DNA of 64,000 bases from Escherichia phage EC100, in sequence record NC_105587.1. One strand, written 5' to 3'. Positions within the stretch are counted from its first letter, which is position 1; every line of letters begins with the position of its first letter. The translations under genes were made by a program, and so were the position numbers. Below, piece after piece: positions 1-64,000 of this stretch. The notes under the pieces are model-generated. The model ran no database searches. It was not told where the DNA came from and was given only the letters and a program-made list of their open reading frames with translations.

Positions 1-19
1 ACTATTTCAACCTTAATTA

Positions 20-754
20 TTATGCGACTTTTAATTTCTCAATATATTGTTGCGGGCTGCAACTATATTCTGCGCGTTCTTCTTCGGTCATACTTTCCCA
101 ACATAATTGCAGGCGGTCGGCTAGGAACTGATAATCATTATCATCCTCAAGAGATTCATCAATAAAGGTTTCGCCTATCAATGTGACACCGATTGATAGA
201 ATATCGTTAATAGCTTGCGCGTCCAGCGTTTTAAACCCGTATGATGCCGCCGCCGATAGCACGCCTTTATGATCGTCGATCATCGTAAAATCAGCGTTTG
301 GATATAGCTGTTTAAATAGCTCAAAGTAATGGCTTTTATATATAGCGTCTTTACTGTGGTATATTTCGCTAACTTTATCAGCTTCAAAATATTTGTGTAG
401 TGTATCACGGGAAAATACGCGGATATTACTATTACCACGACCACGCAAGCCTTGTTTGCGCAGGAAGTAATAATCTGATTTGCTCATTAGTCGAGCGGTA
501 CAAATAATGTTTAAAGTATTTGCGTCATTCATGCACTGGCGCATATATTCAACCAATGGCAATAAAGTATCCTGCATTATTAAATGATGTTTACACGCTT
601 CATTTTTATACTTATTTAAATCTAAATTGCCCTCATTATCAAAGCAAGGCGCGACACGATGGAAAGAATTAACGATAGTGCCGTCTAAATCCCAAATCAT
701 AACGCGGGAAATATGCGGGAAGCTGCGGGAAATATTCATAATAGCTTTATTCAT
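20..754 (-). CDS. dmp: 5'-deoxyribonucleotidase Dmp (HAD-family phosphatase)
   Basis: 244 aa; HAD motif I 'IWDLDGTIV' near N-terminus; GGAG RBS; size/position as T5 pre-early dmp. Confidence 0.8.
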   Translation of the reverse strand: MNKAIMNISRSFPHISRVMIWDLDGTIVNSFHRVAPCFDNEGNLDLNKYKNEACKHHLIMQDTLLPLVEYMRQCMNDANTLNIICTARLMSKSDYYFLRKQGLRGRGNSNIRVFSRDTLHKYFEADKVSEIYHSKDAIYKSHYFELFKQLYPNADFTMIDDHKGVLSAAASYGFKTLDAQAINDILSIGVTLIGETFIDESLEDDNDYQFLADRLQLCWESMTEEERAEYSCSPQQYIEKLKVA

Positions 755-841
755 TTTGTTACGTTCTCCATTAAAGGGATTAGATTAATTCAATCTAGCC
801 CACTAATTATATTTTATTAGTGGGCTATGTTCAATTAACTA

Positions 842-1240
842 TTAGAACGCCAGACCAAAAGCAAGAGCATCAGCGATAAAACTAACATCCTCACCTGATA
901 CATGGGAACGAATACCCGCGCAGGTATATACTTTTGCGCTGATCAATTGATCATCGAGGCAAGCGAGGCAAGGCGCGACAACTGCAAAGGCTAGACCGGA
1001 TTTTACGGCGTCAATGATAATCGTTTCTTGTTTCACTGTGTCAACATAAACACCTGCGGCCTTAATGTAGCTACTTGCGCGGCCTTGCGTATAGGCAAAG
1101 GTAGTAACCTGCAAAGCGTCATTGAAATCTAACAGATCATCAATAACGTGCCCCGCCTCGACGTGGTAACGTTCACCATTAGAATAAACCAGAACAATGG
1201 AAGACTGAGCGCGATCGAATGGAATATTTTGCTTTTTCAT
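842..1240 (-). CDS. hypothetical protein
   Basis: 132-aa ORF, compact spacing with neighbours. Confidence 0.5.
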   Translation of the reverse strand: MKKQNIPFDRAQSSIVLVYSNGERYHVEAGHVIDDLLDFNDALQVTTFAYTQGRASSYIKAAGVYVDTVKQETIIIDAVKSGLAFAVVAPCLACLDDQLISAKVYTCAGIRSHVSGEDVSFIADALAFGLAF

Positions 1241-1278
1241 ATTTATAAAACCCCAATTAGTTTAATAATGGATTTAAT

Positions 1279-1536
1279 TTATTTGATAATAATCTGCATC
1301 TGGTACGGCGTTAATTCACCGTTTACGGGTAAATTATTATCACTTAGCCACTCATAAAAAGCGCCATCGTCATCAAAAGGAACAATATCATTATCACGGG
1401 AATCGACGGAAATAATACCATCAGTATTAGTTTTGGCGGCTAGGATAGGCCCGAAGCTGTAAACTTTATCGGATTCCATTTCATCCGGTGAAATGAATAC
1501 TTTTTCGTCCAATGTTTTGGGTAATGTAACTTTCAT
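1279..1536 (-). CDS. hypothetical protein
   Basis: 85-aa ORF directly downstream of A1. Confidence 0.45.
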   Translation of the reverse strand: MKVTLPKTLDEKVFISPDEMESDKVYSFGPILAAKTNTDGIISVDSRDNDIVPFDDDGAFYEWLSDNNLPVNGELTPYQMQIIIK

Positions 1537-1591
1537 TTTTTGTGACTCCTGTAATAGCGGCTATATTTCAAGCCGCTAGGGAATAATTTAA

Positions 1592-3256
1592 TTACGCAAA
1601 GAATTTACCGTTCTTAAAGTCAATCAAAGTGCGTTGACCGTTTGCATAGGTAATTAAATGCGTTTGCGTCCAGCTTGACGCGCCAACGTTGTAACCCATA
1701 TCCAGACTACCCGCTACGCCAGCGGTATATACACCGCCGTAAATGCTGGCGGTGTGAGTGTGCCCCGTGTTTAACTTGCCCAATTTCTTAAACTGTTTAG
1801 GATTGCCACGGCTGCCGTTAATGCCATTGTGACCGTGTACGCCACATTCAATGCCTGCAATCTTGAAAGATTGATCAGTGGTCAGGAAAATGGCGTTAAA
1901 TTCACAACCTGCAACCTTGCGCAACGCATAATCTAGCACGTTGAACGTTTCGTCGTGTTCACCGATTGCCGCATAGATTGCAGCATTCAGGCGGTGATAC
2001 AGTTCCGCGTTCGCGGGATCGTCTTTGATGTTAGCATTACGATCATCAAGCCAACGGGATAGCGCCAAATCGTGATTAGATTCAACAATGATTGTTTGAG
2101 AAAAATCACGTTCCATTGATTCCAGCACGCGCCCAGTATCGATTAGATCATCCAAAACTTTATCACGTCCGGCGGCGTATTGTTTCGCTAGGAATACACC
2201 CGATGCGCGATTGTGATGGTTGCGCGATGTAAAATCATGCACGTCATGGATAAACTGATATTTTGGTTTAAGAATATCAAGCAAACTATTATCGCCAGCC
2301 CATGACGCAACGGCACAATCATCATCTAATTTTTCCGCATGAATATCGCCATACTGCAAGCCTAAAACATGCCCCGATGTCTCATAACATCCGGCGGGAG
2401 TAGCGCACACATTCAGATCATAAAACACCCCGCTTTCGTCCATTGTTTCAAGCTGGCGAACAAAAAATTCCCCATCCTCGTCGAACTCAACAATCAGCGC
2501 ACCGAAGTTATGCAGCGCCTCGGCCTTTTGTCCGGCTTTCTGCTGAATGTAGTTTTTGAGCGTTGCCGTTCCGGTTGAATACATACGGCGCACTACTTCA
2601 CCTTTTAAAGCTGGCACGCTTTCGGCGGTAATTTTAGCGTGACCAATCGCAAGCCCCTCAATATTGAGCGCGGTTGCAGTTTCTGCGAATCCTGAAAGCG
2701 GATAATCTGCGGTGGGCAAAACATTAATTTCAGCCATGAAAGCAAAACGGCGGTTATTTAAAAACACGTTTTTGCTGCAAATATATTTATCAAAAGCGGA
2801 ATCGTATTTAATACCGTCCGCACCTTCTCCATTCTGGAAGCCGTTTTTATTATAAATATACTTAGAAACAAGCAAATCAGCACCGATATATTCAGCGAAT
2901 TTTTCCAGACTTGCTAAAAAGTTTTTATGCGGGAAAGTATTATTCTGAATCGACGTAATAATAAAGCGTTTACCCTGTTTTACTTCCCATTGCTCAACCG
3001 TACTAGAAACAATTCCCGCCGCTTCTGGGCGCTCATCGTTTTTAATGGCTTTTGCTACTTTTGCCGCTTTCGGTTTAGCTGGTTTATTTGCTTCCAGCCA
3101 GTCGCAGATAGCGGTTGAATGCTTCGTTGTATCGTAGACCGCTTTTGATATATCGTCGCAGACTTCCAGTTTAGTAGCGCGCAGACGTTTACCATAGAAA
3201 TTAAAGTCAGCGGCCATTTTCAGGATAACAGTTTGCTTTTCTGCGGAAATAATCAT
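1592..3256 (-). CDS. A1: pre-early protein A1 (metallophosphatase-fold nuclease)
   Basis: 554 aa; calcineurin-like motifs 'GDIHAEKLD', 'GVHGHNG', 'GHTHTASIYGG'; size/position as T5 A1. Confidence 0.8.
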   Translation of the reverse strand: MIISAEKQTVILKMAADFNFYGKRLRATKLEVCDDISKAVYDTTKHSTAICDWLEANKPAKPKAAKVAKAIKNDERPEAAGIVSSTVEQWEVKQGKRFIITSIQNNTFPHKNFLASLEKFAEYIGADLLVSKYIYNKNGFQNGEGADGIKYDSAFDKYICSKNVFLNNRRFAFMAEINVLPTADYPLSGFAETATALNIEGLAIGHAKITAESVPALKGEVVRRMYSTGTATLKNYIQQKAGQKAEALHNFGALIVEFDEDGEFFVRQLETMDESGVFYDLNVCATPAGCYETSGHVLGLQYGDIHAEKLDDDCAVASWAGDNSLLDILKPKYQFIHDVHDFTSRNHHNRASGVFLAKQYAAGRDKVLDDLIDTGRVLESMERDFSQTIIVESNHDLALSRWLDDRNANIKDDPANAELYHRLNAAIYAAIGEHDETFNVLDYALRKVAGCEFNAIFLTTDQSFKIAGIECGVHGHNGINGSRGNPKQFKKLGKLNTGHTHTASIYGGVYTAGVAGSLDMGYNVGASSWTQTHLITYANGQRTLIDFKNGKFFA

Positions 3257-3346
3257 AGTAATAAAACTCCATTAAAGGGATTAGATTAATAATGGCAATA
3301 TTGCCAAATATAACGCCTCGAATAATAGGCGTTATAATTTGCAACA

Positions 3347-3544
3347 TTAATTTAAAGGCATCAGGCTAGAACTAACACCACAAGCAACGGCGGCAATAAA
3401 ACAAATCAGACCTAAACGCTTCGCTAACTTAGATTTACGTTTAAAATAATACGAATCTAAATCATTTTGAAAATAAGCGAATAATAGGGAGGCCGCCATA
3501 ATAAATAAGCCTAGAATTAAAGATTCAGTAGGGAAGAAAACCAT
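3347..3544 (-). CDS. small membrane protein
   Basis: 65 aa, two hydrophobic helices. Confidence 0.4.
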   Translation of the reverse strand: MVFFPTESLILGLFIMAASLLFAYFQNDLDSYYFKRKSKLAKRLGLICFIAAVACGVSSSLMPLN

Positions 3545-3598
3545 TTTTAAAACTCCTGATTTAAGGGAAGAAAATAACTATCGCTAAACAGTTATATT

Positions 3599-3623
3599 AT
3601 TGCCCCCTCACTAGAAGGGGGCA
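3599..3623 (-). terminator. hairpin terminator downstream of A2
   Basis: 9-bp stem TTGCCCCCT/AGGGGGCAA. Confidence 0.45.
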
Positions 3624-3634
3624 AGGTATAACTA

Positions 3635-4042
3635 TTATTCACCTGCGGCTTGTTTTACTTCATCTGCAACGCCTAACAGTTGCGCCACCGCGTCCAGCGT
3701 TTCCAGTTTAGCACTTTCAAGGCTTGCCAGATCATCGGCGTCTTTGATAATGCCGGAATCAATAGCATGTTTAGCGATAACGCGTACATAATGCGCTTTA
3801 CGGATTGAACTACCGCCGCCAACTTTGCGCGGCTTATCGCTTTTTTGATATGCTTTCGCGCTGGTCAATTTTGACCGAACGGATACAGGAGAAGCCGCGC
3901 CTACTGCTTTTGCAATCTCTTTCAGGCCGTCGCTATTTGCAAAATCTAAACCGTTTTCATTAATTAACTGCTGATACATGGAAACAGCTTTCTGAGTGTT
4001 TTCTTCATTCCATGCGAATTTTGCGGTTTTAGCGTTAGTCAT
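3635..4042 (-). CDS. A2: pre-early protein A2 (putative DNA-binding)
   Basis: 135 aa, immediately upstream of A1 in same orientation; shares leader motif with dmp and A1. Confidence 0.6.
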   Translation of the reverse strand: MTNAKTAKFAWNEENTQKAVSMYQQLINENGLDFANSDGLKEIAKAVGAASPVSVRSKLTSAKAYQKSDKPRKVGGGSSIRKAHYVRVIAKHAIDSGIIKDADDLASLESAKLETLDAVAQLLGVADEVKQAAGE

Positions 4043-4139
4043 GATAAAACTCCTATTAGTTTAATTTAAGGGATTAGATTAACTTAATGTTAATCGTTAT
4101 ATCCCCCTGAAATAAGAGGGATATAAAGTTAGCACTAAA

Positions 4140-4391
4140 TTATAAAACAGCTTCCCATTTTTCGTTGCGTTGAACAACCTTTACAACATCGCCGGATTTA
4201 ACGCGAACGCTAAAAACGGGTTTGCTGTTGTTACTGCGTTCCGTTTCAGCGTATACCGCGTCGATTGTATCAAACGGCATAAGCGCCGCGCCTTTAATAC
4301 GTTCGGCTTTTCCGGTTAATTCATCCGTTTTAGTAACGAAAGGAATAAAAACGGATTGACCAATTTTAGGCGCGGTAATAACGTTTTGCAT
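4140..4391 (-). CDS. hypothetical protein
   Basis: 83-aa ORF with AGGAG RBS. Confidence 0.5.
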   Translation of the reverse strand: MQNVITAPKIGQSVFIPFVTKTDELTGKAERIKGAALMPFDTIDAVYAETERSNNSKPVFSVRVKSGDVVKVVQRNEKWEAVL

Positions 4392-4617
4392 AATATAAAC
4401 TCCTAGTTATTTGGGGATTGTTCCGCATTACCTGCTAGAAAGTAGCAGGTAATAAGTAACAATCCGCTCGCCAATATAATCAATTTAAAGAACTCCACGT
4501 AGGCCGCTATATCCCGTTAGGGGGCGGGATGCTTTATGGTAAGCACCGACCGTCAAATTTTATCAAGTTATCGCTCTTTTCGAACTGGGTACATCTTAAA
4601 ACCTATCGGCTAGGCTG

Positions 4618-4821
4618 TCAAACAATTTTTTGAGATTTTTTATGATTTTCCCTCAGGTCAATCATAATGTTTCTCCAGATCATTTCTAAACCTTGCTGGC
4701 GACCTTGCAAATATTGCTTGAATCGCCATTTTACAGAATTTTGCGCTACTGTCAACAAGTTTTTTGTTTTGCTATCTAGTGCCTTGCTAGGCTTGCCAGT
4801 GATCAAAAGCGTTTGTTTCAT
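4618..4821 (-). CDS. hypothetical protein
   Basis: 67-aa ORF, weak RBS. Confidence 0.3.
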   Translation of the reverse strand: MKQTLLITGKPSKALDSKTKNLLTVAQNSVKWRFKQYLQGRQQGLEMIWRNIMIDLRENHKKSQKIV

Positions 4822-5332
4822 ATCGTCGATTCCTTATAATGAATAAGTTTACCGCCGATAGGCTTTAAGATATACCCAATTTTTAAAGAGCGTGGCGGTA
4901 AACTTCCCGCCGTGTAGTTCGTCATTGCCGCCCTACGAGATAAATAATAACAAACAACGAAAAAGGCGCAACCTTATTTTTGTAAAGAAATGTAAAGACA
5001 AACGCCACCGGACACCATGCGGCGATCTGGGCGCAGCGCATTAAAATTAAAAGAAACGGGCGCGCGATTACCACAAAATAAAGCAGATATGCAAGTAATT
5101 TTTTCATTTATATTTGCTTTGCCCTACTTGACAAAATCCAAAAAGCTCATGGCGGCGATAAACGGCTTATCCCCTTATGATGGGATGGCTAAAAACTTTA
5201 TTGCGTTCTGGAGCGTTTTAGGCCGCTTATTTTCGACTTAACAAATCATTAACATAAGCAAAATTGAAAAATAGTTTGAAAAGATCTTGACTTTTAAAAA
5301 TCAAGATCAAATGACTTATTTTATAAAATAAA

Positions 5333-5851
5333 TTAATTGACAATTCCATATTCAGCTTTTTTAATTTCAAGCCATAATAATAACTCTTGTAAATCATAAC
5401 CAGACTTACTAACACGCTTGTTAGTAATAGGATTCTTAATTTGAGCAGTCAAATAGTCACGCCCGTAATTATCACGGGGGCGAACTTTATTAACGTAAAT
5501 GTTTTTAGGGATACCATTAGCACGCTTACAGTTTTCATACTCACTAGGAGTGCGATTATAATTATTCTGCGAACTATCAACCGCGCGAAGATTCCAGATG
5601 TTATTATTACGAGTGTTACGATCAATATGGTCAATCATTAGCTCGCTATCTATACCGCCATTCATTATACAAAAGATAATTCTATGTACTTTGAATTGTC
5701 CCATGTCTAATAGTTCAACTTGCCAATAATTACCATTTAAACCACCTGCGATGGCGTGATCTTCTCGCCAACGTAAAAATGATAACGCTGTTTCATCATA
5801 ATAAAAGTAACTATTAAAAAGGTCATAGTCTATATCTTTATATTTAGGCAT
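5333..5851 (-). CDS. HNH homing endonuclease
   Basis: 172 aa; HNH motif 'IDHIDRNTRNNNIWNLRAV'. Confidence 0.7.
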   Translation of the reverse strand: MPKYKDIDYDLFNSYFYYDETALSFLRWREDHAIAGGLNGNYWQVELLDMGQFKVHRIIFCIMNGGIDSELMIDHIDRNTRNNNIWNLRAVDSSQNNYNRTPSEYENCKRANGIPKNIYVNKVRPRDNYGRDYLTAQIKNPITNKRVSKSGYDLQELLLWLEIKKAEYGIVN

Positions 5852-6040
5852 CTAATTGTTTCCTTATGTTATTACTTTAATCTCTATTATATTATATCAA
5901 AATGATTAGCAGACTAGCTAATGAGTTTTTCAGGATTAGTTAGCAGACTCATAATCACGGTAAAATCCTATTAGCCAACTAACTATATTTTACGATATAA
6001 TAACTTTATAAATTAGTTAGTGAGAAAAACTATCATTTAA

Positions 6041-6122
6041 GTTATCCACAGACTTAATCACAGCACAAAATAATTTGACACGATAGGCGGCGATATAAAG
6101 ACTTTTACACAGACTTATCCAC
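6041..6122 (+). promoter_or_regulatory. two DnaA-box-like sites (TTATCCACA)
   Basis: exact 9-mer at 6041-6049 and 6114-6122, both within ...CAGACTTATCCACAG... context. Confidence 0.5.
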
Positions 6123-6417
6123 AGCTTATTCTACTGTATAAATATACAAGGTAAAAAGGTAGTGTTAACAACTGCAATCAATTTTAAGCGGCCTAAAACG
6201 CTTTCTAACGAGCTAAATGCGGTGGGGTAATATTAAAGTAAAGCCTTCACCCGTCGCCCTGGTGGCTTCGCCGTGTTTTGCTCTTTATTGCACCGCTGCG
6301 CGGTTAGCATAAAATTAGGCGCTAGGCAAGGAGTAAAAAACATTTTCTTTTTTCTTGCCCCCAGCGAACAAATATCTATATCATTCACTCACCGATTAAC
6401 GAGGGAGGCCGAACAAA

Positions 6418-7427
6418 TGAGGCTGTATAAACCTGATAATGCCACCGTATTAAAGGGTGCATTGCGCAACCTGCTGGACGGTAGCAAGTCAACCAGCATT
6501 AAACATTTTATTAACAAGATTGAAACTACTCATCAAAACTTTTTTGATGACTATGATGCCTATGATATGGATAGTTTTTTGCCGTTGTATAAACAAGGGG
6601 CAACGCTTGTTTTATATAACCGTGATTGCCATATCTTTACAGGCAGGGGAGCAGGGCCGGATACCGATTTTATTGTTGCGCAGGGTAATAATATTGTTGC
6701 GTATCATAGCAATTCAGGCCGTCAATCATTTAATATAAATGTTTTTGAGCTTATTGGGCTTGATCTGATAAACGGACTTTCTAGCATTGAGGGATTTTTA
6801 GATGTTATCTGGAAGCATTTACCAGCTGGATGGTATAAGCCGGATAACGACGGATCTCAATATACTGGTATAATGGCTTTTGATGGCGATGGTAATTTTT
6901 TGTTACCACGGGAGTTATACCCGTATATTTATGATGGGGATATAGAAAGCGCTGGTTTTTCTTTCTGGAAAGATGAAGATCAGATTATTGACAGCGTAGA
7001 AAACCATGCTGTAAATTCTAACACTCAAAACGTTAATACTCAAACTACTGAAAACAAAGGAAAAAATACCATGACCAAGATTGCTAACATCGTTGCCGCC
7101 AATAAATCCGCTGTTGTAAACGCTGCAAAACTGGAAGCGGGTAAAATTGCATTAACTCAAATCACGAAAGTAGCGGCTAAAAAAGCACCGTTTATGATTA
7201 AAGGTTATATTGATACGCCTATCGGTCGAGTAGTAATTGCTAACCTGCTGAGTGTGGCGGTTGACCAGTACGCACCGACTAACCAAAAGGCGAAAGCGGT
7301 AGCAGGCGCGGCTATGGAAGCGGCAATGCTGGAAATGGTGCAAAGTTTTAACATCGCTGAAATGATTGATGAAATGGTGAAAGGTATTGATATTTCTACT
7401 TTTACCACTAGCACCGAAAGCGAGTAA
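6418..7427 (+). CDS. hypothetical protein
   Basis: ORF trimmed to ATG 6418 preceded by GAGGGAGG RBS; ~336 aa. Confidence 0.55.
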
Positions 7428-7436
7428 TAATATTTG

Positions 7437-7460
7437 GCGGGGATTGTTTCCCCGCTTTAC
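7437..7460 (+). terminator. rho-independent terminator
   Basis: GCGGGGA-loop-TCCCCGC then T-rich. Confidence 0.5.
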
Positions 7461-7492
7461 TATTCCCTTGTTAATTAATAGGAGGCTAATAA

Positions 7493-7987
7493 ATGGCTGA
7501 GGAAAAATACGGGTTTTCGCTAGGGGAGGAGAGCAAGGCAAAACATGATATGATCATTTTGGTCGATTGTCATACTGGCTATTGCGGTGAAGGGAATACT
7601 GAGGAATATTTTGTTCCTGCTGGTACGGATCTCGACGCTTTCGCCCATGAAATGGCTGTTGATAATGCTTCTCGTTTTGGTAGCGATGGTTACGAAGACG
7701 AAGAAACGGGCGATTGGTATGAGAATGATAATGTATATGCAAGCCTTTATCATTATCAATTAAGTAAATCCGGCACATATGTAAACGGCGGTGATCCTAT
7801 TAATTCCGTCATGAAATTAATTATTAAATATGGCGGCGTCGAGATAGTCGATAACAAAGCGGTAATATATGCAAACCGATTAAAACAGCTTGTTTATATC
7901 CCTGATAGTACCCGATGGGAGGAATATGCTGTTTTGCATGATGAATTAAAACGATGTTTCAATATTGAAACCTTACAAGTAGTTTAA
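7493..7987 (+). CDS. hypothetical protein
   Basis: 164 aa; AGGAGG RBS; followed by terminator. Confidence 0.55.
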   Translation: MAEEKYGFSLGEESKAKHDMIILVDCHTGYCGEGNTEEYFVPAGTDLDAFAHEMAVDNASRFGSDGYEDEETGDWYENDNVYASLYHYQLSKSGTYVNGGDPINSVMKLIIKYGGVEIVDNKAVIYANRLKQLVYIPDSTRWEEYAVLHDELKRCFNIETLQVV

Positions 7988-8000
7988 TGTAAAGTTTTGT

Positions 8001-8028
8001 AAAGGCCGCCTCTTATGGCGGCCTTTTT
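8001..8028 (+). terminator. rho-independent terminator
   Basis: AGGCCGCC-TCTTA-GGCGGCCT then TTTTTTGTT. Confidence 0.65.
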
Positions 8029-8094
8029 TGTTATAATGCCCTTACACCGTTTGAGGACGGTTGAAAATTTTCCCAAAAATTTTGGAGGCTTATA

Positions 8095-8325
8095 ATGGTT
8101 GCTTATTCTTCTTCTGACGCTCTTTTCACTGGAAAAGGTTGGGTATCAAATCGCTGGATCATTCAAGAAATGGTGCAAGAATACGGCATTGCTAAAACTT
8201 ACACTACCATTCAGGCGCTTTATGATAATGATCAAATCGATCAGCAAACGGCGGGCTTTTTACTGGATACCCTGAAGGCGGAACACTGTACTAAAAAACA
8301 AGCCGCAAAAATTATTTTAATGTAA
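8095..8325 (+). CDS. hypothetical protein
   Basis: 76 aa, GGAGG RBS. Confidence 0.5.
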   Translation: MVAYSSSDALFTGKGWVSNRWIIQEMVQEYGIAKTYTTIQALYDNDQIDQQTAGFLLDTLKAEHCTKKQAAKIILM

Positions 8326-8371
8326 CTAATAACGGGGCGTTACTTTCGCCCCACTAACTAGGGGAATAAAA

Positions 8372-8518
8372 ATGGTTATTTTTCGAGCTATTCTAGCAGG
8401 TATCTTGGGCGCTATTTTATCCTTTTTTGCTATAGCTTTCGACGTTCACGCGGTTATTATTGGTGCGGGTATCGCTGTTTTTTCTTATTTGCTGGGCTGC
8501 ATGAATAAAGGAGAATAA
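8372..8518 (+). CDS. tiny membrane protein
   Basis: 48-aa hydrophobic ORF (below ORF-track cutoff), GGGGAA RBS. Confidence 0.35.
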   Translation: MVIFRAILAGILGAILSFFAIAFDVHAVIIGAGIAVFSYLLGCMNKGE

Positions 8519-8520
8519 AA

Positions 8521-8733
8521 ATGATTCGTAACGTTTCCCTTGCTCGTTCAAAGGGTTTTAAGCTGGTGGACGTTAACACGTTCGAGCGGGAAGATTGTAA
8601 AATCGAATATGTAGCACGGAATAAAAACGCCTTTCGTGTTACAGAAAAGAGATTCGATAAGCGCGGCAACGTGATAGCTGAAACGGTTAAATATTTTGCC
8701 ACCTTTTACGCGGCCTTTCGTGGGGTGCTATGA
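8521..8733 (+). CDS. hypothetical protein
   Basis: 70 aa, start abuts previous stop. Confidence 0.45.
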   Translation: MIRNVSLARSKGFKLVDVNTFEREDCKIEYVARNKNAFRVTEKRFDKRGNVIAETVKYFATFYAAFRGVL

Positions 8734-8855
8734 AAAGCGTTGTTATTATTATCCTTGCAATGGTTGGCGGTTTTACCGCCACCTTATTTAAGAATGATCC
8801 CCTTTTACTGGGGATTTTTATGCTTTTATCTGGTTACCTGATTGGGAGGTTATAA
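8730..8855 (+). CDS. tiny membrane protein
   Basis: 41-aa hydrophobic ORF, ATG overlaps upstream stop (ATGA). Confidence 0.35.
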   Translation: MKSVVIIILAMVGGFTATLFKNDPLLLGIFMLLSGYLIGRL

Positions 8856-8856
8856 A

Positions 8857-9201
8857 ATGGTAATTTATGAGGGCAATCGCTTTGTTGCTAATTGCCGCCC
8901 GGCATTATTAGCAAACTACTTAAATCAGCTTTCACCTGAATATAAAGGCGTCATAAATATTTACGAGGGAAAGGCGCATTATAAGATCAACGCGGTCGTT
9001 GCCCGTGAACTAGCATTTCAATTTTTGACCTTCGCATCTTGTGATATTCAGGTCATGGGTGAGGCGTTAATTGCAGAAAATGAAGACGATTTTATTAATA
9101 TTTTTCGCAAGGTGTGCACCGAGCGCCTGATCATGAAAGGCGCGTATATTCAGTCAACTGCGGAAAGTATTGAAACAGCATTTAGGAAGGTGGCGCAATG
9201 A
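8857..9201 (+). CDS. hypothetical protein
   Basis: ORF trimmed to ATG 8857 (GGGAGG RBS). Confidence 0.5.
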   Translation: MVIYEGNRFVANCRPALLANYLNQLSPEYKGVINIYEGKAHYKINAVVARELAFQFLTFASCDIQVMGEALIAENEDDFINIFRKVCTERLIMKGAYIQSTAESIETAFRKVAQ

Positions 9202-9356
9202 AAAAAATTTTGATAGCTGGTATGTTTCCTTTGTTGCCTTATGTAATTTGCTGGGCTTTATATGCTCATGGTGCTAGTGTTCCCGGTGTGGCTTCATTTG
9301 GTGTATCGGCTGGTTTTCTAACCGGACTATTGGCAAGCGTATATTTACGCAAATAA
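9198..9356 (+). CDS. tiny membrane protein
   Basis: 52-aa hydrophobic ORF, ATG overlaps upstream stop. Confidence 0.35.
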   Translation: MKKILIAGMFPLLPYVICWALYAHGASVPGVASFGVSAGFLTGLLASVYLRK

Positions 9357-9374
9357 TTAATAACGGGAGTTATT

Positions 9375-9569
9375 ATGAGCAATAAAATTATTGTGACCAA
9401 AACTAGTACAATGGTTGATGTTTTTTACGTGCCCGATACGCCGGAAAACCGACAAGCGGTCGAGCGTGGCGAGTATGATAAAGTGATTTATGATCACGAT
9501 GGTTATTACCAGTATTTGGTCGATTCCTACGGGGAGGAGGAGAAGATCACGCATCAATTACCGGACTGA
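9375..9569 (+). CDS. hypothetical protein
   Basis: 64 aa, GGGAG RBS, followed by terminator. Confidence 0.5.
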   Translation: MSNKIIVTKTSTMVDVFYVPDTPENRQAVERGEYDKVIYDHDGYYQYLVDSYGEEEKITHQLPD

Positions 9570-9575
9570 CAACAA

Positions 9576-9598
9576 GCGGGGAGCAGATCCCCGTTTTT
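9576..9598 (+). terminator. rho-independent terminator ending + strand operon
   Basis: CGGGGA-GCAGA-TCCCCG then TTTTTC. Confidence 0.6.
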
Positions 9599-9750
9599 CA
9601 GGCCTGCAATCAGATACCCCTTTGTTTTAGTATCCCCGCCAAAATTAAACGCGTTAGAATGCGATTCAGGACGTTTTAAGCCTATATTAGAATTATTCAC
9701 TGCATAGGAATACTGTATATTTATACAGTAGAATAACCTGGGGATAAGTC

Positions 9751-9820
9751 TGTGGATAACGCTTCAAAATGGCTAGGATTCTGTCAAGTCAAATCGTGCT
9801 GTTGATAAGTCTGTGGATAA
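9751..9820 (-). promoter_or_regulatory. two DnaA-box-like sites (TTATCCACA on reverse strand)
   Basis: TGTGGATAA at 9751-9759 and 9812-9820, each within an 18-nt repeat GATAAGTCTGTGGATAAC. Confidence 0.5.
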
Positions 9821-9840
9821 CTTAAATAGCAGTGTTTCTC

Positions 9841-10020
9841 ACTTCCATTTTTAAATGAGAATCATTATCATTTGCATTTCACTATCTAACCGATAATCAT
9901 TCCACTTTTTAAATGAGAATCATTTCACTTCTTGAATAATTCTCATCCCCTTTCTTAAATGCAAATCATTATCATTCGCATTTCACTTTTTAAATGAGAT
10001 TGATTCTCATTATCATTCGT
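9841..10020. repeat. degenerate tandem repeats
   Basis: three copies of TTTTTAAATGAGAATCATT and two of ATCATTATCATT(T/C)GCATTTCAC. Confidence 0.6.
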
Positions 10021-10030
10021 ATTTAGGCGA

Positions 10031-10048
10031 GCAGGGCAATTGCCCTGC
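10031..10048. repeat. perfect 18-bp palindrome
   Basis: GCAGGGCAATTGCCCTGC. Confidence 0.7.
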
Positions 10049-10053
10049 GCTTT

Positions 10054-10655
10054 TGTGCAAATCCGACAATTGCTCCAAGGGTTACGTGCTAGCGTGTATG
10101 TGCGAATCCGACAATTTTTGGTAGTGTGCAAATCCGACCCTAAAAACTTTTGTGATGTGCAAATCCGACAATGAATTTTCCTAAAAACTCCAGCAATCAC
10201 GAACTGCGTTCGAATCCTGTGGAATTAGCTAGAGTATGTGCAAATCCGACATGTGTTGAGATGTGCGAATCCGACAAGATTTTTGTGACTTCGATTGGAG
10301 GGTGTGTGATTGTATAGGTTTGAGGAGAAGATGAGAGAGCGAGAAAAATTTGAGGGGCTAGAAGGATGTGGGCGCAGGATTGGTGCGGAGCACCTGATTT
10401 GCGGGGATTTTGGGGAAGATGTAAGATAATTTGGGAAGATTTGAGATAGGTGCAGAAAAAGTGAAATTTTATTAGCAAAATGGAGCAAAATAGCTTGACA
10501 AGTGAAAATTCTTGTGGCTCTAAAAACTCAGGCAATCATGGGCCTTCGGCCCGAAATAATGCTGCCATTTTCAGAAGATTATGTGTCCATGAAAACTTAG
10601 GCGATTGTGCAAATCCGACCATAAATTTCTAGAAACACAATGTGCAAATCCGACA
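10054..10655 (+). repeat. array of eight direct 15-nt iterons (consensus ATGTGCAAATCCGACA)
   Basis: copies at ~10054, 10098, 10126, 10155, 10236, 10261, 10605, 10640, all same orientation. Confidence 0.75.
10300..10500 (+). repeat. purine-rich (GA) tract
   Basis: ~200 nt of almost exclusively G/A/T with GAGA/GGGG runs on + strand. Confidence 0.5.
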
Positions 10656-10679
10656 GTAATTTCTGGAAATGTGTTTTCA

Positions 10680-10830
10680 AAAAAATGTCTCCTAGAAATA
10701 ACCGCCCTCCCAATAACCGCCCTGTATTAAACCGCCTAGTATATGTTCCTAGAAACTTAGGAGAACCGCCCACTAGGAGTGTGGTATCTCGTGAGAACTC
10801 TGGAGTTTCTAGGAAAGTGTTGTGCCATCC
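10680..10830. repeat. short repeats (AACCGCCC x4, (T)CTAGAAA x5)
   Basis: clustered short direct repeats adjacent to the iteron array. Confidence 0.45.
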
Positions 10831-11192
10831 TAGCAGAAGAGCGGCAATAGGTGTATCATCTTGAATGTAAATTATGTGGTCAAAAGTTTTACTTTTATTT
10901 TAAATATAAGATCCCCCAGGGTTCTCATATAGAGCTTTGCCCCCGCCAGAAGGTCTCGTGATGTTTCTAGCAATTTATATTAAATTACTTATTAACTTGT
11001 CCTGTCGCTCCGTATCCTCCGCTACAAGTTAGTAATTTTAAATTACTGAACCACCACACCTTCTGTGTGGCAACTCTAAATGGTTAATTCTATTAACTCA
11101 TAGAGTTATGATAACATACATTTAGCTATCTGTCAACGAGAGTTTGTATTTGAGTCTCGGTACAGGTATTGTGCACCGAGACTTGCAGGATC

Positions 11193-12077
11193 TTACAGTA
11201 ACTCTTGGTATGCTTTTTGATACGCCTCAGTGTCAGTAGGTGTATCTTTTGCTAGCGCAATTAGTTCATCTGTTATCTGAATATTCGTATTATAACGTGT
11301 GTGGAACTCGTTAGGAATTTCTAGGTATCTATTGATGAATGCTGCAGCAAGCGGTGTGACTAAACCAATCTCTAGAGATAGCTTAACTTGTTTTTCGTAG
11401 ATTAAATATTGAGAATCAGATGGGATTGGTGGGGTTACATCAATTTTCTCTGGTTCTTTTTCTGGAAGCAATGGATTATTATATAATGCTTCATCTGGAA
11501 GCACAGATTTACGCTCTTTAAATATATAAGTTTCTAGATCCGATGCTTTAGATCCTGAGTATACAGCGAAGATGCTAGCTTTACCTTGTGATGCCCTAAC
11601 TGGTAGATAACTAGTAGGATAACTTCTTAATGCATCATGGAATGGACTTCCTGAGTACTTGTATGTATCTCCATAGAGATCATCAATATTCATTCGTTCA
11701 TTTTCAAAAATGTGAAATGACTTAAATGGTGGAATGGTGAAGTATTCCATCTGTAACCCATAAACTAAGAAACGATGTGCATATGCACTGATTTTTAAGA
11801 CTGTGAATGCTTTTTCACCTTCTTTATGGGCGTTGCCTTTTGAAGTAACTTGGTAACGTTTACAAAACATCTCTACTAGACGTTTCTCATTAATACTAAG
11901 GGTGGAGTACAGTCGTCCACTTAATCCTATAAGTGCATCGAACATAAATGCTAGTTTATCTTTTTCTTCCGGGGTTAGTTCAGGAAATGGAAGTACTTTA
12001 GCATTAGGAACACTATTATTCTCCTTAGGTTTTGTTTTACCAGCGTTTTGTCTTAGTTTATCTTTAAAGTTATACAT
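11193..12077 (-). CDS. hypothetical protein
   Basis: 294-aa ORF, first gene right of the repeat region. Confidence 0.55.
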   Translation of the reverse strand: MYNFKDKLRQNAGKTKPKENNSVPNAKVLPFPELTPEEKDKLAFMFDALIGLSGRLYSTLSINEKRLVEMFCKRYQVTSKGNAHKEGEKAFTVLKISAYAHRFLVYGLQMEYFTIPPFKSFHIFENERMNIDDLYGDTYKYSGSPFHDALRSYPTSYLPVRASQGKASIFAVYSGSKASDLETYIFKERKSVLPDEALYNNPLLPEKEPEKIDVTPPIPSDSQYLIYEKQVKLSLEIGLVTPLAAAFINRYLEIPNEFHTRYNTNIQITDELIALAKDTPTDTEAYQKAYQELL

Positions 12078-12154
12078 TATTATCTCCCATTTTTAAGGTC
12101 TGGATGACCTTCTTTTTATTTTAGAGCCTCCGTAGAGGCTCATGTATTAGAGGA

Positions 12155-12763
12155 TTAGCTACCTCTCTTATCTTCATTAATAGCAGCTCCCAACGCCTCC
12201 ATAATAGCATCCTCTAAACTTCCATGTTTACCAGGATTATTAAAATGAATAGTACAAACAGAACTCCTAGAAACTCCAGCATCCGCAGGTGCTACGCTTC
12301 GCATATCAGATTCAAAAGCTTCTTGAGTATGTTTCAACTGCACAGAAGGGCCGTAATCTTCCCCAACTCGATAGGATTGGTTAGATGACAGCGTACCACC
12401 ACAGGGGACATTGTGCAGTTCCGACGTTATTTTAGGATTATTTAACAGTGCAATACCACCTTTTGACCACGGATCACTAACAGTGGTACTGGGACGATTC
12501 ACCTCAGTCTTCACAAGTTTGTACCCTGCATCGATTAATGAGTTAATAAGATTATCCGCTGGGATGCGAGCCTTACCAAAAATCTTACGAGCATCTTCAA
12601 GCTTACCTTCAAAATCTTTACACGCTCTAAGGTCGGTATGTGCAAATGTTAGTTTCATAGATTTGAATTGTACAGTAGCAGTTAAATCTTTAAAGCTATA
12701 ATCCCATGTATTCAATTCACGATCTGGTACTACTTGAATAGATTGTTGTGCATATAAAGTCAT
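12155..12763 (-). CDS. hypothetical protein
   Basis: 202-aa ORF. Confidence 0.55.
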   Translation of the reverse strand: MTLYAQQSIQVVPDRELNTWDYSFKDLTATVQFKSMKLTFAHTDLRACKDFEGKLEDARKIFGKARIPADNLINSLIDAGYKLVKTEVNRPSTTVSDPWSKGGIALLNNPKITSELHNVPCGGTLSSNQSYRVGEDYGPSVQLKHTQEAFESDMRSVAPADAGVSRSSVCTIHFNNPGKHGSLEDAIMEALGAAINEDKRGS

Positions 12764-12948
12764 TATTTATTCTCCAGTTTGTCTAACAGTTTATGGGCTG
12801 CTAGATTATATTGTTTAAGCTCACGATTAAGGATTTGGTTCTCACACTTTAGCTCTAGATTCTTATTATTAAGAATGTTGCAGATTAGTAGAAGTGCTAG
12901 TATTAGTAACAGAGAACCTACGAGCACTAAAAGAAAAAGAGTTTCCAT
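12763..12948 (-). CDS. small membrane/coiled-coil protein
   Basis: 61 aa, N-terminal TM helix. Confidence 0.4.
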   Translation of the reverse strand: METLFLLVLVGSLLLILALLLICNILNNKNLELKCENQILNRELKQYNLAAHKLLDKLENK

Positions 12949-13181
12949 TATTTGATTCCCATGTAACGTTTAAGATATACTATGAAGTCTTCCGCTGTAT
13001 GCTCTACGCTACCTTGAGCTACGAATAGCTTGAGAGCTTCACGTTGTAGTTTGAGACCCGCTACCTCACCACGCAATTTTATTAGATCTTCTGCTAGTTC
13101 TCTAGCTCTACGCATAATAGCAAAGGATATAAGTACTACGATGAATAACATAACTACTAAAATAATTGCTATGATTTCCAT
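12948..13181 (-). CDS. small membrane/coiled-coil protein
   Basis: 77 aa, N-terminal TM helix then charged helix. Confidence 0.45.
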   Translation of the reverse strand: MEIIAIILVVMLFIVVLISFAIMRRARELAEDLIKLRGEVAGLKLQREALKLFVAQGSVEHTAEDFIVYLKRYMGIK

Positions 13182-13459
13182 ATTAACATCCAGCTTTTAT
13201 CACACATTTGGGCATGATCTATCAGTTCATTCATTGATGTATTGTTATCATAAATGCACTCTAGTATATACCTTCTGTCAAATTCGTCAACCAAATATTC
13301 TACGTTATTTATTACTACTTTATACAGATCTGGGACTAGAGAGCATGTATTTGGTATGGGGCGGCTGCTTAATTCTATTTCATTATAGCCCCATGTTGTT
13401 TTAAATAGTTTGTTACTAAGTGCTGCTAATGGATTTGACCATATAATATAGCTACTCAC
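13169..13459 (-). CDS. hypothetical protein
   Basis: 96-aa ORF. Confidence 0.45.
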   Translation of the reverse strand: MSSYIIWSNPLAALSNKLFKTTWGYNEIELSSRPIPNTCSLVPDLYKVVINNVEYLVDEFDRRYILECIYDNNTSMNELIDHAQMCDKSWMLIWKS

Positions 13460-13898
13460 TATTTATCTCCATTCTTAACTTTGAAAACTTATTATACCAA
13501 ACTATATAATTATCGTCAATTACAAATTTATGATAACATGCTGGTACGGTATAGGTTCCATAATCCGTGACACGCTGCACAACCTTGTGTGCACACAGTC
13601 GACAACCGTGCCCTTCTAAATGAGATCTAGCAGTTTGCCAGTAATATCCTTCATGATCTGGACAATAGATTTCTACTTGCTGTTGCATTGTTTTGTAATT
13701 TACACGCTCATACCCAAAGAAAGCTCCATGAGCTGCAATAGCTTTCTTGATAAATATAAGGTTTAGCGCTTCTTGCTGGAAGTCTGGATGTAGCTGCTTA
13801 ATCTTAGTTCTATTAATAGATCCATCCGATTTGATAAACCTATTTATTGGGAAGTTGTTAGCTTCCTCGATTAATAATTCATTTACCTTTTCTCTCAT
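13452..13898 (-). CDS. hypothetical Cys/His-rich protein
   Basis: ORF trimmed to internal Met to avoid overlap; 'GHGCRLCAH' motif. Confidence 0.45.
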   Translation of the reverse strand: MREKVNELLIEEANNFPINRFIKSDGSINRTKIKQLHPDFQQEALNLIFIKKAIAAHGAFFGYERVNYKTMQQQVEIYCPDHEGYYWQTARSHLEGHGCRLCAHKVVQRVTDYGTYTVPACYHKFVIDDNYIVWYNKFSKLRMEINSE

Positions 13899-13899
13899 A

Positions 13900-14124
13900 T
13901 TAGATACTCTCACAACTAAGATGGAAACATTCGTAAGCGTCTCCAGTAAACTCTTTATCTTGTAGTATACACTTAGCCTGGTCTTCTGGTACTCCAGCAT
14001 CTAATAACTGTTGTTTACTTGGCTTTTCAGCGAATACTTTTACAAAATACTCACCATCCTGATTATACTCATTTATATCTCTAGTAAGGACATATACTTG
14101 CATTTGAAGTTCCTTGAAACACAA
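13900..14124 (-). CDS. hypothetical protein
   Basis: 74-aa ORF. Confidence 0.4.
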   Translation of the reverse strand: MCFKELQMQVYVLTRDINEYNQDGEYFVKVFAEKPSKQQLLDAGVPEDQAKCILQDKEFTGDAYECFHLSCESI

Positions 14125-14157
14125 AAGGCCAGAACAATTAAGTCCTGGCCCCTAGAA

Positions 14158-14529
14158 TTAATGAAGTTGTTTACCACTTCTTAAAATAGTGGCCGTTTCC
14201 ATAAGATTTAACGTTGTATCACGCTTTTTGATTTGTTTGTCAAGTTCATCGGTACGTTTGCCAATGTAAGCGTTAATAGCCATATTCATAGCTGAGGCGA
14301 GATCTTCTTTGGTTATCTCTTCATTATCTAAAGCTAATTTAGCTAAAGAATCGAAAGTACTAGAAAGTCCTATAAGATCTGAGGTTTCACTGGCCAAGAT
14401 AGGGTTAACATTATCTATTGTTATTTCTAGCATAGAGTTAACAATATCTTCTCCGTCTACTAGACCAGATTCAATATTACTCTCCCATTCCTTCATCTGC
14501 TCCAGCAATGGATTTTTCTTTTCTGTCAT
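14158..14529 (-). CDS. hypothetical acidic protein
   Basis: ORF trimmed to Met with AGGAAA RBS. Confidence 0.45.
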   Translation of the reverse strand: MTEKKNPLLEQMKEWESNIESGLVDGEDIVNSMLEITIDNVNPILASETSDLIGLSSTFDSLAKLALDNEEITKEDLASAMNMAINAYIGKRTDELDKQIKKRDTTLNLMETATILRSGKQLH

Positions 14530-14938
14530 GGTAGAGGTTTCCTGTGTCAGTTGGTAAGAATGATGATTGCATTTTAGGTGGATGTTGTTTAGCAATCCAG
14601 TTAAGAATCAGTACACGACTAGGAACAATATCAGTGTTGTACCAGAAATCGTGAACCCATTGACGAGCATCCTCAAACTTACCAAATTTATACGCTTTCT
14701 TAAACAATTCAAACCCAAAACAATCTGGTGTGAAGTCTACTTCACGATACTGAATTACTTTAGAACCCGTTAGGTCTTGGATCGCTGCATTAATTTCTGT
14801 ATGAGAGAATTTTGTTTCGTGAAACTTATTAAAGAATCGGTAGTTGAAGCGTCCGTTCGTTTCGACAAACAACTGGATGAAGAGATCGTTAAATTGGTTA
14901 TCAAACCAGTAATTCTGTAGTTGTTGTAGTGCTGTCAT
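14477..14938 (-). CDS. hypothetical protein
   Basis: 153-aa ORF. Confidence 0.5.
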   Translation of the reverse strand: MTALQQLQNYWFDNQFNDLFIQLFVETNGRFNYRFFNKFHETKFSHTEINAAIQDLTGSKVIQYREVDFTPDCFGFELFKKAYKFGKFEDARQWVHDFWYNTDIVPSRVLILNWIAKQHPPKMQSSFLPTDTGNLYHDRKEKSIAGADEGMGE

Positions 14939-15135
14939 TTACGAACTCCGTTAATTGCCACGATGATGCCTTCGTACATAAAAGGAAGTAGTTCAGAAGT
15001 GTAGAAGATATTTTCCGTTATTCCTAGATGTCGAAAAAGTATATTAAATAATGCTGTTAGAAATACAATCTGAGGCAGTAATACAAAATACTCAGTTACA
15101 ATCTTTGGTGCCTGATAAACAAGACGTTTTATCAT
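14935..15135 (-). CDS. small membrane protein
   Basis: 66 aa hydrophobic. Confidence 0.4.
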   Translation of the reverse strand: MIKRLVYQAPKIVTEYFVLLPQIVFLTALFNILFRHLGITENIFYTSELLPFMYEGIIVAINGVRK

Positions 15136-15234
15136 TGTTTTTAAGTCTCCTTATTACTTTGGCCTGCTCCACAATAATAAAAACTGCAAGCACTAATAGT
15201 GCTATTAGCCCCGCAGTAATTGGTACTAAATCAA

Positions 15235-15561
15235 TCATGGGAGACGCCATACGTAATTAGCTGTCTGTAGAATCTTAGCGGTATCATCATGGTACATTAC
15301 TACAGACTTTGGTGAATAGCTATCAGCTAGTTCTTTACGAATCATTTCACACTCTTCACCAGTATCAATATTTTTAACTATCACTTTCATATTAAGTGGT
15401 GTTAATACAGAAAGTGGTTTCCAGGAGTCCTCAATCTCAATTCCTACCTTTTTCTCGATTAACATGAGAACTTCTAGTGTATCATCTGGAATACTAATAT
15501 TGTTATTCACAAACTGTAATATCTCATGTAAGGTATTTAATTCATTAAAATTAAGCTTCAT
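15235..15561 (-). CDS. hypothetical protein
   Basis: 108-aa ORF. Confidence 0.5.
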   Translation of the reverse strand: MKLNFNELNTLHEILQFVNNNISIPDDTLEVLMLIEKKVGIEIEDSWKPLSVLTPLNMKVIVKNIDTGEECEMIRKELADSYSPKSVVMYHDDTAKILQTANYVWRLP

Positions 15562-15796
15562 CTTTAAGAATATCCTCTACCATATCACAAGACTGTTGCA
15601 ATTCATCAGCAATACGTTTAACATCGGTTTTTGTTACTTTACCAATTAGCATTACCAGTAACATAGAGAAGATAATAAAAGGTACTGGAATAACAAATAA
15701 AGCTACCTTAGCTACATTCTTTGGTGTCCATGTGTGGTATTTAGTAACTAGTACACCAACCACAACTAAATAAAATGCGAGAATAAACATCATCAT
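15551..15796 (-). CDS. small membrane protein
   Basis: 81 aa, two TM helices. Confidence 0.45.
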   Translation of the reverse strand: MMMFILAFYLVVVGVLVTKYHTWTPKNVAKVALFVIPVPFIIFSMLLVMLIGKVTKTDVKRIADELQQSCDMVEDILKDEA

Positions 15797-16074
15797 TTTT
15801 TAATCTCCGTAATTATCTGCGCACGCATTACTTTAGCAGGCAATTTGTTATTTCCAACTATTACTTCAATATTATTTAACTTCTCTTTAAGAATATCTGA
15901 GCGTCTTTGGGCCAGTTCAATATCCTGTTCTTGCTCTAGTAAACGGTGGTGCAATCCGCTGTTAGTAATGAGCATACCTTCCATATTTTTTCGTATGCTT
16001 ACAATACCAATAATTCCACCAATCGCTGCTAGTGTCATAAGCACTAGCAGTCCAATAAGAATTTCTATAATCAT
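15793..16074 (-). CDS. small membrane protein
   Basis: 93 aa, N-terminal TM helix. Confidence 0.45.
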   Translation of the reverse strand: MIIEILIGLLVLMTLAAIGGIIGIVSIRKNMEGMLITNSGLHHRLLEQEQDIELAQRRSDILKEKLNNIEVIVGNNKLPAKVMRAQIITEIKK

Positions 16075-16496
16075 TTGTCCGTTACTCCATTACTACATTT
16101 AATGTAGGGGCTTACAGTTTCGTAGAATTTAATCTTGACTAAAGATCCGTTAACTGCTCTACAAAATCTCTTACCCTCTTCAATTTGAAGTTTGGCCTCA
16201 ATTGAATCTTCCATTTTGTAGGCATCTACTACTTCAACCCCAGAATCTTTAGATAATGCTTCATCTAGTTTTATTTGCTTGAGCACAAGATCTGCTTCTG
16301 CAAGCATTATTTTATGTTCTGATAGTAATTTATTGCGTTCTGCCATAGCTTTAATTTCTGGACTGATATGTTCCCCCACTACAACTTCCTTCGCTTCGTC
16401 ACGTTGATTAAGTATATAGTCGGTAACACCAATCGATATTGCTAAAGAAAGCAGCGAGTTAACTGCTATAGTATAGAAAAATTGGCCATTAGTCAT
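16071..16496 (-). CDS. hypothetical membrane-anchored protein
   Basis: 141 aa, N-terminal hydrophobic segment. Confidence 0.5.
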   Translation of the reverse strand: MTNGQFFYTIAVNSLLSLAISIGVTDYILNQRDEAKEVVVGEHISPEIKAMAERNKLLSEHKIMLAEADLVLKQIKLDEALSKDSGVEVVDAYKMEDSIEAKLQIEEGKRFCRAVNGSLVKIKFYETVSPYIKCSNGVTDK

Positions 16497-16765
16497 TATT
16501 TCTTACCTTTCAGTTGCTTAACTTCACGCTCAAAAGATGCTGCACGACGTTCGGCAGTTGCCTGATGCTCTTTCGCAAAACGTGCTTCCTGTTTTGCGAG
16601 GTTGAACGCCATAGCATTCTTATTCAGAGAATCATACATCTTTTTCATTGCCGGAATAGACATCTTCATGAGCTGACCCTCAAAACCCTGCATGTCGAGG
16701 AGAATTGCCAGAACGTTAGCCATTTCATTTTTAGTCATGTTTTCCATTAGAATTTCCTCTCTCAT
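16496..16765 (-). CDS. hypothetical protein
   Basis: 89 aa; strong promoter upstream. Confidence 0.5.
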   Translation of the reverse strand: MREEILMENMTKNEMANVLAILLDMQGFEGQLMKMSIPAMKKMYDSLNKNAMAFNLAKQEARFAKEHQATAERRAASFEREVKQLKGKK

Positions 16766-16779
16766 TAATTTATGAACTT

Positions 16780-16808
16780 ATTATACAGAATTTTAAGGCT
16801 TAAAGCAA
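16780..16808 (-). promoter_or_regulatory. strong sigma70 early promoter
   Basis: reverse strand TTGCTT/17 bp/TATAAT plus upstream A-tract. Confidence 0.6.
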
Positions 16809-16825
16809 CTGAATTTTTTAATTAC

Positions 16826-17257
16826 TTACCAATCGTTAACAACGCCGGAGAACCCAGAAGCAAAAACCTTTTCAAATTTCTCTGCAATTTCAGGATGATC
16901 TTTGCAGATCAGCTCAATACATGCTTCTGGAGTCATTCCTTCATCTTCAGGATCACCATAGTATTTATCCCAAAGATCATCAGGGATGATATGCTCCGCC
17001 AAATCTTGGAAAGAGATTAACTGATAACGTTCTGCTTCCTCAGCGATAAGAATTTCGCACAGATCTTTATCTATATCGCTACGATAATCCGCAATTAATA
17101 GGGCATTGCAAGCATGGCATTCCCAGACCATCAAACGTTCAGAGATAGGATTAGACTTATCCTGAACGTAAGACTGGAACAAGGTTCGGAAAGTTGCCTT
17201 AACTTGTTCAAACTTATCTGCTGCTGCGAAAACTAGAGCTTTATCAACTTTGTTCAT
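16826..17257 (-). CDS. hypothetical protein
   Basis: 143 aa; strong promoter upstream. Confidence 0.5.
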   Translation of the reverse strand: MNKVDKALVFAAADKFEQVKATFRTLFQSYVQDKSNPISERLMVWECHACNALLIADYRSDIDKDLCEILIAEEAERYQLISFQDLAEHIIPDDLWDKYYGDPEDEGMTPEACIELICKDHPEIAEKFEKVFASGFSGVVNDW

Positions 17258-17297
17258 TTTGATTCCTTCTCATCAATTTATAAAGTAATTATACAGA

Positions 17298-17326
17298 AAC
17301 TTAAGCATTTTAGCAAATAAAACTTT
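17298..17326 (-). promoter_or_regulatory. strong sigma70 early promoter
   Basis: TTGCTA/17 bp/TATAAT, A-tract. Confidence 0.6.
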
Positions 17327-17424
17327 TAATTAAAATGCCTAATCCTGTACCAATAGCAATACAAATGATTATAAGTATTGCTATCGCTTGTATGATTCGT
17401 TTAATAATAGCCTCAGCTATATAC

Positions 17425-18015
17425 TCAGACATTTATATCACCACGTAATACAGCAGCTACGTCTTCCCCTATTTGTAATACCTCGCCGGTAGTACAATTA
17501 ACTACTCTATCATAGCTAGTAAACTTACCAGACACAATATCCTCTAGCGGAATTGGAGTTTTACTCATTTCAAATGAAACGTTGATATAACGTGGATCAC
17601 GTAGAGAAGTAGTATGTACGTGTCCATGAATATTTAGTTTGCCACGAAGTTCATTGGGGTGCAAAGGGCAGTGAGATAGCCAAAACTTTTTGCCACCTCC
17701 AGTCTGTTTACCTAGAGCCTGAATATCATCATAAACTTCTGCTAAGTCCCTAATGCTCAGTCCTTGACGTTCCGCATCATGATTACCCATAATGAGTTGG
17801 TTAGGAACATTGTGGATAACCGACTTTAATTTGGCCAGACCTTCACGACCTACTGCAATATCCCCTAGCAAAATAAGTTTTGTTCGTTTACCAATATGCT
17901 TGGACAAAGTGTCTAGAATATACTCATCGTGCTCCTTCATGTTCTTAAACCACGGACGGAAACGTAACGCTCCAGGGTGGTCTAGGTGCAAGTCTGACCA
18001 GAATTTAACTTTCAT
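17425..18015 (-). CDS. metallophosphoesterase (calcineurin-like)
   Basis: 196 aa; 'DLHLDHP', 'GDIAVG', 'GNHD', 'GHVH' motifs. Confidence 0.7.
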   Translation of the reverse strand: MKVKFWSDLHLDHPGALRFRPWFKNMKEHDEYILDTLSKHIGKRTKLILLGDIAVGREGLAKLKSVIHNVPNQLIMGNHDAERQGLSIRDLAEVYDDIQALGKQTGGGKKFWLSHCPLHPNELRGKLNIHGHVHTTSLRDPRYINVSFEMSKTPIPLEDIVSGKFTSYDRVVNCTTGEVLQIGEDVAAVLRGDINV

Positions 18016-18304
18016 TACTCTTTTCCTTATTCTGTATTAAGCTATCAACCCAAGAGGTTAACACTTTGGTTTTAAACTCCTCGGGAGTCTCTCCTTCCTT
18101 AAGGTCTACCTCATTAAGATAGGTAGTAAGCCTTGTTTCTATCTCTATTTCAGTAGGAGAATTAAAACAAAAATTGACTGCTATTCCAGAATATATTACT
18201 CCAGTATCTCCTTTGACGAAAGCATTAACTAATGCCCTCCAACGAAGGGCATCAATACGCATTGCTCGTAATTCTTCTCGTACTTCTTTCATTCTATCAT
18301 TCAT
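18005..18304 (-). CDS. hypothetical protein
   Basis: 99-aa ORF. Confidence 0.45.
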   Translation of the reverse strand: MNDRMKEVREELRAMRIDALRWRALVNAFVKGDTGVIYSGIAVNFCFNSPTEIEIETRLTTYLNEVDLKEGETPEEFKTKVLTSWVDSLIQNKEKSNES

Positions 18305-19179
18305 TAAAGAATCCTCTGTACACCACAGCTATTATTTTTGTCTGTGGTAAATGTGGTGATTTTGCCAGTTTCATCATTAACCTGCGCAACCGTCAACTGC
18401 CCGTTGAAAACACCGCCAGTATCCAGATAAACACGGTTTTTATGAAGAAGTGGGTAAGGTACTCCAGTATGTCCATGAAACACGAAATCTACCCCTTTAA
18501 CTTCTGGCACTTCTACCATGTATTTTTCTTTAAATCCTGCATAACGCTGGAAATACGGATGTTCCTCACCATTTTTGGATAAGTAGAAGCCTATTTCTTG
18601 GATTACATCTCGATCCCATAAATATGGTTCAATATGGTATCCAGGATGGTCATGTGGGTCTTCCTTAGCTGCTTCTACTTGTGCAATAAGATTATCCCAT
18701 ACTGGGGTTTCTACTTCATTACCACATTTTTTGTATGTAAAAGGTACACCACCGTGAACAACACCATACTTCTTACCACGATGTCTAACAGTTAGGAATA
18801 CTGGCATTTTTTCAGCCATATCTTCGGCGATATTTTTAATGGTGTCTGCATCCAGCTCATTCATAGCCCATATACCACCGTTATACATCCAATTAGCCCA
18901 ATCTCCTGCAATCATAAATTGGTCGTGATTACCACGGACACTGATAAAATGTGGATTATATAGGAATTTGGCTAAAACTTGTAGGTTTTGTGTGCCTCGG
19001 TCAATTAAGTCACCAACACATACTAAGCAATCTTTTTTGCTATTATACCCAGCTAATTTCAACGCATCTTCTAGTAAATCGTTGCATCCATGAATATCAC
19101 CAACGAAAAACAAGTTGGCATCATCCGGCACTACTAGAGTTTTATGTACATTAAATTCTTTTTTCATAATTATTCCCAA
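18304..19179 (-). CDS. Ser/Thr protein phosphatase (PPP family)
   Basis: 291 aa; 'GDIHGC', 'GDLIDRG', 'RGNHD' signature motifs. Confidence 0.8.
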   Translation of the reverse strand: MGIIMKKEFNVHKTLVVPDDANLFFVGDIHGCNDLLEDALKLAGYNSKKDCLVCVGDLIDRGTQNLQVLAKFLYNPHFISVRGNHDQFMIAGDWANWMYNGGIWAMNELDADTIKNIAEDMAEKMPVFLTVRHRGKKYGVVHGGVPFTYKKCGNEVETPVWDNLIAQVEAAKEDPHDHPGYHIEPYLWDRDVIQEIGFYLSKNGEEHPYFQRYAGFKEKYMVEVPEVKGVDFVFHGHTGVPYPLLHKNRVYLDTGGVFNGQLTVAQVNDETGKITTFTTDKNNSCGVQRIL

Positions 19180-19415
19180 ATAACAGTTAAAATAGTTGTG
19201 CCATAATCATTAGATAGTTGGAAGGTATAACCCTCTTTATAGAGGGCTTTTATAGCTTCATAACTAATTTCATCGCGATTAAACTGTACAAAAGAACCTC
19301 CAATCTCCACAGAAGAAACTATTCTCTTTTTAACATACTTATATGGTTTCTTTCTGCTCTTAAGAAGCGTAGCTCTATTTATCCTGGCTAAACGTTTTGC
19401 TTGTTCCGCTAACAT
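19170..19415 (-). CDS. hypothetical protein
   Basis: 81-aa ORF. Confidence 0.45.
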   Translation of the reverse strand: MLAEQAKRLARINRATLLKSRKKPYKYVKKRIVSSVEIGGSFVQFNRDEISYEAIKALYKEGYTFQLSNDYGTTILTVIWE

Positions 19416-19442
19416 TTAATCCTCCGGTCAATTTATATAAAT

Positions 19443-19471
19443 ATTATACCAAAATTTTTAGCAAAAAGCAA
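19443..19471 (-). promoter_or_regulatory. strong sigma70 early promoter
   Basis: TTGCTT/17 bp/TATAAT, A-tract. Confidence 0.6.
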
Positions 19472-19478
19472 GTAAAAT

Positions 19479-19505
19479 AAAAGCCTGATCCGCTAAGATC
19501 AGGCT
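19479..19505 (-). terminator. hairpin terminator
   Basis: AGCCTGATC-loop-GATCAGGCT with flanking T-runs. Confidence 0.5.
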
Positions 19506-19512
19506 TTGTTTA

Positions 19513-19803
19513 TTAGTCCTCTGGATTATCGTCCAGGAAATTTTTAATAGCTTCGTGCATAGTTTCTTTACGAAGCTGACGTCCAATCAAAATATGATTG
19601 GCTTCTACTCGACCATTAGGTAAGCGATCTGCCAGAACTACTACAGGAACTTGGCGCACACCAAATTTCTGCATTAATTCTGTATTATCAGTCTCTTTAT
19701 GGATTTCCAAATTATAGTCATTGACTACTTTATCAAATACTGGCTCAAACATTTTGCAAGGATTGCAAGTGGAACCTTTCAATAGATATACTAATTTACT
19801 CAT
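19513..19803 (-). CDS. thioredoxin/glutaredoxin-like protein
   Basis: 96 aa; CxxC active site 'CNPC' near N-terminus. Confidence 0.6.
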   Translation of the reverse strand: MSKLVYLLKGSTCNPCKMFEPVFDKVVNDYNLEIHKETDNTELMQKFGVRQVPVVVLADRLPNGRVEANHILIGRQLRKETMHEAIKNFLDDNPED

Positions 19804-20227
19804 AGTTATTAATGGCCTCTAAGAAGTTTTTCATAGTTTTTACGGTTGCGGTGCTTAGATCAAGATTTACACCCAAACACTCGGTTAATGCTTCCTGATA
19901 AGGAGCCTTTAATCTGCCTTCCGGGACTTCTACCTTTTTATACTCTTTATTTTTGACCTTTTTAATCATAGTCTCTAGTACAAGAAGCGGTAATTTAGCA
20001 CCTTCAATATCAGTACCCAAAAGTTCAGTTAAAATTTTATTAAGATCAAGACGAGTTAACTTTTTGCCCTTAGACATAGATGCACCTACCTTTGTATCAA
20101 TAGATTTTTCCGCTTTCTTTTCGAGCTTTTTGTACTCAGGAGAGTCATGATCACGGAGTGCAATGTTTAGCTCGTAATGTGGTATACGAAAATGTTCCGC
20201 CATTTGAGTATAGAAACGATCAGACAT
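19796..20227 (-). CDS. hypothetical protein
   Basis: 143-aa ORF; promoter upstream. Confidence 0.5.
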   Translation of the reverse strand: MSDRFYTQMAEHFRIPHYELNIALRDHDSPEYKKLEKKAEKSIDTKVGASMSKGKKLTRLDLNKILTELLGTDIEGAKLPLLVLETMIKKVKNKEYKKVEVPEGRLKAPYQEALTECLGVNLDLSTATVKTMKNFLEAINNYE

Positions 20228-20260
20228 AATATATACCTCTCTTAACTAATTTATGTATAT

Positions 20261-20289
20261 ATTATATAATAACTAGGGCTAAAAGTCAA
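20261..20289 (-). promoter_or_regulatory. sigma70 early promoter
   Basis: TTGACT/17 bp/TATAAT. Confidence 0.55.
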
Positions 20290-20302
20290 CTACTTTTTTA
20301 TC

Positions 20303-20719
20303 TTAATCTACTGCATGTATAAATTTTTTCCTAACTAGATACATAGTTATTGGGTAAATTGAGTACATAAGTATCGGGGAGAAAAGGGTGAAATACGCTG
20401 TAACTCCCCCAGCTAACATCAAAGGTATTAATGCTAGAGTAAGGGCCATAAGAATCATACCGAATGAAACAGCCAAAGCTATGGATATAGGATTCTCTAG
20501 TTCCATCCATAACCAACAATATTTCGTATCTCTATGGCAATTGCATTTACAAACGCCGAATGAACCCATAATTATATACTCTAGTCCGTGAATAACCTTT
20601 ATTAATAAGCTATTTCGGGTAGTTAATGCAATGATAGTAAAGACTATCATTAAAACGAATACTACTAGACTTATTTTCCAGATACCTAGCAGCATCATAG
20701 TGAATAGTTCTGCAAACAT
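20303..20719 (-). CDS. integral membrane protein
   Basis: 138 aa, about four hydrophobic helices. Confidence 0.5.
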   Translation of the reverse strand: MFAELFTMMLLGIWKISLVVFVLMIVFTIIALTTRNSLLIKVIHGLEYIIMGSFGVCKCNCHRDTKYCWLWMELENPISIALAVSFGMILMALTLALIPLMLAGGVTAYFTLFSPILMYSIYPITMYLVRKKFIHAVD

Positions 20720-20797
20720 GGCTTTCTCCTATCTTCAAAAAATTATTAAAGCCCCCTTTGCCTAAAAAGGCGGGAATATTCCCGCCTCAGTTATTAA

Positions 20798-21211
20798 TTA
20801 AACTAGTTCGACATGACCGCCATCATAGGTACCACGTTTTATTTCGTCGTGATAATCTCCCGAAGCATTCCAATCAGCACCAAAACGAAGTTTAATGCCC
20901 AGTTCTTTACCCGCTTGTTCAAAAGCCTTTTTAACTGCCCAAAATGCTTCTAAATCATTCCAATCAATTTTGCCATTAATGTATGGAGCAAAATCAAGTG
21001 CATCCCCAGTAATATGCTTGCTTTTACTAGGATCTTTTAAAAATGAAGTACCATTAGCAATATTCTGGGCACTTTGTGCTACTGTACGAATACCCTGTAC
21101 GATCGTGAAATCATATGGAGATAATTCTAAAGCTCTACGAGCTACTTTTTGTAGCTCTGGCTTAACGGTAGCTAATTGTTTTTCGCTATTTTTACCAAAT
21201 TTAAAACTCAT
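20798..21211 (-). CDS. endolysin (L-alanyl-D-glutamate peptidase, M15-like)
   Basis: 137 aa; 'SKHITGDALD' and 'DGGHVEL' zinc-peptidase motifs; immediately downstream of holin. Confidence 0.75.
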   Translation of the reverse strand: MSFKFGKNSEKQLATVKPELQKVARRALELSPYDFTIVQGIRTVAQSAQNIANGTSFLKDPSKSKHITGDALDFAPYINGKIDWNDLEAFWAVKKAFEQAGKELGIKLRFGADWNASGDYHDEIKRGTYDGGHVELV

Positions 21212-21864
21212 ATTGATCTACCTAAAGATCTCTGTTGTGGGGAACAGAGCTTTGTTAAATACTCGTTAAATTTCTCAGAATCGGCTGTATCTACAGGATT
21301 ATCTTTCCAAGCAATACCAATATATCCAGCATAGATATTGTTTAGATTGAAATACGGACAAGTGTATATGTAATTAAAAGTAACGTTCTTAAACGCAGGT
21401 ATATTTAACCCCATGTATTTATTTACTTTTACACTTAAATCCGATGCGTAGTTAAAGCCTTCCAAGTGACGTCTATATAGCTCAGACGTTTTATTTACCG
21501 CTTTATCGGCCAAGTCAGCCCTATCTAATTGCGCATTGCTTTCCCATGCAATAATGTTAGAATAATCATTAATGGCATCGGGTTTATACTTGACGACAAA
21601 AACAGCATCCGCACCCGTTTGAGAAAAGAGTACCATGCTCTTTTCTCTAGCTACATTAGGAAAGTTATCTATCCTTTGAGTTTGAACATCCTGTAGAACC
21701 GCAGACGTGGAGAAAGTCTTTAAGAATGACATCACCTCGCTAGTATTACTAACAAATAAGAAAATAATGACAGCAACTAAGATAGTTAGCAGACGTTTAA
21801 GAAGCGATGCTGGATCTTTCGCTTCTTGGAGCAGTACTGTTAATAATTGTAAGAACTTTTCCAA
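21208..21864 (-). CDS. holin
   Basis: 218 aa with N-terminal TM helix, start/stop-coupled to endolysin. Confidence 0.65.
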   Translation of the reverse strand: MEKFLQLLTVLLQEAKDPASLLKRLLTILVAVIIFLFVSNTSEVMSFLKTFSTSAVLQDVQTQRIDNFPNVAREKSMVLFSQTGADAVFVVKYKPDAINDYSNIIAWESNAQLDRADLADKAVNKTSELYRRHLEGFNYASDLSVKVNKYMGLNIPAFKNVTFNYIYTCPYFNLNNIYAGYIGIAWKDNPVDTADSEKFNEYLTKLCSPQQRSLGRSI

Positions 21865-21980
21865 TTGTAACCTCCTCTAACCATTACCATTATACTAATT
21901 TTGGAGGAAAATTACAATGTGTTTTTAAAGATCACTTCTGGAGCATAAAATTTTGTCGTTGTCAAGAAGAATTTTAGATA

Positions 21981-22010
21981 AAAGAAAAGCCAGGGTCGTT
22001 AAACCCTGGC
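21981..22010 (-). terminator. rho-independent terminator downstream of ClpP-like gene
   Basis: GCCAGGGT-loop-ACCCTGGC then TTTTCTTT on reverse strand. Confidence 0.6.
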
Positions 22011-22020
22011 TTAAAATTAC

Positions 22021-22620
22021 TTACTCTTCATTGTGCTCCTCGGACTGAGGTAACTGGGCTTTATTATATTGCTCAGATCGATATTTTGCCAAGATTTCAA
22101 TACGCTTATGGATTTCCTTGCTATCTAGATAGATATTTTTGTTGTCTTTTACCATCTCGTCGATTTCATCTATTGAGAAGAACGGATAGTAGACATCTAA
22201 CATCATATCTTCTACGAACTTGTTGTAAGATTCATAGGCTTTCTTGATTTCTTGACCTTTCTCACAGAACCCACCAGAGAACGTATGTCCCATTAGCGTA
22301 GCATGTGGATGTACTACCCATCCATGACAGGATAGGAAAATTGTGCAGTAAGCAGAAGCACTAGGACCAACCAGATGTCCTATAACTGTTCCACGGCAAT
22401 TAGCAATTAAGTTAGATAACTGTGCCGCAGTATCAACATAACCACCCGGGCCATTAATCATCAGATTAATTTCGTCGTCCTCATTTGCCTGCATAAGTAC
22501 CATTGATAAATCACGGTATTCATCCGGCGGGCCTAATTCTTCATCAAAGAAAAAGGTATACTCATTAGATTGGCGAATGGAGTGAAACAGGTTAGTCTTT
22601 TCTTCTTTTTTATTAGTCAT
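22021..22620 (-). CDS. ClpP-like serine peptidase
   Basis: 199 aa; 'NGPGGYVDT', 'GPSASAYCT', 'HPHATLMGH' resemble ClpP Ser/His regions. Confidence 0.55.
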   Translation of the reverse strand: MTNKKEEKTNLFHSIRQSNEYTFFFDEELGPPDEYRDLSMVLMQANEDDEINLMINGPGGYVDTAAQLSNLIANCRGTVIGHLVGPSASAYCTIFLSCHGWVVHPHATLMGHTFSGGFCEKGQEIKKAYESYNKFVEDMMLDVYYPFFSIDEIDEMVKDNKNIYLDSKEIHKRIEILAKYRSEQYNKAQLPQSEEHNEE

Positions 22621-22632
22621 AGCGATCCTTGA

Positions 22633-23385
22633 TTATCCAACTAGTGGTTCTAGCTCTAAGTCACAGAAGTTATAAACTTCTAGTTTAAGGTTATTGATAC
22701 CATCGAATTTATTAACTAATTCGTGAGTAATATATTTTGCAGGAATACCACTTTCAGATGGATGATCTGATTTAATAGTGAACTTCTGCTCAGCGGGTAC
22801 TACATTTACTATCAAAGAATCCATATCTAAATGGTTTGTTTCTCTGAGTAACTCTCCTTCATTGGGGAATCTAACATCTGTTATTACGGCGACATCTGGG
22901 TCGTCTTTAGCGATGGATTGCTCCAGAATTATGAGCCAAATGCGTTCATGCACCAGCTGCCTTCCTAGCTCTGTCCCTACGAGCTGTAACATTTTTCTCG
23001 GAGAAATAAATAAACTATAAAGTCCGTCTTCTTTATTCTCTGAGATAAGTTGTTGAGGATTAAGATATTTTTCCTCAAAAATAGGCCAAACGTACGAGAA
23101 GTCTTCAAACTTATCGATACCGTACTTAAACCACACATCCCTGGCTCGTTCCAACTGAGATTGTGTGACCGTAAACCATTGGTCAATCTCTTTCCCCCTG
23201 CGCTCTCCTAGAAACTCTGGAGTTACACCGAGGATTACGGATGCAAGTTCATAAACGGGCTTAGCAAAACTATAACGACGAGATAAACACGTTGGATACG
23301 TGTCATTACACCAATCGATAATTAATTTTGCAACGGTATCTTTTCCCGAACCAGCTTCACCATGTAAACCGACTAATACTGACAT
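22633..23385 (-). CDS. dnk: deoxynucleoside monophosphate kinase
   Basis: 250 aa; P-loop 'GEAGSGKDT' at N-terminus. Confidence 0.75.
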   Translation of the reverse strand: MSVLVGLHGEAGSGKDTVAKLIIDWCNDTYPTCLSRRYSFAKPVYELASVILGVTPEFLGERRGKEIDQWFTVTQSQLERARDVWFKYGIDKFEDFSYVWPIFEEKYLNPQQLISENKEDGLYSLFISPRKMLQLVGTELGRQLVHERIWLIILEQSIAKDDPDVAVITDVRFPNEGELLRETNHLDMDSLIVNVVPAEQKFTIKSDHPSESGIPAKYITHELVNKFDGINNLKLEVYNFCDLELEPLVG

Positions 23386-23738
23386 TAATCTTTCCTATTG
23401 TTAATTGGTGGATAATATACTAAACAACGTTTTTCTTGTAAATCTTGACGATAGAAGCAAACCATACTTGTCAGTCGTGAAATATATGAGTATTCTGCCT
23501 CACGGCATTTTGCCAACATATTCCAATCTTTATATGGTACAACAACTACTACGCCATCTTCTCCATTTGTAGCTAATTTCTTTTCAAACTTAAAGTCAAA
23601 GCTACAAGGTTGAAGTCCTTTAGGCCAGTCTACATGAGCTTGCTTTAACTCATGAGATGGCTCTGGTTTTATTTCTTCTGCACAGCCTGTGATTGTGATT
23701 GCGGCTGCGAGCAGTATTCCAAGTTTCCAGTTAAACAC
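23385..23738 (-). CDS. putative lipoprotein (o-spanin-like)
   Basis: 117 aa; signal peptide with lipobox 'ITGC'; overlaps 3' end of upstream TM/coiled-coil gene in another frame. Confidence 0.45.
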   Translation of the reverse strand: MFNWKLGILLAAAITITGCAEEIKPEPSHELKQAHVDWPKGLQPCSFDFKFEKKLATNGEDGVVVVVPYKDWNMLAKCREAEYSYISRLTSMVCFYRQDLQEKRCLVYYPPINNRKD

Positions 23739-24112
23739 GCTAATCTTTCCTCGAACTCTTTACTCTGCTTTTTAGCAATTAATGTTACCAATCCAGGCTT
23801 TGCAGCTATAATATCTTGTCGACTAAGAGCTTTATCTAACTGCTTAATCTTTTTGTCTAGATCTGCTTGCGAAATATTATTCATTGTGAAATACTGATTC
23901 ATTCTAGTCTCACGAAGTTCGCTTTCAGCTTTCACCTTATTAAGGGAGGTTTCTAGAGAAGAAATCTTTTTAGTAGCTACTGCAAGATCACCTGCTAGAG
24001 TTTCAACCTTATTAACTAAGTGATAGGCACCGAACCCGATGCCTATCGCTAGACCTGCTCCCAAGATATACCACTTACCTTGCCATAGAGAACTAATAAA
24101 GTTTTTTATCAT
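23669..24112 (-). CDS. membrane-anchored coiled-coil protein (i-spanin-like)
   Basis: 147 aa; N-terminal TM helix then long helical region. Confidence 0.45.
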   Translation of the reverse strand: MIKNFISSLWQGKWYILGAGLAIGIGFGAYHLVNKVETLAGDLAVATKKISSLETSLNKVKAESELRETRMNQYFTMNNISQADLDKKIKQLDKALSRQDIIAAKPGLVTLIAKKQSKEFEERLACLTGNLEYCSQPQSQSQAVQKK

Positions 24113-24801
24113 CTTTTCATATTCCTAAATGATGTAACCGTATCAAATCCATGTGCTGCTAGGCGGTCTTTATCAGAAGTGGTAATAATATCTGGTTCTC
24201 CAGTTCCAAGCACCCCCCAGATATATTGCTCAACCCTCTGGTGTAATCGGTATAAGTTGCTTTCAACTTCCTGCCACGGAATACCTGATAGATGTAGGCG
24301 TGGGTTAGTTATAGCCTTGAAATACTTATTACTATCTTTATTACTATCTTTATTATTTGGAACTACTGAGTCTAGAACCGCTAAGGGTACTCTTAACTCA
24401 GCTAAGGCTTCTTCAGCTTTAGAGGTAACTTCCTCTTGCCAGGATAGGATAGATTCTTTTGGCTTCCCCCTATTTATATCTAGCAGAGAAAACCCCGTTG
24501 ACCATCCATTCTCTTTCAGAACTTCTAATGCTTTGTCTAGGTTGAAAGTTTTTACTTGAGTATCCAATACATCAATATGGTACATCCAGTAAATCTCTCC
24601 TGCTAGGAAAAACGGTAGAATTTTAAAGTAGCCGTTCTTTTCACCAACACGAGCAATTATACGTTCTTGCATAATCATGTAGTTGCCATCATCTGGAGCC
24701 TTTATTGTTAGCTCTTCAGTTTTACGCTCCCAAACACGATCTGGGTCGAACAAACTGTTCTGCAAATCATACACATCGGCGAACTTAGAAATAATCCTCA
24801 T
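24109..24801 (-). CDS. hypothetical protein
   Basis: 230 aa; internal 'NKDSNKDSNK' repeat. Confidence 0.5.
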   Translation of the reverse strand: MRIISKFADVYDLQNSLFDPDRVWERKTEELTIKAPDDGNYMIMQERIIARVGEKNGYFKILPFFLAGEIYWMYHIDVLDTQVKTFNLDKALEVLKENGWSTGFSLLDINRGKPKESILSWQEEVTSKAEEALAELRVPLAVLDSVVPNNKDSNKDSNKYFKAITNPRLHLSGIPWQEVESNLYRLHQRVEQYIWGVLGTGEPDIITTSDKDRLAAHGFDTVTSFRNMKR

Positions 24802-24832
24802 ATTTAATCCTCTTGCCTCAATCTATAAACAT

Positions 24833-24861
24833 ATTATACAAAAGTTTGGGCATCTAAGCAA
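24833..24861 (-). promoter_or_regulatory. strong sigma70 early promoter
   Basis: TTGCTT/17 bp/TATAAT. Confidence 0.6.
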
Positions 24862-24883
24862 CTAAAATTTTATTATAAAAATA

Positions 24884-24910
24884 GCCCAGTCGCAAAAGTG
24901 CAGGCTGGGC
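24884..24910 (-). terminator. hairpin terminator
   Basis: GCCCAG/CTGGGC stem, T-rich both sides. Confidence 0.45.
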
Positions 24911-24955
24911 TTTGTCATTATTTGCTTTTGCTAGTAAGTTGATTTAGTATCAATC

Positions 24956-25336
24956 TTATGTAATATTAGTTTCTCTAGCTTTGCGTAGTACCCCTGCATT
25001 TCTCCACAATTTGATGTCAGCAACTGTTTCTTTATATGGAGCAATGGTAGAACCAATTGGGCCAGCAACTAATAGTCCAAAGAACCCTACAATACGCATG
25101 TAGAACAAGCATTCTTTGGCTGTCATATTATTTACTGCTTTTTTCTGCTTTTCATCTTTAAACTTCTGTTCTTGATCATCAATACGTAGATACTTAACAA
25201 ACCATTCAGCAGAATGTTCATCCAAATGTCTAATAATAGCTATCGCATATACAGCACCGATTAAAAACCAAGTTGTAACAAGAATTAGTAATATAATCAT
25301 ATTATCTCCAGTTATGGCTAGCAGCCACCTCACCAC
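24956..25336 (-). CDS. membrane protein
   Basis: 126 aa, hydrophobic helices. Confidence 0.45.
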   Translation of the reverse strand: MVRWLLAITGDNMIILLILVTTWFLIGAVYAIAIIRHLDEHSAEWFVKYLRIDDQEQKFKDEKQKKAVNNMTAKECLFYMRIVGFFGLLVAGPIGSTIAPYKETVADIKLWRNAGVLRKARETNIT

Positions 25337-25410
25337 TTACCGCACTAAGGGGCACGACTCCCTTATCCGTAACAGTTGCAGGTGACGCAACTCGGTCCTA
25401 CGCGAGTTCT

Positions 25411-25695
25411 TTAGGTATTCTGCATTTCAGCTTTAAATTTTTTCATATTACGAGTCTTTCTATAAAAGAAAAACACAGATGTTGGGCCTAGAAGAATATC
25501 CACAATAAATATCATAGATCTAGCACATCTGAGTAATGTTTTATCATCAAGAGGAGGCAGATCTAACGGTCGAGTTTTATGTATAACGTATAATATTACA
25601 TCTTTATTCTTAGAAATATACAGATCATCAACCAAGCTGTAAATAGCTACTATAGATCCAATGACGAACCAAAGAGCAAATGGAGAGATAATCAT
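25411..25695 (-). CDS. membrane protein
   Basis: 94 aa, hydrophobic helices. Confidence 0.45.
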   Translation of the reverse strand: MIISPFALWFVIGSIVAIYSLVDDLYISKNKDVILYVIHKTRPLDLPPLDDKTLLRCARSMIFIVDILLGPTSVFFFYRKTRNMKKFKAEMQNT

Positions 25696-25988
25696 TTCAG
25701 ATCCTTTTCATTAATTAGAATATTAGTAAACAGTGGAGTAACTCCTAGACTCATAGTAGGTCCAAACGTATTCATGGCTACCCACAATTGCATAGTGATC
25801 ATCCCATCTTTAATCTCTGGATCTTTATATTCTTCGATACGTTTTTTGGCAAAGGCAACTACATCTGGAATACTACCGTTCTTTACAACATGATCATGCC
25901 AAAACTGAGCGTTTTCACTTCGTAGGAATGTTAAAACATCCTTAGTTGCCGGAATCTGCACTGTGCTATTGATGTTTAGTCTTTTCAC
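25692..25988 (-). CDS. hypothetical protein
   Basis: 98-aa ORF. Confidence 0.45.
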   Translation of the reverse strand: MKRLNINSTVQIPATKDVLTFLRSENAQFWHDHVVKNGSIPDVVAFAKKRIEEYKDPEIKDGMITMQLWVAMNTFGPTMSLGVTPLFTNILINEKDLK

Positions 25989-26385
25989 GTTCTTCTCTCC
26001 GACGTTTAGATTCTTTCATCATATGAGCTGCTACAACTTCGTGGTAGTAGTCATTAATGTTATCTTCTGGCAAGAAATGCTTAATAGTCTCTAGCTGACA
26101 AATAACTCGATGAAGATGGTTATTTGGTAGACACAATTTTATACCTGCAACAAATCCAGAGAAGCCTGGAACACTGAACATGGGTTGGGCTTCTACTCTG
26201 CCTTCAGAGTTGATATTAAGCTCAATTGAGATACCCATTTTCATGCTATAAAGCTGGCAATATTCTCCATTACCAGACCTTGACCAAACAGTGAAGTCCT
26301 CATCAATTTGATCTTGGATTTCTGTAATTGCAAATTTAATTCTAGGGTCTAAATTATTCATCTTCACCTTCAAAGTCGCAATCAT
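25966..26385 (-). CDS. hypothetical protein
   Basis: 139-aa ORF. Confidence 0.5.
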   Translation of the reverse strand: MIATLKVKMNNLDPRIKFAITEIQDQIDEDFTVWSRSGNGEYCQLYSMKMGISIELNINSEGRVEAQPMFSVPGFSGFVAGIKLCLPNNHLHRVICQLETIKHFLPEDNINDYYHEVVAAHMMKESKRRREEREKTKHQ

Positions 26386-26653
26386 AACGACAAGTAAAAG
26401 AACTGGAGCTATTAGTACGTTGAGTGGTTATTTCACCGCGTTTGCTAATAGTAACGGCTGGAGTAGAGAAGTTTTTATTAGTATAGATTTCTACTTTACC
26501 ATTACGTTCCTTAACATCACGAACTTTACCATACTCGGTAATAATGCCGTTCTGTTGGACTTTAACATTACCATTTTTCATAGAAACTTTGGTAGACGCC
26601 AGAGAACCGAAACTAACTGCGGAGATCATCAGTGCAATAATAAACTTATTCAT
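26354..26653 (-). CDS. secreted protein
   Basis: ORF trimmed to Met after GGAGG; predicted signal peptide. Confidence 0.45.
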   Translation of the reverse strand: MNKFIIALMISAVSFGSLASTKVSMKNGNVKVQQNGIITEYGKVRDVKERNGKVEIYTNKNFSTPAVTISKRGEITTQRTNSSSSFTCRYDCDFEGEDE

Positions 26654-26927
26654 CTTCATCCTCCCCACTACAATCACGACATACATCATAATCATTGAAA
26701 GAACGTTCGTGAGCTTCACACCACCAAGAACAAGAATCGCAGAGGAACATTTCGGTTTTCTCCAGTGCTTGACCTAAAAGATCATCAGCTTCCTCAGCAG
26801 TAATCTTCAATCCGCACACATCTGCCACACGTTCTTTAATTAAACGACCTGCTTCATGGTAGGACATACAGGTTCCCGCAACATCGTGTTCAAGAACATG
26901 AATGGCACAGTCTAGGCGATTTTTCAT
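26646..26927 (-). CDS. Cys-rich acidic protein
   Basis: 93 aa; 'CDSCSWWCEAHE' and 'CRDC' motifs. Confidence 0.45.
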   Translation of the reverse strand: MKNRLDCAIHVLEHDVAGTCMSYHEAGRLIKERVADVCGLKITAEEADDLLGQALEKTEMFLCDSCSWWCEAHERSFNDYDVCRDCSGEDEDE

Positions 26928-26957
26928 TTCAAACCTCTCTCATCAATTTATAAATAT

Positions 26958-26986
26958 ATTATAGCAAGAAAAGAGAGGTTTAGCAA
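26958..26986 (-). promoter_or_regulatory. strong sigma70 early promoter
   Basis: TTGCTA/17 bp/TATAAT. Confidence 0.6.
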
Positions 26987-27003
26987 ATGAATTATTTCAG
27001 AAT

Positions 27004-27351
27004 TTAGTCATAGCACCACCATAACCCACGCTTACGCATGTCATGATCGCGATTATAATCGTAATTTTCTGGATCTTTCATCACGCGGTGGAGTTCTTGA
27101 CGATTCCCTTGACGAACCATTTTATTAGAGTGCCACTTAACATTCTTACTAATGGAATTCCAGTTATAACCATCCTTTTTCTCATTACGAATGGTTGCTT
27201 CCTTCATTTCTTTTTTGATGTCGTCCCAGGATTTGGCATAAATAACACGAATCCAGTAGCCATTTTCTTTGAAGAAAGAATATTCTTGAGAGAAGTGTTC
27301 TTTAGACTTCCACCACTGATCACCAGATTGTTTACGATAAGTACGGCTCAT
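27004..27351 (-). CDS. hypothetical protein
   Basis: 115-aa ORF. Confidence 0.5.
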   Translation of the reverse strand: MSRTYRKQSGDQWWKSKEHFSQEYSFFKENGYWIRVIYAKSWDDIKKEMKEATIRNEKKDGYNWNSISKNVKWHSNKMVRQGNRQELHRVMKDPENYDYNRDHDMRKRGLWWCYD

Positions 27352-27424
27352 ATTACCTCCATTAAGTCTTTTAAATTAACCTAATGTGGATGAATTTTGT
27401 TATACATATATTATGTACCTTTAT

Positions 27425-27461
27425 ACAGAAAAACCCCAGACTACTTATTCAATAGCTGGGG
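27425..27461 (-). terminator. rho-independent terminator
   Basis: CCCCAG...CTGGGG then TTTTTCTGT on reverse strand. Confidence 0.6.
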
Positions 27462-27472
27462 TTTGTTATTAA

Positions 27473-27778
27473 TTACAGATCGGGGCGTTCATCTTCGAAC
27501 GACACAAAGCCATCAAATTCATCATTTGAAATACCACCAGTATAGGTGATGTCCGCAATCATCGCTTCCATTTTTCTAATCTCCGAAATTTTCATGCCTG
27601 CTTTACTATTCTTATAGTATTTGCGAGGGTTCCCGCACATCCAACAAGAACAGATGCAAGGAGTAGTAGTGATAATACCTAACCGCTTAGGGCTTTCTTC
27701 ATGTGGAAAGACTGTCCAGTACTTCTTGCGGTTGTTCTTCACACGTTGCCGGTGATGACGTCTTAATGCTCGATCCAC
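27473..27778 (-). CDS. Cys-rich hypothetical protein
   Basis: 101 aa; 'CICSCWMCGNPRKY'. Confidence 0.45.
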   Translation of the reverse strand: MDRALRRHHRQRVKNNRKKYWTVFPHEESPKRLGIITTTPCICSCWMCGNPRKYYKNSKAGMKISEIRKMEAMIADITYTGGISNDEFDGFVSFEDERPDL

Positions 27779-27859
27779 ACATTTCTCCTAAAACTTGGGA
27801 GATAAATGGAGTTTGCTCGACTACCTTGCGTAGCTGGGAAAAATCGTATCCAAACCCCA

Positions 27860-28228
27860 TTACATCGCCTGAGTAAATGTACGACTAATAACGTCGTTCT
27901 GTTGTTCACGCGTCAATGCGTTAAAACGTACAGCGTACCCTGAAACACGGATAGTTAATTGAGGGTATTTTTCAGGATGTTTCTGCGCATCCAAAAGCTG
28001 ATCACGGCTTAATACATTGACATTTAGGTGCTGACCACCTTCGATTTGAGGGGCGACTTCCACTTTGACTTCACGGAAGGCTTCGGGATCGAATTGTGGT
28101 GTGATACCTTCTAGATCTTCAACTAGAACTTTCTGTTTAAGTTCACCATTGTCGGAGTATAGCTGAATAATCTGATTTTCATGAACAAGGTTAATTACGC
28201 CAGATTTAAGATTTTGATATGCTTTCAT
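27860..28228 (-). CDS. autonomous glycyl-radical cofactor (GrcA/YfiD-like)
   Basis: 122 aa; C-terminus '[11 protein letters not shown]...[35 protein letters not shown]' nearly superimposes on E. coli GrcA. Confidence 0.8.
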
Positions 28229-28251
28229 TAGATCTCCCCGATGTTAGAATT

Positions 28252-28327
28252 TGGTAGTTAGTAGTGGATTTGAACCACTGTAGTCGCTCCGTATGAAGGA
28301 GGTGCATAACCACTCTGCCAACTAACT
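28252..28327 (-). tRNA. tRNA-Met/Ile2 (anticodon CAT)
   Basis: 7-bp acceptor stem, T-arm, anticodon loop with CAT, encoded CCA; hand-folded. Confidence 0.65.
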
Positions 28328-28423
28328 GTTATGTTTTACTAGACTAAGTAAGTATTCTTTATACTCTTTAGACCAATTAGCTTTTTTAAACTTTCCTGGA
28401 CGCATAGTCTTAATTCCTAAATT

Positions 28424-28500
28424 TGGTACTCCGGGAGGGATTTAAACCCCCGATCTCTCGGTTATCAGCCGAGTGCTTTAGATCGCTAAGCTACCGAAGC
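28424..28500 (-). tRNA. tRNA-Ile (GAT)
   Basis: acceptor stem with G-U pairs, anticodon stem CTCGG/CCGAG, loop with GAT. Confidence 0.6.
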
Positions 28501-28501
28501 A

Positions 28502-28729
28502 TTAACATTTCACAGCAGAACGTTTGCCATTTCTAGGTGCACCTGGAAGTCGTGCACGTTCTGTCATTCTTCGCTTAATCTTTGAGATATTTTCTAGTGT
28601 TTGTTTTTCAGGCTTAATACCTGAAACACTACACCACTGATTACCGTCCCATGCGGTAATGATCATAACACCATTACTCATGATCTTTTCTGTAAAAGTA
28701 ATCCTCATTATAGCAACTCGTCTAAGCAA
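28502..28729 (-). CDS. hypothetical protein
   Basis: 75-aa ORF between tRNA genes. Confidence 0.4.
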   Translation of the reverse strand: MLRRVAIMRITFTEKIMSNGVMIITAWDGNQWCSVSGIKPEKQTLENISKIKRRMTERARLPGAPRNGKRSAVKC

Positions 28730-29001
28730 GAGGTATATTTAAGTTTACCATCTTTATCTACTTTGATTTCGACTTCCGCCCGTGGTACTTGACGAACTAC
28801 ACCATGAATCATCTTATAGCGAATGCCTTTAGCTAGTTCATGATCTTTTGGAAAGACTTGCTTAACCGTTACTACCTTGTACCCATCACGCGGTGTTAGT
28901 ACAACTACTTGATCACCTTCTTTGATTTTCCAAGAGCCAGGAAATTCGTAAGTATAGCGTTGACCACCAGTTTGGAACACAACAGAAAGATAACGTTTCA
29001 T
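28708..29001 (-). CDS. hypothetical protein
   Basis: 97 aa; promoter upstream. Confidence 0.5.
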   Translation of the reverse strand: MKRYLSVVFQTGGQRYTYEFPGSWKIKEGDQVVVLTPRDGYKVVTVKQVFPKDHELAKGIRYKMIHGVVRQVPRAEVEIKVDKDGKLKYTSCLDELL

Positions 29002-29031
29002 TTGGCTTCCCTCTCATTATTTTATATAAAT

Positions 29032-29060
29032 ATTATAACAATAAATAAGAGAGAAAGCAA
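29032..29060 (-). promoter_or_regulatory. strong sigma70 early promoter
   Basis: TTGCTT/17 bp/TATAAT. Confidence 0.6.
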
Positions 29061-29075
29061 ATGAATTTTTAAATT

Positions 29076-29150
29076 TGGTGCTCCCACCAGGAATCGAACC
29101 CGGTTCAGATGCTTACAAGGCAACTGCATCGCCAACAATGCTTTAGGAGC
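29076..29150 (-). tRNA. tRNA-Thr (TGT)
   Basis: acceptor stem, T-arm CCGGG-TTCGATT-CCTGG, anticodon loop with TGT. Confidence 0.6.
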
Positions 29151-29161
29151 GATAGCCCGTT

Positions 29162-29326
29162 ATTTCAACGGGATTTCTTTTTCAATAACAGGAGACTTAT
29201 CAGTCATAACTGTCATTGCCATTTGTTGTAGAAATTCAAAGGTGAAGGCTACACGTTCTTCACCAATCTCTACTTCGACACGTTTCTTTTGTTTATCGAT
29301 CTTGACTTTTAGGTTATCAGCCATCT
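29162..29326 (-). CDS. small hypothetical protein
   Basis: ~54-aa ORF found manually, start overlaps upstream gene end. Confidence 0.35.
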
Positions 29327-29538
29327 TCGGGTTCTCGTTGCTGCGCTACTTCTAGCCAGTCTGGTAGAAGAAACTTTGTACGAAATTCTTCGTAAGTTTC
29401 TTTGGGATAAAAGCTAAAACCTCCTTTTTCGTCATTCAGGATAACAGAGCCGTCAGTTTGTTCATATGCTCGGTATGTTTCTCCAATAACAATAACTCGT
29501 TTATCGGTACTTTTATTACGAAATTCAAAAACGTGCAT
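29317..29538 (-). CDS. hypothetical protein
   Basis: 73-aa ORF. Confidence 0.45.
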   Translation of the reverse strand: MHVFEFRNKSTDKRVIVIGETYRAYEQTDGSVILNDEKGGFSFYPKETYEEFRTKFLLPDWLEVAQQREPEDG

Positions 29539-29554
29539 AACATTTCCTTAAAGT

Positions 29555-29630
29555 TGGAGCGGCTAGAGGGAATCGAACCCTACTCAGCGAGGCTTGGAAG
29601 GCCTGCGACACAACCCGTGTGCTTAACCGC
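29555..29630 (-). tRNA. tRNA-Gly (TCC)
   Basis: acceptor stem, anticodon loop CTTCCAA. Confidence 0.6.
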
Positions 29631-29638
29631 TTATTATT

Positions 29639-29714
29639 TGGCTGGAGAAGGAGGAATCGAACCTACCATTAACGGAGTCAAAGGCCGCTGTGCTAACCGT
29701 TACACTACTCTCCA
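29639..29714 (-). tRNA. tRNA-Gln (TTG)
   Basis: U1-A72 acceptor start typical of tRNA-Gln, anticodon loop with TTG. Confidence 0.6.
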
Positions 29715-29720
29715 ATTATT

Positions 29721-29796
29721 TGGCTGGGATGCCACGGATCGAACGTGGAACCTTCGGAGTCAGAGGCCGACGATCTGCCAATTGATCTACATCCCA
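29721..29796 (-). tRNA. tRNA-Gln (CTG)
   Basis: acceptor TGGGATG/CATCCCA, anticodon loop CTCTGAC. Confidence 0.6.
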
Positions 29797-29808
29797 ATAA
29801 TTTTTATT

Positions 29809-30003
29809 CTACGGAAAAATTGTTGTTGGCTCAGATTCTTCCAAACGTTTGCCTTCATGATCTACTCGAATAACTCCGCATCCCTCGCAAATCACAACAG
29901 CACCGTAGCCTTCTTTAACTTCAGCTTCTGTAATCAAACCAGAAAGATCACCAGTATCTCTGCCCCACATATCAATGGAGCATTGTTTGCAGAAATCAGC
30001 CAT
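29809..30003 (-). CDS. small Cys-rich (zinc-ribbon-like) protein
   Basis: 64 aa; 'CKQCS...CEGCG'. Confidence 0.45.
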   Translation of the reverse strand: MADFCKQCSIDMWGRDTGDLSGLITEAEVKEGYGAVVICEGCGVIRVDHEGKRLEESEPTTIFP

Positions 30004-30028
30004 ATTTTATTTCCTATTTAAGTTAATT

Positions 30029-30105
30029 TGGGGTGGCTAGTGGAATTCGAATCCACATAGGCCTGATTCACAATCAGGATCATTAACCAATTATGATATA
30101 GCCAC
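30029..30105 (-). tRNA. tRNA-His (GTG)
   Basis: acceptor GTGGCTA/TAGCCAC, anticodon arm CCTGA-TTGTGAA-TCAGG. Confidence 0.7.
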
Positions 30106-30470
30106 AATTGAAAACTCGCAGGGTTAGCGAAACCTTCCTCAATTAGCATGTTCTAGAATACTAATCAAGTTATCTCCTATTGCACGCAGCTCAAGACGAG
30201 TACGAATTTTCAATTGTGGCGGCTCTCAGAAACTCTTCTACTCTAGCCTTAGCAGCTTACTCCCGAACGCATGTCGGGGAAGTCTTACTAAGCGCATCAA
30301 ATAGCACCGTTACACTTTGAGCCATTGGTGTATCAAGAAGCAGAAGGACTTGAACCTTCACGAGATAGACCATTTATCTCAGCCGCTTTATGAGGTATGT
30401 TGCAGGGAGTGGATGTTCCCTATAAACCTTTTAGGCAGCCCCGTCTACCGATTCCGGCATACTTCAAGAT

Positions 30471-30565
30471 TTGGAGGTAGGTAAGGGGATCGAACCCTTA
30501 CACCGTATCACTACGATCAACCGATTTCAAGTCGGAGTCCAGCGCCAGCCATTGGATTGACCTAC
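30471..30565 (-). tRNA. tRNA-Ser (TGA), class II
   Basis: acceptor GGTAGGT/ACCTACC, long variable arm, anticodon loop CTTGAAA. Confidence 0.6.
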
Positions 30566-30577
30566 CATATAAGTTAT

Positions 30578-30668
30578 TTGGCGGAAGAGGAGGGATTTGA
30601 ACTCTCAAGCCGTTTTACCAGTCAGCCACTTTCCAAGCGGTTTTCGTCGCCAATTCGATTTGCTCTTC
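30578..30668 (-). tRNA. tRNA-Ser (GGA), class II
   Basis: acceptor GGAAGAG/CTCTTCC, long variable arm, anticodon loop TTGGAAA. Confidence 0.5.
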
Positions 30669-30689
30669 CAATAATAAGATGATGCCTCT

Positions 30690-30765
30690 ATCACACCAGG
30701 CAGTTACGCCTCGCTGGGATTCGAACCCATTAAAACAGCTCAACCGAGATAGTAGGTTTAATTTA
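30690..30765 (-). tRNA. tRNA-like element, identity unresolved
   Basis: canonical T-arm but no pairing acceptor partner found by hand. Confidence 0.3.
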
Positions 30766-30771
30766 CTCTGA

Positions 30772-30848
30772 CCATCAAATTTGGTGCGTGACAAGGGATT
30801 CGAACCCTCAAAACCCGACTTCTAAGGACGGTATGTATGCCAATTCCA
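30772..30848 (-). tRNA. tRNA, anticodon probably TAG (Leu?)
   Basis: acceptor GCGTGAT/GTCACGC and T-arm clear; D-arm atypical. Confidence 0.45.
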
Positions 30849-30853
30849 TCAAT

Positions 30854-30928
30854 CACGCGTATTTGGTGGACAAAGAGGGACTCGAACCCTCCCTACCAGA
30901 TTGCAAGTCTGGTGTGCTCCCGCTGACA
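30854..30928 (-). tRNA. tRNA-Ala (TGC)
   Basis: acceptor with G3-U70, anticodon arm CCAGA-CTTGCAA-TCTGG. Confidence 0.7.
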
Positions 30929-31176
30929 CTATTCGCCCAAATTCTTTAGTTTACTAAGGCTATTAGCTCGGCGTAACTACAGCACCTTCGCTTCGAGCGG
31001 AAGGAACTGCGTCATCTCGCAAACCCAATACACTATTCAGTTGCCACTGAATCTAGTGGACTAATCTAGAACTTCTCCCAAATCGTAGGGATCGTGCTTT
31101 TTGGCAGCCAGTCCTAGGTCGAGCTAATACCTTAGTGAACTATGATGAGGATTTCTCCTCATCAATTTATATAAAT

Positions 31177-31205
31177 ATTATAACAAGAAATTAAGCATCA
31201 AGCAA
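31177..31205 (-). promoter_or_regulatory. strong sigma70 early promoter
   Basis: TTGCTT/17 bp/TATAAT; reads into a tRNA/small-ORF block. Confidence 0.6.
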
Positions 31206-31223
31206 CTGCGTTTTTCTTGAAAT

Positions 31224-31302
31224 TGGTAGATCGCCTGGGACTCGAACCCAGAACCTTCCGATTAAAAGTCGGATGCTACTAAACCTATTGAGCTAGCGAT
31301 CT
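31224..31302 (-). tRNA. tRNA-Lys (TTT)
   Basis: acceptor AGATCGC/GCGATCT, anticodon arm TCCGA-CTTTTAA-TCGGA. Confidence 0.65.
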
Positions 31303-31303
31303 A

Positions 31304-31471
31304 TTAGTAACCATTGTATACTTCTTTAATAGAGTGAACTTTCAAGTAAGGGTGATTAGTATTAAACTCTGACATTACTTCATCCCAATTTTTACCATAA
31401 TGGGCAAGTAAAGATTTTGATGTATTCTTACCTAAACGTTTGTCACTTACTACTAATCGAAATACTTTCAT
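31304..31471 (-). CDS. small hypothetical protein
   Basis: ~55-aa ORF found manually between tRNA-Lys and tRNA-Met. Confidence 0.35.
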   Translation of the reverse strand: MKVFRLVVSDKRLGKNTSKSLLAHYGKNWDEVMSEFNTNHPYLKVHSIKEVYNGY

Positions 31472-31491
31472 TTCGAAATCCTCTATTAAAA

Positions 31492-31569
31492 TGGAAGCGG
31501 GTGCAGGAATCGAACCTACCTCTTTCTAGCTTATGAGACTAGCGATCTCTACCAGAGATCTAACCCGCA
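31492..31569 (-). tRNA. tRNA-Met/fMet/Ile2 (CAT)
   Basis: T-arm and anticodon arm CTAGT-CTCATAA-GCTAG; 5' acceptor register uncertain by 1 nt. Confidence 0.55.
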
Positions 31570-31575
31570 GTTGTT

Positions 31576-31653
31576 TGGTCTCCGTGGGAGGATTTGAACC
31601 CCCGACCCTATCGCCCCAAACGAAACGCTCTGGCCAAACTGAGCTACACGGAG
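31576..31653 (-). tRNA. tRNA-Pro (TGG)
   Basis: acceptor CTCCGTG/CACGGAG, anticodon loop TTTGGGG. Confidence 0.6.
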
Positions 31654-31814
31654 AATATTATTTCTTCAACCACAACAAAGATAAGCCCAGCATACTAAAG
31701 CTGCTAACTAATCCAATACATTTTTCTTCTATAGTAAAAGTATCTAGATTAAATGCTGTTATAGCTATTGGTATACACCATAATGCCATAAAAACTTGAG
31801 CTATCTTGTGTTTC
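31653..31814 (-). CDS. small membrane protein
   Basis: ~53-aa hydrophobic ORF found manually; promoter upstream. Confidence 0.4.
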
Positions 31815-31848
31815 ATTTTGCTTTCCTTCTCTTCACTTTATAAAATAT

Positions 31849-31877
31849 ATTATACAGAGAATTAAGCATAATAGCAA
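31849..31877 (-). promoter_or_regulatory. strong sigma70 early promoter
   Basis: TTGCTA/17 bp/TATAAT. Confidence 0.6.
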
Positions 31878-32269
31878 ATAAATTTTTAATAAATTTACTT
31901 ATTGTGTAGGCCACCTGGAGGCTATGAACCCCACGGCTGACAAAGAAGTTTGCGAGACCTCTCTTAAATGCCAGAATAGACCCGCCGATCTATCGGAACC
32001 TACATAATAAGTAAACTTTATAGTGTCATTCTAGACAGGACTCGAACCTGTTATCACTTGTGCGGACTTACGAGAACCATTCTTTCACTCGAATCGAACG
32101 AGCTTCTGCCCTCGCCAAGCTGGTTTCCCCATCAACCACGCTAGAATGTTTGATTGTTTTCAGTGCAAGAGTCCGAGTCTTGGACACGACCGCTTCGCAA
32201 GTACATAGGCAGCTTATCATGAGTCAGCACTTCCGAATTGCTAGCTCCGTGTTCTGCACTGAAATTTTG

Positions 32270-32617
32270 TTAATTTAATAGTAATGTATGATCTACTTCA
32301 CCATTAATTGTTCGGCATTCCTCTGGAATTGCTGGTGTAGTCTTATATTCCCACCATTCAGAACCATCATATTCACCACGTTCTAACCAAGTTCCATCAG
32401 TAAACCATACGTTACCATAAAGCAATTGTCCACCGAAACCAGAATCATATTTAAAGTCTAGATTATTTAGAAAATCTTCAATATCTTTTTCTGTATAACC
32501 TACGGGTAATACCCAAACTTCTTTGTCCCCATAATAACCGAATTCTATTTTAATACACTTAATTTCAGAATTAATATTCTTTAGGGCAAGTAATAATTCT
32601 TCTTTAGCATTAATCAT
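32270..32617 (-). CDS. hypothetical protein
   Basis: 115-aa ORF. Confidence 0.5.
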   Translation of the reverse strand: MINAKEELLLALKNINSEIKCIKIEFGYYGDKEVWVLPVGYTEKDIEDFLNNLDFKYDSGFGGQLLYGNVWFTDGTWLERGEYDGSEWWEYKTTPAIPEECRTINGEVDHTLLLN

Positions 32618-32643
32618 AGCATATTTCTCGTGCTAGTTTAGTT

Positions 32644-32719
32644 TGGTACACCCACTAGGACTTGAACCTAGAACCCTCCGCTTAAGAGGCGGTAGCTCTA
32701 ACCATTGAGCTATGGATGT
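32644..32719 (-). tRNA. tRNA, anticodon CTT (Lys?)
   Basis: acceptor ACATCCA/TGGGTGT, D-arm GCTC/GAGC, anticodon loop CTCTTAA. Confidence 0.5.
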
Positions 32720-32720
32720 A

Positions 32721-32879
32721 TTAAATTACTTTTTCCAGTTCATCAGCTATGGCTTTGATTTTTTCAAAGTTTACATCACTAATAATGATACCTTCCAGTG
32801 ATAGAGATATTCTAGCATTTTTCGTAGCAGATTCTTTTATCTGCTCTATATCTTCTGGAGTAAACTCTCTACGTTCCAT
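32721..32879 (-). CDS. small acidic protein
   Basis: ~52-aa ORF found manually next to a tRNA. Confidence 0.35.
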   Translation of the reverse strand: MERREFTPEDIEQIKESATKNARISLSLEGIIISDVNFEKIKAIADELEKVI

Positions 32880-32896
32880 AGCTAACCTACCTTATT

Positions 32897-32973
32897 TGGC
32901 GCGACCGATGGGATTTGAACCCACATTCCCTCCCGTGACAGGGGAGTACCATTACCAAGCCAGCCCCGGTCGC
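32897..32973 (-). tRNA. tRNA-Asp (GTC)
   Basis: acceptor GCGACCG/CGGTCGC, anticodon arm CTCCC-CTGTCAC-GGGAG. Confidence 0.65.
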
Positions 32974-32982
32974 ATAATTCAT

Positions 32983-33168
32983 TTACTCAGCTTTGAGTTT
33001 TTCAATAGCTGCATTAAGTTCTTTAAGAAACTCTTTTCGTACATTAAGACGGTTGAGACTTACTAGTATATCATGTTTAAGTTCTTCGATGTATTTCTTC
33101 TCAACTTCAATATTGTTGATAGTGCTATCACGATGAACTTCTAGCTGCGCAATTACATTCTTGGACAT
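32983..33168 (-). CDS. small coiled-coil protein
   Basis: 61-aa ORF. Confidence 0.4.
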   Translation of the reverse strand: MSKNVIAQLEVHRDSTINNIEVEKKYIEELKHDILVSLNRLNVRKEFLKELNAAIEKLKAE

Positions 33169-33270
33169 GCTTGTTTCCTCAGTTATTAATGAAAATGGTA
33201 TCTGTGGCTGGATTCGATGTCAGCAATGATAGCTGGTTGGCTACCGGTTTACTTAACTCTACACAGAATT

Positions 33271-33353
33271 TGGCGGGCCGTGTAGGATTCGAACCTACGT
33301 TGTCTTTCGACATGGATTAACAGTCCACCGCCAAACCGCTTGGCTAACGACCC
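33271..33353 (-). tRNA. tRNA, anticodon GTT (Asn?) with unusually long variable arm
   Basis: acceptor, D-arm, anticodon loop CTGTTAA, 13-nt variable region. Confidence 0.5.
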
Positions 33354-33505
33354 TGAATTTGTATTGCTGACTAGGATTTTCACCTAGACGGAGTTAGCAC
33401 CGTAGCGTGTAGCGGCATACCTCTCCAAACCGTGCCTCATCTTTCAATTACGGAGACAGTGTTCCTACGCGTGCCTGAATTGATTTAACAATTCTTTCAG
33501 CAAAT

Positions 33506-33581
33506 TGGACGACCGCATGAGATTTGAACTCACATAAAAAGGATTTGCAATCCTTCGCCTAAGCCATTCAGCCAACGGTCG
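33506..33581 (-). tRNA. tRNA-Cys (GCA)
   Basis: acceptor, anticodon arm AGGA-TTGCAAA-TCCT. Confidence 0.6.
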
Positions 33582-33629
33582 GTTTATCTTGTTCTGTCAT
33601 GTTGCTTCTCCAGTTCAATTTATGTAATT

Positions 33630-33658
33630 ATTATACAGAACTTTTGGAAACTAAGCAA
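33630..33658 (-). promoter_or_regulatory. strong sigma70 early promoter
   Basis: TTGCTT/17 bp/TATAAT. Confidence 0.6.
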
Positions 33659-33938
33659 CTACATTTTTTAAGAATTTGATGCCTTTCTTTTTCTTCTTAT
33701 ATTTCCACGTTAATGGATTCTGTCGATTATGAACGCTTGAGATCTTTGTCTCGTCAAAGTTCTTCAATACCATGTAATCACAAGATAATTGTTTTAATGG
33801 AATGTGATCACCGTCAAAAGCGTATACATAAGGCTGTTGACTAGCACGATAATGATAGACTTTGTTAATTCTACGTTTCAGCAACTTATCCGCGCAGTAA
33901 ATAAAGAAGTTTTCAGGATGCATCAGCAGCTCCCTCAA
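33651..33938 (-). CDS. hypothetical protein
   Basis: 95 aa; promoter upstream. Confidence 0.5.
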   Translation of the reverse strand: MRELLMHPENFFIYCADKLLKRRINKVYHYRASQQPYVYAFDGDHIPLKQLSCDYMVLKNFDETKISSVHNRQNPLTWKYKKKKKGIKFLKNVVA

Positions 33939-33940
33939 TT

Positions 33941-34015
33941 TGGTGCACCCTGTTCGTATCGAACGAACCTCTCAAGCTCTTCAGGCAAGCGCTAATCCAT
34001 CTCAGCTAAAGGTGC
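33941..34015 (-). tRNA. tRNA-Phe (GAA), tentative
   Basis: acceptor and D-arm fit; anticodon loop CTGAAGA but stem has two U-U mismatches. Confidence 0.45.
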
Positions 34016-34101
34016 AAATTTTGGCAGGGGTAAAGGTATTCGAAACCTTTTCATGGGTTTTGGAGGCCCATTTGCAACCTATGCGTACCCCAATTATTAA
34101 T

Positions 34102-34176
34102 TGGCACACCCAACGAGGATCGAACTCGTGTTCCCACTGTGAAAGAGTGGTGTCCTAACCGCTAGACGATAGGTGC
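34102..34176 (-). tRNA. tRNA-Glu (TTC)
   Basis: acceptor, anticodon arm CCACT-CTTTCAC-AGTGG. Confidence 0.6.
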
Positions 34177-34183
34177 ATTAAAT

Positions 34184-34271
34184 TGGTGGGCGTTAATGGA
34201 GTCGAACCACTCGAGTCGCAATGACCAGGGATTTACAATCCCCTCCGCTACCACTTACGGAATAAACGCCC
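34184..34271 (-). tRNA. tRNA-Tyr (GTA), class II
   Basis: acceptor GGGCGTT/AACGCCC, long variable arm, anticodon loop TTGTAAA. Confidence 0.6.
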
Positions 34272-34399
34272 ATATTTAGAAGTATTCAAATACTAGTTTA
34301 AACACTTTTAAATATGTTTCCAAATTAGATAACTATTATATCAAGTTTTAAGGCACTGAGCAAGTAAGATTTTGAAGAACTTGCTCAGTGCTGTATTAG

Positions 34400-34675
34400 T
34401 TAGTCGAACTTAGGAGTGACAGATAAGGAGAACGGAAGTTCAAAAACTTCTTCACCCTCATTACTAACGGTAACTACACGACCTTTAAGTTCAGACATTG
34501 AAATATCAATATCAGCTTTTGCATCTGGAGACATGCCAGCTTCAACACATTTAGCTTTAACTTCCGGAAGGAGTTCTACATCGTAGAAATAAAGCCATTC
34601 AATCTCACCTTCCCAGCCTTCCCAGGATTTACAGATTGCACTTTCAATACCAGTTGCTATAACACGATTTTGCAT
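34400..34675 (-). CDS. hypothetical protein
   Basis: 91 aa; promoter upstream. Confidence 0.5.
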   Translation of the reverse strand: MQNRVIATGIESAICKSWEGWEGEIEWLYFYDVELLPEVKAKCVEAGMSPDAKADIDISMSELKGRVVTVSNEGEEVFELPFSLSVTPKFD

Positions 34676-34705
34676 TCGTTAACTCCTTCATCAATTTATA
34701 TAACT

Positions 34706-34735
34706 ATTATACCAGAAATTTAAAGCAAAAGGCAA
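34706..34735 (-). promoter_or_regulatory. sigma70 early promoter
   Basis: TTGCCT/18 bp/TATAAT. Confidence 0.5.
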
Positions 34736-34765
34736 GTACATTTTTAAAAATTCTGTTCGGAGGAG

Positions 34766-34972
34766 CTAAACTCCAGATTCTTCTGCCAAGTCTAGACTAA
34801 TAAGAGTTATAGCCATAATTGCTGCACCGTGTTCTTTTTCTCCGGTGTTTTTAGCAGAGTCTATAATAGTCTTAATCTGTTCGTAATAGCCTTTTACTTC
34901 TTGTTCAATACCTGCCTCGGCTATCATGCCTTTAGTCATGATTCGTTGCATAGTAATTTCACGGTTAGCCAT
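34766..34972 (-). CDS. hypothetical protein
   Basis: 68-aa ORF. Confidence 0.45.
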   Translation of the reverse strand: MANREITMQRIMTKGMIAEAGIEQEVKGYYEQIKTIIDSAKNTGEKEHGAAIMAITLISLDLAEESGV

Positions 34973-35132
34973 GTTGTTTCTCCAGCTTCATTTTTAATAG
35001 TTTACAAATGAAATCAACGTCTTCATCTGTACCTAGATCTCTATCTTCAAGGGTTGCCTTGAAATTTTTCGTTAGTTCCATAAGAATAACTTCCCTAGAA
35101 CGACGTGTTGGCGGAGGTGGATGTCTATACAT
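34965..35132 (-). CDS. small proline-rich protein
   Basis: ~55-aa ORF found manually; AAGGA RBS; stop overlaps downstream start. Confidence 0.4.
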   Translation of the reverse strand: MYRHPPPPTRRSREVILMELTKNFKATLEDRDLGTDEDVDFICKLLKMKLEKQHG

Positions 35133-35161
35133 CTTAATTCCTTAACTTGGTAGGGGTTATA

Positions 35162-35845
35162 TCATCTATTTTTCTTAATACTTTTAGGATCTTTCCCTGT
35201 TAGGGACTTATACCTTTTCCTTAATCCAGTATCAGACAATCCTAGTTCTTTGGAGGCACGAATCCAGGAATATTTAGATACCCAGTACTCTATTTGCTCC
35301 ACAGTAATATCTGGATTTATAGTTATCTCTTTAGGAGTACATGATTTACAGTGTGTTGCTCTTGAGCTAATTTCGCAGTGACAAATAGCACACGTATTTA
35401 CAGTCCTTTCTGTATACCTGCCAATATTTTTGCCTGCATGAGTAGGTGTTAGTGCATGGCAATTTGGGCATAGGAAGGCTAAGTTATCCCATTCATTATT
35501 ATAGTGATTTCCATCCTTGTGTTCAAGTTCTAAAGGAATTGGTTTATCTAACCAACTTTCTAAGCCACAACTCTCACATTTATGTGGTTTTAGCCCCTCG
35601 TTAAGAATTTTATTCTTTAGTTTATAGGAAGAAATAGGGCTGCCGTTATATAAATACTCTGTTGCAGACTTATATTTATTATCATACTGCCTATTCGCAG
35701 GAATAACTACTATTCCTAGTTTTCCTAAATATGCTTCCAAAGTGTTCGAGGAGCAGGATAGCATTCTTGCTATCTCTGCTTTAGATTTTCCCTGAGCTAT
35801 CCACTGAGCTATTTCTTCCTTTCTATCTAGTATATCAGTTCTCAT
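35162..35845 (-). CDS. HNH homing endonuclease with N-terminal HTH
   Basis: 227 aa; 'ELEHKDGNHYNNEWDNLAFLCPNCH' plus extra Cys pairs; embedded in tRNA cluster. Confidence 0.7.
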   Translation of the reverse strand: MRTDILDRKEEIAQWIAQGKSKAEIARMLSCSSNTLEAYLGKLGIVVIPANRQYDNKYKSATEYLYNGSPISSYKLKNKILNEGLKPHKCESCGLESWLDKPIPLELEHKDGNHYNNEWDNLAFLCPNCHALTPTHAGKNIGRYTERTVNTCAICHCEISSRATHCKSCTPKEITINPDITVEQIEYWVSKYSWIRASKELGLSDTGLRKRYKSLTGKDPKSIKKNR

Positions 35846-35868
35846 AGTTTATGACTTTATAATTAAGT

Positions 35869-35946
35869 TGGTGGCTCCCCGAGGATTCGAACCTACGTAC
35901 CTTCCGGTTATGAGCCGGGTGCTCATACCATATGAGCTTGAGAACC
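35869..35946 (-). tRNA. tRNA-Met/Ile2 (CAT)
   Basis: acceptor GGTTCTC/GGGAGCC with G-U pairs, anticodon arm CCGG-CTCATAA-CCGG; weak T-stem. Confidence 0.5.
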
Positions 35947-35951
35947 AAAAT

Positions 35952-36041
35952 CTGGCGGAAGAAGTGGGAATCGAACCCACAAGGCTATATTTCAAACCGA
36001 CAGATTAGCAATCTGCTGCAATACCGTTATGCTATTCTTCC
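35952..36041 (-). tRNA. tRNA-Ser (GCT), class II
   Basis: acceptor GGAAGAA/TTCTTCC, long variable arm, anticodon loop TTGCTAA. Confidence 0.6.
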
Positions 36042-36056
36042 GAATTTATAAGATAT

Positions 36057-36085
36057 ATTATATTAGAAATTTAGCTTCATAGCAA
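36057..36085 (-). promoter_or_regulatory. strong sigma70 early promoter
   Basis: TTGCTA/17 bp/TATAAT; reads into tRNA-Ser/tRNA-Met. Confidence 0.6.
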
Positions 36086-44153: not shown

Positions 44154-44454
44154 ATAAGAGGGGCTTTCGCCCCCTGATTTAAATCATTTGCCCAGCAGTT
44201 TAAGGATATTTTCCATAATAGTTTGGGCAGATTTTTCACTCTTGCTGGTTTCAGCCAACTTTAAAGCTAGTTCTTCCTGCTGTTTCTGAATATCCGCAGC
44301 AATTTTTTGATCAGCCTCAATACGAGCTTGAAGCTCATCAGTGATAGTGGTAAAGGAAGCAACGATTTCAGCAACGGAACGTGGTTTCTTAGAGAACATA
44401 AAAATATCCTTGATTAGTTAGAGAATTAGTCGATTGTAAGGGGCTTTCGCCCCT
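44154..44454. repeat. two copies of GC hairpin AGGGGCTTTCGCCCCT
   Basis: identical 16-nt palindromic hairpins at ~44158-44173 and ~44439-44454 flanking gene 44184..44399. Confidence 0.6.
44184..44399 (-). CDS. hypothetical protein
   Basis: 71-aa ORF flanked by hairpins. Confidence 0.45.
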   Translation of the reverse strand: MFSKKPRSVAEIVASFTTITDELQARIEADQKIAADIQKQQEELALKLAETSKSEKSAQTIMENILKLLGK

Positions 44455-44463
44455 ATTTATCTG

Positions 44464-44979
44464 TTACTTCGCTTTACGCTTGCGCGCTGGTTTAGCAGAT
44501 TTACGAGCAGAATCACCCGTGAACTTAATGCCTACACCGTAGCACAGAGCACGAACATTATCTTTACTATACTCTACGCCAAAGATATTTGGCTTAACAG
44601 ACCCAAACTGTCCATGAGTATCACGCAATACATCTGCTGTTGGTTTACGCTTCTGGTTAACTGCCTTCTCATAGTCTTTCATAGACATACCATTACGAGA
44701 GAACAACTCAGCCCCAGCGTTGAAGCTCAGGGAAACTGGGACAGATTTGTGGCCGTAATTTTCTACATACATAACCATTTTGTAAGATTTACGGGTGGCA
44801 TTTTTAGCTTTAGGCTTCTGACGAATCGGAGCCGGATTATTCAGTGCTTGCGCAGCCTGAGCATCGGTAGGGTGCTTACGCAGGTGGCGTTCCAGACGAG
44901 CTTTGCGATTAGCCTCGGTCTGTGGGAAAGTTTTAACTGTAGTAGCTGCTTGAGTTTTTGCGTTTTTCTGCTTAGCCAT
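44464..44979 (-). CDS. basic protein (possible nucleic-acid binding)
   Basis: 171 aa; Lys/Arg-rich termini. Confidence 0.5.
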   Translation of the reverse strand: MAKQKNAKTQAATTVKTFPQTEANRKARLERHLRKHPTDAQAAQALNNPAPIRQKPKAKNATRKSYKMVMYVENYGHKSVPVSLSFNAGAELFSRNGMSMKDYEKAVNQKRKPTADVLRDTHGQFGSVKPNIFGVEYSKDNVRALCYGVGIKFTGDSARKSAKPARKRKAK

Positions 44980-45017
44980 TATTTGTTTTCCTTTTTGTTT
45001 ATCAATTTATGAAGTAT

Positions 45018-45046
45018 ATTATACGAGAATTTGAAGCGTTTAGCAA
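45018..45046 (-). promoter_or_regulatory. strong sigma70 early promoter
   Basis: TTGCTA/17 bp/TATAAT. Confidence 0.6.
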
Positions 45047-45054
45047 ATGAATTT

Positions 45055-45504
45055 TTAATTTATTAACTGTAAGCTTCTTTTAATTTCAGACCTTACCTGC
45101 ATCAAAAGAACTCCCAAAGTATTATCCCCGATGCCTCGGCAAACACCCCAATATGTATCTCCCCAGGTATTTCCTTCAATCAAAGTTGCATTTTCTGTTG
45201 CTAACAGTTTATCTCTCAAATCAGGGAGTGCAAACTTTAACCGTAAAAGCTCTAGCATTACATCATCTTTTACCTTATCCCAGTCAGAGCGTAGAGTTAA
45301 TTTACGTCCTCTACGTTTAGCAACTCCTGCATTTAGGGAGCGTAGTACATGAGCTACATCATCTTTTTGGTCGGATTTCATAGCCTGAAAAGCATGTTCT
45401 ACAGTATCAGCATGCCATATTTCATTTAGATATTCGAAAGTAATTGGTGATAAATAAAAGTTAGATAAGAAACTATAAGCACCTTTAAATTCAGTAATCT
45501 TCAT
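45055..45504 (-). CDS. NADAR (YbiA-like) domain protein
   Basis: 149 aa; 'FLSNFYLSPI', 'EHAFQAMK', 'AKRRGRK', 'DWDKVKDDVM', 'TWGDTYWG', 'NTLGVLLMQVR' align with E. coli YbiA/NADAR blocks. Confidence 0.8.
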   Translation of the reverse strand: MKITEFKGAYSFLSNFYLSPITFEYLNEIWHADTVEHAFQAMKSDQKDDVAHVLRSLNAGVAKRRGRKLTLRSDWDKVKDDVMLELLRLKFALPDLRDKLLATENATLIEGNTWGDTYWGVCRGIGDNTLGVLLMQVRSEIKRSLQLIN

Positions 45505-45785
45505 TTTTTACGCCCCGCATCTTTGGCCTCTTCGGCTGTATAGATATACTGGTAAGCCCCTTTGGAGTAGGCTGGAGCAGTACACAGTTTCTTACGCTCA
45601 ATCTCTTCTTGAGCTTTTCTTTCGCGTTCAGCTAATTCTTCATCCAGATAAACTAAACGTTGTTCTGGAGGAGGTGGAAGACGTGTTTCTGGCTCACCAA
45701 TATTAGCCTTTCTTATTTGACGAGGTGATTGTGCACGTTTTCTCAATGATTTAAACCCTAGTGAATTTGAGTTATAAATTCGCAT
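45501..45785 (-). CDS. hypothetical protein
   Basis: 94-aa ORF, start/stop-coupled. Confidence 0.45.
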   Translation of the reverse strand: MRIYNSNSLGFKSLRKRAQSPRQIRKANIGEPETRLPPPPEQRLVYLDEELAERERKAQEEIERKKLCTAPAYSKGAYQYIYTAEEAKDAGRKK

Positions 45786-45861
45786 AAAGCCCTCCTCACT
45801 TTCAATACGAATATTATACTAAATTAGAGAGCTTTAAGCAAGAAGATTTTTAATTTATTTA

Positions 45862-46338
45862 TCACATCTCAGCCATTTCAGCTTCAGTAATAACTGTGTT
45901 ACACAAAGCATCTACAGCTTCATTACCACTAATACCAGAATGTCCTTTAACCTTAATAAAGGTAGGATTAGTATTATGAAAGTTGATATACTGCTGTGTT
46001 AATTTAAATGCTTCCTGCCAAAGTTCTAGATTAAGAGGAACTTCACCATCTGCTTTCTTCCAGCCTTTTCTTTGCCAAGAAAACATCCAACTTTCCATAC
46101 CATTTTTGCAATAAGCAGAGTCAGTATAGATAATAATTGGTCTATTATCTTTTTTAACGGACCAACGTAGAGCTTCTACAATAGCCGTGAGTTCCATCTC
46201 ATTATTTGTAGTTTTAGGACTATACCCAGATTTAGAACCTAAACGATCGTCGTTATCATCATAGACAATAAAACCCCAAGCACCTAAACCCGGATTGCCT
46301 TTACATGCACCATCTGTGTAAATGTGGAAAACCGACAT
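45862..46338 (-). CDS. rnh: ribonuclease H
   Basis: 158 aa; 'IYTDGAC', 'NEMEL', 'IYTDS', 'GH..N...D' RNase HI signature. Confidence 0.8.
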   Translation of the reverse strand: MSVFHIYTDGACKGNPGLGAWGFIVYDDNDDRLGSKSGYSPKTTNNEMELTAIVEALRWSVKKDNRPIIIYTDSAYCKNGMESWMFSWQRKGWKKADGEVPLNLELWQEAFKLTQQYINFHNTNPTFIKVKGHSGISGNEAVDALCNTVITEAEMAEM

Positions 46339-46538
46339 TATTTTTCACCTTCTGTTATCTCTTTAGTTTTTGACTGGGTAGGAGACTTGGGTTTTATAGC
46401 CTCTAACTCTCTATCCAGAAATTCCTCTATTGCTCTATCTACAAAATAATCATATGGTAAATGATAATATTCTGATAGAGTAAGAAGTTTGAGTTCTTGC
46501 TTTTCTGTTAAATAAACTTTCTTTCTAAAGAGTCCCAT
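46338..46538 (-). CDS. hypothetical protein
   Basis: 66-aa ORF. Confidence 0.45.
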   Translation of the reverse strand: MGLFRKKVYLTEKQELKLLTLSEYYHLPYDYFVDRAIEEFLDRELEAIKPKSPTQSKTKEITEGEK

Positions 46539-46564
46539 ATGTGTATCTCCAATTTATAAAATAT

Positions 46565-46593
46565 ATTATATTTAAATTTCACTAAATAAGCAA
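46565..46593 (-). promoter_or_regulatory. strong sigma70 early promoter
   Basis: TTGCTT/17 bp/TATAAT. Confidence 0.6.
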
Positions 46594-46605
46594 ATGAAAT
46601 TTAAA

Positions 46606-46626
46606 TATAATAGCCCCGAAGGGCTA
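46606..46626 (-). terminator. hairpin terminator downstream of thy
   Basis: TAGCCC-CGAA-GGGCTA then T-rich. Confidence 0.5.
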
Positions 46627-46632
46627 TTTAAG

Positions 46633-47472
46633 TTAAGAGGACATTTTAGCTTTAAGAGCTGGATGAGGATCGTACCCCTCTAAATGGAATGACCAAGCTG
46701 CCGTATTATTTTCTAGTAAGTCGTAAAGATCTACAAACTCTGGCATTACTAGAGTTGGTAAAGAACGAGGTTTACGTTTTACCTGTTCTTCTACCTGTTC
46801 CATATGGTCATTATAGATATGAGTATCACCACCACTAAAGATAAGATAACGAGGTTTTAATCCTGTCAGTTTTGCTAATATATGTGTTAATAAAGCATAA
46901 CTAGCAATATTGAAAGGTAAACCGAGGAAACAATCTACAGAACGTTGTGTCCATTTAAGGTCTAGGTATCCATCGTTACTTACATAGCATTGGAAGCCGT
47001 AGTGACAGGGTGGTAATGCCATCTTATCCAGTTCAGCAACGTTCCATGCAGAAACTAGATGTCTGCGGCCATGAGGATTATTCTTGAGTCCCTCAATAAG
47101 TTCTAGAATCTGATCTCGCCCACCAAAGTTACGCCACTGTTTGCCATATACTGGTCCTAGATTACCCTTATCATACCCCATACTTATAGCTTGGTCTTCA
47201 TAATTTGGAGTCCAGATGGTCCACTGCCCTTCGTCACGACCAAATGTGAATACACGTAGATCATGAAGATTTGTGGAACCAGACAAGAACCATAAAAGTT
47301 CTCCTACTACTGATTTCCAGGCCAGGCGTTTGGTAGTTACAGCTGGGAACCCTTCACGTAGGTCGAACTTAGCATAGGAATCAAAAATTGAAACTGTGCC
47401 TGTTCCTGTACGGTCATTACGGGGTTCACCTAGTAAAATTACATCTGTCAAAATTTTTAAATATTGTTGCAT
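46633..47472 (-). CDS. thy: thymidylate synthase
   Basis: 279 aa; 'LPPCHYGFQCYV' active-site region. Confidence 0.85.
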   Translation of the reverse strand: MQQYLKILTDVILLGEPRNDRTGTGTVSIFDSYAKFDLREGFPAVTTKRLAWKSVVGELLWFLSGSTNLHDLRVFTFGRDEGQWTIWTPNYEDQAISMGYDKGNLGPVYGKQWRNFGGRDQILELIEGLKNNPHGRRHLVSAWNVAELDKMALPPCHYGFQCYVSNDGYLDLKWTQRSVDCFLGLPFNIASYALLTHILAKLTGLKPRYLIFSGGDTHIYNDHMEQVEEQVKRKPRSLPTLVMPEFVDLYDLLENNTAAWSFHLEGYDPHPALKAKMSS

Positions 47473-48005
47473 TAATAAGTAACCAATTCCTGTACAAATC
47501 GCAGGCTGTTATCACTGTTTGCGCCAACTGCATAGACTAATCGGGTGGATTCATAATTATAATCCAGTATCATACTATCTAGGTGTATATCTGCCTCTAG
47601 CTTCTGTTCGCTAAAGATTGTAGATACAAAAGCACTTTCTATATGCCCATGTTGGTACATTTCTAGAAGAAGATTAGCTCCGCCTAGAACTACTGTTTGC
47701 TGATCTTTTAGAAAAGTAGGTAATGTATCACCTATCATTGATATGGGAGTGTAAATATCATGTGTAATATCGTCTGGCAGTGGACGATCAGCACGAATAA
47801 ATAGGTCAGAAGCTCCAATCATACGTTCCCTAACGGCGTATGGAAGAGCTAAATAAGTACCTGCCCCAATAATAATATTATCAGGATTTAGTACATCTAA
47901 TTGTGAATAAAAAGCATCTAGTTCTTCTTTAAAAGAACCCCAGGGAAGCTTACCTCGGAGGCCGAACTCCCCATTCGGCCCAACTGCATATATTGCTGTA
48001 ATCAT
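47472..48005 (-). CDS. frd: dihydrofolate reductase
   Basis: 177 aa; N-terminal 'MITAIYAVGPNGEFGLRGKLPW'; coupled to thy. Confidence 0.75.
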   Translation of the reverse strand: MITAIYAVGPNGEFGLRGKLPWGSFKEELDAFYSQLDVLNPDNIIIGAGTYLALPYAVRERMIGASDLFIRADRPLPDDITHDIYTPISMIGDTLPTFLKDQQTVVLGGANLLLEMYQHGHIESAFVSTIFSEQKLEADIHLDSMILDYNYESTRLVYAVGANSDNSLRFVQELVTY

Positions 48006-49147
48006 AGGAAATCTCCAAATTCATTGCCCAGATCTTTCAGAGTATCAGTAGAGGTCTCAGTTACCTGACCTACACGGTAAGCTGCACCAATCTGGATTTC
48101 TTGTGGAGCAGGCTGTAGAGAAGTAGTATCCAACCAGTTCATGATCCACGGAATAGGGTTTTTGGTGATTACTGGTAAGTGACTAGGCCATTCTACACCA
48201 ATGTGCATAAATGCGTTACGTCCCACAAAGTACAAGTATTCTTCTAGAAGTTCTGCATTCAAACCAATCAGACTACGACCTTTGAAGATGAAATGACCCC
48301 ATTCAATTTCAGTTTTCAGAGTTTTCAGGAGCTGTGCTGGTGCTTTAGCCACTGCTTCATCTACCAGATCTTTGTCAAACTGCTGGAACATAATCTGGAT
48401 GATTGTTTTAGACATCTGAGTATGTAGGGCTTCATCTTTAGCAATCAACTGCAGATTTTTAGCAATACCTTGCAGAATATCGTTCTCTGCTAACGCAAAG
48501 GTACATGCAAAGGATGCGTAGAACTGCATTGCTTCTAGACCGTAGATTGCAAAATAAGCGTCTAATAACTTAGCCTGAGTTTCACGTTTAACTTCAGGAA
48601 ACTCTGTTTCTGGGTAAGTATTATCACCACGATGATCGCGTACTGCGATGAAATACTGACCTAACTGGTACAATTCATCGAACAGTTCAACAGAATCAGC
48701 GATACGTGCGAATGCTTCTTGGTTTTTAGTTACAGAATCAATAAATTCTGCCGGATCAGTCAGCACATTACGGATAATATTGCTATACGCACGACTATGC
48801 AGGTCTTCAAAATAGCTCCACTGCTTGAGCATACCTTCCAATTCTGGACGGCTTACAAGCGGCATAATAGCTGCTTCAGGAGCACGACTGATAAAGGAAT
48901 CTGTTTGAGTCTGCCATGCTAAGTTCAGGAGTGTGATTTCCTGGATTTCACGTGGGAGATTGGGCCATTGTTTCTTATCTGCTTCCAGACTGATTTCAGT
49001 TTCAGTCCAAAATTGAGAGCGTTGCAGAAGTGCCAGACGTTCTAGTTCTGGATGTGCTACACGTACATAATCTGCGATACCTAGAGAATCGCCCAGGAAA
49101 AGATCAGCGTTAGTATGATCCCAATTCAGGTTTAGTAAAGTAGTCAT
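48002..49147 (-). CDS. nrdB: ribonucleotide reductase small subunit
   Basis: 381 aa; class Ia R2-like; downstream of nrdA. Confidence 0.8.
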   Translation of the reverse strand: MTTLLNLNWDHTNADLFLGDSLGIADYVRVAHPELERLALLQRSQFWTETEISLEADKKQWPNLPREIQEITLLNLAWQTQTDSFISRAPEAAIMPLVSRPELEGMLKQWSYFEDLHSRAYSNIIRNVLTDPAEFIDSVTKNQEAFARIADSVELFDELYQLGQYFIAVRDHRGDNTYPETEFPEVKRETQAKLLDAYFAIYGLEAMQFYASFACTFALAENDILQGIAKNLQLIAKDEALHTQMSKTIIQIMFQQFDKDLVDEAVAKAPAQLLKTLKTEIEWGHFIFKGRSLIGLNAELLEEYLYFVGRNAFMHIGVEWPSHLPVITKNPIPWIMNWLDTTSLQPAPQEIQIGAAYRVGQVTETSTDTLKDLGNEFGDFL

Positions 49148-49178
49148 TGATTTTCCTCTTTCTCACTATTTCAGGAAT

Positions 49179-49207
49179 ATTATAGCAAATCAGGTAGCGA
49201 TTAGCAA
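49179..49207 (-). promoter_or_regulatory. strong sigma70 early promoter
   Basis: TTGCTA/17 bp/TATAAT upstream of nrdB. Confidence 0.6.
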
Positions 49208-49254
49208 GTAAAATTTCAAAGAAAAAGGAGACCCGAAGATCTCCTTGTTTTTTA

Positions 49255-51585
49255 TTATAACTGGCAACCACCAGAAGCACAACCCGCTGCTTCTTCACCA
49301 GCTCCTCCACCATTCGCAGTGTTAAAGTTAGCATAATACCAAGTTTTTATACCGTACTTAACAGCAGTCATGAAATCACGAACTACTACTGGGCCAGGGA
49401 TGATTTCATTCTCGAATTTAGAGTAATCATAATACATCTGGAAACTTGATGACTGATTCAAGAATTTTTGGTAAACGGCGTTCCACTTGATCCACTCAGT
49501 GCGATCAATATCATAGGCCAGTTTATAGCTCATTAATGTTTCCCAATCAGTCGCACCTGGGGCAATTGCAATTACTTTATTCACTGCACTACCCTTGATA
49601 GATACAATCTTACGAGGTGGCTCAATTGAGTTGGTAACACCTAACAGAACAGAGGAACTTTCTCCCGGCATCTGAGCAGTCAGAACAGAGTTACGCATAC
49701 CGTATTTCAGAATATCTGCACGGAGAGATTCCCAATCCATTTCTAGACCTACGGATACCAGCTCATCAACAGTTTTCTTATACGTGTCGATTACCAGAAT
49801 TCCTTTGGATGGTTTAGTACGATTAAACCATTCACATGCACCTTGTTCTTTAGCCAGACGTACAGAGGCTTTATGTAGGAAGTAAGACAGTTTTTCAGCC
49901 TCACGGTGAATCCAGTTACGTGCTTCAACGCCTTCATAAGCCAGACCTTCTGCTGCCATTGCACCTGCTGCGTTCATAAGGCCAATACCAACGTTACGAC
50001 GTTTCTTAGCTGTATATTCCATAGTTGGGAACGGATAGTCCTGAATTTCAATAATTGTATCAACGAATTTCAGGAGGATGTAGCAAGTTTTTTCCCACTC
50101 AGCCAGAGATTCCATGCGTCCTAGTACAACACCACCTAAGTTACACAGAGATACTTCCCCAATATCCTCCGGCTTCATTTGATCAAGTTGTTCTTTTGTT
50201 TTATACAGTTCCGTGATATGATGGAGCGGGCGTGTAGGCTGAGTAATTTCAACACAAAGGTTTGTCATACGGATTGGATCAAGGAAGTTACCGTGACGAT
50301 TAGATTCCCCAATGTGGTGCGCATACATGCGTCCTGTTTCCATTCGGATACGTAGCCAGGTATCTAGGATTTCTTTTGCAGAGACTTTAGGAGCTGCTGG
50401 AACTGTTTTTCCTTCGTGGTCGATCTTTGTAAGAGATGCCACACGTTTCTCCGCTGCCACATAGATTTCTTCAAATTTAGCCTCGTCATCACTATAAAAC
50501 GCTTCATGAACTTCTGGAGCATAGAAGTATGACATTAGCGTAATATCTTCATTTTTCAGATAACGTTTTAACAAAAGATTGTTGAAACTCAGAGAATAAT
50601 CCATCTTATCGATTTTATTCTCATCTGTAGCACGTTGTTGCTTAACCTGCATCAACTGGATGATTTCAGGGTCAAAGTAAGGATAGGATACAGTAGCAGA
50701 ACCACCACGAGTTTGCTGAGTATTAGCCTTTACTGATCGGTCAATGTGTCGATAATATGGCAGTTTTCCGGAATGCGGGAATGCCCCATTTCGCACCGGA
50801 TCAGCAATTGATCGGCTTTCAAGATGATACCCGATTCCCGCTCTGGCTGCGACCATTTTAAAAACGATGTGCTCGGCTGTGTCGATTGAATCCAATGTGT
50901 CAGTGGAATCCACGAGGCAGCAACTAGCAAATCCACGGTCACTAGAGCGCAAGCCAACCAATGGCGGCGTAGGAACGTTGATTTTGTGGAGCGACATTGC
51001 ATTGTAGAGGTCGATTGCATCTAGAATTGTCCAGTTAGGTTGAGATAACATCGCCATTGCCATGCCCATATAGGCAAATTGCGGGGTTTCGTAAATTTCG
51101 CCAGTTGCGATATTACGACGGGAATACTTATCAAAGAATTGTTTCAGTCCTCCGCTAGTGAAAAGACGGTCACGATCATGATCAATAACCTGATTCAAAG
51201 CCTCAAACTGCTCATCGGTAATCCATGCACTCATGTCTTCCCATGCACCTACACTAACCATATGATCGTGGAAAAAGCGTAGAGAAGGTGGTTCGAAGGA
51301 ATCATAAAGGCGTTTACGCATCTGCGCAAGACGTAATTCCTTTGCAGGCACGTCGTATGCTGGATTATCTTTGATAAGACTTTCAGCAGCTTTAATTAAC
51401 GCATCCATCAGAGTATCGGAATCTACAACCCCTTTAGGCAGAGTTTTTTGAGCAGCCATAGTAATGGCTGACCAACTTACATCAACTGTTTTGCAACCAT
51501 ACTCTGCCCAACCATTGAGTTTTTCAGGAGCAAAGTCTTCTACAGTACCGTCACGTTTAATTACTTTTTCAATGCGATGGCTCAT
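49255..51585 (-). CDS. nrdA: ribonucleotide reductase large subunit
   Basis: ORF trimmed to 'MSHRIEKVIKRDG' (ATP-cone) with AAGGAAA RBS; ~776 aa. Confidence 0.85.
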   Translation of the reverse strand: MSHRIEKVIKRDGTVEDFAPEKLNGWAEYGCKTVDVSWSAITMAAQKTLPKGVVDSDTLMDALIKAAESLIKDNPAYDVPAKELRLAQMRKRLYDSFEPPSLRFFHDHMVSVGAWEDMSAWITDEQFEALNQVIDHDRDRLFTSGGLKQFFDKYSRRNIATGEIYETPQFAYMGMAMAMLSQPNWTILDAIDLYNAMSLHKINVPTPPLVGLRSSDRGFASCCLVDSTDTLDSIDTAEHIVFKMVAARAGIGYHLESRSIADPVRNGAFPHSGKLPYYRHIDRSVKANTQQTRGGSATVSYPYFDPEIIQLMQVKQQRATDENKIDKMDYSLSFNNLLLKRYLKNEDITLMSYFYAPEVHEAFYSDDEAKFEEIYVAAEKRVASLTKIDHEGKTVPAAPKVSAKEILDTWLRIRMETGRMYAHHIGESNRHGNFLDPIRMTNLCVEITQPTRPLHHITELYKTKEQLDQMKPEDIGEVSLCNLGGVVLGRMESLAEWEKTCYILLKFVDTIIEIQDYPFPTMEYTAKKRRNVGIGLMNAAGAMAAEGLAYEGVEARNWIHREAEKLSYFLHKASVRLAKEQGACEWFNRTKPSKGILVIDTYKKTVDELVSVGLEMDWESLRADILKYGMRNSVLTAQMPGESSSVLLGVTNSIEPPRKIVSIKGSAVNKVIAIAPGATDWETLMSYKLAYDIDRTEWIKWNAVYQKFLNQSSSFQMYYDYSKFENEIIPGPVVVRDFMTAVKYGIKTWYYANFNTANGGGAGEEAAGCASGGCQL

Positions 51586-51729
51586 TTGGTTTTCCTTTTT
51601 ATAGTTATCAGGATTTAGGAAATAGTTTACTTTATTCTCAGTCATTTGGCAAATAAAATTTTCTGATAGAAAAGGCCCGAGTATTTTCATACCCAGGCCT
51701 TCTGTGTTGTCAGTCTAGTTTTTGGCCAC

Positions 51730-51927
51730 TTAAGTTCTCAGCAGAATATCTATTGAGGTACTTAGTTCATTATAATTGAAGGGCCGATTTGGATTTGAGG
51801 TTACAATTTTCCACGCTAGGGTAGTCTTAGGACTATCTTCCCCTTCCTTACGTGTAATCATATTAGCAGCACTCAGTGAAGTACGATGTATTTTTGTTTT
51901 ACGGTGTAGATGTACGACGTTTCCCAT
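51730..51927 (-). CDS. hypothetical protein
   Basis: 65-aa ORF. Confidence 0.4.
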   Translation of the reverse strand: MGNVVHLHRKTKIHRTSLSAANMITRKEGEDSPKTTLAWKIVTSNPNRPFNYNELSTSIDILLRT

Positions 51928-51928
51928 A

Positions 51929-52690
51929 TTACACCTTCCCCATGTCTTTAAAAATATCGTAGAATGCTTTAGACTCAGCAGAACGAACGTTATCGATCAA
52001 TTCGATCATTGAGAATGGAGCATTTTCATATTTCTCATAAACTTCCATAAGAAGTGCTAGACCTGAGTCACCTTTAATGTCTTTCTGAGCTATATCTCCG
52101 CAGATAATTAAACGGCAGTCTTGTCCTACACGAGTTAGGAGACAAACCATTGCCTCAACGGAAATATTCTGAGCTTCATCGACAATTACATAGGAGTTGT
52201 TGAAAGTTCTGCCACGAGCATGTTCTATAGCCAAAAATTTAATTTTCTGGCGTTCGACATATCCCTTATAGGCATGATCACCGATGGCCCATTTCATACC
52301 ATCAGCTATTGGCTCCAACCAAGGCTCTAGCTTTTCTGCTAGATCACCAGGAAGCATACCAAGAGACTTACCTAGAGGTTCATTAGGACGTACGAGAATC
52401 ACTTGCTCAATATCTGAGTGAATGTCTACGAGTTCCTGAGCTGCAAGAACGGACGGGATAAAGGTTTTACCTGTACCTGGTTCACCGATACCTACAGTCA
52501 CTGTGTTGTTCTTGATCATATTGATATATGATTTTTGCTCTCGGTTTTTACCTACTAGGGATTTAGCAACTGGGTTAGCGTAATCATTAGAAAAATCAGC
52601 CTGAATTACGTTATTCTCATATTTGTTGCCACGCTTTCTTGAACCATTGCGGTTCTCTCTTTTTTGACGTGCTTTTCCCATAAATAACAC
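51929..52690 (-). CDS. phoH: PhoH-like ATPase
   Basis: 253 aa; Walker A 'GEPGTGKTF', Walker B 'VIVDEAQN'. Confidence 0.8.
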   Translation of the reverse strand: MLFMGKARQKRENRNGSRKRGNKYENNVIQADFSNDYANPVAKSLVGKNREQKSYINMIKNNTVTVGIGEPGTGKTFIPSVLAAQELVDIHSDIEQVILVRPNEPLGKSLGMLPGDLAEKLEPWLEPIADGMKWAIGDHAYKGYVERQKIKFLAIEHARGRTFNNSYVIVDEAQNISVEAMVCLLTRVGQDCRLIICGDIAQKDIKGDSGLALLMEVYEKYENAPFSMIELIDNVRSAESKAFYDIFKDMGKV

Positions 52691-52754
52691 TCCTATAGTG
52701 TACTTCGCTAACAGAGGATCAACAAAAAGATCTTGTTTATCAACTTACAAATAT

Positions 52755-52783
52755 ATTATACCAGTATATGCAGTAAAAAGCAA
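52755..52783 (-). promoter_or_regulatory. strong sigma70 early promoter
   Basis: TTGCTT/17 bp/TATAAT upstream of phoH. Confidence 0.6.
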
Positions 52784-52993
52784 CTACAATTTTAAATAAG
52801 CCTATGATATTGCATTTAAATAAAAAATTTGCTTGCTTTTAACGGGAAATGTATGGTATTAGATAATCATTTTATACCGCGTACATAGGTGCGTGATTAT
52901 ACTATTTTAAGTACAAAATAGCAAATAAATTTTTTAACAATTTGCTAACCTTTTAGCACAGATCAAAATACAATATCTAAGAGAAAAATTATA

Positions 52994-53022
52994 TTGACAT
53001 TTGCCCTTGAATAAGCTATAAT
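52994..53022 (+). promoter_or_regulatory. consensus sigma70 promoter
   Basis: TTGACA/17 bp/TATAAT, 30 nt upstream of nrdD start. Confidence 0.65.
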
Positions 53023-53051
53023 AGTAGTCTTAGCTAGAGAAGGAGAGTATA

Positions 53052-54926
53052 ATGAATCGCAATGATGAACTAAAGTACAAGGAAATGCAGTCCTTGATTA
53101 GAAACTGCAAAGAAATTATTGAGGGTTCTGCTGATGAAGAGCTTCTCTTTAATAATGCGAATAAACCCTCTGAGCGTTTCCCTACACAAAGGGATATGCT
53201 TGCAGGGGAATTGAGTAAATATCTGATTCTAGAAGAAATGCCAATTCAGATTCGAAATGCTCATATGATTGGTGATATTCACTTTCATGATGCTGATTAC
53301 GCTGCTTTAGGCATGACTAACTGTTGCCTAGTAGCCCTGGAAGATATGTTGAAAAATGGTATGAAAGTTGGTAATGCTGAAATTAGCACTCCAAACTCTA
53401 TCACTACTGCGGCTGCTATTACAGCTCAGATTATCACACAGGTTAGTTCCCATCAGTATGGAGGTACTTCTGTAGACCGATTAGATGAGGTATTGGCTCC
53501 TTATGTTCGTAAGTCTTATGATAAGAATCATGCGTTTGCAAAACGTTGGACTAAGGATGAAGCCAAAGCATCAGTAATGGCTACGGAGATGACTGAAAAA
53601 GAAGTCTATGATGCTTGTCAAGGTCTAGAGTATGAAATCAATACGATGTTCAACTCTAATGGTCAGAGTCCATTTATTACCTTTGGTTTTGGTCTAGGAA
53701 CTTCTTGGGAAGCACGTCTAGTACAGAAAGCAATACTGAAAGTACGTATGGATGGCTTAGGCATCAATAAACGTACAGCTATCTTTCCGAAACTGGTGTT
53801 TGTTCTGCGTGATGGCGTAAATATGAAGCCAGGAGATGTTAATTATGACATCAAGAAGTTAGCTATGAAATGTACTGCTGAACGTATGTATCCGGACTAT
53901 ATAAGCTATGATAAGGTTGTGGAAGTTACGGGCGACTATAAAGTTTCTATGGGCTGCCGTTCATTCCTAGCTGCTACAGAAGATGGTGAAACTGCCGGTC
54001 GTAATAACTTAGGTGTTGTTTCTATAAACTTGCCTAGAATTGCTATCGAAGCTGAGGGGAATATTGATCTATTCTTTGATTTGCTTGAGTTACGTGTGGA
54101 TACAGCGTTAAAAGCATTGGAGTGGAGGGTTGATCGCTTAAAATACATTCAAGCTAAAGCCGCACCCATCCTCTATATGTCAGGAGCCTTTGGATTACGC
54201 TTAGGGCCTGATGAGTATGTATTCGATCATTTCTATAACCGTGCTTCTGTATCTCTGGGGTATATTGGTTGCCATGAAATGTTACAGTTCATGTTTGGCA
54301 AAGATGTGGATACAATGTCAGACACCTGTATTAAGTTTGTACAACGTGTTCTACAGTATATGCGGGATAGAGTGGATCAGAAGAAGGAAGAGACTCAGTT
54401 AGGCTATAGTCTGTATGCTACACCATCAGAGTCCCTATGTGATCGCTTTTGTCGTCTAGACCATGAATATTTCCCGGAGCATGAAGATATTCTGTCCAAA
54501 GGTTACTACACTAACTCACACCACCTCGATGTGGAGCGTAAGGTTGCTCCAAACGTGAAGTTTGACTATGAATCTAATTTTACTCCAATTGCATCTGGTG
54601 GGTGTATTTCCTACGTGGAATTACCAGACATGAAACGATTCCCAGATGCACTGGAATGGGTTATTAACTATGCTGCTAGTAAGGTTCATTACTTTGGTAT
54701 TAATACTCCAGTGGATTCTTGTGGTAAATGTGGATTCTTAGGTGAAACAGTAGCATCCGAAGATGGATTCAAGTGCCCTATCTGTGGTAATCATGACCCT
54801 GAAACTCTTGAAGTAACTCGTCGAGTTTGTGGGTATCTTGGAAATCCAGGTGCTCGTCCGTTTAACCCAGGCAAACAACATGAGGTTATGGGCAGGGTGA
54901 AACATCAGGATATTCTAGCTAAATAA
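53052..54926 (+). CDS. nrdD: anaerobic ribonucleoside-triphosphate reductase
   Basis: 624 aa; C-terminal Zn ribbon 'CGKCGF...CPICG' and glycyl-radical motif 'RVCGYLG'. Confidence 0.85.
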   Translation: MNRNDELKYKEMQSLIRNCKEIIEGSADEELLFNNANKPSERFPTQRDMLAGELSKYLILEEMPIQIRNAHMIGDIHFHDADYAALGMTNCCLVALEDMLKNGMKVGNAEISTPNSITTAAAITAQIITQVSSHQYGGTSVDRLDEVLAPYVRKSYDKNHAFAKRWTKDEAKASVMATEMTEKEVYDACQGLEYEINTMFNSNGQSPFITFGFGLGTSWEARLVQKAILKVRMDGLGINKRTAIFPKLVFVLRDGVNMKPGDVNYDIKKLAMKCTAERMYPDYISYDKVVEVTGDYKVSMGCRSFLAATEDGETAGRNNLGVVSINLPRIAIEAEGNIDLFFDLLELRVDTALKALEWRVDRLKYIQAKAAPILYMSGAFGLRLGPDEYVFDHFYNRASVSLGYIGCHEMLQFMFGKDVDTMSDTCIKFVQRVLQYMRDRVDQKKEETQLGYSLYATPSESLCDRFCRLDHEYFPEHEDILSKGYYTNSHHLDVERKVAPNVKFDYESNFTPIASGGCISYVELPDMKRFPDALEWVINYAASKVHYFGINTPVDSCGKCGFLGETVASEDGFKCPICGNHDPETLEVTRRVCGYLGNPGARPFNPGKQHEVMGRVKHQDILAK

Positions 54927-54928
54927 GC

Positions 54929-54960
54929 TAATCAGCCAGGTTGCTAGTCGACCTGGCTTT
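54929..54960 (+). terminator. rho-independent terminator downstream of nrdD
   Basis: AGCCAGGT-loop-ACCTGGCT then TTTTATTTT. Confidence 0.65.
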
Positions 54961-54968
54961 TATTTTAT

Positions 54969-54997
54969 TTGCTTTCAGCTAAAAATTTATGTATAAT
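54969..54997 (+). promoter_or_regulatory. strong sigma70 early promoter (PN25 type)
   Basis: TTGCTT/17 bp/TATAAT followed by 'AGATTTATAAATTTGAGAGGAG' leader. Confidence 0.65.
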
Positions 54998-55025
54998 AGA
55001 TTTATAAATTTGAGAGGAGAAAGAT

Positions 55026-55238
55026 ATGAGGATTCATAAGGTAGATAAAGATCGTATCTATTTTGTTATGGACTCAGGAGCATATGGTTCCATTCTCTGT
55101 GAGGATATAACTAAATTATGTTTAGTAAATACTTGGATGGACGAAGAGAAGATTGATCCTAGGGCGGGATTGTGCTTATCTGAGCCCGCCCTTTCTATTG
55201 CTAATGCAGAAATTGAAATGTTTGAGGAACAAGAATGA
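55026..55238 (+). CDS. hypothetical protein
   Basis: 70 aa; GGAGA RBS; promoter upstream. Confidence 0.5.
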   Translation: MRIHKVDKDRIYFVMDSGAYGSILCEDITKLCLVNTWMDEEKIDPRAGLCLSEPALSIANAEIEMFEEQE

Positions 55239-55438
55239 AAAACGTAAAACATCTTAAATATCGCTTAATTTACAACGGACGTATGGAAACAGAAGATCTG
55301 GCCCAACTAGCTATTAATTCTAATGAGGTTACAGTGCGTGCACTGGCAATTGAAAAGTTGCGTGCTTCTTATGAAAATCGTGTTATGGAACTAGAGGAGA
55401 AACTTTATGGACTTCTTGAATCAGAATCTAAAAAGTAA
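55235..55438 (+). CDS. hypothetical protein
   Basis: 67 aa, start overlaps upstream stop. Confidence 0.45.
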   Translation: MKNVKHLKYRLIYNGRMETEDLAQLAINSNEVTVRALAIEKLRASYENRVMELEEKLYGLLESESKK

Positions 55439-55601
55439 TCCAGAAAACATGCTTATTGAGCAGTGGAACTTTGGTTATAATGCTGGTGTAGCTACTTGTA
55501 TTGCTAGATTGGATATGCTTATTAAACAAGAAAAGGTACGCCCGGAGGAAGCAATTTTACTCCGAAATATTATCGAAGGATTTAAGCAAGGAATCGTATA
55601 G
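55407..55601 (+). CDS. hypothetical protein
   Basis: 64-aa ORF. Confidence 0.4.
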   Translation: MDFLNQNLKSNPENMLIEQWNFGYNAGVATCIARLDMLIKQEKVRPEEAILLRNIIEGFKQGIV

Positions 55602-56437
55602 TGCGTAGATTAATTATTATTAGCGGTGCGGGTTTGAGTGTTGAAAGTGGTGTACGAGCTTTTCGTACTGATACTGCTAGTGGTAAAGCATTGTGGGATG
55701 ATTATGACTTAGAAGAGGTATGTAATATTCATGCCTTTCGTGGTAATTTTTATCATAAAACTCATATGTTTTACAACAAGCGTCGTGAAGAGCTAAAAAC
55801 TGTTGAACCCAATCTTGCACACTTGCGTATTGGTGAATGGTATAAGAAATATCCGGGTCAAGTAGTAAACTTGACTACCAACGTTGATGACCTTATTGAG
55901 CGTGCTGGCGTTCCACATAGTGACATTCTGCACATTCATGGGTATTTAAAAGAGGTTGTTGTAGCTGATAGCTACAATAGTAGCAATAAACGAATTATTG
56001 ATATTGGGTATAGCTCTATTGACCCAGATGATTATAAATGGGTTAAACCTAATGTAATCTTCTTCGGGGAACATGCTCCAGCATATGCAGAAATGTACAA
56101 TGTTTTTGATGGTATTACCAGTCAAGATATGATCATTGTGGTTGGTTGCTCTAATCAAGTAATTAACTTCTACTGGGAATTATTCCCTGTTCTTAATCTG
56201 ACTTCTGCAAAACTTATGGTAGTTAACTACTATGATAGTGCTCTAGCGGTGGAACCAGGCTATCAAGGTATGACTCGTAGTGAGATGTACCAATTGGAAG
56301 AACGCGGTATCCCTTACTGGAGTAAAGGTGCGGTAGATGCTTTCAGTGACCCTGGTTTTATTGCTCGTGTAGAAGCCCATTTAGAGGGTAGACCTTATGT
56401 GCCGGAGAGAATGGGGAACAAATATGTCCATAGTTAA
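55601..56437 (+). CDS. Sir2-family (sirtuin-like) NAD-dependent enzyme
   Basis: 278 aa; 'GAGLSVESGVRAFR', 'NVDDL...AG', catalytic-His 'HIHG', 'NVIFFGE'; no Zn-ribbon cysteines. Confidence 0.65.
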   Translation: MRRLIIISGAGLSVESGVRAFRTDTASGKALWDDYDLEEVCNIHAFRGNFYHKTHMFYNKRREELKTVEPNLAHLRIGEWYKKYPGQVVNLTTNVDDLIERAGVPHSDILHIHGYLKEVVVADSYNSSNKRIIDIGYSSIDPDDYKWVKPNVIFFGEHAPAYAEMYNVFDGITSQDMIIVVGCSNQVINFYWELFPVLNLTSAKLMVVNYYDSALAVEPGYQGMTRSEMYQLEERGIPYWSKGAVDAFSDPGFIARVEAHLEGRPYVPERMGNKYVHS

Positions 56438-56606
56438 ATCTGTGTATACACATCCCGATGATATATTTGTATGGGCGGATGGTAGTTGGTGTTATCGATG
56501 TGAGCTATGGGAAATGGACTATAAATCCGATGACTATGGTGTCATATATGTTGATACGGCTGAGTATGATACGTTCTTAGAAAGGAACAAAAATGGAAAT
56601 AAGTAA
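56424..56606 (+). CDS. hypothetical protein
   Basis: ORF trimmed to internal Met. Confidence 0.35.
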   Translation: MSIVKSVYTHPDDIFVWADGSWCYRCELWEMDYKSDDYGVIYVDTAEYDTFLERNKNGNK

Positions 56607-57099
56607 TACTCCAATTATTTTTCTAGACATTGATGGGGTGCTTAATTCGAGCATCTCCCACCATCATGCACCTGATGATGAAAAGATTTTCTTTGGAAGT
56701 GACTGGGTTTTTAAACCACTTCTCAAGGCTTTTCAGGACTTTATTCGTCCTTCTCCAATAATGATTGTTGGGGTATCTTCATGGTTCTCTGTCAAGAATG
56801 AGATGGAGAACGTTCAGATTATGGCCGGATTAGATCTTATCGATCGTTTTCTTGGTACAACGGATTTTACTGGTGGTGGGCTATCTAGAGGTAATTCTGT
56901 TCTTCGCTTCGTTGAAAAGCATAAGCTCAAACATTGGTGTGTGCTGGATGACGCTGGTGCTATGATGTATCAGTATCCAACGGTTATAGTCAACGGTAGA
57001 ACTGGAATAAATCTTCAAGATTTAAGAGCTGTTAGCTATATGTTAGAATTTAGTCCAGATCTTGAAATGTGTAAAGCCCTACAACAATTTAAGGTGTAA
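56593..57099 (+). CDS. HAD-like phosphatase (tentative)
   Basis: 168 aa; 'IIFLDIDGVLNS' DxDGV motif I. Confidence 0.5.
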   Translation: MEISNTPIIFLDIDGVLNSSISHHHAPDDEKIFFGSDWVFKPLLKAFQDFIRPSPIMIVGVSSWFSVKNEMENVQIMAGLDLIDRFLGTTDFTGGGLSRGNSVLRFVEKHKLKHWCVLDDAGAMMYQYPTVIVNGRTGINLQDLRAVSYMLEFSPDLEMCKALQQFKV

Positions 57100-57101
57100 A
57101 T

Positions 57102-57530
57102 ATGTTCAATAATGTATTCTCTAAAGAAGCTAACCCAATATTGGTTAATTTTTGGCGTACTCTTCCAGACAACCTGTACAATGAGGCTATTAATGCTCTG
57201 AAAATATGGTGTGAGAATAATGAAATCTCCTTTGCTTTTAAAGGTGAGATTGAAGAAGCTCCCTGTATTGGTTTAATTGTGCAGGTAGAGGATGGCTTTG
57301 AAGAGATTGTCGGCTGGAAAGAGTTAGATGAAATGGGCTTGGTTTTTGCGTTAAACTATAAGCTGTTTATGCCTAATAAGCACCGTATTGTTGTTAACTA
57401 TAAAACCAGTGAATCTCCGGGCTTTCAAGTTAATGAACATTACGGTTGGTCTTACTCACCGGAAGAAGTAAATGATGGTATACAAAAACTTCGTCGTTTT
57501 GGTTATCAAATTCCGGGTTTAACCGCCTAA
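57102..57530 (+). CDS. hypothetical protein (paralog of next gene)
   Basis: 142 aa; shares 'W.ELDEMGL..ALN..LF' and C-terminal 'G..IPGL' with 57541..57933. Confidence 0.5.
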   Translation: MFNNVFSKEANPILVNFWRTLPDNLYNEAINALKIWCENNEISFAFKGEIEEAPCIGLIVQVEDGFEEIVGWKELDEMGLVFALNYKLFMPNKHRIVVNYKTSESPGFQVNEHYGWSYSPEEVNDGIQKLRRFGYQIPGLTA

Positions 57531-57540
57531 AGGGGGCACA

Positions 57541-57933
57541 ATGGAACAAGTATATTGGCGTCAGATTGATCCTAGTTTGGTGAAGCGTGCGGAGAAGCTG
57601 CTACAACGTTGGTTGGGGGTAAGACAAGCCTCCTTCACTTTTCCGGAGCAGCAAATAGACGATCCCTGTGTTGGTGTTTTCCTATCAGGCTACGCTAGGG
57701 AATGGGAATTGGATTGGAATGAATTGTCTGCTATGGGTTTAATTGTTGCACTAAATTTCTCTTTGTTCCATCCACGTGGTTTGGCCATATGTCGTGTGCC
57801 TGATGACGGTTGTTCGCCCCATCTTTTACAGGTGGAAGATGATATTTGGGAGTACACTCCAGATATTCTCAAAGAAGCCAAAGAACAATTAAACCGTGTT
57901 GGGATCTATGTTCCGGGGCTAAATGATAAATGA
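57541..57933 (+). CDS. hypothetical protein (paralog of previous gene)
   Basis: 130 aa; GGGGG RBS; terminator follows. Confidence 0.5.
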   Translation: MEQVYWRQIDPSLVKRAEKLLQRWLGVRQASFTFPEQQIDDPCVGVFLSGYAREWELDWNELSAMGLIVALNFSLFHPRGLAICRVPDDGCSPHLLQVEDDIWEYTPDILKEAKEQLNRVGIYVPGLNDK

Positions 57934-57957
57934 TTTTTATTAGTTGACCTCTGATTA

Positions 57958-57985
57958 CCGAGTCATTTTGGCTCGGTTTTCTCTA
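57958..57985 (+). terminator. rho-independent terminator
   Basis: CCGAGTCA-TTTTG-GCTCGG then TTTTCT. Confidence 0.55.
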
Positions 57986-58024
57986 TGCTCAAAGACACTG
58001 ATAGCACCATCCGGAAAATTTTAC

Positions 58025-58053
58025 TTGCAGGATGCCCAAAATCTTGATATAAT
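58025..58053 (+). promoter_or_regulatory. putative extended -10 sigma70 promoter
   Basis: TTGCAG/17 bp/TGaTATAAT; ~490 nt upstream of GTG 58551. Confidence 0.4.
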
Positions 58054-58550
58054 ATTTATATTGAATTGAGAGACATTAGTAAAAATTGATTTTGCTAATT
58101 TTTCTTGTTTACAATCCGCGATACGGAACAGTTAGGCTGCCCCATTAAGGGTTGTTTTAACTATTACTAGTGTTTATATTGCATTAGTTAATCTTCAATT
58201 AAGTGATCTGTGTACCCTGAATTCGGAAAGGTAAATCCAAACCGTGCATATTTAGCTCGTTATATAGGCAGAGTTTTATATGGGGGTGCGAACGAAAAGA
58301 GCAGCGAATGGCGGCACGTACAGTAGTCACCTACCAATAGGATAGTGAGGACAAATAGAATCGGCTTAGCGGCCAATGACCTAGGTTCTATTCTGTATAT
58401 GAGCGAAGAGAGCACAGCACTGAGATATGATAACTTATTCATATTGTTTGATGATAATTGATGTTTACGTAAATAGTAGTAATAGTTGTTCTATTCTTTC
58501 TGAATAGTCCTAAAGAAAAGATTTCGATTAACCAACACAGGAGTATTGTT

Positions 58551-60389
58551 GTGTTTTCTATCCTTCAAGGTCACGCCGGATTTTCTCGTGATTTAGCAAC
58601 AGGTATTTGGCGAGAAATCAAAGCGGAAGATTATACCTTTGCCAAGCGATTCTCGAAAGAGCATCCAGAAGGTAAACCAGCTTCTATGCCCTTCAAATTT
58701 GATGTAATAGAAGAGCACGACCCACAAAGCCTTGCCGAAATGTTACCCCTTATGAGACGTTTAACGTCTGACCCTCATATCGTTGCGGTACGAGGTCGAT
58801 GTCTTGCACCTAAAAATAATGTGCGACGTAAGAAAGGTAACTTTAATGTATCTAATCCTAGTAATATTATTGCTATGGACGTGGATGGTATCCTAGATAC
58901 CGGTGGGTACGACAAATTTAATCTTGTTGGTATGGCCCGCCACATTATTAAGATGTTGAATAGTATTAGTGAGGATATGTTTCCTCTTGATGCAGGCTTT
59001 ATAGCTCATGCATCATCTTCGGCTGGGCTAAAACCAGGTATCCGAATGCACTTAATGCTAGAATCTAACGTCAAGGTAACTCAGGGTCAGCTAAAGTTCT
59101 TATTTACATCTATCAACGATAGTAGTAAGCAAAAATTTGGTTTTGATATTGCCGACCTAGCTTATTATTCATCTGTCCAGCTCCACTATTTTGCCGACCC
59201 CTTATTTAGCGATGGTATTGTTGATCCGTTTAAAGCGGAGAGTAAGCCACGTCTGGTGTATGTTAAAGGTTCGAAAGTAAATTTGCCCAATAATCTAGTT
59301 GACTATGAAACAACTAGAGGGGAGTTTAAGGAAGAGTTTTATTCTTTACTTGATCAAATTAAAGGCAAAAAGATTGCTTCTGATAAAGTAGAAGAAACCA
59401 TCAGCGAGTTAGAAGAGGCTGATGATGGAGTGTATTTGCGTATTATCCCCAAACTATACCATAGAGCATTAGAGGATGGTGTTGATTTTGCATGGCTAGA
59501 ACGTGAGATTAAACCAGCTTTATCTGAATATATTGCAACTAAAGATAACAGTCGTAATATTCAAGATTACTTTAATAACGGTCGTAAGCAGGCTCTCAAA
59601 GCGTTTGTTAATAATTCTAAACGTGAGATTCCATTAAATCTGAAAGGTGTTCCACTTAAGAAATTAGAAGTGGATTCTCCACCAGAAGTTCCATACCTGA
59701 AGATTAATATTGTGCCCCCAAAAGGCCATATAACATTTGTTAAGGCAAGTCTTGGTACGGGTAAAACTACGGCAGTAACTAAATGGCTGGACGCAGGTGT
59801 TCTTCCGGGCAACTTTTTAGCAGTTACAAATACTAGAGCACTGGTATCTTCAAATGCCAAGAAATTTAGTGCAGGACAATACGATAAGTCTGTAGATATG
59901 CTCAACTTTAAGCGTGGAGCTATTGATCGTATGTCCACAACTATTCACTCTTTGCATAAGTTCAAAAGTTTTATTGGGCAAATAGACACCATTTTTATTG
60001 ATGAATGTGACGCTGTAATGAATGACCTATTATTCGCCCCTGTTGTTAAACAACGTCGTGAGTGTATTCAAGTTCTACGTGACATCCTCATGACAGCTAA
60101 GACTGTAATCTTATCCGATGGTGATATTAGTGCTGAGACGATTGAAGCATATGGTTCTCTAATTGATTTTGATAAACCGGTTGCATTTTATAATCATCAC
60201 CGTAAAATGCTGTCAAAAGCTCATGCTTATGAGTTCCCTGATGAGTCCAGTATTTGGGTTGCACTTCAGACTTCTCTAGAGATGGGTGAGAAATCTATTC
60301 TAGTATCTGATTGTGGCCCGGATGAGCTAAATGAGAAAGGTATGGCACTGCGTCGTAATACGGGTGCGTTAGTTAAGGAAATCCATTGA
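58551..60389 (+). CDS. replication protein, N-terminal part (primase-polymerase-like plus P-loop NTPase)
   Basis: GTG start after ACAGGAG RBS; 'IAMDVDG' and 'HASSSAG..IRMHLM' (AEP-like), Walker A 'SLGTGKTT', Walker B 'IFIDECD'; ends at TGA 60387-60389. Confidence 0.6.
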   Translation: MFSILQGHAGFSRDLATGIWREIKAEDYTFAKRFSKEHPEGKPASMPFKFDVIEEHDPQSLAEMLPLMRRLTSDPHIVAVRGRCLAPKNNVRRKKGNFNVSNPSNIIAMDVDGILDTGGYDKFNLVGMARHIIKMLNSISEDMFPLDAGFIAHASSSAGLKPGIRMHLMLESNVKVTQGQLKFLFTSINDSSKQKFGFDIADLAYYSSVQLHYFADPLFSDGIVDPFKAESKPRLVYVKGSKVNLPNNLVDYETTRGEFKEEFYSLLDQIKGKKIASDKVEETISELEEADDGVYLRIIPKLYHRALEDGVDFAWLEREIKPALSEYIATKDNSRNIQDYFNNGRKQALKAFVNNSKREIPLNLKGVPLKKLEVDSPPEVPYLKINIVPPKGHITFVKASLGTGKTTAVTKWLDAGVLPGNFLAVTNTRALVSSNAKKFSAGQYDKSVDMLNFKRGAIDRMSTTIHSLHKFKSFIGQIDTIFIDECDAVMNDLLFAPVVKQRRECIQVLRDILMTAKTVILSDGDISAETIEAYGSLIDFDKPVAFYNHHRKMLSKAHAYEFPDESSIWVALQTSLEMGEKSILVSDCGPDELNEKGMALRRNTGALVKEIH

Positions 60390-60404
60390 AACTCTACCTC
60401 AGAT

Positions 60405-61340
60405 GTGGATATTCGACGTATTCTGGATTACACAACTAATGAACTAATTGATCAACAAATTGATTGCTTATTATGTAGTCCATCCGTAACGAGTGGTGTT
60501 GACTTTAACTATTTTGATAACGTATTTGTGATTACTAGAACTAGTAATCAAGCGCCAAACATGCGTTTCCAAGCAATCAGGCGCGACCGTGGTGCTCAGA
60601 ATATCTATTATTTTATTGATAAATCCACTAGTGGATTCTCCGCAGGTTCTGAACAATATAATATTGATGAGGGTTGGCTGGAGTTAGCACAGCAATTATA
60701 TGCACGTCGCAGGGAGCTGGAATCTAGGAACTATACTAGTACTTTACGTTATTACTTGCTTGATCAGGGTGCAACTATTGATATTTTCAGTGAAAGCTGG
60801 GGAACTATTGAAGGTGCTGGTAAAGAGTACACAGAAGAGCGAATCAAAGCTATTCTGCACTCAACTCCTGATTATTGTGCTCCACGTCATGCGGATGCGT
60901 ATGAAGCTAAGCTACTTCTTGTTCGCTATTATCATCTCGAGTCTATTAAAGATGTAACAGTTGAGCATGTTGAACAATATATAAAAGATAAACCGAATGA
61001 TCGAGCTGCATTCTTCCATAAGATGCACGAGATGTTCTGGGAAGATATTAAGAAGTGTTCAAATGTGACCATTAAACCATTCATAGAGGCTCTGAAAGGT
61101 AAGAAGAAAGATTTCTTCCTTAAAACCGGTCAGAGTGCTAACCCAAAATATGCTAGAATGTATCTTGGCATGATGGGTATTGGTAAGGATATGAACACGG
61201 AGAATATCGTAGACTGGTACAGAACCTACTGTAAAATCGAGTGTATGCCAATTCCTTATAAATTCATGACTGACGAGGAAAAACATATGCACGATGAAGC
61301 AATGTCAGAGCTAGGTGCTAGAAATGACAGTGAAGAATAA
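60405..61340 (+). CDS. replication protein, C-terminal part (same frame as 58551..60389)
   Basis: 311 aa; in frame with upstream ORF, separated by a single TGA plus 5 codons. Confidence 0.5.
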   Translation: MDIRRILDYTTNELIDQQIDCLLCSPSVTSGVDFNYFDNVFVITRTSNQAPNMRFQAIRRDRGAQNIYYFIDKSTSGFSAGSEQYNIDEGWLELAQQLYARRRELESRNYTSTLRYYLLDQGATIDIFSESWGTIEGAGKEYTEERIKAILHSTPDYCAPRHADAYEAKLLLVRYYHLESIKDVTVEHVEQYIKDKPNDRAAFFHKMHEMFWEDIKKCSNVTIKPFIEALKGKKKDFFLKTGQSANPKYARMYLGMMGIGKDMNTENIVDWYRTYCKIECMPIPYKFMTDEEKHMHDEAMSELGARNDSEE

Positions 61341-61557
61341 AAAATGGGAAACAAGGAAGTTTCCAGTAAAAGAACGTAAAGTTCCTGTTTATGATACTTC
61401 GGAAAAGCTATGTAGGGTGGTACCACATAGATTAGCTGGTATCCCTAACATATCCGAGTGGTTACTTAAACAACGGAGGACTAACGTATCTCTTCGCATA
61501 GGGTTTGAGTTAGATAAAGTATATGCTGAACTTTCTTCTTTGCTCAAGGAATCGTAA
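61324..61557 (+). CDS. hypothetical protein
   Basis: ORF trimmed to internal Met; overlaps end of previous gene. Confidence 0.35.
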   Translation: MTVKNKKWETRKFPVKERKVPVYDTSEKLCRVVPHRLAGIPNISEWLLKQRRTNVSLRIGFELDKVYAELSSLLKES

Positions 61558-61565
61558 AAATTTAT

Positions 61566-61594
61566 TTGCTTTCAGGAAAATTTTTCTGTATAAT
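61566..61594 (+). promoter_or_regulatory. T5 PN25-type early promoter
   Basis: 'TTTATTTGCTTTCAGGAAAATTTTTCTGTATAATAGATTCATAAATTTGAGAGAGGAG' matches remembered PN25 sequence. Confidence 0.75.
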
Positions 61595-61625
61595 AGATTC
61601 ATAAATTTGAGAGAGGAGTTTAAAT

Positions 61626-62330
61626 ATGGCTGGTTCTCGCAGAAAGAAACATATCCATGAAATCCCGGATGAAGTCTTTAAAAAAGTTATAGAGCATCTG
61701 GAGAATGGTGGTACTAAGAAAGCAGCATGTGAAATGCTCGGCGTATCATCCAATCCAACTATGGAAAGGATGATTGAAGAATGGCAAGACCGCCAGATTC
61801 AAGTTGCCGAAATGAAGAAAAAGAAACGTGGCACACTTATTGAAGGCATAGAGTTAGCCAACGTTATTGAGCAGTATTTATCTGGTGATTCTTTTGAAGA
61901 AATTGCCGATCGTAATTATCGCTCTGTAGCAATGGTTAAATCTGTTCTGGAACGATATGGTGCTCTACTTCGTTTTAACGATATTGTAGATCCATTGAAT
62001 CCTCCAATTATTCCTGATGATGCTGTAGCAGAAGAATTTGCAGTTGGTGAGCTTGTTTGGGTTCCTGGATACCAGTGTATCGGTGAAATCAAAAAAGCAA
62101 TGGATAATCCTGTTGGTTGTTACCGTGTTTGGCTTCTATCAGAAGGCAAACAACAGAACGTTCATTATATGAATTACGAGCTGGCTTCTGTTAAACATCT
62201 GGAAAAGTTAGGAGTAGACGTAAAATCTTTAGGATATAAGTGGACTCGTGAAGAAATTATTACGTTGATTAACGAAGCTGTTAAGGCCGCCTTGAAACTT
62301 GATAAAGAAAAAGGAAAACGCCGTGAGTAA
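61626..62330 (+). CDS. hypothetical protein with N-terminal HTH-like region
   Basis: 234 aa; GAGGAG RBS; PN25-type promoter upstream. Confidence 0.6.
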   Translation: MAGSRRKKHIHEIPDEVFKKVIEHLENGGTKKAACEMLGVSSNPTMERMIEEWQDRQIQVAEMKKKKRGTLIEGIELANVIEQYLSGDSFEEIADRNYRSVAMVKSVLERYGALLRFNDIVDPLNPPIIPDDAVAEEFAVGELVWVPGYQCIGEIKKAMDNPVGCYRVWLLSEGKQQNVHYMNYELASVKHLEKLGVDVKSLGYKWTREEIITLINEAVKAALKLDKEKGKRRE

Positions 62331-62586
62331 ACTAACAGATTTGCTTAAAGATGGAGATGTAAAATATCTCCAGCGGGATAGCTGGGGTAACTGGGATGCT
62401 CGTACTTATTACTCTACTATTATAAAAGTAGATGTTGATAATAATGATATTGTCGAGTTTACCTGGTGGCCCAATGAAGATGGGTATACCAAGTTCGGTA
62501 TAAAAGACGCAACATGGAAAACCACCTCCCTAACCCTAGAAGAAGCTCTGGCGGATGATTGGGAGATCGTTGAGCTAGATGTGTAG
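62323..62586 (+). CDS. hypothetical protein
   Basis: ORF trimmed to GTG 62323 preceded by AAGGAAAA. Confidence 0.4.
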   Translation: MSKLTDLLKDGDVKYLQRDSWGNWDARTYYSTIIKVDVDNNDIVEFTWWPNEDGYTKFGIKDATWKTTSLTLEEALADDWEIVELDV

Positions 62587-62606
62587 CAATTACTGAAAAA
62601 TTTCAG

Positions 62607-62635
62607 TTGCTTAATCCTATAATTCTTGATATAAT
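62607..62635 (+). promoter_or_regulatory. strong sigma70 early promoter
   Basis: TTGCTT/17 bp/TATAAT. Confidence 0.6.
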
Positions 62636-62692
62636 ATTCTCATAGTTTGAAAGAACTATTCTGTTTAATTCTTAATTAAGGAAATATAAAAT

Positions 62693-63103
62693 ATGACTAC
62701 TCCAACTCAGTGGACTGATGAACTGTTTGAAAAAATGTCTTCCGAATATGTTGCTCGTATGGAGCAATTCCCAGAGGATGAACGTCCGGGCGTTAGCATG
62801 GAAATTGTTAGTGAAATTGCCCAGGAAAATGGTGTAACTCCGAACGGTTTTCGTATGAAGCTGACTAAAGCAGGTTTGTATATCAAGAAAGCTGCTGGTT
62901 CTACTTCTAAATCTAGCGCATCTACTGGAGAAAAAGCTTCCGGTGGTTCTCGTACCTCCAAAGCTCAAGCCCATGCCGACCTTCGTTCAGCGTTCTCTGA
63001 TGCTGGCTTAGCACCAGATTTTCTGGATGATGCAATTATCGACAAATTGACCGGTAAAGCGGCTGCTCATCTGGCAGAAGCAATCCGAGCTATCACTAAG
63101 TAA
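62693..63103 (+). CDS. hypothetical protein
   Basis: 136 aa; promoter upstream; Ser/Thr/Ala-rich linker. Confidence 0.55.
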   Translation: MTTPTQWTDELFEKMSSEYVARMEQFPEDERPGVSMEIVSEIAQENGVTPNGFRMKLTKAGLYIKKAAGSTSKSSASTGEKASGGSRTSKAQAHADLRSAFSDAGLAPDFLDDAIIDKLTGKAAAHLAEAIRAITK

Positions 63104-63138
63104 TTTTAGATAAATCCACCACAAAAGGAACTATAGCT

Positions 63139-63435
63139 ATGACTAAAGCTGAAATTATTGCACAGTGCGAAAAATTTGGTGAGTTTTATCTTCATTACGA
63201 GAAACTTCGTCAGAAAGGAACCACGTACCTTCAGGGTACAATGGAATTTGATCCAGCCCAAGATAAATATCTGGCTGAGCGTATTAAACGTGAACGTATT
63301 CGTAAAGCGAAAGATGATGAAATCCTTGTCTTCTCTCGTACTAATGATAGCTTCCGTTTTATTCCTGTCGAGAAAGTTCGTCGTGTGACTAGCCTCCAAT
63401 CAGAGTTAGATCGTGCTTCTCCAGTAGGCCGATAA
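63139..63435 (+). CDS. hypothetical protein
   Basis: 98 aa; terminator follows. Confidence 0.5.
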   Translation: MTKAEIIAQCEKFGEFYLHYEKLRQKGTTYLQGTMEFDPAQDKYLAERIKRERIRKAKDDEILVFSRTNDSFRFIPVEKVRRVTSLQSELDRASPVGR

Positions 63436-63445
63436 GAAAACAATT

Positions 63446-63470
63446 AGCCCCTATATGGGGCTTTTTGTGT
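63446..63470 (+). terminator. rho-independent terminator
   Basis: AGCCCCTATATGGGGCT then TTTTGT. Confidence 0.6.
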
Positions 63471-63485
63471 ATTTGGGATATGTAA

Positions 63486-63794
63486 ATGAGCGAACAGGTA
63501 AATCAAAACTATGAAGGACACGTTGATGACCAGTCCATCATACTTTGGGAGAAGGAGGGAGAACAAGTAAGATTAACAGTATCTGAATTTCGTGGGAATC
63601 TATACATGGGTATTCGTTACTGGCTTCTTGATATTAATGATGAATGGTTTCCAACGAAATCTGGCTTCTCTTTTCCTTACACCCTAGAAACAACATCACA
63701 GCTTTTCTATGCGTTTACACAGATTCTCAGCGAATCTGAGGTTTTACATGAAGTACAGAAACGAGCTGAAGAACTCAAAGCCAAGAATGCCTAG
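63486..63794 (+). CDS. hypothetical protein
   Basis: 102 aa; terminator follows. Confidence 0.5.
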   Translation: MSEQVNQNYEGHVDDQSIILWEKEGEQVRLTVSEFRGNLYMGIRYWLLDINDEWFPTKSGFSFPYTLETTSQLFYAFTQILSESEVLHEVQKRAEELKAKNA

Positions 63795-63805
63795 TTCTTG
63801 GCTTT
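63776..63805 (+). terminator. rho-independent terminator
   Basis: GCCAAGAA-loop-TTCTTGGC then TTTTTCTTT. Confidence 0.6.
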
Positions 63806-63821
63806 TTCTTTATAAATGTAT

Positions 63822-63850
63822 TTGCTTTCAACTCAGTTTTGATATATAAT
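63822..63850 (+). promoter_or_regulatory. strong sigma70 early promoter
   Basis: TTGCTT/17 bp/TATAAT upstream of ligase-like gene. Confidence 0.6.
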
Positions 63851-63881
63851 ATTTATATAAATTAATGAGAGATATAAATAA

Positions 63882-64000
63882 ATGACCAATGTAAAAGAAT
63901 TTATTAAACGCTGTCAAGAAGCATATTATCAAGGCATGTCTTTAATCTCTGATGAAGAATATGATCGCCTGGTAAAACGCTTCCCGTTAGAGGAAGAGAT
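63882..64000 (+). CDS. NAD-dependent DNA ligase, N-terminal fragment (runs off window)
   Basis: 'MTNVKEFIKRCQEAYYQGMSLISDEEYDRLVKRF' resembles LigA N-terminal domain; promoter upstream. Confidence 0.55.
   Translation, partial: MTNVKEFIKRCQEAYYQGMSLISDEEYDRLVKRFPLEEE

What the first reader, a model, noticed from the sequence alone, without database searches (positions are those of the whole stretch)
32018..32137. ~120-nt tRNA-like RNA candidate: 8-bp terminal helix enclosing two T-arm-like hairpins
On the reverse strand, CATTCTAG (from 32137) pairs perfectly with CTAGAATG (to 32018), and the 3' strand is immediately preceded by a canonical T-arm (ACAGG-TTCGAGT-CCTGT), as in a tRNA. The enclosed ~105 nt is far too long for even a class II tRNA and contains a second T-arm-like hairpin (CTCG-TTCGATT-CGAG) and a D-arm-like TGGT...ACCA stem. 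This looks like a tRNA-derived structured RNA, not a standard tRNA.
Basis: seen in the sequence. Interest (0 to 1): 0.55.

Follow-up and report, generated by a model that had tools for sequence, protein, structure and literature searches.

The report
T5 RNA2: tRNA-shaped RNA with insert
This is the local copy of phage T5's already annotated "RNA2", a tRNA-shaped stable RNA whose anticodon loop is replaced by a highly conserved 55-base module of unknown function that also occurs in other phage families.

Summary
The sequence features are real, but the coordinates are 9-11 nt off. The element runs 32148 to 32027 on the minus strand.

The window is the first 64 kb of T5-like phage EC122. The element is 97% identical to T5 misc_RNA rna2 ("tRNA-like stable RNA with unknown functions"), in the same gene order. 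So it is a rediscovery, not a new object.

ARAGORN and Rfam do not call it. Comparison of 27 distinct homologs shows a complete class-I tRNA body:
- a 7-bp acceptor stem;
- a D arm with GG;
- a 5-bp anticodon-type stem;
- a short variable loop;
- a T arm and a discriminator base.

All helices show compensatory changes. A 55-nt insert takes the place of the 7-nt anticodon loop. It holds a second true T-loop hairpin and near-invariant sequence.

The body stems are about 30% identical between lineages. The insert's 3' part is about 80% identical.

The family also occurs in T4-like Acinetobacter phages and in uncultured contigs, always inside tRNA gene clusters.

My best reading is a non-decoding RNA on a natural tRNA scaffold. 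The body would give processing and stability, and the insert would be the working part. Its target is unknown, and a viable T5 deletion mutant lacks it.

The parts
32027..32148 (-). Whole RNA2 homolog, from C(-1) at 32148 to discriminator G at 32027. The T5 annotation's equivalent span is 32024-32148.
   Evidence: 97% identical to T5 rna2/T5s06. CM R1 scores 155 bits over 32024-32148. It is the only hit of 85 bits or more in the window.
32141..32147 (-). Acceptor stem 5' strand, AUUCUAG. C at 32148 can pair with G at 32027 as an eighth pair.
   Evidence: Inverted repeat I1. All 7 pairs show compensatory changes across homologs.
32121..32138 (-). D arm: UGGU / ACCA stem with loop UGAUGGGGAA, which holds the GG.
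   Evidence: 4 of 4 stem pairs show compensatory changes. The GG is conserved.
32116..32120 (-). Anticodon-type stem, 5' strand GCUUG (tRNA positions 26-30).
   Evidence: Pairs with 32060-32056. It is 100% paired in 27 homologs, and 5 of 5 pairs show compensatory changes. The minimum-energy fold of the single sequence mispairs it.
32061..32115 (-). 55-nt insert (payload) in place of the 7-nt anticodon loop.
   Evidence: Exactly 55 nt in 11 of 17 lineages. Its 3' segment is 0.80 identical between lineages, against 0.29-0.35 for the body stems.
32087..32103 (-). Second T arm (T') inside the insert: G-CUCG UUCGAUU CGAG-U.
   Evidence: The stem covaries (CUCG/CGAG, ACGG/CCGU, CUGG/CCAG, AUGG/CCAU, UUGG/CCAA, CCCG/CGGG). 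The loop UUCGAUU fits the T-loop consensus and is invariant except for one UUCAAUU.
32061..32086 (-). Near-invariant 3' segment of the insert: GAAAGAAUGGUUCUCGUAAGUCCGCA.
   Evidence: Mean pairwise identity 0.80 over 17 lineages. Part of it (AAGAAUGGUUC) was the search pattern for the metagenome members, so that stretch is biased upward.
32056..32060 (-). Anticodon-type stem, 3' strand CAAGU (tRNA positions 40-44).
   Evidence: helix 3.
32052..32055 (-). Short variable loop, GAUA.
   Evidence: Read from the alignment. This is a class-I tRNA layout.
32035..32051 (-). T arm: ACAGG UUCGAGU CCUGU.
   Evidence: 3 of 5 pairs show compensatory changes and 2 are invariant G-C.
32028..32034 (-). Acceptor stem 3' strand CUAGAAU. 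Discriminator G at 32027 is followed by ACA, not CCA.
   Evidence: Some homologs encode CCA right after the discriminator (SIY1lw G-CCA, Klebsiella K7_rec10 U-CCA, L055 G-CCA).

Best explanation
The element is the phage EC122 ortholog of bacteriophage T5 rna2, a stable non-coding RNA built on a complete tRNA body.

Shown here: it has a 7-bp acceptor stem, a D arm, a 5-bp anticodon-type stem, a short variable loop, a T arm and a discriminator base. The anticodon loop is replaced by a 55-nt insert. The insert carries its own T-loop hairpin and is the most sequence-conserved part of the molecule. With no anticodon loop, it cannot decode.

Inferred mechanism:
- The RNA is transcribed as part of the polycistronic tRNA-cluster transcript, since no promoter or terminator consensus lies next to it.
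- The tRNA body recruits the host tRNA maturation machinery. RNase P would cut between C32148 and A32147. 3' trimming and CCA addition would follow after G32027.
- The body also protects the RNA from decay, as in engineered "tRNA scaffold" constructs.
- The insert is the working module, displayed at the end of the anticodon arm.

The insert combines a T-loop with invariant G-rich strands (GAGGG, AAUGG). My most likely guess is that it folds into a tRNA-elbow-like knob that binds a host or phage factor which recognises tRNAs. The target and the benefit to the phage are unknown.
For: Identity: the window equals the first 64 kb of phage EC122. The element is 97% identical to T5 rna2, "tRNA-like stable RNA with unknown functions". 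The gene order matches: tRNA-Pro, small ORF, promoter, RNAIV, RNA2, ORF T5.067.

tRNA body: covariation in 27 distinct homologs supports every helix. Pairs with compensatory change are acceptor 7/7, D 4/4, anticodon-type stem 5/5 (100% paired) and T 3/5. RNAalifold recovers the same helices independently. Ordinary tRNAs align to the model over its full length.

The insert is the constrained part: identity between 17 lineages is 0.29-0.35 for the body stems, 0.80 for the insert's 3' segment and 0.79 for the T' loop. The insert is exactly 55 nt in 11 of 17 lineages.

Breadth:
- Homologs occur in 477 phage records, mostly Demerecviridae.
- They also occur in T4-like Acinetobacter phages.
- Uncultured contigs carry the same insert on quite different acceptor and anticodon-type stems.
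- All lie in tRNA clusters.

Processing context: there is no promoter or terminator consensus between the upstream ORF and RNAIV. Some homologs encode discriminator plus CCA.

Scaffold principle: recombinant RNAs placed in a tRNA's anticodon stem are processed and stabilised in E. coli (PMC3753655).

A second T5 RNA, RNA1 (window 30324-30468), is also a tRNA body with a different insert at the same place.
Against: - No expression or end-mapping data were examined here. "Stable RNA" rests on the T5 record's annotation, and I could not read its primary source.
- Single-sequence folding is not better than shuffles.
- CCA is not encoded in this phage (G-ACA), so maturation needs trimming plus CCA addition.
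- In the T4-like subfamily the D stem is missing and the acceptor stem is weak. In L012 it overlaps the next tRNA. The full tRNA body is therefore not required everywhere.
- The fold of the insert outside the T' hairpin is unresolved, with three competing pairings.
- T5Mos lacks 30661-38625 and still grows on permissive cells (PMC11464382). If those coordinates follow the T5 reference, the deletion includes rna2, so any function is conditional.
- Conservation of part of the insert in the metagenome members is inflated, because they were found with a pattern taken from it.
Confidence: 0.75

Rival explanations
1. It is a decayed tRNA gene: a pseudogene that picked up an insertion in its anticodon loop and no longer has any function. 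It would be carried along in the tRNA cluster and perhaps still be processed.
For: - tRNA finders do not call it.
- It has no anticodon loop.
- The T5 tRNA region is rich in homing endonuclease genes that overlap tRNA genes.
- The region is dispensable in T5Mos.
- Several homologs have mismatches in the acceptor stem, for example U:U at pair 2:71 in Epseptimaviruses.
Against: - The body stems have diverged to about 30% identity yet stay 92-100% paired through compensatory changes.
- The insert keeps its length and about 80% identity across different phage families.
- Both patterns indicate purifying selection on structure and on insert sequence, which a dead gene would not show.
Confidence: 0.06
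2. It is an intron-containing tRNA gene. The 55-nt insert is removed after transcription and a normal decoding tRNA results.
For: The insert sits exactly where tRNA introns sit, in the anticodon loop region. The rest of the molecule is a good class-I tRNA.
Against: - No residues of an anticodon loop flank the insert. Position 33 would be G, C or U depending on the homolog, not the near-universal U33 (insert sequences).
- 55 nt is far too short for a self-splicing group I intron, and Rfam finds no intron family.
- From established knowledge, E. coli has no protein tRNA-splicing endonuclease.
- The insert is more conserved than the supposed exons, the opposite of what is expected for an intron.
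Confidence: 0.03
3. It is mainly a processing signal (tRNA-like punctuation). Its job would be to bring RNase P and 3' exonucleases to this point of the long transcript. That would free the upstream mRNA (ORF 32270-32617) and the neighbouring stable RNAs, and the released RNA itself would have no role.
For: - It lies between an ORF, an unannotated structured segment (32149-32268) and RNAIV (31903-32005), with no promoter or terminator consensus between them.
- A tRNA body is sufficient for RNase P recognition (established knowledge).
Against: - Punctuation needs only the acceptor and T domain. It does not explain a length-fixed, sequence-conserved 55-nt insert with its own T-loop.
- The T4-like members keep the insert while losing much of the acceptor and D part.
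- In Epseptimaviruses the element is flanked directly by ordinary tRNAs, which already provide processing sites.
Confidence: 0.08
4. It is aminoacylated and works as an amino acid donor or a tmRNA-like molecule, using only acceptor-stem identity.
For: - It has a complete acceptor and T domain with a discriminator base.
- CCA is encoded in a few homologs.
- The Serratia phage Kamaji homolog has a G3:U70 pair, which is the alanine identity element.
Against: - Acceptor stem sequence and discriminator base (G, A, U) differ freely among homologs. No shared synthetase identity set is conserved.
- ARAGORN finds no tmRNA and there is no tag reading frame.
- The T4-like members lack a convincing acceptor stem.
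Confidence: 0.05

Closest known systems
Bacteriophage T5 rna2 (locus tag T5s06, NC_005859 32959-33083), annotated 'tRNA-like stable RNA with unknown functions'
   Same: It is 97% identical over the full 125 nt, on the same strand and in the same gene neighbourhood. This is the same gene in a sister phage.
   Different: There are four substitutions inside the RNA, two of them in stems. The two stem substitutions keep pairing (A-U to G:U, U-A to U:G). The T5 record gives no structure or function. The tRNA-body-plus-insert model and the wider family come from this analysis.
Canonical bacterial and phage tRNA (Rfam RF00005)
   Same: It has a 7-bp acceptor stem, a D arm with GG, a 5-bp anticodon-type stem, a short variable loop, a T arm with a UUCGAGU loop and a discriminator base. 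It sits in a tRNA gene cluster. Ordinary tRNAs align end to end to its model.
   Different: It has no 7-nt anticodon loop or anticodon, only a 55-nt insert. Position 8 is C, not U. CCA is not encoded here. It is not called by ARAGORN or by the Rfam tRNA model.
Engineered 'tRNA scaffold' RNAs (Ponchon and Dardel; PMC3753655)
   Same: The architecture is the same: acceptor, T and D arms are kept, and the anticodon stem-loop is turned into an insertion site carrying a foreign structured RNA. In E. coli this gives correct processing and nuclease protection.
   Different: Those are laboratory constructs. This one is natural and evolutionarily conserved, and its payload has an unknown function.
Bacteriophage T4 stable RNAs rnaC (species 1) and rnaD (species 2)
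   Same: These are phage-encoded stable RNAs of 119-139 nt at the end of a tRNA cluster. rnaC ends in a T arm, and their function is still unknown.
   Different: No detectable homology. The family model gives rnaC only 16 bits, through its T arm alone, which is below ordinary tRNAs. The insert does not align. A short local resemblance at the 5' end of rnaC, seen by eye, was not confirmed.
T5 RNA1 (T5s03; window homolog 30324-30468)
   Same: It is also a tRNA body with an insert of about 48 nt in place of the anticodon loop. T5 and this phage show compensatory changes in its stems.
   Different: Its body is class II (long variable arm) and its insert sequence is unrelated. It is not hit by the RNA2 family model.
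tmRNA and bacterial Y-RNA-like YrlA (other tRNA mimics)
   Same: They contain a tRNA-like domain with a T arm.
   Different: tmRNA has a tag reading frame and pseudoknots and lacks a D stem, and ARAGORN finds none here. From my own knowledge, in YrlA the RNA ends form the Ro-binding stem and the acceptor-like stem is capped. Here the ends form the acceptor stem. No Rfam family matches even at E up to 10.

Membership tests
T5 rna2 orthologs | High full-length sequence identity to T5 rna2 | tested here: met
   96.8-98% identity over 125 nt.
T5 rna2 orthologs | Same genomic neighbourhood (tRNA-Pro, small ORF, promoter, RNAIV, RNA2, T5.067 homolog, tRNA-Asp) | tested here: met
   EC122 has one extra tRNA-Lys(ctt) upstream.
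T5 rna2 orthologs | Accumulates as a discrete stable RNA in infected cells | not testable with these tools
   Only the T5 record's annotation says so. The primary paper is not held.
Canonical tRNA | Cloverleaf helices: 7-bp acceptor, D stem, 5-bp anticodon stem, 5-bp T stem | tested here: met
   All four helices are present and covary.
Canonical tRNA | 7-nt anticodon loop with U33 and an anticodon | tested here: not met
   A 55-nt insert lies between the strands of the anticodon-type stem, and no loop remnant is conserved.
Canonical tRNA | Recognised by tRNA gene finders or the Rfam tRNA model at the curated threshold | tested here: not met
   ARAGORN lists 20 tRNAs and Rfam 21, none at 32027-32148. 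No tRNA match there even at E up to 10.
Canonical tRNA | T loop and D loop tertiary-pair residues (G53, U54, U55, C56, R57, A58, C61; G18, G19) | tested here: met
   The T loop is UUCGAGU closed by G-C, and the D loop holds GGGG.
Canonical tRNA | Aminoacylation and ribosomal decoding | not testable with these tools
   Decoding is excluded by the missing anticodon. Charging is untested.
Intron-containing tRNA (group I intron in the anticodon loop) | Intron with a group I core (about 200 nt or more) and flanking anticodon-loop residues | tested here: not met
   The insert is 55 nt. There is no Rfam intron match and no conserved U33 or purine 37 context.
tmRNA | tRNA-like domain plus tag-peptide reading frame and pseudoknots | tested here: not met
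   ARAGORN reports no tmRNA and Rfam has no match.
T4 rnaC / rnaD | Sequence or structure homology to T4 species 1 or 2 RNA | tested here: not met
   The family model scores rnaC at 16.3 bits through the T arm only and gives rnaD nothing. R2 finds only tRNAs in the T4 region.
Natural tRNA-scaffold RNA (functional analogy, not a curated family) | Intact acceptor, D and T domain with a foreign structured module replacing the anticodon loop | tested here: met
   The T4-like subfamily keeps the module but has a reduced body.
Natural tRNA-scaffold RNA (functional analogy, not a curated family) | The body confers RNase P and 3' end processing and stability | not testable with these tools
   Inferred from the engineered systems (PMC3753655).

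The most novel reading that the evidence does not exclude
RNA2 defines an undescribed ncRNA class that crosses phage families. It is a natural tRNA scaffold displaying a fixed 55-nt module that carries a T-loop. The class is found in Demerecviridae, in T4-like Acinetobacter phages and in uncultured tRNA arrays. The module would mimic a tRNA elbow and soak up or block a host factor that recognises tRNAs, for example a tRNA-directed defence nuclease or a tRNA processing or modification enzyme. That would add an RNA decoy to the known role of the T5 tRNA cluster in countering tRNA-targeting immunity.
Probability: 0.2. Interest if true: 0.75.

Novelty: already known. Interest (0 to 1): 0.4.

Why it matters
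The object itself is not new. T5's reference annotation has listed it as a tRNA-like stable RNA of unknown function for about two decades.

What this analysis adds:
- An explicit structure backed by covariation: a full tRNA body, with the anticodon loop swapped for a 55-nt module.
- Evidence that the module, not the body, is the conserved part.
- Evidence that the same module occurs outside T5-like phages, always in tRNA clusters. It has no Rfam family.

This turns an orphan annotation into a testable hypothesis. T5's tRNA cluster is now known to counter tRNA-cleaving defence systems such as PARIS (PMC11464382). A conserved tRNA mimic that cannot decode, sitting in that cluster, is a reasonable candidate for a related role. 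If it proves to be only a stable by-product, it is still a natural precedent for the tRNA-scaffold trick used in RNA engineering.

Tried and rejected

2. The minimum-energy fold pairs GCUUG with UAAGU and forms a 7-bp inner stem CGAGGGC/GUUCUCG. I rejected it as the conserved structure. The true partner of GCUUG is CAAGU, which is 100% paired and covaries. The inner stem has essentially no compensatory change, and one of its pairs is broken in 14 of 27 homologs.

3. Homology to T4 rnaC was suggested by a local resemblance seen by eye. The family models do not support it.

4. The viral-contig pattern GGTTCGATTCC...AATGG...CGTAA returned mostly tRNA-tRNA junctions, which are false positives.

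5. The insert has no match in 5,426 complete E. coli genomes. There is therefore no host or prophage copy. The search is too insensitive to test for short antisense targets.

6. An alternative pairing of the 5' acceptor strand with the insert's AGAAUGG (I2) is not possible in homologs with other acceptor sequences. I treated it as coincidental.

7. Protein-coding was rejected. Overlapping ORFs of 50 and 72 aa exist, and some records annotate a hypothetical protein there. However, homologs differ by 1-, 3- and 6-nt indels and show RNA-type compensatory changes.

8. Neighbouring ORFs gave no functional clue. Pfam found nothing and the informative PHROG matches were to families of unknown function.

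9. Literature searches in the held library found no paper describing this RNA's structure or function.

Full report
OBSERVATION. On the minus strand the arms CATTCTAG and CTAGAATG lie at 32148-32141 and 32034-32027, not at 32137 and 32018 as written. All other described features are present:
- T arm ACAGG-UUCGAGU-CCUGU at 32051-32035, directly before the 3' arm.
- A second T-arm-like hairpin, CUCG-UUCGAUU-CGAG, within 32103-32087.
- A UGGU/ACCA stem at 32138-32121.

The arm pair at this spacing never arose in 100 shuffles. The fold energy of the single sequence is unremarkable (z = -1.30). ARAGORN finds 20 tRNAs around it and Rfam finds 21, but neither calls this element. No Rfam family matches it even at E up to 10.

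WHAT IT IS. The window is identical to the first 64 kb of Escherichia phage EC122, a T5-like phage. The reference T5 record annotates misc_RNA rna2 (T5s06, 32959-33083, minus strand) as "RNA2, tRNA-like stable RNA with unknown functions". The window element is 97% identical to it over its whole length, and the two stem substitutions keep pairing.

The neighbourhood is the same: tRNA-Pro, a 52-aa ORF, a sigma-70-like promoter (31877-31849), the RNAIV homolog (31903-32005), RNA2, a 120-nt structured but unannotated segment (32149-32268), and a 115-aa ORF homologous to T5.067. All eight T5 "stable RNA" features have homologs in the window. The finding is therefore a rediscovery of a catalogued RNA of unknown function.

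STRUCTURE. blastn finds homologs in 477 phage records at 75-100% identity. I collected divergent ones:
- Epseptimaviruses, Yersinia phiR2-01, Salmonella SIY1lw, Serratia Kamaji and Klebsiella Sugarlandvirus.
- T4-like Acinetobacter phages Acj9 and AB1I1M-1.
- Further members from IMG/VR, GTDB genomes and metagenomes, found by pattern scans.

A covariance model (R1) and its successor (R2) separate family members (85 bits or more with R2) cleanly from ordinary tRNAs (41 bits or less). There is one copy in the window and one in the T5 region searched. Ordinary tRNAs align to the model from the first to the last position with the insert skipped, which is a direct sign of a tRNA body.

On 27 distinct sequences the numbers of pairs with compensatory change are as follows:

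| Helix | Pairs with changes on both sides | Cells paired |
|---|---|---|
| Acceptor stem | 7 of 7 | 91.7% |
| D stem | 4 of 4 | 93.9% |
| Anticodon-type stem | 5 of 5 | 100% |
| T stem | 3 of 5 (other two invariant G-C) | 97.7% |

RNAalifold finds the same helices on its own.

The key correction to the minimum-energy fold concerns GCUUG (32120-32116). It pairs with CAAGU (32060-32056), not with UAAGU. The partner pairs in homologs are:
- GCCUC/GAGGU in Kamaji;
- GUCUG/CAGAU in phiR2-01;
- GCCUG/CAGGU in the Klebsiella phages;
- ACUCCG/CGGAGU and GUCCCU/AGGGAU in the Acinetobacter phages.

In tRNA numbering the molecule reads: acceptor 1-7, two linker bases, D arm, 26:44 plus 27-30:40-43, a short variable loop, T arm 49-65, acceptor 66-72, and discriminator G73. 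A 55-nt insert sits where residues 31-39 should be.

THE INSERT. It contains a hairpin whose stem covaries (CUCG/CGAG, ACGG/CCGU, CUGG/CCAG, AUGG/CCAU, UUGG/CCAA, CCCG/CGGG). Its loop, UUCGAUU, closed by G-C, fits the T-loop consensus and is invariant but for one UUCAAUU.

Among 17 lineages that are less than 90% identical to each other, mean pairwise identity by region is as follows:

| Region | Mean pairwise identity |
|---|---|
| Acceptor stem | 0.29 |
| D stem | 0.30 |
| Anticodon-type stem | 0.35 |
| T' loop | 0.79 |
| Insert 3' segment (GAAAGAAUGGUUCNCGUAANUCCRYA) | 0.80 |

The insert is exactly 55 nt in 11 of 17 lineages. One caveat applies. The metagenome and genome members were found with a pattern taken from the insert (TTCGATTC-N6-AAGAATGGTTC), so those 19 positions are conserved by construction in that subset. 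The blastn-derived members and the remaining insert positions are not affected.

The rest of the insert's fold is unresolved:
- The minimum-energy 7-bp stem has no real covariation and is broken in many homologs.
- RNAalifold keeps only a 3-bp UGG/CCG hairpin.
- A scan of all column pairs pointed to 53:91 (A-U, U-A, C-G), 52:92, 47:102 (G-C, A-U) and 50:97 (C-G, U-A, six exceptions). These were chosen after looking at the data and need independent testing.

DISTRIBUTION AND CONTEXT. Every member lies inside a tRNA gene cluster, usually a few bases after the CCA of a preceding tRNA. One sits among 47 tRNA genes in 8.3 kb of a 1.46-Mb metagenomic contig.

The T4-like Acinetobacter subfamily keeps the anticodon-type stem, the insert and the T arm. 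It has no D stem and only a weak acceptor stem, and in L012 the 3' end overlaps the next tRNA.

T4 itself has no member. Its rnaC scores 16 bits through its T arm only. The insert has no match in complete E. coli genomes. The neighbouring ORFs have no known function.

MECHANISM. Shown here: this is a non-decoding RNA with a selected tRNA body and a more strongly selected insert.

Inferred: it is cut out of the polycistronic cluster transcript by the tRNA maturation enzymes (RNase P at 32148/32147, then 3' trimming and CCA addition after 32027) and is stabilised by its tRNA shape. This is exactly how engineered tRNA-scaffold RNAs behave in E. coli (PMC3753655). The insert would be the functional module.

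A second T5 RNA, RNA1 (window 30324-30468), has the same design with a class-II body and an unrelated insert. Compensatory changes between T5 and EC122 support it. tRNA bodies carrying payloads therefore look like a recurring device in these phages.

What the payload binds is not known. Its T-loop and invariant G-rich strands suggest a tRNA-elbow-like knob that could engage a tRNA-recognising factor. This is speculation.

The T5Mos variant lacks 30661-38625 and still plates on permissive cells (PMC11464382). If those coordinates follow the T5 reference, the deletion includes rna2, so any function is conditional.

RIVALS.
- A dead tRNA gene is contradicted by maintained pairing and insert conservation.
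- An intron-containing tRNA is contradicted by the absence of anticodon-loop remnants, by the insert's small size and by its higher conservation.
- Pure processing punctuation does not explain the insert.
- Aminoacylation-based roles lack any conserved identity set.
- Protein coding is contradicted by frame-breaking indels and RNA-type covariation.

VERDICT. The element is already annotated in T5, so it is not novel as an object. The explicit structure, the "payload on a tRNA scaffold" reading and the cross-family distribution appear not to be described in the literature I could search or in Rfam. They make the RNA's function experimentally approachable.

Noticed in passing
window 31903-32005 (minus strand): This is the homolog of T5 RNAIV ("stable RNA with unknown functions"), 96% identical. 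It folds into a long terminal helix closing a three-way junction, far better than shuffles (z = -4.31, 0 of 200). It lies 18 nt downstream of RNA2.
   Followed up: partly
window 32149-32268 (minus strand): This segment lies between the T5.067-like ORF and RNA2. It is 99% identical to T5 33084-33204, which carries no annotation. Its ends form a 10-11 bp helix (UUCAGUGCAAGAG...). The fold z-score is only -1.72. It may be another processed RNA.
   Followed up: partly
window 30324-30468 (minus strand): This is the homolog of T5 RNA1 (85% identical). It is also a tRNA body (acceptor, D, long variable arm, T arm) with an unrelated insert of about 48 nt in place of the anticodon loop. Between T5 and EC122 there are 5 pairs with compensatory change.
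   Followed up: partly
window 35872-35946 and 40158-40229 (minus strand): Rfam's tRNA model finds two genes here (40.3 and 35.5 bits) that ARAGORN does not list. By position next to tRNA-Ser(gct), the first looks like the counterpart of T5 tRNA-Ile2(CAU), though I did not test this. The second lies inside the RNAX homolog (39657-40292).
   Followed up: no
window 32075-32083 with 32143-32151: The 5' acceptor strand (AAACAUUCU) can also pair with the insert's invariant AGAAUGGUU (9 nt, 89%). Homologs with other acceptor sequences cannot do this, so it is probably coincidental.
   Followed up: yes
L007 306-429 (Serratia phage Kamaji): This homolog's acceptor stem, GGGUACU/GGUAUCC, contains a G3:U70 pair with discriminator A. 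That is the alanine identity element. No other member shares it.
   Followed up: no
L054 1-8283 (metagenome contig Ga0308158_10000004, 1.46 Mb): There are 47 tRNA genes in 8.3 kb, with a family member at 6022-6141 among them. The contig is larger than any phage genome I know of (my own knowledge). The RNA may therefore also occur in a cellular tRNA array or in an integrated element.
   Followed up: no
L053 7053-7127; L026 6751-6823; L055 4834-4910; L003 220-292: Several genomes that carry the family also carry a tRNA with anticodon CUA, which reads amber and is labelled Pyl by ARAGORN or the record. In L053 it lies directly upstream of the family member.
   Followed up: no
L003 1575-1670 (Acinetobacter phage Acj9): Directly after the family member lies another stretch whose ends pair (GGAAAG...CUUUCC) and which is followed by GCCA. 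It falls under an annotated "hypothetical protein" and may be a second processed RNA.
   Followed up: no
public records under the match: Many phage records annotate a "hypothetical protein" CDS across this RNA, for example phiR2-01 g056, Acj9p148 and several Salmonella phages. Most others leave it blank. Among the records I inspected, only the T5 reference record marks it as an RNA.
   Followed up: yes

What the first reader, a model, noticed from the sequence alone, without database searches (positions are those of the whole stretch)
33364..33503. Second long tRNA-like element (~140 nt) directly abutting tRNA-Cys
Reverse-strand TTGCTGA (from 33503) pairs with TCAGCAA (to 33364), again immediately preceded by a 5-bp hairpin in T-arm position (CTAGG-TGAAAAT-CCTAG; the loop is not a canonical T-loop). 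The element starts 3 nt from the CCA end of tRNA-Cys. Internal hairpins (GAATTG...CAATTC) and a CGCTAC direct repeat are present. Two such elements in one cluster argues against coincidence.
Basis: seen in the sequence. Interest (0 to 1): 0.5.

Follow-up and report, generated by a model that had tools for sequence, protein, structure and literature searches.

The report
Unannotated tRNA-shaped RNA gene in T5-like phages
The 141-base spacer between two tRNA genes of this T5-like phage encodes a conserved RNA that folds like a tRNA whose anticodon loop has been replaced by a 73-base structured insert; it is a new, unannotated member of the long-known but still function-less class of phage tRNA-like small RNAs.

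Summary
Window 33363-33503 (minus strand, the tRNA strand) folds into a cloverleaf. It has a 7-bp acceptor-like stem, a 6-bp D-like hairpin and a 5-bp T-like arm with the loop UGAAAAU. A 10-bp "anticodon" helix opens into a 62-nt two-hairpin insert.

In 13 distinct homologues, all 479 pair cells are standard pairs and 15 of 37 pairs show compensatory changes. G·U pairs occur only on the tRNA-sense strand.

The element occurs in about 218 phage records: Tequintavirus, Epseptimavirus, an Enterobacter relative, and the unrelated Mydovirus myoviruses. It always lies inside a tRNA array, on the tRNA strand, usually 2-3 nt after a tRNA's CCA, but between different tRNA neighbours. Other T5-like phages have a clean empty site there. 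T5 itself carries a T5orf172 nuclease-like ORF at that position, which probably explains why the element was never described.

It matches no Rfam family, no host or plasmid DNA, and none of T5 RNA1/2/3 or T4 RNA C/D.

Best reading: a stand-alone gene for a tRNA-shaped non-coding RNA, excised by tRNA-processing enzymes, with the conserved insert as the functional cargo. Expression and function are untested. I rate it a new member of a known kind, of moderate interest.

The parts
33363..33503 (-). The whole tRNA-shaped RNA gene: 140 nt plus the discriminator-position U at 33363.
   Evidence: The covariance model R1 scores it at 168 bits and it is the only match in the window. It is a precise indel relative to the empty-site phages Spc35 and TrudiRoth.
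33497..33503 (-). P1, 5' strand of the acceptor-like 7-bp stem (UUGCUGA).
   Evidence: It pairs with 33364-33370. Four of the 7 pairs change on both sides across clades and one more becomes G·U.
33477..33494 (-). P2, the D-arm-like hairpin GAAUUG-UUAAAU-CAAUUC. Its loop has no G18G19 equivalent.
   Evidence: Five of the 6 pairs are compensatory and up to 3 pair types occur per position.
33465..33475 (-). P3, 5' strand of the anticodon-arm helix (GGCAC, a bulged G, then CGUAG).
   Evidence: It pairs with 33396-33405. C-G becomes G-C and A-U becomes U·G in Mydovirus; the other 8 pairs are invariant.
33434..33457 (-). P4, a hairpin inside the insert: GUCUC, a 14-nt loop CGUAAUUGAAAGAU, then GAGGC.
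   Evidence: Three of the 5 pairs are compensatory: U-A, A-U and C-G at one position; G-C and U-A at another; and C-G to U-A (once) beside U·G at a third.
33413..33432 (-). P5, a 4-bp hairpin (CGGU/GCCG) with a 12-nt purine-rich loop UUGGAGAGGUAU.
   Evidence: The pairs are invariant, so they are neither supported nor contradicted. GAG in the loop may pair with CUC in the variable region; one compensatory A-U to G-C change supports this.
33396..33412 (-). Junction CUACACG (33406-33412) plus the 3' strand of P3, CUACGGUGCU (33396-33405). With the adjacent P5 3' strand (to 33418), this is the invariant 19-nt core AUGCCGCUACACGCUACGG, which includes the CGCUAC direct repeat.
   Evidence: The core is invariant in all intact copies from all clades.
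33388..33395 (-). An 8-nt variable-loop equivalent, AACUCCGU.
   Evidence: Its position lies between P3 and the T-like arm.
33371..33387 (-). T-arm-like hairpin CUAGG-UGAAAAU-CCUAG. The stem is 5 bp and the loop is 7 nt and invariant. It lacks the canonical UUCRANY sequence but keeps U at loop position 1 and A at position 5.
   Evidence: One pair is compensatory (A-U to U-A) and the loop is invariant in all but one partial copy (L009: UGAAAAC).
33364..33370 (-). P1, 3' strand (UCAGCAA). It is followed by U33363 and a 9-nt A/U-rich trailer that does not encode CCA.
   Evidence: The trailer varies between copies (ACA, AUA, GUA, AAU, AGU, ACU).
33506..33581 (-). The upstream tRNA-Cys(GCA). Its CCA end lies 2 nt before the element.
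   Evidence: Called by ARAGORN and Rfam.
33271..33353 (-). The downstream tRNA-Asn(GUU), starting 9 nt after the discriminator base.
   Evidence: Called by ARAGORN and Rfam.
33630..33658 (-). Promoter of the transcription unit: -35 TTGCTT at 33658-33653, a 17-nt spacer, and -10 TATAAT at 33635-33630. It is the counterpart of T5 and phage 5 promoter P14b.
   Evidence: Read directly. Window 33200-33700 is 98.8% identical to AJ604531 6867-7367, where P14b is annotated at 7271-7345. The simple consensus scan did not list it.

Best explanation
Window 33363-33503 (minus strand) is a stand-alone gene for a tRNA-shaped non-coding RNA.

**Proposed pathway**
- It is transcribed from the early promoter P14b as part of the polycistronic precursor tRNA-Cys, element, tRNA-Asn, RNA3.
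- The acceptor-like stem stacked on the T-like arm gives 12 bp. Together with the D-like arm this reproduces the tRNA shape that RNase P reads.
- RNase P would therefore cut at U33503. Cleavage at the 5' end of tRNA-Asn, followed by 3' trimming, would release an RNA of about 141 nt.
- The tRNA chassis acts as a natural "tRNA scaffold" that supplies processing signals and stability.
- The functional part is the 73-nt insert that replaces the anticodon loop: a helix extension, two hairpins, the invariant core AUGCCGCUACACGCUACGG and a purine-rich loop. It probably binds a protein or RNA partner.
- It is an accessory, horizontally mobile gene of phage tRNA arrays.

**Shown:** the fold, the strand, conservation and covariation, the modular gain and loss, and the context.

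**Inferred:** transcription, RNase P and 3' processing, stability, and that the insert is the effector. The target is unknown.
For: - **Fold.** Six helices; all pair cells are standard pairs in 13 distinct sequences; 15 of 37 pairs are compensatory. Slid controls pair in 23-44% of cells, and no shuffle in 500 reached the observed covariation score. RNAalifold gives the identical structure.
- **Strand.** There are 32 G·U cells and no A·C cells on the tRNA-sense strand.
- **tRNA shape.** Stems are 7 bp, 5 bp with a 7-nt loop, and 5 bp for the anticodon stem, with 2 nt between the acceptor and D arms. ARAGORN at a lowered threshold draws the cloverleaf at exactly these ends.
- **Gene-like modularity.** The element is a precise ~143-nt indel relative to Spc35 and TrudiRoth. 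It is flanked by different tRNAs in five arrangements. It is always on the tRNA strand and, in all but BIS47, 2-3 nt after a tRNA's CCA.
- **Cross-family conservation.** Between Mydovirus and the window, only tRNA genes and this element are similar at the DNA level.
- **The insert is the most conserved part.** It holds an invariant 19-mer and the invariant CGCGUAGG.
- **No coding potential.** No ORF of 20 aa or more lies within the element. One 36-aa TTG frame (33465-33575) starts inside tRNA-Cys and runs 39 nt into it; it looks spurious.
- **Promoter.** P14b lies upstream, and the scan found no terminator-like site inside the element.
- **Precedents.**
  - T5 RNA1 and RNA2 are annotated as tRNA-like stable RNAs in the same cluster and fold the same way.
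  - T4 RNA C and D are expressed and still have no known function (PMC9697503).
  - Engineered RNAs placed in the anticodon arm of a tRNA scaffold are processed and accumulate in E. coli (PMC3753655).
  - Bacterial YrlA RNAs have a tRNA-like domain and are substrates for enzymes that recognise tRNAs; the paper reports RNase P cleavage and CCA addition for M. smegmatis YrlA (PMC4201824).
Against: - There are no expression data of any kind for this element.
- Diversity is shallow. There are effectively three clades plus minor variants, so each compensatory change may be a single event. Helix P5 and half of P3 never vary.
- The T-loop lacks positions 55-56 of the canonical sequence and the D-loop lacks GG, so recognition by the tRNA enzymes is assumed, not shown.
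- No CCA is encoded.
- The element is dispensable. Many relatives have an empty site; T5 has an ORF there; KKP_3822 carries a decayed copy; an NR01-like contig has lost the 5' half.
- No target or partner was found. The longest shared or complementary run elsewhere in the window is 12 nt (plus-strand hits, the complementary ones, reach 11 nt), at chance level.
Confidence: 0.68

Rival explanations
1. The element acts only in cis as a processing or insulator module. The tRNA-like fold would provide extra RNase P or RNase E entry sites that help separate and mature the neighbouring tRNAs, and the released RNA would have no function of its own.
For: In all but one copy it lies 2-3 nt after a tRNA's CCA, and it is usually followed within about 10 nt by another tRNA. 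It is dispensable.
Against: Phages with the empty site keep the same two tRNAs only 7-9 nt apart, so no spacer module is needed. A processing signal would not need an invariant, structured 73-nt insert conserved across two phage families. The element also keeps its identity while its tRNA neighbours change.
Confidence: 0.12
2. It is a real tRNA gene interrupted by a 63-nt intervening sequence. After excision it would give a 78-nt tRNA with a CUA (amber-reading) anticodon.
For: ARAGORN with introns allowed and the threshold lowered to 80% reports tRNA(cta) with a 63-nt intron at exactly the element's ends in the window and in phiR2-01.
Against: - There is no call at default thresholds and no Rfam tRNA hit even at E up to 10.
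- The pseudo-anticodon loop CGCUACG lacks U33 and a purine at position 37.
- The CUA lies inside helix P3b.
- The supposed intron is the best-conserved, covarying part. From general knowledge, it is far too short to be a group I intron.
- The T and D loops lack the conserved tRNA nucleotides.
- ARAGORN parses the Mydovirus copy differently, as aca with a 50-nt intron.
Confidence: 0.03
3. It is a decaying tRNA pseudogene or fused tRNA remnants: neutral spacer DNA with leftover hairpins.
For: tRNA arrays of these phages are rearranged often and contain remnants. BIS47 has a tRNA 3' fragment just upstream of the element. The Epseptimavirus clade has an 84-nt remnant-like spacer downstream. Decayed copies of the element itself exist.
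Against: Compensatory substitutions in five helices and zero broken pairs in 479 cells indicate purifying selection on the fold. Identity of 75-80% across two unrelated phage families equals that of their functional tRNA genes. Truly decayed copies look different: KKP_3822 scores 71 bits and has internal deletions.
Confidence: 0.05
4. It encodes a 12-aa peptide (AUG at 33418 to UGA in the T-loop: MPLHATVLTPSR), preceded by a Shine-Dalgarno-like GGAGAGG.
For: The AUG, the stop codon and the frame length are the same in all clades, and a GGAGG-like run precedes the AUG (read directly).
Against: - The SD-like run is only 0-1 nt from the AUG.
- The AUG lies in the 3' strand of P5.
- Three of the four codons that differ between Tequintavirus and Mydovirus change the amino acid (Val to Gly, Pro to Leu, Arg to Trp). 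All but one of those base changes (C to U at 33390) are the compensatory partners of RNA pairs.
- No ORF of 20 aa or more lies within the element.
Confidence: 0.03
5. It works at the DNA level, for example as a homing-endonuclease target, recombination site or origin-like element.
For: The same site holds a GIY-YIG-like T5orf172 ORF in T5, and HNH endonuclease genes are scattered through these arrays.
Against: Pairing is strand-specific. The 32 G·U cells would all be A·C mismatches on the other strand. Protein-recognised DNA sites do not show compensatory changes 140 nt apart.
Confidence: 0.02

Closest known systems
T5 'tRNA-like stable RNAs' RNA1 (144 nt), RNA2 (125 nt) and RNA3 (73 nt), annotated in NC_005859 and AJ604531
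   Same: They lie in the same tRNA cluster on the same strand and have similar lengths. They share the architecture of a terminal acceptor-like stem, a T arm and an enlarged middle. Their function is unknown. Homologues of all three are in this window, at 30324-30468, 32024-32148 and 33196-33268.
   Different: There is no detectable homology: the covariance model finds nothing in the T5 tRNA region. RNA1 and RNA2 keep canonical GGUUCGAAUCC-type T loops, whereas this element has UGAAAAU. This element is absent from T5 and unannotated in every record seen. It is the only non-tRNA sequence shared with Mydovirus.
Phage T4 RNA C (species 1, 139 nt) and RNA D (species 2, 119 nt)
   Same: They are small RNAs encoded at the end of the T4 tRNA cluster. 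RNA C has a T arm and paired termini. They are expressed, and their function is still unknown after about 50 years (PMC9697503).
   Different: There is no sequence or model similarity. T4 RNA C has a canonical T loop. The phage families are different.
Engineered 'tRNA scaffold' for recombinant RNA (Ponchon and Dardel; PMC3753655)
   Same: The design is the same: acceptor, T and D arms are kept and the anticodon stem-loop is replaced by a structured insert. Such chimeras are processed and accumulate in E. coli.
   Different: The scaffold is man-made and uses authentic tRNA sequences with canonical loops. The natural element has diverged D and T loops and encodes no CCA.
Bacterial and phage YrlA (Y RNA-like) tRNA mimics (PMC4201824)
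   Same: These are non-coding RNAs with a tRNA-like domain, and some are phage-encoded. According to the paper they are substrates for enzymes that recognise tRNAs, with RNase P cleavage and CCA addition reported for M. smegmatis YrlA.
   Different: From my own knowledge, the YrlA termini form the Ro60-binding stem rather than the acceptor stem, and YrlA is encoded next to Ro60/Rsr. I looked for no Ro60 gene here, and there is no Rfam hit.
tmRNA tRNA-like domain
   Same: The 5' and 3' ends form an acceptor stem next to a T arm, with a large insert in place of the anticodon arm.
   Different: The ARAGORN tmRNA search is negative. Position 3:70 is G-C or A-U, not G·U. The element is about 140 nt, against about 360 nt for tmRNA, and has no pseudoknot ring or tag reading frame.

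Membership tests
tRNA (Rfam RF00005 / ARAGORN) | Detected by tRNA covariance or heuristic models at normal thresholds | tested here: not met
   There is no RF00005 hit at E up to 10 and no ARAGORN call at default settings, with or without introns.
tRNA (Rfam RF00005 / ARAGORN) | Cloverleaf geometry: 7-bp acceptor stem, D arm, 5-bp anticodon stem, and a 5-bp T stem with a 7-nt loop | tested here: met
   Searches support the stems; four of the five cloverleaf stems show compensatory changes.
tRNA (Rfam RF00005 / ARAGORN) | A 7-nt anticodon loop with U33 and a purine at 37; a canonical T loop (UUCRANY); G18G19 in the D loop | tested here: not met
   The anticodon loop is replaced by 73 nt. The T loop is UGAAAAU. 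The D loop is UUAAAU and has no GG.
Phage tRNA-like stable RNAs (T5 RNA1/2/3, T4 RNA C/D): a descriptive class, not a homology family | Encoded within a phage tRNA cluster on the tRNA strand, with paired termini and a T-arm-like hairpin, and longer than a tRNA | tested here: met
Phage tRNA-like stable RNAs (T5 RNA1/2/3, T4 RNA C/D): a descriptive class, not a homology family | Accumulates as a discrete stable RNA in infected cells | not testable with these tools
   No expression data are accessible. This needs a Northern blot or small-RNA sequencing.
Phage tRNA-like stable RNAs (T5 RNA1/2/3, T4 RNA C/D): a descriptive class, not a homology family | Sequence or structure homology to a described member | tested here: not met
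   Model R1 finds no match in the T5 tRNA region or the T4 tRNA region at E up to 10. Local alignment to T4 RNA C is at shuffle level.
tmRNA | A tRNA-like domain with G3·U70, a tag reading frame and pseudoknots; detected by ARAGORN | tested here: not met
   The ARAGORN tmRNA mode is negative, also at a lowered threshold. Pair 3:70 is G-C or A-U.
Any Rfam 15 family (including Y RNA/YrlA, 6S, SRP and phage motifs) | A covariance-model match | tested here: not met
   The only hit is a 15.9-bit chance match to HIV-1_SL3 on the opposite strand.
tRNA gene with a group I intron | An intron of at least ~200 nt with the P1-P9 core inserted in the anticodon loop | tested here: not met
   The insert is 63-73 nt and there is no Rfam intron hit.

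The most novel reading that the evidence does not exclude
The element is a natural tRNA-scaffolded effector RNA: a stand-alone gene that moves between the tRNA arrays of unrelated Enterobacteriaceae phages. Its tRNA-shaped chassis hijacks host RNase P and 3'-end processing. Its invariant insert acts in trans, for example as a decoy or inhibitor of a tRNA-directed or ribosome-directed host defence, or as a modulator of the translation apparatus through its Shine-Dalgarno-like loop. This would give the first function for the 50-year-old class of phage tRNA-like RNAs.
Probability: 0.2. Interest if true: 0.75.

Novelty: new member of a known kind. Interest (0 to 1): 0.45.

Why it matters
T5-like phages are classical models and common therapy and biocontrol candidates, yet this conserved RNA gene is annotated in none of the records examined. 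In several it is overlaid by spurious protein calls.

It adds a well-supported family to the phage tRNA-like RNAs, whose function has been an open question since T4 RNA C and D were sequenced in the 1970s.

This member has natural allelic states at one locus: present, cleanly absent, replaced by a nuclease-like ORF, or decayed. Both the present and the absent state occur in the BASEL collection. Its function is therefore directly testable by comparing near-isogenic phages across hosts and defence systems.

It is also a natural counterpart of the engineered tRNA scaffold. Its non-canonical T and D loops may show which tRNA features are really needed for processing and stability.

Tried and rejected
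- **Rfam.** A 14-kb search at E up to 1 and a search of the element alone at E up to 10 gave no family.
- **Host or plasmid origin.** Sensitive blastn against 5,426 E. coli genomes and 72,556 plasmids found nothing real.
- **Paralogues, or homology to T5 RNA1/2/3 or T4 RNA C/D.** The covariance-model search was negative. Smith-Waterman scores were at shuffle level.
- **More distant relatives.**
  - Two IMG/VR pattern scans, one metagenome scan and one GTDB scan were run.
  - All loci were screened with nhmmer, and most IMG/VR loci also with the covariance model.
  - They returned only the same clades plus chance hits.
  - The patterns required the conserved core and T loop, so relatives that diverged there would be missed.
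- **The single-sequence MFE interior.** The GGCA/UGCC closing stem and the ACGG/CCGU hairpin were rejected. The first breaks in Mydovirus, and the second competes with helix P3, which has two compensatory pairs.
- **MAFFT alignment of the Mydovirus copies.** It misregistered the 5' end. I replaced it with a hand register using N as a gap placeholder and later with a covariance-model alignment.
- **Antisense target in the window.** The longest exact match on either strand was 12 nt, at chance level.
- **5S rRNA resemblance.** The Mydovirus P4 hairpin resembles it (4 of 1000 shuffles), but the window's version does not. I treat it as chance.
- **A partner protein shared with Mydovirus.** The only shared ORF nearby (window 42231-42869) has no Pfam domain and PHROGs labels it a tail fibre protein. 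I did not pursue it.
- **Literature.** No paper in the searchable library mentions a tRNA-like RNA between tRNA-Cys and tRNA-Asn of T5-like phages.

Full report
**Where the window comes from.** Window 33200-33700 is 100% identical to Escherichia phage EC122 and its relatives, and 98.8% identical to the "bacteriophage 5 tRNA gene region" AJ604531. The window is therefore a T5-like phage (Demerecviridae, Tequintavirus). ARAGORN finds 20 tRNA genes on the minus strand between 28.2 and 39.7 kb. The finding is the 152-nt spacer between tRNA-Cys (33506-33581) and tRNA-Asn (33271-33353).

**Checking the observation.**
- UUGCUGA (33503-33497) pairs with UCAGCAA (33370-33364).
- The hairpin CUAGG-UGAAAAU-CCUAG lies immediately 5' of that 3' strand.
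- GAAUUG-UUAAAU-CAAUUC follows the 5' strand after two As.
- CGCUAC occurs twice.
- Two bases (AU) separate the element from the CCA of tRNA-Cys.

Alone, the fold is only mildly better than shuffles (z = -2.1). Single-sequence evidence is therefore weak.

**Homologues.**
- blastn finds the spacer in about 218 of 50,697 phage records. These include many Tequintavirus phages, the Epseptimavirus group (phiR2-01, Roth37, Sugarland) and an unclassified Enterobacter phage of the Markadamsvirinae (KKP_3711).
- At about 75% identity it also occurs in Klebsiella myoviruses of the genus Mydovirus (Vequintavirinae: VIK251 and BIS47) and in the closely similar, unclassified Klebsiella phage P8734.
- Between Mydovirus and this window, the only similar DNA is tRNA genes and this element.
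- There is no match in E. coli genomes and none of significance in plasmids.
- Pattern scans of IMG/VR, JGI metagenomes and GTDB genomes returned only the same clades.

**Structure.**
- MAFFT misplaced the 5' end of the Mydovirus copies. I fixed the register by hand, using N as a gap placeholder (alignment A3).
- I then searched all column pairs for runs that pair in every sequence.
- The resulting model has six helices:

| Helix | Description |
|---|---|
| P1 | acceptor-like stem, 7 bp |
| P2 | D-like hairpin, 6 bp |
| P3 | 5 + 5 bp with one bulged G, closing the whole interior |
| P4 | 5-bp hairpin with a 14-nt loop |
| P5 | 4-bp hairpin with a 12-nt purine-rich loop |
| P6 | T-like arm, 5 bp, with the 7-nt loop UGAAAAU |

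- On A3, all 404 cells are standard pairs and 14 of 37 pairs change on both sides. Sliding the 3' partners by 1-3 columns gives 24-43% pairing.
- RNAalifold predicts exactly the same 37 pairs.
- A covariance model built from this (R1) re-aligned 14 copies, 13 of them distinct, including two new variants. That gave 479 of 479 cells paired and 15 compensatory pairs.
- Support is strong for P1, P2 and P4. It is moderate for P3a, which has two compensatory pairs. P6 has one. P3b and P5 are invariant, so they have no support either way.
- A 3-bp contact between the P5 loop (GAG) and the variable loop (CUC) has one compensatory change and remains a candidate only.
- All 32 wobble cells are G·U on the tRNA-sense strand and none is A·C. 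The fold therefore belongs to an RNA made from the same strand as the tRNAs.

**It is tRNA-shaped but not a tRNA.**
- The layout matches a tRNA cloverleaf in geometry:
  - a 7-bp stem, 2 nt, a hairpin and 1 nt;
  - a 5-bp stem, the interior and the returning 5-bp strand;
  - an 8-nt variable loop, a 5-bp stem with a 7-nt loop, the 7-nt returning strand and a discriminator base.
- The anticodon loop is replaced by 73 nt.
- With introns allowed and the score threshold at 80%, ARAGORN draws this cloverleaf with ends at 33503 and 33363 and calls the middle a 63-nt intron.
- That call is not evidence for a real intron-containing tRNA:
  - the residual loop CGCUACG lacks U33 and a purine at 37;
  - its CUA lies inside helix P3b;
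  - the T and D loops lack the universal tRNA nucleotides;
  - no tRNA model scores the element at normal or very relaxed thresholds;
  - the "intron" is the best-conserved part.
- The T loop does keep U at position 1 and A at position 5. From my own knowledge, that fits the general T-loop motif. This was not tested.

**A discrete, mobile, dispensable gene.**
- Phages such as Spc35 and TrudiRoth (BASEL Bas30) have the same tRNA-Cys and tRNA-Asn separated by only 7-9 nt. The element is a clean ~143-nt indel relative to them.
- In T5 itself the site holds ORF T5.069, a T5orf172/MUG113-domain protein. From my own knowledge, this domain belongs to the GIY-YIG nuclease superfamily. Model R1 finds no copy of the element elsewhere in the T5 tRNA region.
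- That probably explains why the element was not described with the T5 small RNAs. The phage 5 record AJ604531 does contain it, at 7030-7170, but leaves it unannotated.
- The element sits between different neighbours in different phages:

| Phage group | Order along the tRNA strand |
|---|---|
| Tequintavirus | Cys, element, Asn |
| phiR2-01 | Cys, Asn, element |
| Roth37 / Sugarland | Asn, element, 84 nt, Cys |
| KKP_3711 | a tRNA-like sequence, element, Asn |
| Mydovirus | Ser, element, Ser |

- In all but one copy it starts 2-3 nt after a tRNA's CCA. BIS47 has only a tRNA 3' remnant upstream.
- Decayed copies exist. KKP_3822 has internal deletions and scores 71 bits. An NR01-like contig has its 5' half replaced.

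**Transcription context.** A T5-type promoter lies 42 nt upstream of tRNA-Cys: TTGCTT, 17 nt, TATAAT, at 33658-33630. It corresponds to the annotated promoter P14b. The consensus scan found no terminator-like site inside the element. No ORF of 20 aa or more lies within the element. One 36-aa TTG frame (33465-33575) starts inside tRNA-Cys and runs 39 nt into it, and it looks spurious.

**The conserved 12-codon frame.** A frame of 12 codons (AUG at 33418 to UGA in the T loop) is the same length in all clades. I do not think it is translated, for three reasons.
- The Shine-Dalgarno-like run is 0-1 nt from the AUG.
- The AUG is in a helix strand.
- Most substitutions between clades change the amino acid, and all but one of them are explained by RNA pairing.

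**Most likely mechanism.**
- *Shown:* a selected, strand-specific, tRNA-shaped fold. It is encoded as a separate module inside tRNA operons in two unrelated phage families. Its interior is more conserved than its stems.
- *Inferred:*
  - It is co-transcribed with the tRNAs.
  - RNase P cuts at its 5' end, because the 12-bp acceptor/T-arm stack and the elbow are what the enzyme reads.
  - Cleavage at the next tRNA's 5' end plus 3' trimming frees an RNA of about 141 nt.
  - The tRNA chassis gives stability.
  - The insert is the effector.
- *Precedents:*
  - the T5 RNAs annotated as tRNA-like stable RNAs in this same cluster;
  - T4 RNA C and D;
  - YrlA RNAs, which are handled by tRNA enzymes;
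  - the engineered tRNA scaffold, where structured inserts in the anticodon arm are processed and accumulate in E. coli.
- *Unknown:* what the insert does. No complementary target was found in the window, and neither the element nor its insert matches any Rfam family.
- *Speculation:* a decoy or inhibitor role against tRNA-directed or translation-directed host functions. This is attractive because the element is accessory and horizontally shared among phages of Enterobacteriaceae.

**Comparison with known systems and verdict.**
- The element belongs descriptively to the phage tRNA-like small RNAs but is not homologous to any described member.
- It fails the membership tests for tRNA, tmRNA and every Rfam family.
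- I rate it a new member of a known kind. The structured-RNA gene is well supported. The function is unknown and expression is untested.
The companion element at 32018-32137 is the homologue of T5 RNA2, which is already annotated in T5.

Noticed in passing
Homologues of T5 RNA1, RNA3, RNAIII, RNAI, RNA2H and RNAIV are also present. All are annotated in T5 as stable RNAs (RNA3 as a putative tRNA-like RNA), with function unknown where stated.
   Followed up: partly
L129 (T5 NC_005859) 8007-8525; window equivalent 33354-33505: In T5 itself the Cys-Asn spacer holds ORF T5.069, the founding T5orf172/MUG113-domain protein and a likely GIY-YIG-type nuclease. This locus therefore has three allelic states among relatives: empty, the RNA element, or a nuclease-like ORF.
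   Followed up: partly
L018 (IMG/VR copy of a 111,325-bp NR01-like phage) 924-1055: The 5' half of the element is replaced by a promoter-like TTGCTT...TATAAT, a GGAG and a 12-codon ORF that runs into the remaining 3' half. This looks like a recombination scar.
   Followed up: no
L219 864-947 (-), and the same spacer in Roth37 and L012: The 84 nt between the element and tRNA-Cys in the Epseptimavirus clade have paired ends (UUAGGGU/GCCCUAA) and a CCGG-UGGAACU-CCGG hairpin. This may be a decayed tRNA or another tRNA-like RNA. Its fold is not better than shuffles.
   Followed up: partly
L307 (Proteus phage PM135) 5785-5910 (-): This is a different 126-nt tRNA-shaped sequence with a canonical T loop and a ~41-nt insert. 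It gives a weak model hit of 15.5 bits. Long tRNA-like RNAs may be common in Demerecviridae tRNA arrays.
   Followed up: no
L003 (BIS47) 2373-2594 (+); L007 (Roth37) 516-659 (-); window 33465-33575 (-): Protein-coding features annotated over the element are probably spurious calls on an RNA gene. They include a 73-aa 'DNA ligase' in BIS47 and hypothetical proteins in Roth37, Es2 and others. The window's own 36-aa TTG ORF overlapping tRNA-Cys looks equally spurious.
   Followed up: no
L002 (VIK251) 2734-2894, 2986-3179 and 3256-3607: The Mydovirus tRNA array has several other unannotated spacers of 160-350 nt between tRNA genes. One of them, when folded, was not better than shuffles.
   Followed up: partly
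window 35872-35946, 40158-40229, 29558-29631 and 30476-30566 (-): Rfam tRNA or tRNA-Sec-type hits that ARAGORN did not call. By position they probably correspond to tRNAs annotated in T5 and phage 5, such as Ile2, Gly and Ser.
   Followed up: no
L002 2502-2637 (-), P4 hairpin: The Mydovirus version of P4 (UCCCCAUGAGAGUUGGGGAAC) resembles E. coli 5S rRNA positions 88-110; 4 of 1000 shuffles score as well. The window's version shows no such similarity, so this is probably chance.
   Followed up: yes
window 42231-42869 (-): A 212-aa ORF with no Pfam domain; PHROGs labels it a tail fibre protein. It is the only protein clearly shared (39% identity) between the fetched Mydovirus region and this window.
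   Followed up: partly

What the first reader, a model, noticed from the sequence alone, without database searches (positions are those of the whole stretch)
35162..35845. HTH-HNH endonuclease embedded among tRNA genes
A 227-aa protein combines an N-terminal helix-turn-helix-like segment with an HNH/zinc-finger nuclease core (ELEHKDGNHYNNEWDNLAFLCPNCH) and sits between tRNA-Tyr and tRNA-Met. As I recall, free-standing homing endonucleases are known in the T5 tRNA region; its target could be a tRNA gene region of related phages, or it may nick the phage's own DNA.
Basis: partly seen in the sequence, partly recalled or inferred. Interest (0 to 1): 0.35.

Follow-up and report, generated by a model that had tools for sequence, protein, structure and literature searches.

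The report
Known T5 homing endonuclease HegA (F-TflIV)
This gene is the already described phage T5 HNH endonuclease HegA (F-TflIV), a selfish mobile nuclease gene in the phage's tRNA cluster; in this phage it sits where most relatives carry a small ORF and a tRNA-Leu gene, so it is an ordinary, known feature.

Summary
A 227-aa ORF lies at 35162..35845 (- strand) and carries the quoted motif. The window is the first 64 kb of the T5-like Escherichia phage EC122/EC104. The protein is 224/227 identical to T5 HegA (T5.075), which the T5 and BF23 curators name "H-N-H endonuclease F-TflIV" (Akulenko et al. 2004, not readable here).

Its parts are a LuxR-type HTH, an HNH core, a second zinc ribbon and a C-terminal HTH. 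In the HNH core, H109, N121, H130 and four zinc cysteines are invariant across 34 homologues.

Comparison with relatives shows homing-endonuclease behaviour:
- The mobile unit is a tight 697-bp cassette (35158..35854).
- Full-length hegA DNA occurs in only 22 phage records, always at this locus, in two genera.
- At least 204 records instead carry small ORF(s) plus tRNA-Leu(UAA).
- The window keeps only the last 10 nt of that tRNA.
- hegA is 99.6-99.9% identical to BF23 and vB_Sen_I1, while the flanks are 92-96%.

The cleavage site was not determined here. The idea that it makes T5's virion nicks is disfavoured, because the nicking genes sciA and sciB map to the late region. Verdict: already known, low interest.

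The parts
35162..35845 (-). hegA ORF, 227 aa: ortholog of T5 HegA / F-TflIV HNH endonuclease
   Evidence: ORF. 224/227 identical to T5 AAS77121.1. Annotated 'homing endonuclease' in EC122 and 'H-N-H endonuclease F-TflIV' in T5 and BF23.
35711..35845 (-). N-terminal LuxR/GerE-type helix-turn-helix (aa 1-45)
35441..35590 (-). HNH (beta-beta-alpha-metal) nuclease core with Cys4 zinc site (aa 86-135)
   Evidence: Invariant C90, C93, H109, N121, C126, N128, C129, H130 in 34 homologues. AF2 strands 106-109 and 122-125 and helix 127-131, pLDDT 88-97 in the 10-residue blocks covering aa 81-140. Weak fold hits to McrA, ZRANB3 and Cas9 HNH. PF01844 is sub-threshold in this protein but hit by 24/34 family members.
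35336..35398 (-). Second zinc ribbon, CxxC...CxxC (C152, C155, C166, C169; aa 150-170)
   Evidence: Cysteine positions. The pattern is kept in the long-form homologues. Double-zinc-ribbon Pfam hits in some members. Absent from the ~150-aa short-form homologues.
35186..35308 (-). C-terminal three-helix HTH (aa 180-220), shared with T5 HegD/F-TflII
   Evidence: AF2 helices 182-191, 194-201, 205-216. Weak profile hit to the LrpA HTH. Aligned stretch aa 105-225 is 54% identical to T5 HegD, with the last ~50 aa nearly identical; 33% to HegC.
35158..35854 (-). hegA cassette (697 bp) that replaces 'small ORF(s) + tRNA-Leu(UAA)' of hegA-less relatives
   Evidence: Homology to SB9, phiLLS and OSYSP stops at 35157/35158 and at 35855-35860. 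The base-level alignment places the 5' junction 9 nt upstream of the ATG and the 3' junction 4 nt after the stop codon.
35148..35157 (-). Remnant of tRNA-Leu(UAA): its last 10 nt (ACCCCTACCA)
   Evidence: In register with the 3' end of tRNA-Leu(UAA) of SB9, phiLLS and OSYSP. There is no intact tRNA-Leu(UAA) in the window.
35872..35946 (-). tRNA with anticodon CAU (tRNA-Ile2 in the curated T5 record, tRNA-Met in pipelines), 26 nt upstream of hegA
   Evidence: Rfam RF00005 40.3 bits. T5 and BF23 annotation. EC122 annotation.
35953..36041 (-). tRNA-Ser (GCU), first gene of the likely transcription unit
   Evidence: ARAGORN, Rfam 60.5 bits.
36057..36085 (-). Sigma-70-like promoter (TTGCTA-17-TATAAT), at the position of T5 promoter P15b; would drive tRNA-Ser, tRNA-CAU, hegA
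   Evidence: Consensus scan, 10/12 matches. T5 and BF23 annotate promoter P15b at the homologous position. No terminator-like site lies between it and hegA.

Best explanation
The ORF is the EC122 copy of hegA, the gene for the phage T5 free-standing HNH endonuclease F-TflIV.

Shown here: identity to the T5 protein, the domain anatomy, the cassette boundaries and the patchy distribution.

Inferred mechanism:
- The gene is transcribed from the early promoter upstream of tRNA-Ser together with two tRNAs, and is translated from a weak ribosome-binding site.
- The two HTH modules and the zinc ribbon position the zinc-stabilised beta-beta-alpha-metal HNH core on a long asymmetric DNA site. His109 acts as general base; Asn121 and His130 organise the metal.
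- In mixed infections with hegA-less T5-like phages the enzyme cuts or nicks the competitor's DNA in or near the allelic segment (small ORF + tRNA-Leu(UAA)). Recombinational repair from the hegA+ genome then copies hegA in and removes the tRNA-Leu segment.
- The hegA+ genome would be immune because that segment is deleted.

The location of the target is my inference, not a result.
For: - Identity: window = EC122/EC104 at 100% identity with the same coordinates. Protein 224/227 identical to T5 HegA. Same gene order as T5 and BF23, where the gene is named F-TflIV.
[quoted passage not shown] F-TflII is described as introducing single-strand breaks at asymmetric sites (PMC6105707).
- Catalytic core: H109, N121, H130 and four Cys are invariant. 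The AF2 model shows a beta-beta-alpha element at aa 106-131 with mean pLDDT 86. HNH-domain structures are among the fold hits.
- Mobility: a 697-bp cassette with sharp junctions. Full-length hegA in 22 records, against at least 204 with the tRNA-Leu cassette. Same locus in Tequintavirus and Epseptimavirus. hegA is 99.6-99.9% identical to BF23 and Sen_I1 while adjacent genes are 92-96%. A 10-nt tRNA-Leu remnant marks the replaced allele.
Against: - No cleavage data could be produced here, and the primary paper is not in the library, so the target site, and whether the enzyme nicks or cuts both strands, are not verified.
- Flanks are not more alike among hegA+ phages than between hegA+ and hegA- phages, so no long co-conversion tract is visible.
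- The distribution could also arise from repeated loss or ordinary recombination.
Confidence: 0.88

Rival explanations
1. HegA is the enzyme that makes the characteristic single-strand interruptions (nicks) of T5-type virion DNA, that is, it nicks the phage's own genome.
For: F-Tfl enzymes of T5 are cited as making single-strand breaks (PMC6105707). The two phages in which nicks were classically described, T5 and BF23, both carry hegA (PMC10644984).
Against: The genes responsible for T5 nicking, sciA and sciB, were mapped to the late region (PMC3517423), whereas hegA is in the early tRNA region. hegA is present in only 22 phage records, a small minority of T5-like genomes. T5 encodes nine HNH enzymes (bioRxiv 10.64898/2026.04.02.716235), so there is no specific link to hegA.
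Confidence: 0.04
2. The protein is mainly a DNA-binding regulator (a LuxR-type HTH protein, as annotated in phage VAH1) whose HNH part is vestigial, and its patchy distribution reflects ordinary accessory-gene turnover.
For: The strongest Pfam hit is GerE/LuxR. One record annotates it as a 'luxR family bacterial regulatory protein' (H8). Pfam HNH is sub-threshold.
Against: All HNH catalytic and zinc ligands are invariant across homologues of 37-91% identity, which argues for a functional nuclease. The T5 protein is named as a site-specific endonuclease in the literature. The HTH-plus-nuclease architecture is the norm for free-standing homing endonucleases (established knowledge).
Confidence: 0.03
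3. hegA is a domesticated or helper nuclease that acts on its own neighbourhood, promoting rearrangement, deletion or amplification of the adjacent tRNA and anti-defence island rather than classical homing.
For: A BF23 lab stock has a ~4-kb deletion that starts next to hegA and removes the TOPRIM 'Rad' anti-retron gene; the authors suggest the flanking nucleases, including HegA, may be responsible (PMC10644984). SegB in T6 drives segmental amplification of a tRNA anti-defence locus (PMC13096335). hegA lies between Rad (36063..36581) and tRNA-Tyr.
Against: There is no amplification or rearrangement in this window: gene order equals that of T5. No experiment on any T5 Heg protein supports this. 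It is not exclusive of homing.
Confidence: 0.05

Closest known systems
Phage T5 / BF23 HegA = F-TflIV (T5.075, AAS77121.1; CAE53202.1)
   Same: 99% amino-acid identity (224/227). Same length. Same position between tRNA(CAU)/tRNA-Ser and the T5.074 homolog. Same promoter context.
   Different: Three substitutions (A50T, F124L, E173G relative to T5). EC122 lacks the other tRNA-region heg genes of T5 (hegC, hegD, hegE).
T5 HegD (F-TflII) and HegC (F-TflI)
   Same: Free-standing HNH endonuclease genes in the same tRNA cluster, each abutting a tRNA gene at its 3' end. They share the C-terminal zinc ribbon + HTH module with HegA; the last ~50 aa are nearly identical in HegD.
   Different: They lack the N-terminal LuxR-type HTH. 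In the stretch aligned to HegA's HNH core they lack the C126/C129 zinc cysteines (LEVDHKDRN...DNLVVM...DH); their N-terminal parts were not examined. They sit at different insertion sites.
Phage T4 SegB (GIY-YIG) and T4 MobA-E (HNH) free-standing homing endonucleases
   Same: Free-standing nuclease genes. SegB sits in a phage tRNA gene cluster, cleaves the tRNA region of a related phage and is preferentially inherited (PMC2330249). Expression of such genes is thought to be limited by tRNA processing of the shared transcript.
   Different: SegB has a different catalytic fold (GIY-YIG). No sequence relationship was tested or expected. For HegA, target and homing were not demonstrated in anything I could read.
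Zinc-containing HNH nucleases of His-Me finger group 1 (McrA, Cas9 HNH, ZRANB3, ZorE, PtuB)
   Same: Beta-beta-alpha-metal core with the H...N...H triad and two CxxC pairs. F-TflIV is placed in this group by the His-Me finger classification (PMC5714182). Weak sequence and fold matches here.
   Different: Only the ~50-aa core is shared. The DNA-binding modules and the biological roles differ.

Membership tests
HegA / F-TflIV orthologous group of T5-like phages | Near-identity of the whole protein to T5 HegA | tested here: met
   224/227 identical, no gaps. DNA 97.8% to T5 and 99.6% to BF23.
HegA / F-TflIV orthologous group of T5-like phages | Same genomic position (between tRNA-Ser/tRNA-CAU and the T5.074 homolog) | tested here: met
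   Annotated regions of T5, BF23, EC122, vB_Sen_I1, S124, HZ_ZJUN2 and EH7.
HNH / His-Me finger endonucleases (group 1, PF01844-like) | Catalytic His at the end of strand 1, structural Asn, and metal-ligand His/Asn in the helix (H-N-H) | tested here: met
   H109, N121 and H130 (plus N128) are invariant in 34 homologues. Their positions fit strands 106-109 and 122-125 and helix 127-131 of the model.
HNH / His-Me finger endonucleases (group 1, PF01844-like) | Two CxxC pairs forming a structural zinc site around the core | tested here: met
   C90, C93, C126 and C129 are invariant.
HNH / His-Me finger endonucleases (group 1, PF01844-like) | Significant match to the curated family model or to solved HNH structures | tested here: inconclusive
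HNH / His-Me finger endonucleases (group 1, PF01844-like) | Metal-dependent DNA cleavage | not testable with these tools
   Only cited second-hand for the T5 protein (Akulenko 2004). The primary paper is not held.
Free-standing homing endonuclease genes of phages | Presence/absence polymorphism at a fixed locus among closely related genomes, with sharp boundaries around the ORF | tested here: met
   22 records with full-length hegA against at least 204 with the alternative cassette. Junctions lie 9 nt before the ATG and 4 nt after the stop codon.
Free-standing homing endonuclease genes of phages | Gene history discordant with its flanks (horizontal spread) | tested here: met
   hegA is 99.6-99.9% identical to BF23 and Sen_I1 while flanking genes are 92-96%. 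It is present in two genera.
Free-standing homing endonuclease genes of phages | The enzyme cleaves the gene-less allele near the insertion site, and the gene-carrying allele is resistant | not testable with these tools
   The only indirect support is that the replaced segment (small ORF + tRNA-Leu(UAA)) is absent from hegA+ genomes apart from 10 nt.
Free-standing homing endonuclease genes of phages | Biased (non-reciprocal) inheritance in mixed infection | not testable with these tools
   Needs phage crosses.

The most novel reading that the evidence does not exclude
The homing target of HegA is the tRNA-Leu(UAA) gene (or the small ORF next to it) of hegA-less T5-like phages, so each homing event destroys a phage tRNA gene. 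Because hegA sits inside an anti-defence island (phage tRNA-Tyr, the TOPRIM 'Rad' anti-retron gene), its breaks could also drive preferential inheritance, deletion or amplification of those anti-defence loci, as recently shown for SegB in T6. Neither point has been reported for any T5 Heg enzyme in the papers I could read.
Probability: 0.15. Interest if true: 0.4.

Novelty: already known. Interest (0 to 1): 0.1.

Why it matters
It matters little as a discovery. The gene is annotated in GenBank, named in REBASE-style nomenclature (F-TflIV), and described in a 2004 paper. The useful by-products are the exact cassette boundaries and the observation that hegA and tRNA-Leu(UAA) are alternative alleles. 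These give a concrete, testable candidate for the homing site. They are also relevant to how selfish nucleases remodel the tRNA and anti-defence island of T5-like phages used in phage therapy and defence-system research.

Tried and rejected
- I looked for the primary paper (PMID 15456135 and its DOI). It is not held, so the cleavage site and chemistry of F-TflIV are not verified.
- A sequence search of the PDB with the protein and with a 34-sequence profile found no close solved relative; only HTH hits and weak HNH hits appeared.
- I searched the window for paralogues of HegA with tblastn. There are none, so EC122 lacks the F-TflI and F-TflII genes of T5.
- I tested whether the 'empty' hegA site (SB9) and the 'empty' hegD site (window 29690..30040) share a DNA motif that the common C-terminal HTH could recognise. 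Nothing exceeded chance; the longest exact match was 9 nt at E 0.35.
- I looked for long co-conversion tracts. Flanks of hegA+ phages are not more similar to the window than flanks of hegA- phages.
- I considered the virion nickase idea and rejected it on the mapping of sciA and sciB to the late region.

Full report
**Observation**

The ORF listing finds a 227-aa ATG-initiated ORF at 35162..35845 on the minus strand. Its sequence contains the quoted motif ELEHKDGNHYNNEWDNLAFLCPNCH at aa 106-130.

ARAGORN tRNAs in the window, all on the minus strand between 28.2 and 39.7 kb. Rfam adds a 21st at 35872..35946 with anticodon CAU, 26 nt upstream of the ORF. tRNA-Ser(GCU) lies just upstream of that, at 35953..36041. 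tRNA-Tyr (34184..34271) is downstream but not adjacent: three small ORFs of 55, 68 and 91 aa intervene. So "between tRNA-Tyr and tRNA-Met" is loosely right. The curated T5 and BF23 records call the CAU tRNA tRNA-Ile2, whereas annotation pipelines call it tRNA-Met.

**Identity**

A megablast of 34100..36700 matches Escherichia phages EC122 and EC104 at 100% identity and the same coordinates. The window is therefore the left 64 kb of that Tequintavirus genome.

In EC122 the ORF is annotated "homing endonuclease". In T5 (AY543070) and BF23 (AJ604530) the gene at the same position is hegA, "H-N-H endonuclease F-TflIV". The window protein is 224/227 identical to T5 HegA.

[quoted passage not shown] 2004:
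- in the His-Me finger classification (PMC5714182);
- in the SegB paper (PMC2330249);
- in the BF23 genome paper (PMC10644984).

One paper summarises F-TflII as introducing single-strand breaks at asymmetric sites (PMC6105707). The primary paper is not in the library, so I could not verify the F-TflIV site.

**Anatomy of the protein**

- Pfam gives a GerE/LuxR HTH at aa 8-42, above its cutoff. It gives only sub-threshold HNH matches.
- PHROGs gives HNH endonuclease families at E 1e-79 and 8e-28.
- The large protein database returns 907 homologues at E <= 1e-5, in two forms. The long form (~230-270 aa) covers the whole protein. The short form (~150 aa) stops after the HNH core.
- In an alignment of 34 homologues (37-91% identity), C90, C93, H109, N121, C126, P127, N128, C129 and H130 are invariant. 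This is the H-N-H triad plus a Cys4 zinc site.
- An AlphaFold model built on that alignment has mean pLDDT 86. It shows four helices at aa 3-42, two linker helices, a beta-beta-alpha element (strands 106-109 and 122-125, helix 127-131), a small ribbon around C152/C155/C166/C169, and three helices at 182-216.
- Fold searches return HTH regulators for the terminal modules. For the core they return HNH domains (EcoKMcrA, ScoMcrA, ZRANB3, Cas9, retron Ec83 PtuB), all with weak scores. NCBIfam's ZorE HNH region matches at E 7e-6.
- 24 of the 34 family members hit PF01844 at E <= 0.01.

I conclude that the nuclease core is intact. The architecture is HTH, HNH(Zn), zinc ribbon, HTH.

**Mobility**

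Relatives that match the flanks but not the ORF (SB9, phiLLS, OSYSP) lose homology to the window at 35157/35158 and at 35855-35860. The base-level alignment puts the junctions 9 nt upstream of the ATG and 4 nt after the stop codon. The unit is therefore a 697-bp cassette (35158..35854).

In the hegA-less genomes the same interval holds one to three small ORFs (a 62-aa "antitermination Q-like" ORF in SB9) followed by tRNA-Leu(UAA). The window retains only the last 10 nt of that tRNA (ACCCCTACCA, 35157..35148), in register with the downstream flank. It has no intact tRNA-Leu(UAA). The remnant indicates that the tRNA-Leu allele is ancestral and that hegA displaced it.

Distribution across the phage collection:
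- The 2.6-kb region matches 525 records.
- Full-length hegA DNA is found in 22 records, which include duplicate entries of T5 and BF23.
- The SB9-type cassette is found at >= 80% coverage in 204 records, and tRNA-Leu with other small ORFs in further records.
- hegA occupies the same locus in Tequintavirus (T5, BF23, EC122, vB_Sen_I1) and in Epseptimavirus (S124, EH7).

Between EC122 and BF23 or vB_Sen_I1, hegA is 99.6-99.9% identical, while the adjacent ORFs and the TOPRIM gene are 92-96%. Sharp boundaries, minority distribution, a fixed locus and discordant conservation together are the comparative signature of a free-standing homing endonuclease gene.

**Expression context**

A sigma-70-like promoter (TTGCTA-17-TATAAT, 36085..36057) lies where T5 and BF23 annotate P15b, just upstream of tRNA-Ser. 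No terminator-like site lies between it and hegA. hegA is therefore probably co-transcribed with two tRNAs. BF23's curators mark only a 3-nt ribosome-binding site. The SegB paper notes, from a personal communication by Ksenzenko, that expression of the T5 F-Tfl genes is probably held down by tRNA processing of the primary transcript.

**Mechanism**

Shown here: identity to F-TflIV, an intact HNH core, three DNA-binding modules, and cassette behaviour.

Inferred: the enzyme recognises a long asymmetric site in the hegA-less allele, most plausibly within the tRNA-Leu(UAA)/small-ORF segment, which hegA+ genomes lack. It nicks or cuts there, and recombinational repair copies hegA across.

Two attempts to support the inferred steps failed:
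- I found no shared motif between the empty hegA and hegD sites that would explain the C-terminal HTH they have in common.
- I found no long co-conversion tract.

**Rival readings**

- Virion nickase. Disfavoured, because sciA and sciB, the genes responsible for T5 nicking, map to the late region (PMC3517423), and because hegA is rare among T5-like phages.
- Pure LuxR-type regulator. Disfavoured by the invariance of every catalytic and zinc ligand.
- Local genome remodelling. A role in remodelling the neighbouring anti-defence island is suggested by the BF23 authors for a deletion that abuts hegA, and by analogy with SegB in T6 (PMC13096335). It is untested and not exclusive of homing.

**Verdict**

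It is novel only in minor comparative detail: the exact cassette, hegA and tRNA-Leu(UAA) as alternative alleles, and the module shared with F-TflII.

Noticed in passing
window 35872..35946 (-): A tRNA with anticodon CAU is missed by ARAGORN but found by Rfam (40.3 bits). Curated T5 and BF23 records call it tRNA-Ile2 (CAU), while pipelines call it tRNA-Met. Its true identity (lysidine-modified Ile or Met) was not tested.
   Followed up: partly
window 30476..30566, 29558..29631, 40158..40229 (-): Further tRNA-like Rfam hits (tRNA or tRNA-Sec models, 31-38 bits) that ARAGORN did not call. T5 annotates several 'stable RNAs' and tRNA-like RNAs of unknown function across its tRNA region, but I did not check whether they correspond to these positions.
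   Followed up: no
window 36063..36581 (-) (ORF may start at 36632): The TOPRIM-domain ORF next to hegA (PHROG 'DNA primase', E 1e-62) is the homolog of T5.076/ORF071. The BF23 genome paper says this gene is Rad, an inhibitor of retron immunity. So hegA sits inside an anti-defence island together with phage tRNA-Tyr.
   Followed up: partly
window 35186..35398 (-) versus L014:5398-5979 (T5 hegD) and L014:7023-7607 (T5 hegC): The C-terminal zinc ribbon + HTH of HegA is shared with F-TflII (the last ~50 aa nearly identical) and more distantly with F-TflI, although the aligned HNH cores are of different types. This points to module shuffling among the T5 Heg nucleases.
   Followed up: partly
window 29700..30900: EC122 lacks the other tRNA-region HNH genes of T5: hegD/F-TflII next to tRNA-Gln(CUG), hegC/F-TflI next to tRNA-Ser2/Leu1, and hegE/F-TflV. 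tRNA-Gln(CUG) is intact here, whereas T5 marks it as a pseudogene overlapped by hegD. In T5, hegC and hegD each overlap the 5' end of a tRNA gene, and hegA abuts the tRNA-Leu remnant.
   Followed up: partly
L003:1360-1923, L011:1876-2401, L012:1276-1998: In hegA-less phages the interval between tRNA(CAU) and tRNA-Leu(UAA) is itself variable, holding one to three small ORFs in a replaced segment of about 270-560 bp (SB9, OSYSP; up to ~800 bp matched in Seafire). It is a hotspot for small accessory genes of unknown function.
   Followed up: no
window 36788..37840 (+): A 350-aa ORF (homolog of T5.077) has an acidic His/Asp/Glu-rich N-terminus, a Gly-rich hydrophobic stretch and a Gln/Ala-rich C-terminal half. 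It is transcribed divergently from the tRNA cluster. Its function is unknown.
   Followed up: no

What the first reader, a model, noticed from the sequence alone, without database searches (positions are those of the whole stretch)
45055..45504. NADAR-domain protein: candidate reverser of DNA ADP-ribosylation (anti-DarT-type counter-defence)
The 149-aa protein aligns block by block with E. coli YbiA/NADAR (FxSNF, EHxFQA, AKRRGR, DWDKVK, WGDxYWG, LGxLLMQVR). NADAR enzymes have been reported to remove ADP-ribose from guanine bases in DNA and to neutralise DarT-like toxins, and phage NADAR genes have been linked to escape from DarTG-type defence. The gene sits in the early region between the exonuclease and RNase H/ThyA block, where it would be expressed in time to protect replicating DNA.
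Basis: partly seen in the sequence, partly recalled or inferred. Interest (0 to 1): 0.7.

Follow-up and report, generated by a model that had tools for sequence, protein, structure and literature searches.

The report
Known phage anti-DarTG1 enzyme (AdfN)

Summary

The window is Escherichia phage EC122, a T5-like Tequintavirus. Its NADAR protein is 148/149 identical (only L93I) to bas32_0066 of phage IrisVonRoten (Bas32). Johannesman et al. (Nat Commun 2025) tested that protein as AdfN^Bas32. Expressed ectopically, it neutralised the DarT1 toxin and restored plaquing of RB69, T5 and Bas25 on a DarTG1 host. It had no effect on DarTG2.

The catalytic residues E36, K43 and E110 are present. The AlphaFold model (pLDDT 97) matches only the three solved NADAR structures.

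The gene is accessory: 94 of 443 T5-like records that match the locus carry it, and T5 itself, which is DarTG1-sensitive, lacks it. It lies between the T5.090 and T5.089 homologues, overlaps the upstream gene's stop (ATGA), and sits behind a conserved early promoter. dN/dS is about 0.05.

Still open: a deletion phenotype in a T5-like phage, the wider substrate range, and a possible relationship to the retron inhibitor of Carabias et al. 2024, which could not be checked.

The parts
45055..45504 (-). adfN-type NADAR gene (149 aa), a guanine-ADP-ribose DNA glycohydrolase. Key residues are E36, K43 and E110 (catalytic/ADPr-binding), K63 (equivalent of C7 DarG1 K115 / PnNADAR K75), R67, W75, D116 and W119.
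45501..45785 (-). Upstream 94-aa gene, the homologue of T5.090 (function unknown, PHROG 4593). Its stop overlaps the NADAR start (ATGA), so the two are probably co-transcribed and translationally coupled. Its last ~30 codons diverge from T5, which marks the left edge of the inserted module.
   Evidence: (89% identity to T5.090, divergence only at the C-terminus).
45813..45841 (-). Sigma-70-type early promoter (TTGCTT - 17 nt - TATAAT) between RNase H and the T5.090 homologue. It is identical to the promoter annotated in the T5 record and is the likely promoter of the T5.090-homologue/NADAR pair.
   Evidence: Alignment with T5 and the T5 regulatory annotation. The consensus scan missed it because the -35 hexamer has only 3/6 matches. 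The link to NADAR transcription is inferred, not shown.
45018..45046 (-). Promoter (TTGCTA - 17 nt - TATAAT) homologous to T5 promoter P-H207. It lies directly downstream of the NADAR stop and drives the next gene (DUF7022, 44464-44979). It marks the right edge of the insertion: identity to T5 resumes at the NADAR stop codon.

Best explanation
The gene encodes an orphan, antitoxin-like NADAR enzyme of the AdfN^Bas32 type. It is probably made early in infection from the conserved promoter upstream of the T5.090 homologue. It binds the ADP-ribose attached by the host DarT1 toxin to the N2 amino group of guanines in phage DNA and hydrolyses the N-glycosidic bond. That frees the template so replication can continue on DarTG1-carrying hosts. 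Shown here: the ORF, the domain, the fold, conserved catalytic residues, 99.3% identity to the tested protein, accessory distribution and purifying selection. Shown by others for the 148/149-identical protein: DarT1 neutralisation, rescue of DarTG1-sensitive phages, and no effect on DarTG2. Inferred: early co-transcription with the upstream gene, and that the gene is what makes EC122-like phages DarTG1-resistant in their native context.
Against: The published tests used ectopic expression; I found no report of a deletion in a T5-like phage. In the text I could read, the evidence for AdfN^Bas32 is in vivo, and I saw no in vitro assay of it. The EC122 allele (L93) has not itself been tested. Structurally the protein is closest to E. 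coli YbiA, which does not protect against DarT1 in vivo.
Confidence: 0.9

Rival explanations
1. The natural target is broader than, or different from, DarT1-modified guanine. As a Glu-type NADAR it could also remove cytidine-ADPr and RNA-linked ADPr laid down by other defence or toxin ADP-ribosyltransferases (YarT-like, pierisin-like). DarTG1 would then be only one of several systems it counters. This rival is compatible with the best explanation rather than exclusive of it.
For: E110 is a glutamate, the hallmark of the YbiA/NADAR families rather than the His of T4 AdfN or the Asp of DarG1. NADAR- and YbiA-family enzymes removed C-ADPr from DNA and RNA, whereas T4 AdfN and the DarG1s did not (PMC12945103). 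Johannesman et al. themselves suggest other ADP-ribosylating defences as targets.
Against: No T5-type AdfN has been tested on C-ADPr or RNA substrates. No anti-phage system that makes C-ADPr is known.
Confidence: 0.25
2. It acts, at least additionally, as a non-enzymatic ADP-ribose-binding inhibitor of an NAD+-consuming defence such as Retron-Eco1, in the way reported for another phage NADAR protein.
For: Johannesman et al. cite Carabias et al. [quoted passage not shown] From my memory of that abstract, the inhibitor is called U56 and binds ADPr. The ADPr-binding residues are intact here.
Against: The Carabias paper is not held, and the identity and source phage of that protein could not be checked. 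No sequence comparison was possible.
Confidence: 0.12
3. It is a housekeeping YbiA-type N-glycosidase that destroys reactive riboflavin-pathway intermediates (COG3236/TIGR02464), as several GenBank annotations imply ('N-glycosidase', 'GTP cyclohydrolase II', 'swarming motility protein').
For: The best solved-structure match is E. coli YbiA. There is a sub-threshold hit to TIGR02464 (66.1 bits). It has a Glu-type active site.
Against: The TIGR02464 score is below the curated cut-off of 73.7. There are no riboflavin genes in the neighbourhood. The closest relatives sit in large phage-like contigs and in PHROG 1017. The near-identical protein has a demonstrated anti-DarT1 phenotype.
Confidence: 0.03
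4. It degrades soluble ADP-ribose-derived immune signals (for example cyclic ADPr isomers) rather than macromolecular adducts, as proposed on contextual grounds for most phage NADARs.
For: Iyer et al. [quoted passage not shown]
Against: That proposal predates the biochemical work. All NADARs tested since act on base-linked ADPr in nucleic acids, and AdfN^Bas32 counters a DNA-modifying toxin.
Confidence: 0.04

Closest known systems
AdfN^Bas32 (anti-DarT factor NADAR of BASEL phages Bas32 IrisVonRoten and Bas33 HildyBeyeler; Johannesman, Awasthi, Carlson & LeRoux, Nat Commun 2025)
   Same: 148/149 identical to the Bas32 protein and 146/149 to the Bas33 protein. Same locus (T5.090 homologue | NADAR | DUF7022 gene), same genus (Tequintavirus), same length.
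   Different: Only L93I. The EC122 allele itself is untested.
AdfN^T4 (T4 gp30.3)
   Same: Phage-encoded orphan NADAR that removes guanine-linked ADP-ribose from DNA and defeats DarTG1.
   Different: 15% identity. T4 has His/Lys where this protein has Glu110, and Gln where this protein has K63. T4 AdfN cannot neutralise DarT1 outside T-even infection, whereas AdfN^Bas32 can. The two were acquired independently.
E. coli YbiA (PDB 2b3w), YbiA family of NADARs
   Different: YbiA does not protect against DarT1 in vivo. It has Ala where this protein has K63. It is chromosomal, lies in a LexA-controlled operon, and is linked to riboflavin damage control. This protein scores below the TIGR02464 cut-off.
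DarG1 (DarT1-associated NADAR antitoxin; E. coli C7, G. lovleyi 8bat)
   Same: Same fold core and the same reaction. It shares the Glu, the Lys and the toxicity-rescue Lys (K115 equivalent = K63).

Membership tests
NADAR superfamily (Pfam PF08719) | Sequence match above the curated gathering score | tested here: met
   78.5 bits against a cut-off of 35.1, E 8.9e-22, profile positions 9-163 of 163.
NADAR superfamily (Pfam PF08719) | YbiA fold: helical core flanked by two small beta-sheets | tested here: met
NADAR superfamily (Pfam PF08719) | Conserved Glu and Lys of the first helix motif (PnNADAR E43/K50; C7 E88/K95) and an acidic or His residue in the last strand (E125/D171) | tested here: met
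   E36, K43 and E110. They are invariant in 50 homologues.
AdfN^Bas32-type phage anti-DarTG1 NADAR | Orthology to the experimentally tested protein | tested here: met
   148/149 identity to bas32_0066 with a syntenic position.
AdfN^Bas32-type phage anti-DarTG1 NADAR | Orphan: encoded by a lytic phage with no cognate DarT toxin next to it | tested here: met
   The neighbours are the T5.090 homologue and the DUF7022 gene. Neither matches a Pfam ADP-ribosyltransferase family at E <= 0.01.
AdfN^Bas32-type phage anti-DarTG1 NADAR | Neutralises DarT1 and restores phage growth on DarTG1 hosts; guanine-specific (no effect on DarTG2) | not testable with these tools
   Shown for the Bas32 protein by ectopic expression (PMC11825919). 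Not done for the EC122 allele or by deletion in a T5-like phage.
YbiA-type riboflavin-intermediate N-glycosidase (NCBIfam TIGR02464) | Score above the equivalog-domain cut-off | tested here: not met
   66.1 bits against a cut-off of 73.7.
YbiA-type riboflavin-intermediate N-glycosidase (NCBIfam TIGR02464) | Fusion to, or neighbourhood with, ribA/ribD or other riboflavin genes | tested here: not met
   Stand-alone 149-aa protein among phage early genes (RNase H, ThyA, DHFR, RNR).
DarG1 (DarT1-associated NADAR antitoxin) | Operon with darT1 | tested here: not met
   No ART gene adjacent.
DarG1 (DarT1-associated NADAR antitoxin) | N-terminal extension of the YbiA core and a catalytic Asp (C7 D171) | tested here: not met
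   The core starts at residue ~2, the protein is 149 aa against 219 aa for 8bat, and Glu110 occupies the Asp position.
DarG1 (DarT1-associated NADAR antitoxin) | Conserved Lys needed for toxicity rescue but not for catalysis (C7 K115 = PnNADAR K75) | tested here: met
   K63 aligns with PnNADAR K75 and is invariant in 50 homologues.
T4-type AdfN (gp30.3 family) | His replacing the conserved Glu of the last strand | tested here: not met
   Glu110. 15% identity to T4 gp30.3.

The most novel reading that the evidence does not exclude
The T5-type AdfN is a bare, Glu-type YbiA-fold NADAR, unlike the His-type T4 enzyme. It may therefore be a multi-target counter-defence. It could remove cytidine- and RNA-linked ADP-ribose as well as G-ADPr. 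It might also bind ADPr to blunt NADase defences such as Retron-Eco1, if the phage NADAR of Carabias et al. 2024 turns out to be a homologue. K63 could be the determinant that lets it work as a free-standing antitoxin. K63 is present here, in PnNADAR, in DarG1 and in a Phapecoctavirus NADAR; it is Ala in E. coli YbiA and Gln in T4 AdfN, both of which fail to rescue uninfected cells.
Probability: 0.25. Interest if true: 0.45.

Novelty: already known. Interest (0 to 1): 0.12.

Why it matters
It confirms that EC122 and about a fifth of sequenced T5-like phages carry a ready-made anti-DarTG1 gene. That is useful for predicting host range and for choosing therapeutic or biocontrol phages. It also allows correction of misleading database names ('GTP cyclohydrolase II', 'swarming motility protein'). 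It adds no new biology beyond Johannesman et al. 2025. The modest open questions are the native deletion phenotype, the substrate breadth of Glu-type phage NADARs, and what makes some NADARs work as antitoxins in vivo.

Tried and rejected
1. Riboflavin N-glycosidase reading. Rejected: TIGR02464 scores below its cut-off, there is no riboflavin context, and the closest relatives are phage-borne.

2. DarG1 membership. Rejected: no darT1, no N-terminal extension, Glu rather than Asp, and PADLOC gave only weak hits to PDC-M42C and Drt5.

3. T4-type AdfN membership. Rejected: 15% identity and Glu rather than His.

4. Identifying the 'other phage NADAR' of Carabias et al. 2024 (the Retron-Eco1 inhibitor). 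Five literature searches and two id look-ups found no held text, so this lead is unresolved.

5. Supplementary files of the Nat Commun paper, to see whether Bas32 itself or a deletion was tested. None are held.

6. Names for the closest non-T5 homologues. The cluster look-up gave no names. Two context look-ups showed phage-like contigs of 150-170 kb.

7. The simple promoter scan missed the promoter upstream of the T5.090 homologue. It was recovered by alignment to the annotated T5 promoter.

8. Testing the K63 correlation on AdfN^Bas60. I could only fetch a Phapecoctavirus NADAR (vB_Ec-G1) whose relationship to Bas60 I did not verify. It has Lys at that position. This is weak evidence.

Full report
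**Observation.** The minus strand of window 45055-45504 carries an ATG-initiated ORF of 149 codons plus a TAA stop. The protein matches Pfam NADAR (PF08719) over nearly the whole profile at E 8.9e-22, 78.5 bits against a gathering score of 35.1. Among solved structures it aligns with E. coli YbiA (2b3w, E 3.2e-15) and the Phytophthora NADAR co-crystallised with ADP-ribose (8bau, E 7.8e-7).

**Source and context.** The window is 100% identical, in the same coordinates, to Escherichia phage EC122 (ON185583.1; Demerecviridae, Tequintavirus; bird faeces, Denmark). The gene lies in the leftward early-gene block:
- RNR, DHFR (47472-48005) and ThyA (46633-47472);
- a 66-aa ORF, then RNase H (45862-46338);
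- a 94-aa T5.090 homologue (45501-45785);
- NADAR (45055-45504);
- a DUF7022 protein (44464-44979) and two small ORFs;
- a T5.087 homologue with an Rv2179c-like 3'-5' exonuclease domain (43176-43877).

GenBank calls the gene 'GTP cyclohydrolase II' in EC122. In sister phages it is called 'swarming motility protein YbiA', 'N-glycosidase', 'DUF1768' or 'NADAR family protein'.

**Identity with a characterised protein.** A tblastn search and then the records themselves show two close matches. The protein is 146/149 identical to bas33_0070 of phage HildyBeyeler (Bas33). It is 148/149 identical (only L93I) to bas32_0066 of phage IrisVonRoten (Bas32), at the same locus.

Johannesman et al. (Nat Commun 2025, PMC11825919; preprint PMC11257639) found this NADAR in Bas32 and Bas33 and named it AdfN^Bas32. 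Ectopic expression neutralised E. coli C7 DarT1 in uninfected cells. It restored RB69, T5 and Bas25 to full titre on a DarTG1 host. It did not help T5 against thymidine-modifying DarTG2. Residue 93 lies in the turn between two helices of the model and is Ile in Bas32, Bas33 and the Epseptimavirus homologue.

Foldseek agrees.

Schuller et al. 2023 (PMC11543638) defined the residues that hold ADP-ribose and are needed for guanine de-ADP-ribosylation. Using the HMMER and MAFFT alignments, and correcting the +2 offset of the 8bau chain numbering, they map as follows (PnNADAR residue, with the E. coli C7 DarG1 equivalent where the paper gives one):

| PnNADAR / C7 DarG1 residue | This protein |
|---|---|
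| E43 / E88 | E36 |
| K50 / K95 | K43 |
| E125 / D171 | E110 |
| K75 / K115 | K63 |
| R79 | R67 |
| W89 | W75 |
| R93 | K79 |
| D130 | D116 |
| W133 | W119 |

E36, K43, K63, E110, D116 and W119 are invariant in the 50-sequence alignment. W75 and K79 are nearly invariant (at least 90%). R67 is not conserved to that level there.

The protein is a bare YbiA core. It has no N-terminal extension like DarG1, and it carries a glutamate in the last strand (YbiA/NADAR type). DarG1 has Asp there and T4 gp30.3 has His.

The most likely mechanism is therefore enzymatic. The protein binds the ADP-ribose adduct on guanine N2 and hydrolyses the N-glycosidic link, which frees the replication template. The fold, the residues and the identity are shown here. 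The activity is shown by others in vivo for the near-identical protein. I did not see an in vitro assay or catalytic mutants of the Bas32-type enzyme in the text available.

**Expression (inferred).** The NADAR start overlaps the stop of the T5.090 homologue (ATGA). Upstream of that gene lies a promoter (TTGCTT-17-TATAAT, window 45841-45813) that is base-for-base conserved with a promoter annotated in T5. Directly after the NADAR stop comes the homologue of T5 promoter P-H207 (45046-45018), which serves the next gene. The two genes therefore probably form one early transcription unit.

**An accessory gene.** T5 itself has T5.090 followed directly by P-H207 and T5.089, with no NADAR. Identity to T5 breaks in the last ~90 nt of the T5.090 homologue and resumes exactly at the NADAR stop codon, so the module is about 530 bp.
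- Of 443 phage records that match the 3-kb locus, 94 carry the gene, at 96-100% DNA identity.
- T5 is DarTG1-sensitive, which is consistent with the absence of the gene.
- Against Bas33, the EC122 and Bas32 alleles show 12-13 synonymous and 2-3 non-synonymous differences, giving dN/dS of 0.04-0.06, which indicates strong purifying selection.
- Other Demerecviridae carry diverged NADARs at different points of the same neighbourhood. Epseptimavirus UTK0009 has a 60%-identical copy directly after RNase H. Vibrio phage phi 3 has a 36-38%-identical copy (depending on the alignment) between PhoH and RNase H. This suggests repeated acquisition.
- The nearest non-T5 relatives (50-60% identity) lie on 150-170 kb contigs with phage-like gene content. 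The family is PHROG 1017, 'unknown function' in v4.

**Rivals.**
- *Housekeeping riboflavin N-glycosidase.* Not supported. TIGR02464 scores 66.1 against a cut-off of 73.7, and there is no riboflavin context.
- *Broader substrate range.* This is open. Glu-type NADAR and YbiA enzymes also remove cytidine-ADPr and act on RNA, whereas T4 AdfN and the DarG1s do not (PMC12945103).
[quoted passage not shown] 2024 on Retron-Eco1. That paper is not held, and I could not establish whether its inhibitor is related to this protein.
- *Soluble ADPr-signal degradation.* The older proposal that phage NADARs mainly degrade soluble ADPr signals has been overtaken by the biochemical data.

**A small extra inference.** E. 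coli YbiA and T4 AdfN both fail to rescue uninfected cells from DarT1. They have Ala and Gln, respectively, at the position of C7 DarG1 K115, a residue needed for rescue but not for catalysis. This protein has Lys there (K63), and so do PnNADAR and a Phapecoctavirus NADAR. The correlation rests on very few proteins, and I did not verify that the Phapecoctavirus protein is related to AdfN^Bas60.

**Verdict.** The remaining unknowns are incremental, so interest is low.

Noticed in passing
window 45055-45504; 44184-44399; 43176-43877: The GenBank product names in EC122 are misleading. The NADAR gene is called 'GTP cyclohydrolase II'. A 71-aa ORF is called 'tail length tape-measure protein'. The T5.087 homologue, which has an Rv2179c-like 3'-5' exonuclease domain and matches the PHROG 255 exonuclease family, is called 'metallopeptidase'.
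   Followed up: partly
L002:3001-3447 (Bas33) versus L006:1504-1950 (Bas32): The paper says Bas32 and Bas33 encode identical NADAR proteins. The RefSeq records differ at two residues (A9T and E104K in Bas33) and at 14 nucleotides.
   Followed up: yes
L004:3989-4438 (Salmonella phage UTK0009); L005:3995-4435 (Vibrio phage phi 3): Other Demerecviridae carry diverged NADAR genes (60% and 36-38% identity) at different insertion points around RNase H. The neighbourhood looks like a hotspot for repeated acquisition of this counter-defence gene.
   Followed up: partly
window 55601-57933 (+ strand): The same early region holds a Sir2-family protein (55601-56437), a HAD_SAK_2 'Swiss-army-knife RNA repair' HAD domain protein (56593-57099) and two DUF7415 proteins. 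This is a conserved T5 block (T5.102-T5.107) with possible NAD+/RNA-repair links. T5 annotates T5.105 as Sir2, but Pfam says HAD_SAK_2.
   Followed up: partly
protein cluster of P0001: The 90%-identity cluster that holds the 149-aa NADAR also lists many 92-94-aa T5.090-like proteins, the product of the overlapping upstream gene. This is either a clustering artefact or is bridged by a fused or read-through gene call somewhere.
   Followed up: no
hits H89, H106; H53: Short records (2-3.5 kb) labelled 'Listeria phage LM 4-14-1 / 4-11-1' carry a 98%-identical copy of this T5-like gene. Klebsiella phage KPP2018 (138 kb) also carries one. The Listeria labels look like mis-assigned or contaminant fragments.
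   Followed up: no
window 46338-46538 versus T5 (L003 4889-5023): EC122 has a 66-aa ORF between ThyA and RNase H that overlaps the RNase H start. T5 has only a promoter in this interval. Bas33 has a longer ORF there (bas33_0067, 93 aa). This is another small variable slot in the same block.
   Followed up: no
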